Shown: in pieces, positions 1 to 22,984 of the stretch | Numbering within the stretch: position 1 is the stretch's first letter | Layout: each line of letters opens with the position of its first letter | Translations under genes and position numbers: made by a program | Assembly: GCA_051748045.1 (NCBI GenBank) | Contig: JBNJGY010000034.1 | Location: 1 to 22,984 of the forward strand | Direction: 5' to 3' | Length of the DNA: 22,984 bases | From: Thermotogota bacterium | GTDB taxonomy: Bacteria > Thermotogota > Thermotogae > Petrotogales > Petrotogaceae | The notes under the pieces: generated by a model | Databases searched by the model: none | What the model saw: the letters and a program-made list of their open reading frames with translations, nothing else | Told to the model about the DNA's origin: nothing

Positions 1-276
1 ATCTGCCCAGTTGTTTAGATATCCAACTACATCTTTTATTTCTTCTTTTTTATCTAATGTTTCAGGTGGAAAAAGTATTGTTTGTCCTCCTAAAAGATAC
101 ACCCCTTTTTCAAAAGAAATTCTTGTCCTAATGCTGTTATTTGGGAAGAACATGACTACTGTTTTTCCTTTTAAAAAGTTTTTATATTTTCCTGTGGTTT
201 TTAATTCATCCGCGATTTTGAATATTTCGAAAATTTCTTCTTTTTTGTAATCGGTTAATCTGATTGTGTTTTTCAT
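1..276 (-). CDS. Aspartate/ornithine carbamoyltransferase-family protein, N-terminal part (runs off the left window edge)
   Basis: Not in the ORF track. Manual translation from ATG 276: MKNTIRLTDYKKEEIFEIFKIADELKTTGKYKNFLKGKTVVMFFPNNSIRTRISFEKGVYLLGGQTILFPPETLDKKEEIKDVVGYLNNWAD. This matches the OTCase pattern LKGK...F..xSxRTRxSFE...LGG. SD-like GAAGGGGA lies upstream. Confidence 0.85.
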   Translation of the reverse strand, partial: MKNTIRLTDYKKEEIFEIFKIADELKTTGKYKNFLKGKTVVMFFPNNSIRTRISFEKGVYLLGGQTILFPPETLDKKEEIKDVVGYLNNWAD

Positions 277-374
277 TTTCCGTCCCCTTCTCTTTATTAT
301 TATTGCTAATCCCTTGATAAAAATATAATGTATTATCAATATAACCTCTTCGAATTAATAACTTTTATAATTTA

Positions 375-383
375 ATTATATCA
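375..383 (-). promoter_or_regulatory. Extended -10 promoter element for the carbamoyltransferase-family gene
   Basis: Minus strand reads TGATATAAT (TGnTATAAT), about 100 nt upstream of ATG 276. Confidence 0.45.
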
Positions 384-406
384 AATTCTCTTTTAAAAAT
401 GACTGT

Positions 407-440
407 TGAGTTGTATCAATGCGCTTTGTCATGACAGCTA
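407..440. repeat. Degenerate copy of the REP-like element at 12601-12643
   Basis: tgagttgtatcaatgcgctttgtcatgacagcta aligns by eye with tgagttttctccatgcgctgtcgcttagtcgaaatgacagtta, with two short deletions. Confidence 0.45.
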
Positions 441-536
441 TTTCATTTATTCTCTTTGTTAATATATTTTTCTATTTTTTAATTTTTTCAGAATAATATA
501 TAATATTGTTATAAAAAATTGAAAAGGAGAATGAGA

Positions 537-1427
537 ATGAATATAAGAAATTTGAAGGTTTCTGAATTAGAAAAGTTAGATGATTTTTTTGATGTAAAAG
601 AATCTTTTATAAACTATATTGAAAAAATGATGGAAGATAAGGTAATAAAACCGGAATGGTGTTTTGTTTCTGAAGAAGATAACATTCTCAAATCAATAAT
701 TATCTATGCTGTTTTTGATAGCGAACTTGAAATTTTATATTTCAATATTAATGACTTTAACAGTAAATATTCTTTAGATATTCTGCCAAAAAGTTTGAAT
801 AGAATGAAGGAGGAAGGGTTTGATACAGTTGGAATTCATATTTATTCTGATAAAAAGAATTATATAAAATATATAGATACATTAAAAAATAATTATTTTA
901 ATATTATACAAGAAAAGAAGAGTTTTATTTTAGAATGTAATCAAAAAGATAAGTATTTTAATAGATTGCATTATAAAACTTTGAAAGAGGTAGGAAAAGA
1001 TTTTTTTATTGAGAAAATAAAGGATGTAACTGTTAATACTTTGGATCAAGAAGATCTAGATTCAATTAGAATGTATGGAGATGAAAAGGCAGCTATCAAA
1101 TATTTTAATGAGTTGAAAATTATTGATTATAATCCCGAGATGTGGAAATTAGGCTATGATAAGGATGAAATAGTAGGACTGGTTATACCACAAGTGTTTG
1201 ATAAATCTACAGGAGCTATAAATTATATTGGAGTTATTCCAGAAAAAAGAGGAAATGCCTTTATAAATGATCTTTTGAAGGAAGGCATAAATTCTTTGAA
1301 TAGAAAAAAGATAAATAAAATAATTGCTGACATAGATATTAATAATTATCCATTAGAGAGAGCTTTAGTAAAAGAAAATTTTAAGTTAGACAGTAAAATG
1401 TTTGTTTTAAAATTAAGTCTAATATGA
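537..1427 (+). CDS. GNAT-family N-acetyltransferase (about 300 aa, tandem-GNAT size)
   Basis: C-terminal GNAT motif A (INYIGVIPEKRGNAFINDLL) and ADIDINNYP. AAGGAG at 524-529 favours ATG 537 over the TTG at 519. Confidence 0.85.
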   Translation: MNIRNLKVSELEKLDDFFDVKESFINYIEKMMEDKVIKPEWCFVSEEDNILKSIIIYAVFDSELEILYFNINDFNSKYSLDILPKSLNRMKEEGFDTVGIHIYSDKKNYIKYIDTLKNNYFNIIQEKKSFILECNQKDKYFNRLHYKTLKEVGKDFFIEKIKDVTVNTLDQEDLDSIRMYGDEKAAIKYFNELKIIDYNPEMWKLGYDKDEIVGLVIPQVFDKSTGAINYIGVIPEKRGNAFINDLLKEGINSLNRKKINKIIADIDINNYPLERALVKENFKLDSKMFVLKLSLI

Positions 1428-1459
1428 ATTATTTATTATTTTGAAATCATTTTAAACAC

Positions 1460-1533
1460 ACAAATAACCCACCGTGATATTTTCACGATGGGTTAGTAAT
1501 GCAAAAGGAGTGTTGGTGATTGTGAATAGTCTA
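1460..1533 (-). ncRNA. Candidate small regulatory RNA with anti-Shine-Dalgarno motifs
   Basis: Minus-strand TATAAT at 1545-1540, then ATCACC and CACTCCTTTT, then the terminator at 1495-1465. It lies in a 250-bp gap between convergent genes. Confidence 0.45.
1465..1495 (-). terminator. Intrinsic terminator hairpin, better on the minus strand
   Basis: TAACCCACCGTGA-tattt-TCACGATGGGTTA. The one mismatch becomes a G-U pair on the minus strand, followed by TTTGTGTGTTT. Confidence 0.7.
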
Positions 1534-1677
1534 GTTATTATTATACAACAAAATCATGTAAATAAATTAATCGAACGATTGATTAATTAATGATTTCCAA
1601 TGTTTTAATTTTATTGTTTTATTAGTTCTTTTGATTTTTCAAGTGATTCAAGTTTTCTAAATAAAGATTAATTATTT

Positions 1678-2298
1678 TTAATTTGAAAAATTTCTTTTTA
1701 TTTTTTCTTTCAATAAAAGTGTCTTTGTTAATTTTTCTCCTAAATTTTGAGCATTTTTTAATTCTTTTTCTGATTTTTCTGCTGCATCAACTTCGTATAG
1801 AGTTAGTGCTTTTAAATTATCTACAACTCTATATCCTAATGAATTAAGGGATAATTCCATGGCTTTTGAAGTAAAACCCATGGCTTTTTCATCTTTTTGT
1901 TCACAAACAGCTATAGTCGCAGCTAATTTTCCTCCCATTGCTTCCATAATTCCAACCCATACAGATCTATCTGATTCATCAAAAATTTCATAGCAATATA
2001 ATCTCTCAATGAAAGCTTTCATGTCTGAGCTTATATTATAAAAATAAGTTGGTGAACCTAAAATTAAGCCATCTGCTTTTAATATTTTTGGATATAATTT
2101 TTGCATTCCATCTTGGATAACACATTTGAATGTTTTTTTACACTTTTCGCAACCATTACAACCTTTTATTTCATAATCATCTAAGAATATTATTTCAGTT
2201 TCTATGCCTTGCTTGTTTATAGCTTTCAAAGCCTCATTCATTAAAGTCGCAGTATTCCCCTTTTTTCTTTTACTTCCTACTATTCCGATAACTTTCAA
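1678..2298 (-). CDS. Flavodoxin-fold NAD(P)H-dependent FMN reductase / iron-sulfur flavoprotein (Isf-like)
   Basis: GSKRKKGNT FMN loop, CxxCxxCx5C (CNGCEKCKKTFKC), GSPTYF. TTG start at 2298 behind AAGGAG. Confidence 0.88.
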   Translation of the reverse strand: MKVIGIVGSKRKKGNTATLMNEALKAINKQGIETEIIFLDDYEIKGCNGCEKCKKTFKCVIQDGMQKLYPKILKADGLILGSPTYFYNISSDMKAFIERLYCYEIFDESDRSVWVGIMEAMGGKLAATIAVCEQKDEKAMGFTSKAMELSLNSLGYRVVDNLKALTLYEVDAAEKSEKELKNAQNLGEKLTKTLLLKEKIKRNFSN

Positions 2299-2376
2299 AT
2301 TAAACCACTCCTTATAATAAATCAATAATCATATATAACCTAATTCTTAGTTATTATCTTATTTCTTCATATTTTT

Positions 2377-2904
2377 TTAAAAATATCTTCTCACGTTTTG
2401 CATATATTTATTGTATTCATCTCCAAATTCTTTCAAGCACCATCTTTCTTCAGAAAGAATAATGAAATGAACAGATATTTGGAGAATGATTAAAATAGCT
2501 AAATAAATCCAAGAATTTAGTATTAAAGAAACCCCCAAAAAGTATATAAAAAATGATACATACATGGGATTTCTAGATATTTTGTATAGTCCATATTTAC
2601 TAAAATTTGTACCTTCGGGTTTAGAAAAATCATGCACTGACTTTAAGTATAAAACTATCCCCAATATATAAACCACTAAACCAAAATAGCTTATTGTATT
2701 TTCAAATTTTACATCATAGAAAAACAAAAATATCATTAATAAAAGTGTTGTTGTTTGATATATCCATAATGAAAATTTTTCTACTCCTATTGTAGGAGGG
2801 AAAAAATCTGCTTTTTGAAAAATTTCTTTACTCATTGTTGCCATGTATAGATATCTTATTAAAATTATTGGAATAGCTAAAACTATTGCATTGATATTAA
2901 TCAC
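2377..2904 (-). CDS. Isoprenylcysteine carboxylmethyltransferase / PEMT-family membrane protein
   Basis: Hydrophobic helices, GLYKISRNPMY and EERWCLKEFGDEYNKYMQNVRRY signatures. Confidence 0.85.
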   Translation of the reverse strand: MININAIVLAIPIILIRYLYMATMSKEIFQKADFFPPTIGVEKFSLWIYQTTTLLLMIFLFFYDVKFENTISYFGLVVYILGIVLYLKSVHDFSKPEGTNFSKYGLYKISRNPMYVSFFIYFLGVSLILNSWIYLAILIILQISVHFIILSEERWCLKEFGDEYNKYMQNVRRYF

Positions 2905-2909
2905 CTCAA

Positions 2910-3695
2910 TTATTTATGTTTTATAATATACTCTTTCAAGATATTTTTTTCTTTAACAGGAATATTTTCCGATGTTCTAGTTGCAGCCATGACTAATGTC
3001 CATTTGTAAAAATCTTCAATGTTATCTTTATCTTTTTCTATCATTTCTATATATTTATTCACTATGTTTTTTCTTAGAACTTCTATTTTCTTTAAGGTGT
3101 TTTCATCTTGTTCTTCAGGTAAAGAACCAAATTTTAATAAAATAAATGTCCTTGCCATATCCATTATTGGATTTCCAATTCGAGCATTTATCCAATCTAT
3201 AACATATACTTCGCTATCTTGAATCAGTAGATTATCTGGGTGGTAATCCCCATGGCATAGGTTATTATTTTTTTCTGTGTTATGAACTATTTTCAAAATG
3301 TAATTGATTATTTCTTTATCTAGAAAATCGTTTCTTTTAATAAGTTCTACTATTTCATCTTCATATCTTTCTAAACCATTTTTAATTTCGATATCGTTGA
3401 TCTTTTTTTGATTTTTAAAAAATATATCCATATTTTTCTCGATATATGCTGGATTTTCAAACATTATTTTCAAAAGACTTTTACCATTTATTTTATCAAA
3501 CACTATGCCTAATCTATCATTATTTTTAGTTATTTCATATACTTTTGCTGTGTTGTTTATTTGGTTTTGTATGAGCTGGTTTATTTTGAATTCTTTCTCA
3601 ACATTTTCGTTATAATTTTCAAAAAATAATTTAACGATTTTATTTTCTGAATAGTCGTAAATTTCAGCAGTTCTACCAATTCCAATCAAATCCAT
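2910..3695 (-). CDS. APH / choline-kinase-like phosphotransferase
   Basis: IGIGRTAEIY P-loop-like segment, LCHGDYHPDNLL (Brenner motif), VIDW. Confidence 0.88.
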   Translation of the reverse strand: MDLIGIGRTAEIYDYSENKIVKLFFENYNENVEKEFKINQLIQNQINNTAKVYEITKNNDRLGIVFDKINGKSLLKIMFENPAYIEKNMDIFFKNQKKINDIEIKNGLERYEDEIVELIKRNDFLDKEIINYILKIVHNTEKNNNLCHGDYHPDNLLIQDSEVYVIDWINARIGNPIMDMARTFILLKFGSLPEEQDENTLKKIEVLRKNIVNKYIEMIEKDKDNIEDFYKWTLVMAATRTSENIPVKEKNILKEYIIKHK

Positions 3696-3706
3696 TTTTT
3701 ATCCCC

Positions 3707-3913
3707 CTATTTATTTTCATTATAAAATTTTACAAAGCCATCTACTGAAAAATCTTCTTGTTCTGATAAATCTTGATTTATTTTCTTAAAAAAACAACTT
3801 GGTATTTCGTTTAATTCTAGATTCTTTTTTATACAAAGAGTACACCCTTGTTCATGATTTATTGGATGATTTTGACAACTATAATCTTCACAGGTACAAA
3901 AATCCACTTTCAT
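3707..3913 (-). CDS. Small Cys-rich protein, DUF6485-like
   Basis: CTC...C..HP....GCTLCI...EIPSCFF pattern. ATG 3913 behind TAGGAG. Confidence 0.7.
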   Translation of the reverse strand: MKVDFCTCEDYSCQNHPINHEQGCTLCIKKNLELNEIPSCFFKKINQDLSEQEDFSVDGFVKFYNENK

Positions 3914-3942
3914 ATTTTCATCTCCTAACGTCACTTTTTAAT

Positions 3943-3951
3943 ATTATAGCA
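3943..3951 (-). promoter_or_regulatory. Extended -10 promoter for the DUF6485-APH-ICMT(-flavoprotein) unit
   Basis: Minus strand TGCTATAAT, overlapping the T-tract of the upstream terminator. Confidence 0.55.
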
Positions 3952-3977
3952 AAAAAGGTGCCATTAAGGCACCCTTT
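3951..3977 (-). terminator. Intrinsic terminator after the TetR-membrane protein operon
   Basis: Minus strand AAAGGGTGCC-ttaat-GGCACCTTTTTT, immediately after the stop at 3980. Confidence 0.8.
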
Positions 3978-3979
3978 AT

Positions 3980-4381
3980 TTAGTAAAGAAATATTCCCAT
4001 AGATACAAGAACTATAGATAGAATTATCACAGAAGTGTTCAATTGATACATTTTTTTCTTATCTTTTAATGTTTTGACAAGAAAGTCTCTAAATTGTTCG
4101 TAGTTAAATAAGAGTTTTGTTATTTTGAAAAGAGTTAAAGTTATTAACACAGCTAAAATCCAACTATACTGAATATCTGTTATAAAAACCATCACCCAGG
4201 TCACAATGACAATTACATAACCTAAAATACCTATAAGGGTTATGAAAGTTGGTTTGTCTTCTTTATAGACTTTGTTCATTTCCCATTCTGCCCAATTTTT
4301 TCCCATTTTACCCATAGCGATTCTAGATACAATTCCAATCGCTGCCCAAACAAAACATAATACTGAAAAGTAATTTAACAT
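3980..4381 (-). CDS. Hypothetical membrane protein with about 4 TM helices
   Basis: Four hydrophobic segments. ATG 4381 behind GAGGTG, directly downstream of the tetR gene. Confidence 0.75.
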   Translation of the reverse strand: MLNYFSVLCFVWAAIGIVSRIAMGKMGKNWAEWEMNKVYKEDKPTFITLIGILGYVIVIVTWVMVFITDIQYSWILAVLITLTLFKITKLLFNYEQFRDFLVKTLKDKKKMYQLNTSVIILSIVLVSMGIFLY

Positions 4382-4394
4382 GTTTTCCACCTCT

Positions 4395-5009
4395 TTATTT
4401 TTTTATTCCATTTTCTATTACAAATAACATTTTTTCTACAACATTATATATTTCTTCTTTTGATGTGTATTTTTCTGCTGTCATTTTTTTACTGAAGAAA
4501 ATTATCATAGAACTTAGAATGTTGGCTGTTAGATCTATATCTAGTTCTCTTTTGAGTTCACCTTTTTTTATGTAAAATTCTATTATTTCAGTGAATAACT
4601 CATTACTATGATTTATCATGTCATCTATAATCTCTTCTCTTAAATCTTGACTTGTTTTTAAAAAGAATTTTTCTCTTAAATCAGTCAGTTCTTTTTTTTC
4701 TAAATCAAATTCAATACCTTTTAAAAACATTTGTCTCATAAAATCTGAAAAAGAAAGATTTTCTAATACTTTCATTAAAGATTTTAATTCTTTCTTCTTT
4801 TCTTGGAGCATTGAATTATATAAATGATGATATATATCTTCTTTATTGGAAAAATATTGATAAAAGCTCCCTTTAGGTATTTCTGCTCTATCTACAATGT
4901 TATCTATTGTGACTTTTTTAAAAGACTTATCAGAAAATTCTTTCATAGCAGCTTCTATGATTTTTTTTCTTTTTTTATTTGGTAAATTGAAAAATGTTTG
5001 TTTTGGCAT
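4395..5009 (-). CDS. TetR/AcrR-family transcriptional regulator (no. 1)
   Basis: MPKQTFFNLP N-terminus and HTH TIDNIVDRAEIPKGSFYQYFSNKEDI. Confidence 0.95.
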   Translation of the reverse strand: MPKQTFFNLPNKKRKKIIEAAMKEFSDKSFKKVTIDNIVDRAEIPKGSFYQYFSNKEDIYHHLYNSMLQEKKKELKSLMKVLENLSFSDFMRQMFLKGIEFDLEKKELTDLREKFFLKTSQDLREEIIDDMINHSNELFTEIIEFYIKKGELKRELDIDLTANILSSMIIFFSKKMTAEKYTSKEEIYNVVEKMLFVIENGIKK

Positions 5010-5030
5010 TTAATCACCCTCTTTATTATC

Positions 5031-5060
5031 ATGACTAATAGTCATATGACTTTTAGTCAT
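5031..5060. promoter_or_regulatory. Tandem 15-bp palindromic operators, probably bound by TetR no. 1
   Basis: ATGACTAATAGTCAT (5031-5045) and ATGACTTTTAGTCAT (5046-5060) abut the -10 of the leftward promoter. Confidence 0.8.
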
Positions 5061-5089
5061 ATTATACATTTATTTTTATGTATTGTCAA
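5061..5089 (-). promoter_or_regulatory. Consensus sigma70-type promoter for tetR no. 1
   Basis: TTGACA (5089-5084), 17 bp, TATAAT (5066-5061). Confidence 0.85.
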
Positions 5090-5099
5090 CATAGGTAAT

Positions 5100-5129
5100 T
5101 TGACAAAATGAATATCTTTGTGATATTAT
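5100..5129 (+). promoter_or_regulatory. Sigma70-type promoter for tetR no. 2
   Basis: TTGACA (5100-5105), 18 bp, TATTAT (5124-5129), with TGn extension. Confidence 0.75.
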
Positions 5130-5130
5130 T

Positions 5131-5168
5131 AATTAAACACTGTTTAATTTTTATAACACTATTTAATT
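5131..5168. promoter_or_regulatory. Tandem 19-bp operators, probably bound by TetR no. 2
   Basis: Perfect palindrome AATTAAACACTGTTTAATT (5131-5149), followed by the degenerate copy TTTATAACACTATTTAATT (5150-5168). Confidence 0.75.
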
Positions 5169-5179
5169 TGAGGTGTATT

Positions 5180-5797
5180 ATGAGAGAAGAAATAGAAAAG
5201 AAAAAACAAGAATCAGTTAAAAAAGCCATTATTCAAGTTGCTAAAGAGATTGTTGAGAAAGATGGATTTGATGGGTTATCTATTCGCAAAATCGCCAATA
5301 AAGTTGGTTATTCACCAGGAAATATATATCAATATTTCAAAAACAAAGATCATATAATTGAAGACATGATTTCAGATACTTATTTGTCTATGTTAGAAAT
5401 TTTAAAAAAAAATTATAAAAAATTTGAGACAATTTCGGACGAAATAGTTTTTAAATATAGAAAATATATCGATTTTGCTTTGGATAATTCTGTTTACTTT
5501 AAAATGATTATGATTAATGAAAATGAAGATATTTTGAAAAAGACTTCTGTTTTGAAAGAGGGTTCTTCAATAAAACAACCTGCGCTATTTTTTTTAAGAA
5601 GGTATATAGAAAAAGGTATAGAAAAAAAGGAATTTTGTGTAGAAAATATAGAATTGACGACACAGTCATTATGGGTTTCGGTATATGGTTTAATTATGAG
5701 ACTTATAGTTGAAAAAAATGTAGATAAAGAATATAGGAACAAATTGATTGATTATCATTTAAACTTATTAATAAATAGCATAAAAGGATGTGAATAA
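5180..5797 (+). CDS. TetR/AcrR-family transcriptional regulator (no. 2)
   Basis: HTH LSIRKIANKVGYSPGNIYQYFKNKD and C-terminal LWVSVYGL. ATG 5180 behind GAGGTG; the upstream ORF extension overlaps the promoter. Confidence 0.95.
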   Translation: MREEIEKKKQESVKKAIIQVAKEIVEKDGFDGLSIRKIANKVGYSPGNIYQYFKNKDHIIEDMISDTYLSMLEILKKNYKKFETISDEIVFKYRKYIDFALDNSVYFKMIMINENEDILKKTSVLKEGSSIKQPALFFLRRYIEKGIEKKEFCVENIELTTQSLWVSVYGLIMRLIVEKNVDKEYRNKLIDYHLNLLINSIKGCE

Positions 5798-5798
5798 T

Positions 5799-6656
5799 AT
5801 GGAATTTTTTAGTAACCCTACGTTTATAAAATGGGGTGTGGGTATAGCTGTTGTAGTAATTTCTGTAGTATCTATCTTTTCTCTTGGTAAACATAACTTT
5901 GATAAGCAAATAGATAAAGAAATAGAACTTATAACAAATTATAATAATACAAAAAAATCTGTTGTAAAAGAAGAAGATTTAGAAAATCTTCCTAAAAATG
6001 TTCAAAAATGGTTAGTTAATGTTGGAGTAGTTGGTAAACCCATGATAAAAGGAATGTATCTTAAACAAACAGGTGAGATGAAACTTGAGCCAGAACAAAA
6101 ATATATAAAGCCTATGGCTGAACAGTATATCAACGTGACCAAACCAGCTTATCTCTGGACAGTAGATTTACCAATGATACCACTAATTAATACTAAGGGA
6201 AGAGATTTGTTTTATGAAGGAAAAGGTTCTATGAAGATCAAGTTAGGGTCTTTAGTATCAGTAGTAAACGAAGAACCGAATTATAAACTAAACGAATCTT
6301 CAATGCACAGATTTCTCTTGGAAATTCCTTGGTATCCTACTGCAGCATTGGAAGATTATATAAGCTGGGAAGAAATTGATGATTTAAGAGCTAAAGCAAT
6401 AATGAATTACAAAGGTATAGAAGTTGAGGCCACTTACTTTTTTAATGATTCAGGGATGTTATTAAAAGTAGAAGCAATGAGATACAAGGGTAATGATGAA
6501 AGCTCTGAAAGAGAAAAGTGTGTTGGTGATTTGTTGGAGGTTGATACTGTAGATGGGTTTTTAGTTCCCGTTAAAATCAATATTTCTTGGATAACTGATG
6601 AAGAAGAGTTCACATGGTACAAGATTAAAACTTATGATATTGAATATACTTATTAA
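5799..6656 (+). CDS. DUF6544/DUF6920-like membrane-anchored protein
   Basis: N-terminal TM helix, EDLENLPKNVQKWL, QTGEMKL, RFLLEIPWYPTAAL, ISWEEIDD. Coupled to the tetR no. 2 stop. Confidence 0.75.
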   Translation: MEFFSNPTFIKWGVGIAVVVISVVSIFSLGKHNFDKQIDKEIELITNYNNTKKSVVKEEDLENLPKNVQKWLVNVGVVGKPMIKGMYLKQTGEMKLEPEQKYIKPMAEQYINVTKPAYLWTVDLPMIPLINTKGRDLFYEGKGSMKIKLGSLVSVVNEEPNYKLNESSMHRFLLEIPWYPTAALEDYISWEEIDDLRAKAIMNYKGIEVEATYFFNDSGMLLKVEAMRYKGNDESSEREKCVGDLLEVDTVDGFLVPVKINISWITDEEEFTWYKIKTYDIEYTY

Positions 6657-6658
6657 TT

Positions 6659-6690
6659 ATGTTTCCCGAAAGGGAAACATTTTCTTTTTT
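6659..6690 (+). terminator. Intrinsic terminator
   Basis: ATGTTTCCC-GAAA-GGGAAACAT followed by TTTCTTTTTT. Confidence 0.9.
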
Positions 6691-6731
6691 ATGGAGTATA
6701 ATTGTAATATAGGCTAAAGGAGATGGTAAGA

Positions 6732-7337
6732 ATGAAAAATCTTTTGGTTCTTTTTATTATTTTTTCTTCAATAGTTTTGTTTGCCCATGTTCCTTTTTTT
6801 CATGAATCACAAAAAAATAAAATATATATTAATGATGTTTATTTATCTCAAATACATTATTTTGAGTTTACTGAGGAATATGATGATATCAAATTTAAAT
6901 TTTATTTGGAAAAGGAAAAGAATTTGTATATTCTTTTAGGTGTTCCAAAAATCGATAGGTTGGAAGATTTTAACTTCATGATGGATATTAAGGATTCCAA
7001 TAATAAAATTATAGATTCTTTTGATACAAGTAAAATGAACCCAGACATCATGTATGAACCTTTTGGAGATACATATTCTTGGGAATACTTAAGATATGAT
7101 GAATCTTTGAGTGAAGGGTATTATGAAGTAGAATTAACAACAAAAGAAAATGGAAAATTTTGGATAGCTTTTGGAAAAAGAGAAGAATTTACAGCAGAAC
7201 AAATATTGAATTTACCAAAACTAATTAAAGGAATAAGAGATTTTCACGAGTTAGAAGGTAGAGCTACATGGGAAAAATATGCCTTAGGTATAACAATTGG
7301 ATTAGTCTCTTTTTTATTTGCTTTAAAATATTTTTAA
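6732..7337 (+). CDS. Hypothetical exported protein with signal peptide and C-terminal membrane anchor
   Basis: MKNLLVLFIIFSSIVLFA|HVPFF signal peptide, YEPFGDT segment, C-terminal hydrophobic helix. AAGGAG at 6717-6722. Confidence 0.75.
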   Translation: MKNLLVLFIIFSSIVLFAHVPFFHESQKNKIYINDVYLSQIHYFEFTEEYDDIKFKFYLEKEKNLYILLGVPKIDRLEDFNFMMDIKDSNNKIIDSFDTSKMNPDIMYEPFGDTYSWEYLRYDESLSEGYYEVELTTKENGKFWIAFGKREEFTAEQILNLPKLIKGIRDFHELEGRATWEKYALGITIGLVSFLFALKYF

Positions 7338-7352
7338 GAAATGGAGGAAAAA

Positions 7353-7889
7353 ATGATTTTAGAAACAGATAGATTGATTATTAGACGTTTTAAACCAACA
7401 GATTGGAATGATTTACATGACTACCTTTCAGATGAAAAAGTTGTAGAATTCGAGCCCTATGAAGTTTTTACAAAAGAAGAATCTAAAAAGTCAGCCATTT
7501 TTAGAGCCAGCAGTAGTATGTTTTTAGCAGTTGTATTGAAAAAAAATAAAAAAGTAATAGGTAACCTTTACTATAACCAAGTTGATCCGAAATATTTCAT
7601 GACCTGGGAAATGGGTTTTGTCTTTAACTCAAGCTATTGGAAAAAAGGTTATGCTTATGAAGCATCAAAAAAGTTACAAAAATATATTTTTAAAGAATTA
7701 GAAGCTCATAGAATCATCGCCAATTGTAATGTAGAGAACCATAATTCTTGGAAACTTCTTGAAAGATTAAATATGAGGAGAGAAGGTAATTTTAAGAAAG
7801 TGGCTTTTTTCAAGTTTGATTCAGAAAAAAATCCTATATGGCATGATTCTTATCTTTATGCAATTTTGAACGAAGAGTTTTTTATTTAA
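7353..7889 (+). CDS. GNAT acetyltransferase, RimJ/RimL subfamily
   Basis: LETDRLIIRRF, YWKKGYAYEA, NVENHNSWKLLERLNMRREG. GGAGG upstream of ATG 7353. Confidence 0.92.
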   Translation: MILETDRLIIRRFKPTDWNDLHDYLSDEKVVEFEPYEVFTKEESKKSAIFRASSSMFLAVVLKKNKKVIGNLYYNQVDPKYFMTWEMGFVFNSSYWKKGYAYEASKKLQKYIFKELEAHRIIANCNVENHNSWKLLERLNMRREGNFKKVAFFKFDSEKNPIWHDSYLYAILNEEFFI

Positions 7890-7922
7890 TTTATGATTTT
7901 AATTATTATATTTTTTACATCT

Positions 7923-7951
7923 TTGTAATTTTACATGAATTATGATATAAT
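7923..7951 (+). promoter_or_regulatory. Promoter for the diguanylate cyclase
   Basis: TTGTAA (7923-7928), 17 bp, TATAAT (7946-7951), with TGn extension. Confidence 0.6.
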
Positions 7952-7985
7952 AATCTTAGTTTTTATATAGTTTTTGGAGGATTTT

Positions 7986-9359
7986 ATGAAAAATGATGAA
8001 ATAGGTTTAATTTTTAAAAATATTATGGATAGTAAAAATGTCGGTCTTTTTGTTTTAAAAGACCATAAGGTTAAGTATATTAATAATAATTTCAAAAATT
8101 ATCTTAATAAACTTGGGATAGAGCCATCCCATAGAACTCTTTTTGAGATTAATAAAAATTATAATCAAGATTTTAAAATTTACAAAAAATATTCTTTTCT
8201 AAAAGAGCTGTTGATAAAATATGAAAAATTTAATATGAGTGATGATGAAGAAAGTATTAATTATTCTATGGCATTTGCAAAATTTGATATAGAAATTTTT
8301 TATAATGCTTTTATACATAATGGAGAAAAATACAATATCTTTACTATAAAACCATTACATAAAAACCTCAAAGTGCTAAATAACAAATTTTTTGATATTT
8401 CAAAAAAGATAAATCAGTTATCTTTTAAGAACCTTTCAAAATCTAGTTTCAATAGTTATGAAATTTTTAATCAAATTTTTTCAATTTTAAAAAAAGAGCT
8501 AATGCTTGATGCTTTTGTTGTAGCATTAGAATATAAAAATGATATTAAAATTAGTTTTGGTAAAATAAAGGACAATGATTTTTCTGGTATATTTTTACCT
8601 AATCATTCTTTAACTGGATATATTTGTAATCAAGAAAAAAGTGTTTACATAAAAAATTCTTTGGAAATAGATATTCCAAAGAAAATCAAAGTTTTTCATG
8701 TTGCGAAACCTGAAATCTACTCAGTCTTTGGTATACCCTTTGATGATGGTAATGGTTCAAAAGGGGCTATTTTGTTTGAAAGAAAAGGTTATGATAATTT
8801 CATAAACCATGAAATAAAACTTTTAGAGGAACTTTCATATACTATTCTATCTATTTTAAAATATGCAAAATTGTATGAGGATTTGATCAAAGAGAAAGAA
8901 AAACTCTATGATATTGCTATAAAAGACAAGTTAACTAATGCCTACAACAGAGTTTTTTTAAGCGAATATTTACAAAATGCTCTTGAAAAAGCCGAAAGGT
9001 ATGATGAGAAGTTTATTTTAATTTTTGTTGATATAGATGGTTTCAAAGATATTAACGATAAATTTGGGCATAATTATGGAGATACTTGCTTGGTATTTTT
9101 CGCTGAAACAATCTTTGATTGTATTAGAAAATCTGATATTTTAGCCAGATATGGAGGAGACGAATTTTTAATAGTTTTAAACGAAACTAGTTTGAAAGAG
9201 GGAAAGAAAATTATAGAAAGAATTGATAAAAAACTTAAAAACTCACATTTCAACCTTTCTATTTCTTACGGTTTGTTTGAACTGGATAAAAATCTGTCTA
9301 TTGAAGATAATTTGAACAAAGTTGATAAATTAATGTATGAAATGAAATATAATAAATGA
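7986..9359 (+). CDS. GAF-domain diguanylate cyclase (GGDEF)
   Basis: DKLTNAYNR, DIDGFKDINDKFGHNYGD, I-site RKSD, intact RYGGDEF. GAF-like central region. GGAGG before ATG 7986. Confidence 0.93.
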   Translation: MKNDEIGLIFKNIMDSKNVGLFVLKDHKVKYINNNFKNYLNKLGIEPSHRTLFEINKNYNQDFKIYKKYSFLKELLIKYEKFNMSDDEESINYSMAFAKFDIEIFYNAFIHNGEKYNIFTIKPLHKNLKVLNNKFFDISKKINQLSFKNLSKSSFNSYEIFNQIFSILKKELMLDAFVVALEYKNDIKISFGKIKDNDFSGIFLPNHSLTGYICNQEKSVYIKNSLEIDIPKKIKVFHVAKPEIYSVFGIPFDDGNGSKGAILFERKGYDNFINHEIKLLEELSYTILSILKYAKLYEDLIKEKEKLYDIAIKDKLTNAYNRVFLSEYLQNALEKAERYDEKFILIFVDIDGFKDINDKFGHNYGDTCLVFFAETIFDCIRKSDILARYGGDEFLIVLNETSLKEGKKIIERIDKKLKNSHFNLSISYGLFELDKNLSIEDNLNKVDKLMYEMKYNK

Positions 9360-9386
9360 AGCAGATTAAATCTGCTTCATTTTTTT
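9354..9386. terminator. Bidirectional terminator between convergent genes
   Basis: AAATGAAGCAGAT-taa-ATCTGCTTCATTT followed by a T run. Confidence 0.85.
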
Positions 9387-11517
9387 AATTTAATATAAAG
9401 GGTAGAGATCTGGCATTTCTCATGAATATATCAAAGGAATTTTTCTTTCGTTCTAATAGTAATGGTATTGTTTTCCACGTATCCCAAGTTATTTTTTCTG
9501 TTTCAATAATTTCCTCTCCGAAAACTGTAGTTATATTTATTCCATCAGTCTCTCTATAACTCATTTTGTTTTCCGCCTCATATCCATATAATATATATCT
9601 CTTGCTTGGATCAGAAAACTGTAAAATAACCCATGGAATTCTTATTTTTAAAGATTTAGTATCATAAACAACTGCGTCTAAACTAGTTTCAATTTCAGAA
9701 AACTCTCTAATTTTTAGTTTTCCTATTTTTTGATACTGTTCAGGAAGACTGTTACCATACCCATCTGTGTAAGCTTGCCTATTTTGCCAAGTTACAAGAT
9801 TCCAAACTCCATCATCGCTATTTTGTGGATGCCAATTTGTAACACTTGTTGATTCATAAGATTTTTCCGATTTTATAATGGGATTATCAAACCAAATACC
9901 TTTTAGATCATATTCATTAGTCACATAAAAATTCGCAGTTGCCTCTTCTTCAATATATTTTTTTATTTCTAATAAAAACTCTGATCCCATTTCTATTTCT
10001 TTTCCATTTAATAGTTTTCTCTCACCAATATTTTTATTATATGTATTAAAAGCAATATATATTTTATCAGTGTAATTATTTTCTAATACTATATTTAAAT
10101 AAAAAAACTGATGATCAATAAACGTCTCAATTTTTTTTACATATTTTTTTGAATCATTTTTTATAGATAAAAGTGTTAATTCTTTTTTAGGAAGCATATT
10201 CTTAGTTTCAAATGTTAACAGCCCATAATTTTGTTCTCCGTTTGTCATATCATGCCAAAGTCTATAATCCTCTCTAGGGAATGTCAAAGGTTCTGTTATC
10301 CAAAAATTTTTCCACCATTCGTCAAATAATGAAAAATAAGCACCGCCAGCTAACCCAAGATCATAAAATCCATTTATCATATCAACTGAATATTCTCCTT
10401 GTTCTACTTCTGTATGTCCTCCATGATTCATTCCTGAATCAGCATATTTTGCATTTCCCCAGCTTGAAGGAACTCCGTATTCGGCTATGAAAAGAGGAAT
10501 ATTATCATATTTAGCTCTTAACTCTTTTAGATATTCGAAATAAGGGTTTTCTCCTTCAACATCGTATTTCTCATCTTCGTCTATGAATTCAGGGTAATAA
10601 GGATAGGCATGATAACTGGCAAAATAACCAGTGCTTGATTTTCTTTTTTGTATTTTATACAACTGTAGTTCTGCCACATCTTCTTCTGTGACTTCTGAAG
10701 GGTGGTTTAAGGGGTCTAGTGTTGGCCAACTAGAAAAACTAATTGGTCTTTCATTGTTGTAATTATCTTTTTCATATTCAGCTAAATAATCTATTTTTTC
10801 TACAATCCAAGCTGTAGATTTTGGTACATCTGCTATAGAAAAATATATACCTTCATAGGATTCAAGTTCAACGTCTTCTTCAGCATTCATAGCTCCATCT
10901 GTTGCTTCTAGTTCTGCAGGTTCTACTTCGCGTCCAATAATCCATCCCATAACCCAAGGAGATATATTATACTCATATTTCCCCCATGCCTTTCCATATC
11001 TCTGATCTATTTCTATATCTCCATGTATAGCCTGAACATTTTCTTGTATTTCTAGTTCAAACTGTTTATTATGTTCTTCAAGTGATACTTCTCCTTTATA
11101 ATTCAACCAAATACCGTGCAGAACATACATGGGGTTTTCAGGATTTTTTAGATTATATTCTTGTAGAGATTGATAAAAATGTGGTCTATGCAGAGTATAA
11201 ATTCTTATGACGTTTATTCCATTATCTCCTAATATTTTAAACCATCTATCATAATAATCTTTTGGTATATTTGTCTCACCTGGTTGTTTACCTGGTAACG
11301 CAACACCAAGATTAACGGCATTAATAAAAATGTCTTGAGTCGTATCATTTGCTTTGTTGTATTTTTGTAAATGATCGTTTCCGGTTGTAAACAAATAACC
11401 ATCATATTCAAACTGTGATTGGTCTATTAAATTATCTTGCACTGAATCTTCTTTTAAAATACATCCAGAAAAAATAAAAATAATTGATAAAAGTATTAAA
11501 ATATAAATTTTTTTCAT
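9385..11517 (-). CDS. Lipoprotein with GH-A-clan (GH2-like) TIM-barrel glycoside hydrolase domain
   Basis: Lipobox IFSGC (Cys19), GINVIRIYT, candidate acid/base IGREVEP, SYHAYPYYP, candidate nucleophile IAEYG, FDEWWK. Confidence 0.75.
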   Translation of the reverse strand: MKKIYILILLSIIFIFSGCILKEDSVQDNLIDQSQFEYDGYLFTTGNDHLQKYNKANDTTQDIFINAVNLGVALPGKQPGETNIPKDYYDRWFKILGDNGINVIRIYTLHRPHFYQSLQEYNLKNPENPMYVLHGIWLNYKGEVSLEEHNKQFELEIQENVQAIHGDIEIDQRYGKAWGKYEYNISPWVMGWIIGREVEPAELEATDGAMNAEEDVELESYEGIYFSIADVPKSTAWIVEKIDYLAEYEKDNYNNERPISFSSWPTLDPLNHPSEVTEEDVAELQLYKIQKRKSSTGYFASYHAYPYYPEFIDEDEKYDVEGENPYFEYLKELRAKYDNIPLFIAEYGVPSSWGNAKYADSGMNHGGHTEVEQGEYSVDMINGFYDLGLAGGAYFSLFDEWWKNFWITEPLTFPREDYRLWHDMTNGEQNYGLLTFETKNMLPKKELTLLSIKNDSKKYVKKIETFIDHQFFYLNIVLENNYTDKIYIAFNTYNKNIGERKLLNGKEIEMGSEFLLEIKKYIEEEATANFYVTNEYDLKGIWFDNPIIKSEKSYESTSVTNWHPQNSDDGVWNLVTWQNRQAYTDGYGNSLPEQYQKIGKLKIREFSEIETSLDAVVYDTKSLKIRIPWVILQFSDPSKRYILYGYEAENKMSYRETDGINITTVFGEEIIETEKITWDTWKTIPLLLERKKNSFDIFMRNARSLPFILN

Positions 11518-11540
11518 AATTAACCCCCGAATATTAGTAT

Positions 11541-11569
11541 ATTATAATTATATACTAAAACTGTTTCAA
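11541..11569 (-). promoter_or_regulatory. Promoter for the GH-like lipoprotein
   Basis: TTGAAA (11569-11564), 17 bp, TATAAT (11546-11541). Confidence 0.7.
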
Positions 11570-11591
11570 TTTTTTATTTATTTGTTATGTT

Positions 11592-12434
11592 TTATATATA
11601 TTCGATTTCTTTTAAAAATCTTTCTGTAGCGTTTTTCCAGTTTGGTAATTTTTGTTTTGTAATTTTATTGTATTTGGCGTTATCCAGAACAGAATTTTTA
11701 GGTCTTTTTGCTGGAAGATCAAAATATTCTCTTTTTACTTTTTTAATTTTACCTTCCCATCTTATTTTATTCAATATATATTCTGCCCATTCATATCTTG
11801 TACAAGATGAATTTGTAATATGGTATGTTCCATATTGATTTGTATTTATTAATTCTAATGTAGCTTTTACTAAATCAACAGTATAAGTTGGAGAGCTTAT
11901 TTCATCTGTAGTAATTTTCAAATTATCACTTTCTTTTGCCCAACCTATTACTTTTTTAGGAAAATTTTCTCCTTCTTTCCCAAATAACCAAGAAGTTCTA
12001 ATAAGAAAAAAATTATCTGCTTTTTTTATCTCTCTTTCTCCTAATTCTTTACTTTTTCCGTATTTATTTATTGGATCAGGTGTATCTTTTTCTTTATAAT
12101 ATCCTTTATCACCTGAGAAAACATAATCTGTCGAAAAATGTATTATTTCTGTATTTATTTCATTGGATATTTTAACTATATTTTTAACTCCTACTGTATT
12201 GATTTCATATGCTTTGTTCCAGTCTCTTTCTGCTTTATCTACATCTGTGTAAGCAGCACAGTTTATTATATGAGTTATTCTCTTGTAATTATTTAAGAAT
12301 TCTCTCATTTTTACTATATTTGTTATGTCAAAGTCTTCTTTAGTAGTTGGAATATGGTTAATTTTATTTTCATTAAAATAATTTTGAAATTCTCTTCCAA
12401 GTTGTCCATTTGAACCTGTAATTAAAAATTTCAT
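11592..12434 (-). CDS. rfbD: dTDP-4-dehydrorhamnose reductase
   Basis: ITGSNGQLG, NCAAYTDVDKAE, STDYVF, YGKSK (YxxxK), RTSWLF, SPTY, PAKRP. ATG 12434 behind GAGGTG. Confidence 0.95.
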   Translation of the reverse strand: MKFLITGSNGQLGREFQNYFNENKINHIPTTKEDFDITNIVKMREFLNNYKRITHIINCAAYTDVDKAERDWNKAYEINTVGVKNIVKISNEINTEIIHFSTDYVFSGDKGYYKEKDTPDPINKYGKSKELGEREIKKADNFFLIRTSWLFGKEGENFPKKVIGWAKESDNLKITTDEISSPTYTVDLVKATLELINTNQYGTYHITNSSCTRYEWAEYILNKIRWEGKIKKVKREYFDLPAKRPKNSVLDNAKYNKITKQKLPNWKNATERFLKEIEYI

Positions 12435-12575
12435 AATCTTCACCTCTTTTTTGTTATAATTTAATTGTATCGCATAGTAAGATAAATTCTGAATAATTTG
12501 ATGTAGTATGAAGTTTCATTTATTATTTTATATTACCCATTAATTTTCGTAGAAAATTATTTGTTTTAAAATATT

Positions 12576-12594
12576 AATTTCACTCTGTGAAATT
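12576..12594. promoter_or_regulatory. Palindrome, possible transcription-factor site
   Basis: AATTTCAC-tct-GTGAAATT, a perfect 8-bp inverted repeat in the rmlD/dsrE divergent gap. Confidence 0.35.
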
Positions 12595-12600
12595 TACTGA

Positions 12601-12643
12601 TGAGTTTTCTCCATGCGCTGTCGCTTAGTCGAAATGACAGTTA
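12601..12643. repeat. REP-like short element of the TGTCATTTCGAC...GCG...GGAGAAATCT type
   Basis: Reverse complement reads CTGTCATTTCGACTAAGCGACAGCGCATGGAGAAAACTCA, a GC-rich island in AT-rich intergenic DNA. Family resemblance is from memory. A second degenerate copy is at 407-440. Confidence 0.6.
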
Positions 12644-12757
12644 TGACTAATTTAACTACGTTTTTTATTTCCATCTTTCAACAAAAATCATTTCATGTTT
12701 TTTAATTGTTAGAAGAGAGAAGTTGAAAGTAATTTATTTTAAAAAGGAGGAGTTAAA

Positions 12758-13096
12758 ATGAAAATGGTAGCTTTTTTTGCTTTTAAAGGAGATTCTCTAT
12801 GTTTTAATCATTTGCTTTTAAATGCCATCAACTTGAAAGAAAATGGCCATGATGCTAAGATAATTTTTGAAGGTGAAGCTGTTAAATTACCAAAAGAATT
12901 TATTGAAAAAGACCATCCATTATTCAATAAAGCAAAAGAATTAGGCTTATTAGATTGTATTTGTAAAGCGTGTTCTCAACAATTCGAAGTTTTAGATTAC
13001 AATGAAAATTCTGGGATCCCTGTTAAAGGTGATATGAAAGGTCATCCTTCTATGAGACAATATATGGAGCAAGGTTATGAGGTTATTACTCTGTAA
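12758..13096 (+). CDS. DsrE/DsrF-like family protein
   Basis: About 110 aa, KIIFEGEAVKL, CICKACS, GHPSMRQYMEQGYEVITL. Strong AAGGAGG SD. Confidence 0.75.
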   Translation: MKMVAFFAFKGDSLCFNHLLLNAINLKENGHDAKIIFEGEAVKLPKEFIEKDHPLFNKAKELGLLDCICKACSQQFEVLDYNENSGIPVKGDMKGHPSMRQYMEQGYEVITL

Positions 13097-13102
13097 ATAA
13101 GT

Positions 13103-13130
13103 TTGATTTTGTTTTATTATGAGTTATAAT
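13103..13130 (+). promoter_or_regulatory. Candidate promoter for the ubiD operon
   Basis: TTGATT (13103-13108), 16 bp, TATAAT (13125-13130). A second TATAAT lies at 13178-13183. Confidence 0.45.
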
Positions 13131-13148
13131 TTAATAGAATATATATTT

Positions 13149-13172
13149 GCGGACAATATTTTGTCCGCTTTT
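13149..13172 (+). terminator. GC-rich inverted repeat: dsrE terminator, attenuator or operator
   Basis: GCGGACAA-tatt-TTGTCCGC followed by TTTT. Confidence 0.55.
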
Positions 13173-13218
13173 AATATTATAATTTAGTTCAATGTTTGAA
13201 TTATAAAAGAGGTGAAGT

Positions 13219-14658
13219 ATGGCTTTTAAAGATTTACAAGATTTCATTAATTTTTTAGAAGAAAAAAATGAACTAATAAGAGTTAAAACTGAAGTTGATA
13301 GCAATTTAGAAATCACAGAAATCGTTGATAGAGTTTCAAAAGATTATGGACCTGCTTTGTTATTTGAAAATGTTAAAAATTCAAATTATCCTGTTCTAAT
13401 AAATGCTTTTGGTTCTTACGAAAGAATGGCAATGTCTTTAGGTGTTGAGAATCTTGATAATATAGCTGAAGATATTCTTGAATTAATGGACGTTTCAAGT
13501 TATGTTAGCCTTATGAACAAGATAAAATCTATCCCTAAGCTTACTAGAATGCTAAAAGTTTTCCCTAAAAAAGTGAATAATGGAGCATGTCAAGAAGTCA
13601 TTGAGGAAGCTGATTTAGACTCATTGCCAGTATTAAAATGCTGGCCTGAAGACGGGGGACCTTTTATGACTTTACCTCTTGTTATTACTAAAGATCCAGA
13701 AACAGGTATGCAGAACATGGGCATGTATAGACTTCAAGTTTATGATAAGAAAACTACTGGAATGCACTGGCATCTTCACAAAGATGGGAAATCTATTTAT
13801 GAAAAATATAAAAAAATGGGTAAAAGAATGCCTGTTAATGTAGCTTTTGGTTGTGACCCTGCTGTTACCTATGCTGCAACAGCTCCATTACCAAAAGAAA
13901 TAGATGAAATTCTTTTTGCGGGTTTTTTGAGAAAGAAACCTGTTGAATTGGTTAAGGCTACTACTAATGACATTTATGTACCTGCTAACGCTGAATTTGT
14001 ATTAGAGGGATATGTTGATATTGATGAATTAAAAAAAGAGGGTCCATTTGGAGACCATACAGGATATTATTCTCTAGCAGATCTTTACCCTGTTTTTCAT
14101 GTTGAAAAAATCACAAGAAAGAAAAACCCTGTTTATCCAGCAACAGTAGTAGGTAAACCACCAATGGAAGACTGTTATATGGGAAAAGCTACTGAAAGAA
14201 TTTTTCTTCCTTTGATGAAAATGTATTTACCAGAAATAATCGATATGAATTTTCCTCTTGAAGGAGTTTTTCATAACTGCGTGATAGTTTCTATTGATAA
14301 AAAATATCCAGGTCATGCTAAAAAAGTAATGCACGGTTTATGGGGTATGGGTCAGATGATGTACACAAAAATGATCATTGTTGTAGATAAAGATGTTGAC
14401 CCACAGGACATTTCAACAGTAGCCTGGAAAGTCTTTAACAACATTGATGCTAAAAGAGATTTAGAAATAGTTAACGGACCTTTGGATGCTTTAGATCATG
14501 CTTCTAATCAACCACATTATGGAAATAAACTTGGTATTGATGCGACTAAAAAATGGAGCAGTGAAGGACATACTAGAGAATGGCCTAATGATATTGTTAT
14601 GTCAGATGAAGTCAAGAAAAAGGTAGATGATAAATGGAATGAATATGGTATTGACTAA
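13219..14658 (+). CDS. ubiD: UbiD-family prFMN-dependent decarboxylase (menaquinone biosynthesis decarboxylase / MqnL-like)
   Basis: GPALLFEN, CWPEDGGPF, NMGMYR, GMHWH, EGPFGDHTGYY, VGKPPMED, LDALDH, GIDATKK. Confidence 0.95.
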   Translation: MAFKDLQDFINFLEEKNELIRVKTEVDSNLEITEIVDRVSKDYGPALLFENVKNSNYPVLINAFGSYERMAMSLGVENLDNIAEDILELMDVSSYVSLMNKIKSIPKLTRMLKVFPKKVNNGACQEVIEEADLDSLPVLKCWPEDGGPFMTLPLVITKDPETGMQNMGMYRLQVYDKKTTGMHWHLHKDGKSIYEKYKKMGKRMPVNVAFGCDPAVTYAATAPLPKEIDEILFAGFLRKKPVELVKATTNDIYVPANAEFVLEGYVDIDELKKEGPFGDHTGYYSLADLYPVFHVEKITRKKNPVYPATVVGKPPMEDCYMGKATERIFLPLMKMYLPEIIDMNFPLEGVFHNCVIVSIDKKYPGHAKKVMHGLWGMGQMMYTKMIIVVDKDVDPQDISTVAWKVFNNIDAKRDLEIVNGPLDALDHASNQPHYGNKLGIDATKKWSSEGHTREWPNDIVMSDEVKKKVDDKWNEYGID

Positions 14659-15502
14659 AATAAGAAAATATGGTGAATTAGTAATGTTTTCACATATATT
14701 GTTTTCATTACCCTTTTCAATGGTGGCTATGTTTTGGGCTGCTCAAGGGATACCAGATTTCGTGACATTTATTTGGATCTTTTTAGCATTACTGGGAGCA
14801 AGAAATGGTGCTAACGCTCTAAACAGAATTGTTGATGCAAAAATAGATCAAAAAAACCCCAGAACATCTAAGAGACATATTCCAAAAGGTGAAGTTAAAA
14901 AAATAGAGGCTATTTTTTTAACTATAGTATTTTTCATGATGTATTTTATCGCTGCTTATAGCTTAAATAGATTAACTTTTATCTTATCACCTATTCCTAT
15001 TGTTATATTTTTTATTTATTCTTATTCAAAAAGATTTACTTGGTTTTGCCACATTATTTTGGGGATCGCTTGTGGAGGAGCTCCTGTTGGTGCTTGGCTT
15101 GCTGTTACAGGAAGTTTTGCTTGGCCTCCTATTTTGTTAGGAGCTGTTGTGACTTTTTGGGTAGCTGGGTTTGATGTAATTTATGCTACACAAGATTTCG
15201 ATTTTGATAAAAAAAACAACCTTAAATCTATACCTGTATTTTTTGGTATAAAAGGCTCTTTAATAATTTCAGCGATTCTACACATTCTATCTTTATGTTT
15301 ACTTTTCAGTCTATATTTTATAATGAATATGGGGATGACATATCTAATTGGTTTGATCTCCATCGCTGTTCTTCTTTTAGTGGAACATAAGATGGTTTCA
15401 CCAGATAATTTAAAGTCGATGAAAATAGCTTCTTATAGTATAAATCAAATTGTTAGTGTTTTATTTTTTATTTTTACATCTTTAGATATTTTTTTATTTT
15501 AA
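14645..15502 (+). CDS. ubiA: UbiA-family aromatic-acid polyprenyltransferase (MqnP-like)
   Basis: HILFSLPF, Asp-rich NRIVDAKIDQKNPRT..RHIP, YSYSKRF, GFDVIYATQDFDFD...SIP, multiple TM helices. Start overlaps the end of ubiD. Confidence 0.92.
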   Translation: MVLTKIRKYGELVMFSHILFSLPFSMVAMFWAAQGIPDFVTFIWIFLALLGARNGANALNRIVDAKIDQKNPRTSKRHIPKGEVKKIEAIFLTIVFFMMYFIAAYSLNRLTFILSPIPIVIFFIYSYSKRFTWFCHIILGIACGGAPVGAWLAVTGSFAWPPILLGAVVTFWVAGFDVIYATQDFDFDKKNNLKSIPVFFGIKGSLIISAILHILSLCLLFSLYFIMNMGMTYLIGLISIAVLLLVEHKMVSPDNLKSMKIASYSINQIVSVLFFIFTSLDIFLF

Positions 15503-15515
15503 AGGAGGAACTATA

Positions 15516-16088
15516 GTGAAAAAAGTAGCTGTTGGTATTACTGGAGCTAGTGGTAGTATTTTTGCCAAAAAAACTATTGAGAAATTAGTCGAGTTGGGGC
15601 ATCATGTTCATCTAGTAATAACAGACCAAGGTTTTGGAGTTATTGAACATGAACTAAACACTTCTATACCTGAATTTATAAGCCTTTTTGAGAACAACAT
15701 TGAAATTCACAACAACGATGATATGTTTTCTCCTATTGCAAGTGGCTCTTATAATTTAGATTCTTTAATTATTGTACCCTGTTCCATGGGCACTGTGGCA
15801 AAAATTACAAATGGTATTTCAGATAATCTCCTTTGTAGAGCTGCGGATGTTTGTATTAAAGAAAAAATAAATCTCACATTAGTCCCAAGAGAAACACCTT
15901 TAAATTCAATACATTTAGATAATTTGCTAAAATTGAGCAAAATGAATGTCAATATTGTTCCACCATTACCTTCTTTCTACGATCATCCTCAAAGTATTGA
16001 TGATATTATAGATAATTCAGTGGGAAGAATTTTAAAAAGCGCTGGAATTAATAATGATTTTTATAAAATATGGAATGGAGGAGATTAA
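15516..16088 (+). CDS. ubiX: Flavin prenyltransferase UbiX
   Basis: GITGASG, IASGS, PCSMGT, RAADV, RETP, PSFY. AAGGAGG SD. Confidence 0.96.
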   Translation: MKKVAVGITGASGSIFAKKTIEKLVELGHHVHLVITDQGFGVIEHELNTSIPEFISLFENNIEIHNNDDMFSPIASGSYNLDSLIIVPCSMGTVAKITNGISDNLLCRAADVCIKEKINLTLVPRETPLNSIHLDNLLKLSKMNVNIVPPLPSFYDHPQSIDDIIDNSVGRILKSAGINNDFYKIWNGGD

Positions 16089-16089
16089 T

Positions 16090-17013
16090 TTGAAAAAAGT
16101 ACTACTATTTTTGACTTTGATTTTTATAATGTTGACTTTTGTTGCTTGCGAACCAAAAGAGGTAGATGAATTAACTATAGGTATATTACCAGATGTAGAT
16201 TCTATACCTTTTATTATTGCAAAAGAAAAAGGGTATTTCGAGGAAGAAAACGTGAATGTTAATCTAGAATATTTTAAAAGCCCAGTAAATAGAGATAGTG
16301 CTTTACAAAGCGGAAATCTAGATGCTGCTATTTCTGATGTCTTGGCAGCTGCTTTTGCCAAAGATAATGATTTTGAAATGAATATCACTTCTATGACAAA
16401 TGGTAGTTATAAGCTGATAGTCAACAAGGATGCTGGAATAGATAGCATTCAAGGATTAAAAGATAAAGAAGTTGCTATGTCTAAAAATACTATTATAGAA
16501 TATGCAACAGATATGATGTTAAAAGAGGCTGGAATGAGTTTTGATTATATTGAAAAAGCTATTATACCTCAAATACCAACAAGGCTTGAAATGTTGCAAA
16601 GTGGAAAAGTTACAGCTGCTACTTTACCAGAGCCTTTGGCTACAGTTGCTATAAGTAATGGAGCTGTTTTTATAAATAGCTCAGATAATTTGGGTATAAA
16701 CCCTGGAATATTATTGTTCACTAAAGACGCATTAGAAGAAAAAGAAGAATCAATTAAAAGAATGTATAAAGCTTATAACAAAGCTATTGAATATTTGCAA
16801 CAAAATGATAAAGCTGATTATGTTGATATTTTAATTAGTGAAGCAGGGTTTCCACCTGTTATTGAATCTACTTTGATATTACCTAAATATAACAAAGCTG
16901 AAGCTGTTTCAAAAAATGATTTTAATAATGTAATAGATTGGTTAGTTGAAAAAAATTTAATTGATAAAGAGTATGATTATTCAGATATAGTAAACAACAA
17001 ATTTGTAGACTGA
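16090..17013 (+). CDS. ABC transporter substrate-binding lipoprotein, SsuA/NMT1/THI5 (NitT/TauT) type
   Basis: Lipobox FVAC, PFIIAKEKGYFEE, ALQSGNLDA, LPEPLA. TTG start 1 nt after the ubiX stop, behind GGAGG. Confidence 0.9.
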   Translation: MKKVLLFLTLIFIMLTFVACEPKEVDELTIGILPDVDSIPFIIAKEKGYFEEENVNVNLEYFKSPVNRDSALQSGNLDAAISDVLAAAFAKDNDFEMNITSMTNGSYKLIVNKDAGIDSIQGLKDKEVAMSKNTIIEYATDMMLKEAGMSFDYIEKAIIPQIPTRLEMLQSGKVTAATLPEPLATVAISNGAVFINSSDNLGINPGILLFTKDALEEKEESIKRMYKAYNKAIEYLQQNDKADYVDILISEAGFPPVIESTLILPKYNKAEAVSKNDFNNVIDWLVEKNLIDKEYDYSDIVNNKFVD

Positions 17014-17015
17014 TT

Positions 17016-17747
17016 ATGGTTTTAATTGACTCTCTAAGTTTTAGTTATACAGATAAAAATGTATTAAATAATATTAATCTAAAACTATATGATGGAGATA
17101 TTATCTCAATTATTGGGCCCTCTGGGTCTGGTAAAAGTACTTTTTTAAAAATATTATCAGGTATAATTAATGATTATAATGGTTCTATATCAATAGATAA
17201 TGAAAACATAAATCCAAAAATACACAATATTGGTTTTATTCCACAACATTATGGTTTATTACCTTGGAAAAATGTTTTTGATAACATAAAAATTTCTTTA
17301 AAAATTAAAAATATTGAAAATGAAAAAATTATATTTAACTTAAGCAAAAGGTTGGGCATAGATGATATTTTAAACAAATATCCTAATCAAATCAGTGGCG
17401 GGCAAAAACAAAGGGTTGCAATTGCAAGAACCTTTTCAATTAATCCATCTTTATTGTTAATGGATGAACCTTTTTCAGCTTTAGATGCTATAAATAGAGA
17501 AGAATTACAAGATAATTTTTTAAACGCTTGGAAAAATGAAGAGTTTACTACAATTTTAATTACTCATAGTGTTCAAGAAGCTCTATTTTTAACAAAAACT
17601 ATCTATGTTTTAGACAAAAATGGGTCTTTTTCAAAAATATTCCAAAATCCATTTTTTGGTATTAGGCTGGAAGAACTTAATAAAGAATATTTTGATTTGT
17701 TGAATAATATCAAAAAAAGTATTAAAGGAGATTATAAGAATGAATAG
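17016..17747 (+). CDS. ABC transporter ATP-binding protein, NitT/TauT family
   Basis: Walker A GPSGSGKST, ISGGQKQR, LLMDEPFSALD, ITH, LLPWKNV. Confidence 0.95.
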   Translation: MVLIDSLSFSYTDKNVLNNINLKLYDGDIISIIGPSGSGKSTFLKILSGIINDYNGSISIDNENINPKIHNIGFIPQHYGLLPWKNVFDNIKISLKIKNIENEKIIFNLSKRLGIDDILNKYPNQISGGQKQRVAIARTFSINPSLLLMDEPFSALDAINREELQDNFLNAWKNEEFTTILITHSVQEALFLTKTIYVLDKNGSFSKIFQNPFFGIRLEELNKEYFDLLNNIKKSIKGDYKNE

Positions 17748-18486
17748 ATTAAAAAACAATCTTCTAAAAATACTTTATGCGATACTTTTTCTTTTTGCTT
17801 TGTGGTATTTGATTAGTTTATTGGTTAATAGACCTATCATTCCTTATCCGCATATTGTTTTCTTTGATTTATTAAAGGGAAACAACTCACTTTTTTTTAA
17901 TTTAAACTACAGTATTTTTAGAATTTTTTTCGGTATATTTTTCGCAATTTTAATTGGCTATCCAATAGGGTTGTTTATGGGTTTTTATAAGAAAATCGAT
18001 AAAATTTTTAGCCCAATTATCTATTTGACTTATCCCATTCCAAAAATAGCACTTTTACCAATAGTCATGCTATTATTCGGTCTAGGAGATCTTCCAAAGA
18101 TTATAATGATTGTTTTGATAATTATTTTTCAAATTATTCTAGCAACCAGAGATGGTGTGAAAGAAATAGATTCAGAAGTTTATCACACCTTTTACTCACT
18201 CGGTGCAAACAACGTCCAAATCTTTTCAAATATAATTATTCCAGCAACTTTACCAAAAGTTTTGACCTCTTTGAGGATTGCAGTTGGTACTTCGATTTCA
18301 GTTTTGTTTTTCACAGAAACTTTTGGCACAGAACATGGTATGGGGTTTTATATTGTAGATGCTTGGATGAGATTTAATTATGTTGAAATGTATGGCGGAA
18401 TTATGATTCTAAGTTTATTAGGACTTTTTATATTTTTCTTTTTAGATATATTACAATGGGTTTTATGCCCTTGGAATAGACAGTAA
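17740..18486 (+). CDS. ABC transporter permease, NitT/TauT family
   Basis: TM helices, YPIPKIALLP, SLGA...IIIPATLP EAA-like loop, GMGFYI. Confidence 0.93.
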   Translation: MNRLKNNLLKILYAILFLFALWYLISLLVNRPIIPYPHIVFFDLLKGNNSLFFNLNYSIFRIFFGIFFAILIGYPIGLFMGFYKKIDKIFSPIIYLTYPIPKIALLPIVMLLFGLGDLPKIIMIVLIIIFQIILATRDGVKEIDSEVYHTFYSLGANNVQIFSNIIIPATLPKVLTSLRIAVGTSISVLFFTETFGTEHGMGFYIVDAWMRFNYVEMYGGIMILSLLGLFIFFFLDILQWVLCPWNRQ

Positions 18487-18517
18487 AAAACCGACACTTA
18501 AAAGTGTCGGTTTTATT
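18485..18517. terminator. Bidirectional terminator
   Basis: AAAAAACCGACACTT-aa-AAGTGTCGGTTTTATTT between the convergent permease and mgsA genes. Confidence 0.9.
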
Positions 18518-18910
18518 TTATTCTGAAAGTTTCTTTTCTATTTCTATTGCCAATGCCTCTGCAGTTGCTAGGTTAGTAGCAAGAGGTATATTGTGAACAT
18601 CACAAACTCTCAAAAAAGCTGATACATCAGGCTCATGTGGCTGAGCTGTTAATGGATCTCTCAAAAAGATAACGAAATCAATTTGACCTGTCACCAACAA
18701 AGATCCTATTTGAAGGTCTCCACCTATTGGACCAGATTCATAAGTTTTTATATTAAAACCTACTTTTTCTCTTAAGAGTTTACCAGTTGATTTAGTAGCA
18801 TGTAAACTACATTTGTTAAACACTTCTTTCCATTCTTTAGCAAACATTACTAAATCAAGTTTTTTCTTATCATGTGCTATTAAAGCAACATCTATATTTT
18901 TGTCTTCCAT
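18518..18910 (-). CDS. mgsA: Methylglyoxal synthase
   Basis: ALIAHDKKK, ATKSTG, SGPIGGDLQIG, DPLTAQPHEPD, PLATNLATA. Confidence 0.96.
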   Translation of the reverse strand: MEDKNIDVALIAHDKKKLDLVMFAKEWKEVFNKCSLHATKSTGKLLREKVGFNIKTYESGPIGGDLQIGSLLVTGQIDFVIFLRDPLTAQPHEPDVSAFLRVCDVHNIPLATNLATAEALAIEIEKKLSE

Positions 18911-18914
18911 TAAA

Positions 18915-19919
18915 TTACATCTCTTTGTTTGCAACAGCTTTTATCATTTTTACTGTGTTTAATACATCTTCATAAGAAACCATTTCGTGTGGTGAATGAA
19001 TATATCTAGTTGCAATTGAAATCGTACATACAGGAATTCCTGATTTACTTCTTTGGTATCCCATTGCATTTGTTCCTCCGCCAAATAATACTTCAAATTG
19101 GTAAGGAATTTTTTCTTCAACGGCTGAATTTTTAATAAATTCAACTACGTTTCTATCTGAAATAGTTGCATTATCTTTTATTTTTATACAAGGGCCATCT
19201 CCCAATTTCATGCTCATTCTTTTTATGCCTTTTGGAGTATCTAATGCCATTGTTACATCTATTGCTATTGCCATATCAACTTCATAATCGTATGATGCAA
19301 CTGAAGCACCAACAATTCCAACTTCTTCTTGGACTGTGAAAGCAAAAATTACGTTGTTTTTTGGTTTATCCATTTCTTTTATAGCTTGGATCATTGTAGC
19401 ACAAGCAACTCTATCATCCATTGCTTTTGATACAATATGGTCTCCTAAGTCATGAAATCCTGTAGCGTAAGTTCCGAAAGTACCTATTGGAGCTTTTTCT
19501 TCAGCTTCTTCTCTTGTTTTAGCCCCGATATCAACAAATAAAACATCTAAATTTAAATGAGTTGAATTTTCTCTAAGGTCTTTTACAGTTTCTCCCTCAA
19601 TTCCTACTACTCCAACATTTCCGTTGAATTGAAATTGTGTTCCAATTAGATTTAAAGGATTTTGACCGCCAACAGCGTCTACTTTTAAAAACCCATTATC
19701 TGTGATATGAGTTACTACAAGTCCAATTTCATCCATATGCCCATCAAATAATACTGTTTTATCTGAGTCACCTTTTTTAATAGCTATTAAATTTCCCAAT
19801 TTGTCTACTTTTATTTCGTCTACATGATCTTTTATTTCTGATGTTATAAATTCTCTTATTTCATCTTCTCTACCACTTGGTGAGTATATTTCAGTTATTT
19901 TTTTTATTAATTCTTTCAT
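18915..19919 (-). CDS. M42-family (TET-like) metallo-aminopeptidase
   Basis: PSGRE, HMDEIG, KAMDDR, QEEVG, IDVT, GGTN, RYIHSP. Confidence 0.95.
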   Translation of the reverse strand: MKELIKKITEIYSPSGREDEIREFITSEIKDHVDEIKVDKLGNLIAIKKGDSDKTVLFDGHMDEIGLVVTHITDNGFLKVDAVGGQNPLNLIGTQFQFNGNVGVVGIEGETVKDLRENSTHLNLDVLFVDIGAKTREEAEEKAPIGTFGTYATGFHDLGDHIVSKAMDDRVACATMIQAIKEMDKPKNNVIFAFTVQEEVGIVGASVASYDYEVDMAIAIDVTMALDTPKGIKRMSMKLGDGPCIKIKDNATISDRNVVEFIKNSAVEEKIPYQFEVLFGGGTNAMGYQRSKSGIPVCTISIATRYIHSPHEMVSYEDVLNTVKMIKAVANKEM

Positions 19920-20947
19920 TCTGCAATCATCCTCCCATCAATTAACAATTTCTCAGTTATTTTATATACACTGTCATAATCTTTTAAATTGATTATTGTA
20001 TTTGGTGAATGTAAATATCTACATGGAACAGAAATAACTCCAGCTGGGATACCCCCTAAGGTTCTTGCAAGTCTTGCTGCATCCGTTCCACCTGCTGTTC
20101 TCATTTTGTACTGATATTTAATATTCATTTCTTTAGCTGTTGAAACTATATTTTCAAATATTTTTCTTTCAAGTACAACTCCTGAATGCATAAAAGTTAA
20201 AACAGGGCCATCTCCAAGATGTGTAGCCCATTTTTCTGGCTCGTTTTCAGGATTATCTCCAGCAGTAGTGCCTTCTAAGATTAAAGCAGCGTCTGGATCA
20301 ATATATTCAGCTGCAACACCACTACCTCTCAGACCAGTTTCTTCTTGTACTACGAAAGCAAAATAAGTATCGTATTCAGGTTTTGTGTTATTTTCTTTGA
20401 AACTTTCAAGAACATTCATCATTACTGTACAACCTGCTCTGTCATCAAAAGCTTTTGATAAAGCATAGTCTCCATTTTCATGATATTCAACATCAAAAGT
20501 AACCATGTCTCCAAGGCTTACCTTTTCTTTTGCATCTTCATCTTTTTTGAAACCACATTCGATTTTTAAAGAATCGTATTTTGCTACTGAAGAAGTTTCT
20601 TTTTCAAGATGTATCGGTTTTGAATTTACTACTGCTGGTATCTCGTTGTTGATAAGTAGTCTTTGAGATTTTACAACTCTTGGATCTACTCCGCCAACCA
20701 TTGAGATTCCGAGTTTTCCGTCTTTATGAATTTTTGTTACCAAAAATCCAACTTCATCCATATGAGCAGCTACCATTATTCTTTTTGAGCTGTTTTTACC
20801 TTTTTTTAAAACTATCATGTTTCCCATTACATCTTCATATATATCATCGTATAGTCCATCTATTTTTTCTTTTATAAATTCTTTTACTTTTTCTTCATGA
20901 CCTGATACTCCCATTAATTCAGTCATTTCTTTTAAATATTTTCTCAT
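19916..20947 (-). CDS. M42-family metallo-aminopeptidase
   Basis: VSGHE, AHMDEVG, KAFDDRAG, QEETGLRG, GGTDA, RYLHSP. ATGA overlap with the neighbouring gene. Confidence 0.95.
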   Translation of the reverse strand: MRKYLKEMTELMGVSGHEEKVKEFIKEKIDGLYDDIYEDVMGNMIVLKKGKNSSKRIMVAAHMDEVGFLVTKIHKDGKLGISMVGGVDPRVVKSQRLLINNEIPAVVNSKPIHLEKETSSVAKYDSLKIECGFKKDEDAKEKVSLGDMVTFDVEYHENGDYALSKAFDDRAGCTVMMNVLESFKENNTKPEYDTYFAFVVQEETGLRGSGVAAEYIDPDAALILEGTTAGDNPENEPEKWATHLGDGPVLTFMHSGVVLERKIFENIVSTAKEMNIKYQYKMRTAGGTDAARLARTLGGIPAGVISVPCRYLHSPNTIINLKDYDSVYKITEKLLIDGRMIAE

Positions 20948-21966
20948 TTCTTTTCACCTTCTTCATATGCGTATAAAGCAAGAAGTTTTGCTGTTAAATC
21001 TATATCTTTTTCATTTACTACTTCAACAGGTGAATGCATGTTGTAGATTGGTATTGATAGAACTCCTGTTTTAACTCCTGTTTTTACCAACTGAACAACA
21101 TCCGTTTCTGTTCCTGTTCTCATAGGTAAAACTTCCGTTTGATGATCTATATTTTCATTTTTCACTATGTCTTTCAATTTTTTATATACTTCTTTATTTA
21201 TAGCTGCTCCTACTCCTATAGCAGGACCCTTTCCAATTTTCATTGTTTCCATATTAGAAGGTAGATCTTCAGCAAAAGTAACATCAACTATTATTGCGTT
21301 ATCTGGATAAATATCGTAAGCCATACCTTTAGCTCCAACAAGACCTACTTCTTCTCCCTTGTTGAAAGAAAGATATAATGTACCGTTGAATTTGAATTTT
21401 TTTAAGTATTCTAAAGCTTTGATAATAGAAACTACGCCAGCTCTATTGTCTATTGCTTTTCCAGATATATTTTTATTTTTTAAATCTTTTGATTTTGATT
21501 CAACTACTCCAATATCACCAACATTTATATCATCTGTTCCTCCGGATATTGAAAAATCTACAAATAATTCATCAAAAGATGGAGATTGTCCTCTTTTGTC
21601 TTTATCTTGCAAATGAGGAGCAAGCATACCTATTACTCCCAGTTTGTTACCTTTCTCTGTTTTAAAAACTACTCTTTTTGCTATCAATGTTCTTGGATCT
21701 ACTCCACCAACCATTTCAACTCTTGCAAAGTCTTTGTCTACTATTTTAGATATTGCTATACCGATTTCATCTATATGTGCAAAAAAGGCAATTTTTTTAT
21801 CCCCATTTCCATATTTTGCAACTAGACTTCCTGTTCCTCTTTTCGATATTTCTATATCTGAATCCATATCTTTTAATGTTTCTTCAACTATAGAGTATGT
21901 GTTATGCTCCCAAGAACTAACGCCAAAACTGTCTGATAGTTTTTTTAATATCTCAGAAATATCCAT
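20944..21966 (-). CDS. M42-family metallo-aminopeptidase
   Basis: AHIDEIG, GGVDP, KAIDNRAG, EEVG, VDVT, NMHSP. Confidence 0.93.
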   Translation of the reverse strand: MDISEILKKLSDSFGVSSWEHNTYSIVEETLKDMDSDIEISKRGTGSLVAKYGNGDKKIAFFAHIDEIGIAISKIVDKDFARVEMVGGVDPRTLIAKRVVFKTEKGNKLGVIGMLAPHLQDKDKRGQSPSFDELFVDFSISGGTDDINVGDIGVVESKSKDLKNKNISGKAIDNRAGVVSIIKALEYLKKFKFNGTLYLSFNKGEEVGLVGAKGMAYDIYPDNAIIVDVTFAEDLPSNMETMKIGKGPAIGVGAAINKEVYKKLKDIVKNENIDHQTEVLPMRTGTETDVVQLVKTGVKTGVLSIPIYNMHSPVEVVNEKDIDLTAKLLALYAYEEGEKK

Positions 21967-21983
21967 TACAAAACCTCCTCGTA

Positions 21984-22586
21984 TTAAAGTTCTAAAGATT
22001 CTACAAGAGCTTTGTCGTTTTCGACTCTTATAGACACTGGAGAATCAGGCCATTCATAATTGAAAAATGGTATTTCAGCAATTTCAATTAACGAAGATTC
22101 CATTTTTGAAGCGATAATAAAAGCATTTCTTTTGTTCGTAAGACCTGCTCTAATTACTCCAAATACTTTTCCATATACAATTACGCTACCTCCAGCGTTT
22201 ACTTCAGCATTTGCATTAACATTACCAAATACTATGATGTCACCCGGATTATCTATAACCTGTCCGGATCTTACATGTTTTCTATATATTTTTGTGCTTG
22301 AAAGGTCAAGTTCTTTTTTCTCGCTCTTTGAAGGAGGTAATTCCCCAAAATAAGCTCCTGCTAACTTAAGATCAAGAGTTTTTGCAAACTTTGCAATTTT
22401 AGGGAGAAGATTGTATTGACTTTCGTCCTTTAAATAAATGTAAAAACTGTCCCCAAATTTGAAAAAGTTTTTCATCATGTTTAACTTTTTTTGAAAATAT
22501 TCTAACAAATCTTTTTGAGTGTAACCCTCTTCAAAGTAAAATACGATGTCTCCATCAACGATTTTAGCGAATATAAAATCTTCCAT
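21984..22586 (-). CDS. minC: Septum site-determining protein MinC
   Basis: C-terminal beta-helix signature VRSGQVI...GDIIVFGNVNANAEVNAGGSVIVYGKVFGVIRAG. Confidence 0.93.
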   Translation of the reverse strand: MEDFIFAKIVDGDIVFYFEEGYTQKDLLEYFQKKLNMMKNFFKFGDSFYIYLKDESQYNLLPKIAKFAKTLDLKLAGAYFGELPPSKSEKKELDLSSTKIYRKHVRSGQVIDNPGDIIVFGNVNANAEVNAGGSVIVYGKVFGVIRAGLTNKRNAFIIASKMESSLIEIAEIPFFNYEWPDSPVSIRVENDKALVESLEL

Positions 22587-22804
22587 ATTGTCACTCCCCC
22601 CAACAAACTTCTTTCTCTAATATAATACCACAAAAAGTTTTCTCATTAATATTGGAAATAAAGAAAAGAGAGTCAATTAGCGTGAAATTTTTTTCATTAT
22701 GTAACCAAAATACTATTATAATAAGCATTTATGAATTTGTATTATTACGAATATTATTGTAAAATAAAAATGTATATATTAAATATTTTTTTGGGGGTGC
22801 AATA

Positions 22805-22984
22805 ATGGCACAGAATGATGATTTTGAAAAAATTGTCGAACAGAAAAAAGATTGGGAAAAGAACCAGGTAGAAAAAACCACAAAAAGATTTCCAGAAAGA
22901 AAAGAAGAGTTCAAAGGTACTTTTGATGAAGAAATTAAAAGATTGTACACACCAAATGATACAAAAGATATTGATTATTTAAAA
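22805..22984 (+). CDS. Methylmalonyl-CoA mutase family, substrate-binding subunit, N-terminus (runs off the right edge)
   Basis: Not in the ORF track. ATG 22805 behind GGGGGTG translates as MAQNDDFEKIVEQKKDWEKNQVEKTTKRFPERKEEFKGTFDEEIKRLYTPNDTKDIDYLK. The RFPERK..F.....IKRLYTP.D pattern is typical of split MCM alpha subunits. Confidence 0.8.
   Translation, partial: MAQNDDFEKIVEQKKDWEKNQVEKTTKRFPERKEEFKGTFDEEIKRLYTPNDTKDIDYLK

Follow-up and report, generated by a model that had tools for sequence, protein, structure and literature searches.

The window, by which we mean the whole 22,984-nucleotide stretch of Thermotogota DNA analysed, carries six co-directional open reading frames at positions 13219–18486. 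A check of the window's ORF coordinates confirmed that this arrangement is real, and it constitutes a predicted operon, listed here with its flanking hairpins.

13149..13168, + strand: terminator-like hairpin, 8 pairs (5 G-C), with a T run after it
13219..14658, + strand: UbiD-family prFMN-dependent decarboxylase, MqnL type, 479 aa (Pfam, NCBIfam)
14627..15502, + strand: UbiA-family membrane aromatic prenyltransferase, MqnP-like, 291 aa (PF01040, TIGR01475)
15516..16088, + strand: UbiX-family flavin prenyltransferase, providing prFMN for UbiD (TIGR00421, NF004685)
16090..17013, + strand: predicted lipoprotein substrate-binding protein of an ABC importer, NMT1/SsuA-like fold, 307 aa (Pfam, signal peptide)
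17016..17747, + strand: ABC transporter ATP-binding subunit, 243 aa (PF00005)
17740..18486, + strand: ABC transporter permease, NitT/TauT type, 248 aa (PF00528)
18487..18514, strand given as ".": strong hairpin, 12 pairs and a T run, at the operon end (terminator scan)

The first hairpin closes an upstream DsrE-like gene and sets the 5' limit of the operon, and the last faces the convergent mgsA gene. A sequence-only reading had described the six genes as co-directional, joined by overlaps or gaps of 13 bp or less and free of an internal terminator before 18485, and all of this stands. With the binding-protein start at 16090, the junctions are −32, +13, +1, +2 and −8 bp in gene order, and the sole internal terminator match (17110–17134), whose T tail is poor, falls within the ATPase reading frame. 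Terminator-like matches in the region number 4, against 2.1 ± 1.4 in shuffles. The ubiX gene has a GTG start with an AGGAGG site ahead of it. For the binding-protein gene, TTG 16090 is the most likely start, because a GGAGG ribosome site precedes this codon, the predicted product begins MKKVLLFLTLIFIMLTFVAC, that is, with a signal peptide and lipoprotein cysteine, and homologues align from there onward; on these grounds it replaced ATG 16054.

The enzyme half of the operon resembles the predicted late futalosine genes mqnL-mqnP-mqnM (SCO4490-4492 type), as set out in the pertinent parts of Ravcheev & Thiele 2016 (PMC4746308), with the same three families in the same order of decarboxylase, prenyltransferase and flavin prenyltransferase. 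The sequence-only reading had already remarked on a likeness to MqnL and MqnP; for MqnL, the decarboxylase bears it out. The only UbiD match in the whole genome, this protein contains the Pfam domains UbiD_N, UbiD and UbiD_C and scores 668.8 bits on TIGR03701, the MqnL equivalog for menaquinone biosynthesis decarboxylase (cut-off 495.9), on which the 61–62% identical MqnL of the futalosine-positive Pelosinus G157 scores 639.3 bits. On the E. coli-type UbiD model NF008175 it reaches 435.8 bits, below the cut-off of 788. UbiX exceeds the cut-offs of TIGR00421 (205 against 108.9) and NF004685 (197.7 against 188).

UbiA exceeds the cut-offs of PF01040 (196.3 bits against 34.2) and TIGR01475 (284.3 against 180.8), and its translation contains the Asp-rich stretches NRIVDAKID and QDFDFD, which we take to be the two Asp-rich motifs of the superfamily. 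Judged by NCBIfam scores, it appears closest to the MqnP models NF041584 (MqnP_DT), NF041585 and NF041586, where it obtains 290.9, 237.2 and 211.9 against cut-offs of 430, 420 and 375; on the proteobacterial UbiA model TIGR01474 it obtains only 121 (cut-off 275). The missed MqnP cut-offs say little, because the MqnP adjoining MqnL in Pelosinus G157 misses them likewise with similar scores (281.9, 283 and 206.5). The aromatic substrate of UbiA could differ, though, because the enzyme shares only 38% identity with the MqnP of Pelosinus, a protein on a long branch outside all pump-linked UbiAs in the tree.

This divergence, the scores below all three MqnP exception cut-offs and a score of 270 bits on PRK12888 (labelled 4-hydroxybenzoate octaprenyltransferase) would suit the same salvage acting on another head group, such as 4-hydroxybenzoate or gentisate, to give a prenylated phenol or benzoquinol instead of demethylmenaquinone. 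We regard this as unlikely, given the similar scores of the Pelosinus MqnP and a decarboxylase that passes the MqnL equivalog and misses the E. coli UbiD model. Moreover, as known from the ubiquinone pathway, 4-hydroxybenzoate that is only prenylated and decarboxylated becomes a phenol that is not redox-active; the genome has no UbiE/MenG-type methylase above cut-off, and the recurrent Ndh2 neighbourhood described below indicates a redox-active product. The imported aromatic acid would probably be 1,4-dihydroxy-6-naphthoate.

A NitT/TauT-type importer is encoded by the remaining three genes of the operon: the binding protein has the NMT1/SsuA fold, the permease belongs to BPD_transp_1, and an ABC ATPase completes the set. 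The binding protein matches Pfam NMT1 (67 bits) and NMT1_2 (62 bits), and stays below the cut-offs of the SsuA model TIGR01728 (SsuA_fam; 103.4 against 163.5) and the taurine model TIGR01729 (TauA; 19.8 against 304.25). Foldseek relatives of its AF2 model (pLDDT 83.5) are TauA, SsuA, ThiY, a thiamin binder and PqqT, at 13–21% identity and TM 0.64–0.77, with TauA and SsuA matched at E about 1e-18. The ATPase scores 111.6 bits on PF00005, its top NCBIfam models being taurine, tungstate and nitrate ATPases, each under cut-off; the permease scores 96.8 bits on PF00528 (BPD_transp_1), 151.9 on SaoP (cut-off 295) and 112.3 on TauC (cut-off 342). The pump shares its three-component architecture and binding-protein fold with TauABC, SsuABC and ThiXYZ, and the PQQ-binding PqqT shows that this fold can accommodate a polycyclic quinone carboxylate; it differs from them all in its low identity and in missing every named equivalog cut-off.

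Ring-synthesis genes, which the sequence-only reading had found missing from the window, are absent genome-wide (completeness 99.65%). Searches of the whole genome gave 0 matches to PF02621 (MqnA/D), MenD and MenB, only 41.8 and 39.5 bits for the MqnC and MqnE models (cut-offs 428–435), and no UbiC-type lyase; the MqnL-type UbiD sits in a genome without the futalosine ring pathway (MqnA, C, D, E). According to the portions of PMC4746308 that deal with it, the mqnL-mqnP-mqnM trio occurs only in genomes with the Mqn ring pathway. Unlike those, the present genome and 28 others lack that pathway, and an ABC importer is attached. Because the operon unites the pump with the last three K2-type enzymes where ring synthesis is absent, the pump is, on its gene context, a strong candidate importer of quinone building blocks exchanged among microbes.

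Since chorismate synthase is present and the genome makes chorismate, an undescribed pathway may build the ring internally, with the pump retrieving a leaked intermediate or serving an unrelated nutrient. The pump of the futalosine-positive Pelosinus and the many metagenomic pump relatives that stand alone, both described below, would agree with this. We nonetheless hold it to be very unlikely, as in every locus read the cassette and its surroundings are free of candidate ring-synthesis genes, and neither known ring route is present in any of the 29 genomes with UbiD, of which the window's is one: among the 28 others, none has MenB above cut-off and none a strong PF02621 match (best 22.8–47 bits, in 6 genomes, against 222 in G157).

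In support of the salvage reading, a search for a polyprenyl diphosphate synthase and quinone-dependent oxidoreductases, genes that the sequence-only reading had named as worth looking for, found both on contig C17, outside the window, in an Ndh2-DmkB-DmkA-PplA-like cluster. It encodes a long type II NADH dehydrogenase (Ndh2, 621 aa), a long-chain prenyl synthase (DmkB) that resembles HepT (235, cut-off 456), the MenA-type prenyltransferase DmkA (357 on NF004752, cut-off 289) and a PplA-like flavoprotein (285.7, cut-off 325). This quinone-using module gives the operon's product a purpose; on the other hand, the cassette may be redundant because the genome also holds DmkA. A long Ndh2 occurs in 24 of the 28 other UbiD genomes, in 7 of them within 5 kb of UbiD/UbiA. 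PplA-like matches, none above cut-off, occur in 13 of the 29, and cytochrome bd in none of nine cassette genomes tested.

The linkage of transporter and enzymes is conserved. Of 151 genomes from the phylum, 3 contain the cassette, whole and with differing flanks, and it is thus as unusual in this lineage as the sequence-only reading had expected. All six genes keep their order in G079 and G071, which represent two further genera of the family and against which the other 19 window ORFs gave a single weak partial match (32%, 189 residues). The adjacency is not due to chance, because the same order recurs in two genera with unmatched flanks; the cassette moves as a unit. Among 399 evenly drawn Clostridia-class genomes, 21 have a close UbiD (at least 60% identity) and all 21 the binding protein, which in 15 lies on the same contig within 5 kb of UbiD; 8 of the 378 genomes without close UbiD have a weaker homologue (34–38% identity). 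The resulting table (21/0/8/370) gives a Fisher p of 9e-29, relatedness ignored. UbiD-UbiA(-UbiX) lies directly upstream in six of eight binding-protein genome loci. By contrast, no homologue was detected at E ≤ 1e-5 in the relatives G066, G069 and G070, in which DmkA is present and the cassette absent; the binding protein tracks UbiD, not DmkA. These data weigh against the alternative that pump and enzymes are neighbours by accident, the pump being a common type of importer for sulfonate, taurine or nitrate. Although the best named matches of the subunits are the SsuA, TauB, TauC and NrtB families, and an FMN reductase (of an SsuE-like family) lies downstream of the Pelosinus pump, the matches are all far under cut-off, and the co-occurrence and joint movement of the cassette leave this already disfavoured reading highly improbable.

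The association is loose when the transporter is taken as the starting point. Among 33 metagenomic clusters of pump relatives (45–61% identity), seven have UbiA, UbiX or UbiD beside the pump, 22, whose upstream sequence spans 2 kb or more, show none of the three, and 4 are too short to judge. Such unlinked pumps often follow NYN, DUF3783 and coiled-coil genes. Nor is the pump restricted to auxotrophs, because a transporter 53% identical to it occurs in the futalosine-positive Pelosinus G157, where the 10-kb flanks contain no UbiD/UbiA. The linked loci also vary. L086 has all parts but arranges them differently, its UbiD, divergent and 610 aa long, coming after the permease; in L016–L019 and L038 the binding protein adjoins UbiD-UbiA though UbiX is missing from the cluster; and L018 reads Ndh2 / UbiD-UbiA-SBP-ApbE-NusG_II-Hpre_diP_synt_I-prenyl synthase. 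In the metagenomic L110 and L114, UbiX is directly upstream of the binding protein; UbiD and UbiA are not seen there, but the start of each contig falls within UbiX or shortly before it. This last arrangement, the ApbE flavin transferase after the binding protein in L018, and structural relatives that bind thiamin, a pyrimidine precursor and PQQ are what one would expect if the pump imported a non-ring compound, namely a flavin or cofactor precursor for UbiX/UbiD or for flavin-based electron-transfer proteins. We consider this quite improbable, because the binding protein adjoins UbiD-UbiA even without UbiX, a scan of 19 sequences, the window plus 18 related loci, turned up neither an FMN riboswitch nor any other immediately upstream, and the pump co-occurs with UbiD at the genome level, yet every cell needs flavins.

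Taken together, the family scores, the missing ring genes, the conserved linkage and the quinone user support the earlier suggestion of cross-fed head-group salvage, and we think it likely, though well short of certain, that the operon works as a self-contained unit for salvaging the head group of a membrane quinone. We infer the ligand, the order of the two reactions, the product and the physiological role as follows. The extracellular lipoprotein would bind a soluble aromatic carboxylate from other microbes, most likely 1,4-dihydroxy-6-naphthoate (the futalosine pathway has no later soluble intermediate), and the permease and ATPase would carry it into the cell. The UbiA/MqnP-like enzyme would then add a long polyprenyl chain from the C17 long-chain prenyl diphosphate synthase, and UbiX would make prFMN to load UbiD/MqnL, which would remove the carboxyl group after prenylation, yielding a demethylmenaquinol-type lipid. 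The quinone could take electrons from the membrane-anchored Ndh2, through which a fermenter could re-oxidise NADH, and hand them to extracellular electron transfer via flavoproteins or to some comparable short chain. Ubiquinone synthesis by UbiA-UbiD-UbiX uses the same chemistry, aromatic-acid prenylation then prFMN-dependent decarboxylation, but differs in that its proteobacterial UbiA and UbiD models are missed here, and UbiC and a UbiE-type methylase above cut-off were not found.

A closer parallel is the salvage of DHNA through MenA/DmkA by quinone auxotrophs, described for Lactiplantibacillus plantarum and Prevotella in the relevant sections of PMC10746273 and PMC5738691. There too, ring synthesis is lacking and an exogenous soluble naphthoate becomes a membrane quinone used with Ndh2 and PplA, and the present genome likewise has a DmkA-DmkB-Ndh2-PplA-like cluster. 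The DHNA systems, however, comprise a single enzyme (MenA) and no known transporter, and both papers, where they address uptake, call its route unidentified; here two steps, prenylation and decarboxylation, are predicted together with an importer whose binding protein is absent from relatives with DmkA alone. Importers of menaquinone precursors are treated as unknown or still to be predicted in the corresponding passages of PMC4746308 (2016), PMC5738691 (2017) and PMC10746273 (2023), the best 12 of 23 matches in a 2025 vitamin review (PMC12702654) name none, and a literature search on the combination of quinone-salvage enzymes and importer found nothing relevant. It is quite possible, if somewhat short of probable, that this pump, as the first importer dedicated to a soluble quinone head group, forms with MqnP/L/M a mobile salvage cassette (about 5% of sampled Clostridia-class species, sporadic in the phylum) by which nominal fermenters would make a membrane quinone of their own from a neighbour's futalosine intermediate and operate an Ndh2-based electron-transfer chain. 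A conserved, testable candidate would move quinone cross-feeding from growth assays to a genetic system. If the proposal is true, auxotrophs and the precursor they need become predictable from genomes, and some members of supposedly pure-fermenter lineages, here the three cassette-bearing genomes of the phylum, would be capable of quinone-dependent electron transfer.

The locus for flavin-based extracellular electron transfer (FLEET) was reportedly first described in Listeria. Of the FLEET components as named in the parts of PMC10746273 concerned, a long Ndh2, a long-chain prenyl synthase, an ApbE-type flavin transferase and FMN-binding lipoproteins recur beside the quinone genes of L017, L018 and C17. 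Two differences are apparent: the PplA-like protein of C17 lies below its model cut-off, as given above, and in L018, UbiD-UbiA and the binding protein stand in the place of DmkA.

The six co-directional genes at 13219–18486, in a window of about 27% G+C, were confirmed as open reading frames by ORF calling, and their identities by Pfam and NCBIfam models.

Gene products of the operon at 13219–18486 and their best models (scores in bits, with cut-offs)
UbiD: TIGR03701, "menaquinone biosynthesis decarboxylase", 668.8 against 495.9
UbiA: TIGR01475, 284.3 against 180.8; best specific models PRK12886 (317.6, below 387) and MqnP_DT (290.9, below 430)
UbiX: TIGR00421, 205 against 108.9
NMT1/SsuA-like substrate-binding protein, ABC ATPase and BPD_transp_1 permease: Pfam and NCBIfam

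The best named relatives of the ABC subunits in NCBIfam (SsuA, TauB, TauC and SaoP) all scored far below their cut-offs. For the binding protein, TTG 16090 is the most likely start, because this codon is preceded by a GGAGG site, the resulting signal peptide ends in a lipoprotein cysteine, and homologues align from this position. With this start, the successive gene junctions are −32, +13, +1, +2 and −8 bp, a spacing that suggests co-transcription of all six genes. Terminator-like hairpins flank the operon (13149–13168 and 18487–18514), and the absence of an internal terminator held up: the sole internal match is weak and lies within the ATPase coding sequence. Since the best promoter-like site (TTGATT-16 nt-TATAAT, 13103–13130) sits upstream of the 13149–13168 hairpin, the latter could be a leader attenuator of the operon and not only the terminator of a DsrE-like gene. 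Metatranscriptome run X4 (0.06 of sampled words) contained short near-identical contigs at 14622–14785 and 16465–16727, for which DNA carry-over is possible; none of its contigs spans the UbiX–binding-protein junction, and gaps in operon coverage in this run carry no meaning.

The sequence-only reading had the quinone head group made by neighbouring cells, and genome-wide model searches for ring synthesis are in line with this. In the assembly (99.65% complete, 158 contigs), no match was obtained for PF02621 (MqnA/MqnD), MenD or MenB, no UbiC-type chorismate lyase was found, and the MqnC and MqnE models topped out at 41.8 and 39.5 bits against cut-offs of 428 and 435. UbiE/MenG candidates likewise stayed below cut-off (best 78 bits against 158). 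Among the 28 other UbiD-bearing genomes, none has MenB above cut-off, four matches of 141–162 bits, which include one from the Pelosinus control, being at crotonase level, and none has a convincing MqnA/D by PF02621; the weak scores there (22.8 bits in G079, under the cut-off; 38.7 in G153; 31–47 over partial models in four Clostridia) compare with 222 bits in the futalosine-positive Pelosinus reference, G157. The genome does encode chorismate synthase, which leaves room for an undescribed internal pathway that would build the ring from chorismate; we regard such a pathway as quite improbable.

The proposed search for a quinone-dependent oxidoreductase and a polyprenyl synthase was also successful. 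The genome encodes two polyprenyl synthases and three UbiA-family genes, and four relevant genes lie consecutively on one strand of another contig, C17.

Gene row at C17:16652–21668, minus strand (locus L029:4653–9669)
PplA-like protein with two FMN-binding domains, minus strand; 285.7, below the cut-off of 325
MenA/DmkA-type 1,4-dihydroxy-2-naphthoate prenyltransferase, minus strand; NF004752, 357 against 289
HepT-like long-chain prenyl synthase, minus strand
Type II NADH dehydrogenase (Ndh2), 621 aa, minus strand

With its PplA-like, DmkA-type, HepT-like and Ndh2 genes, this cluster resembles a flavin-based extracellular electron-transfer locus, and the FLEET pathway components named in the available text of PMC10746273 are of the same kinds. 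The C17 module, together with the missing ring genes, therefore marks the genome as a consumer of membrane quinone without the means of making the ring.

How the operon might fill this gap follows from its enzymes. UbiA-type enzymes prenylate aromatic acids, and UbiD, loaded with the prFMN that UbiX makes, removes a carboxyl group remote from the prenylation site; the UbiA and UbiD of the operon would act in that order on one aromatic acid. Since prenylation and decarboxylation alone can give a redox-active product only if the substrate already bears a para-diol, the requirement would fit 1,4-dihydroxy-6-naphthoate and the MqnL assignment. We consider it probable that an imported aromatic acid, most likely this naphthoate, is converted to a membrane quinone.

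Comparison with G157 bears on the substrate. On one contig this genome carries MqnC (488.5, above 428) together with MqnA/D and two more MqnC/E-like genes, and its MqnL and MqnP genes adjoin. The suggested resemblance to MqnL was found for UbiD, which is 61–62% identical to G157 MqnL (639 on TIGR03701); UbiA shares only 38% identity with G157 MqnP, which a long branch sets apart from every pump-linked UbiA in the tree. As G157 MqnP itself falls under the three MqnP exception cut-offs, with scores near those of the window's UbiA, the failure of the latter at such cut-offs is uninformative. Given the low identity and the outlying branch, UbiA may have another aromatic substrate, and salvage of a different head group is conceivable; with the para-diol requirement and the UbiD identity on the side of the 6-naphthoate, we think it unlikely.

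Within the phylum, the UbiD query matched 3 of 151 genomes, its own included, from three genera of one family; both congeners (n = 2) of the present genome lack UbiD. In the other two cassette genomes (G079 and G071) the six genes are syntenic, with identities of 87% and 80% for UbiD and of 63% and 60% for the binding protein, and 19 other window ORFs used as queries there gave no match bar one weak partial. The three UbiDs cluster in the tree (81/99), as do the three UbiAs (84/98), with moderate support and among Bacillota sequences; the closest relatives outside the phylum are Clostridia (69–79% identity). Taken as a whole, the module is genuine, conserved and mobile. DmkA-type genes occur in 5 of the 151 genomes, only in this same family, and in two of the three cassette genomes, the third being only 62% complete. 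The three genomes with DmkA and without the cassette have no binding-protein homologue at E ≤ 1e-5; the pump therefore tracks UbiD/UbiA/UbiX, not DmkA.

Conservation of the transporter linkage, which the sequence-only reading had put up for testing, extends beyond this family. An even draw of 399 scored Clostridia-class genomes contained 21 whose UbiD is at least 60% identical to the window's, and all 21 (20 re-searched genomes and G151) have the binding protein, which lies within 5 kb of UbiD on the same contig in 15, at 10–70 kb in 3 and on another contig in 3. Searching the same genomes for the binding protein at E ≤ 1e-40 returned 29, namely these 21 and eight weaker matches (34–38% identity) in genomes without a close UbiD. 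The resulting 2 × 2 table (21/0/8/370) gives a Fisher p of 9e-29, which ignores relatedness and so overstates significance.

Seen from the transporter, the linkage is looser. A pattern scan with one genome per species gave eight loci with the binding protein, six of them with UbiD-UbiA(-UbiX) directly 5′ (Clostridiaceae, Clostridiales, two Christensenellaceae and two Bacillota MAGs); the Pelosinus (53% identity) and Porphyromonas (31%) loci have no UbiD-UbiA directly upstream. A metagenome scan with the binding-protein alignment A1 yielded at least 428 relatives, the best 80 loci of which form 33 clusters at 85% identity: UbiA, UbiX or UbiD is adjacent in 7, none of the three is present in 22 whose upstream sequence reaches 2 kb or more, and 4 are too short to judge. 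These many unlinked clusters, mainly from gut assemblies, are the main result against a strict pump–UbiD link. Stand-alone pumps are repeatedly preceded by an NYN-domain gene, a DUF3783 gene and a gene for a coiled-coil membrane protein of about 285 aa without a Pfam family (metagenome contigs L061:1578–3746, L060:2194–4250 and L105:6091–6951), neighbours that proved uninformative as a clue to the ligand. A plasmid search with the binding protein gave a single match (28.5%), which is on a Prevotella replicon and has no quinone genes in its vicinity. In one of the 7 linked metagenome clusters (L086:5559–11379), UbiA-UbiX-SBP-ATPase-permease is followed by a divergent 610-aa UbiD that shares 31% identity with that of the window; the cassette parts are arranged independently here. 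Given the co-occurrence in the Clostridia-class genomes, chance adjacency of pump and enzymes appears hardly credible.

Ndh2 is a recurrent partner of the cassette. Of the 28 further genomes with UbiD, 24 encode a homologue of this long Ndh2 (E ≤ 1e-40), placed no more than 5 kb from UbiD or UbiA in seven (G153, G154, G155, G280, G393, G465 and G496). Related locus L018 has a permease and an Ndh2-DoxX/DoxD fusion, both on the minus strand, then UbiD-UbiA-SBP-ApbE-NusG_II-Hpre_diP_synt_I-HepT-like synthase, with UbiD at 666 bits on TIGR03701; in L016, L017 and L019 a synthase, Ndh2 or both stand beside cassette genes. PplA-like matches occur in 13 of 29 genomes, all under cut-off, some adjoining Ndh2 or UbiD (G307, G352 and G530), a distribution that speaks against extracellular electron transfer as a universal partner. 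Cytochrome bd, considered as a quinone user, is absent from all nine cassette genomes tested.

The AlphaFold model of the binding protein (pLDDT 83.5) matches TauA, SsuA, ThiY, a thiamin binder, Thi5 and the PQQ-binding PqqT (TM 0.62–0.77, 13–21% identity), matches that settle the fold, not the ligand. All that PqqT shows is that proteins of this fold can take a polycyclic quinone carboxylate as ligand. Sequence searches of solved structures gave Thi5 and SsuA alone, at E ≥ 4e-4, and the ESM Atlas returned generic binding-protein names only. Several of these relatives would suit a pump for cofactor cargo; in 19 sequences (18 related loci and the window) Rfam gave no element immediately 5′ of the binding-protein gene, the cobalamin and THF riboswitches of L048 and L055 lying at distances above 3 kb, and we judge such a cargo improbable.

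Quinone-precursor salvage, as first read from the window, was backed by every computational test proposed for it. The late futalosine enzymes and the NitT/TauT importer are each of a known kind; the module joins the two. In its available text, PMC4746308 names MqnP/L/M, describes these enzymes solely alongside the Mqn pathway and says of importers for soluble precursors that they "remain to be annotated"; that of PMC10746273 states that the quinone-incorporation pathway "remains to be identified". The available part of an NDH-2 preprint (10.1101/2025.10.14.682086) holds nothing on Ndh2–cassette neighbours, and searches of a limited literature collection gave nothing relevant on a dihydroxy-6-naphthoate ABC transporter, UbiD/UbiA with ndh2 EET, UbiD-SBP menaquinone salvage or quinone auxotrophs in connection with futalosine. 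The module is a candidate importer of quinone precursors with predicted ligand and product, and its main value would be as a concrete candidate, open to testing, for the missing importer.

Further observations concern neighbouring genes. In L015:12659–14281 (Pelosinus) and L042:9658–10254, genes for an ABM monooxygenase, an NADPH-dependent FMN reductase and nitroreductases lie directly downstream of pump relatives, which is compatible with, and weak evidence for, a redox-active cargo. In G071, the cassette genome that is 62% complete, the Ndh2 homologue (C6:44019–44642) matches residues 1–208 only, at 75% identity, with an in-frame TAA, and may be broken or reflect a contig problem. The third UbiA-family prenyltransferase of the present genome (C80:2752–4454, locus L028; PRK12884, 275 against 269) resembles geranylgeranylglyceryl-phosphate transferases and adjoins a methyltransferase resembling selenoprotein MduS (283.8, below 380). 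Within the window, a 710-aa ORF (9385–11517, minus) and a 302-aa ORF (519–1427, plus) have no Pfam match at E ≤ 1e-4, and the minus strand at 18518–21966 carries methylglyoxal synthase, then three tandem ORFs of about 335–343 aa, the first an M42 aminopeptidase.
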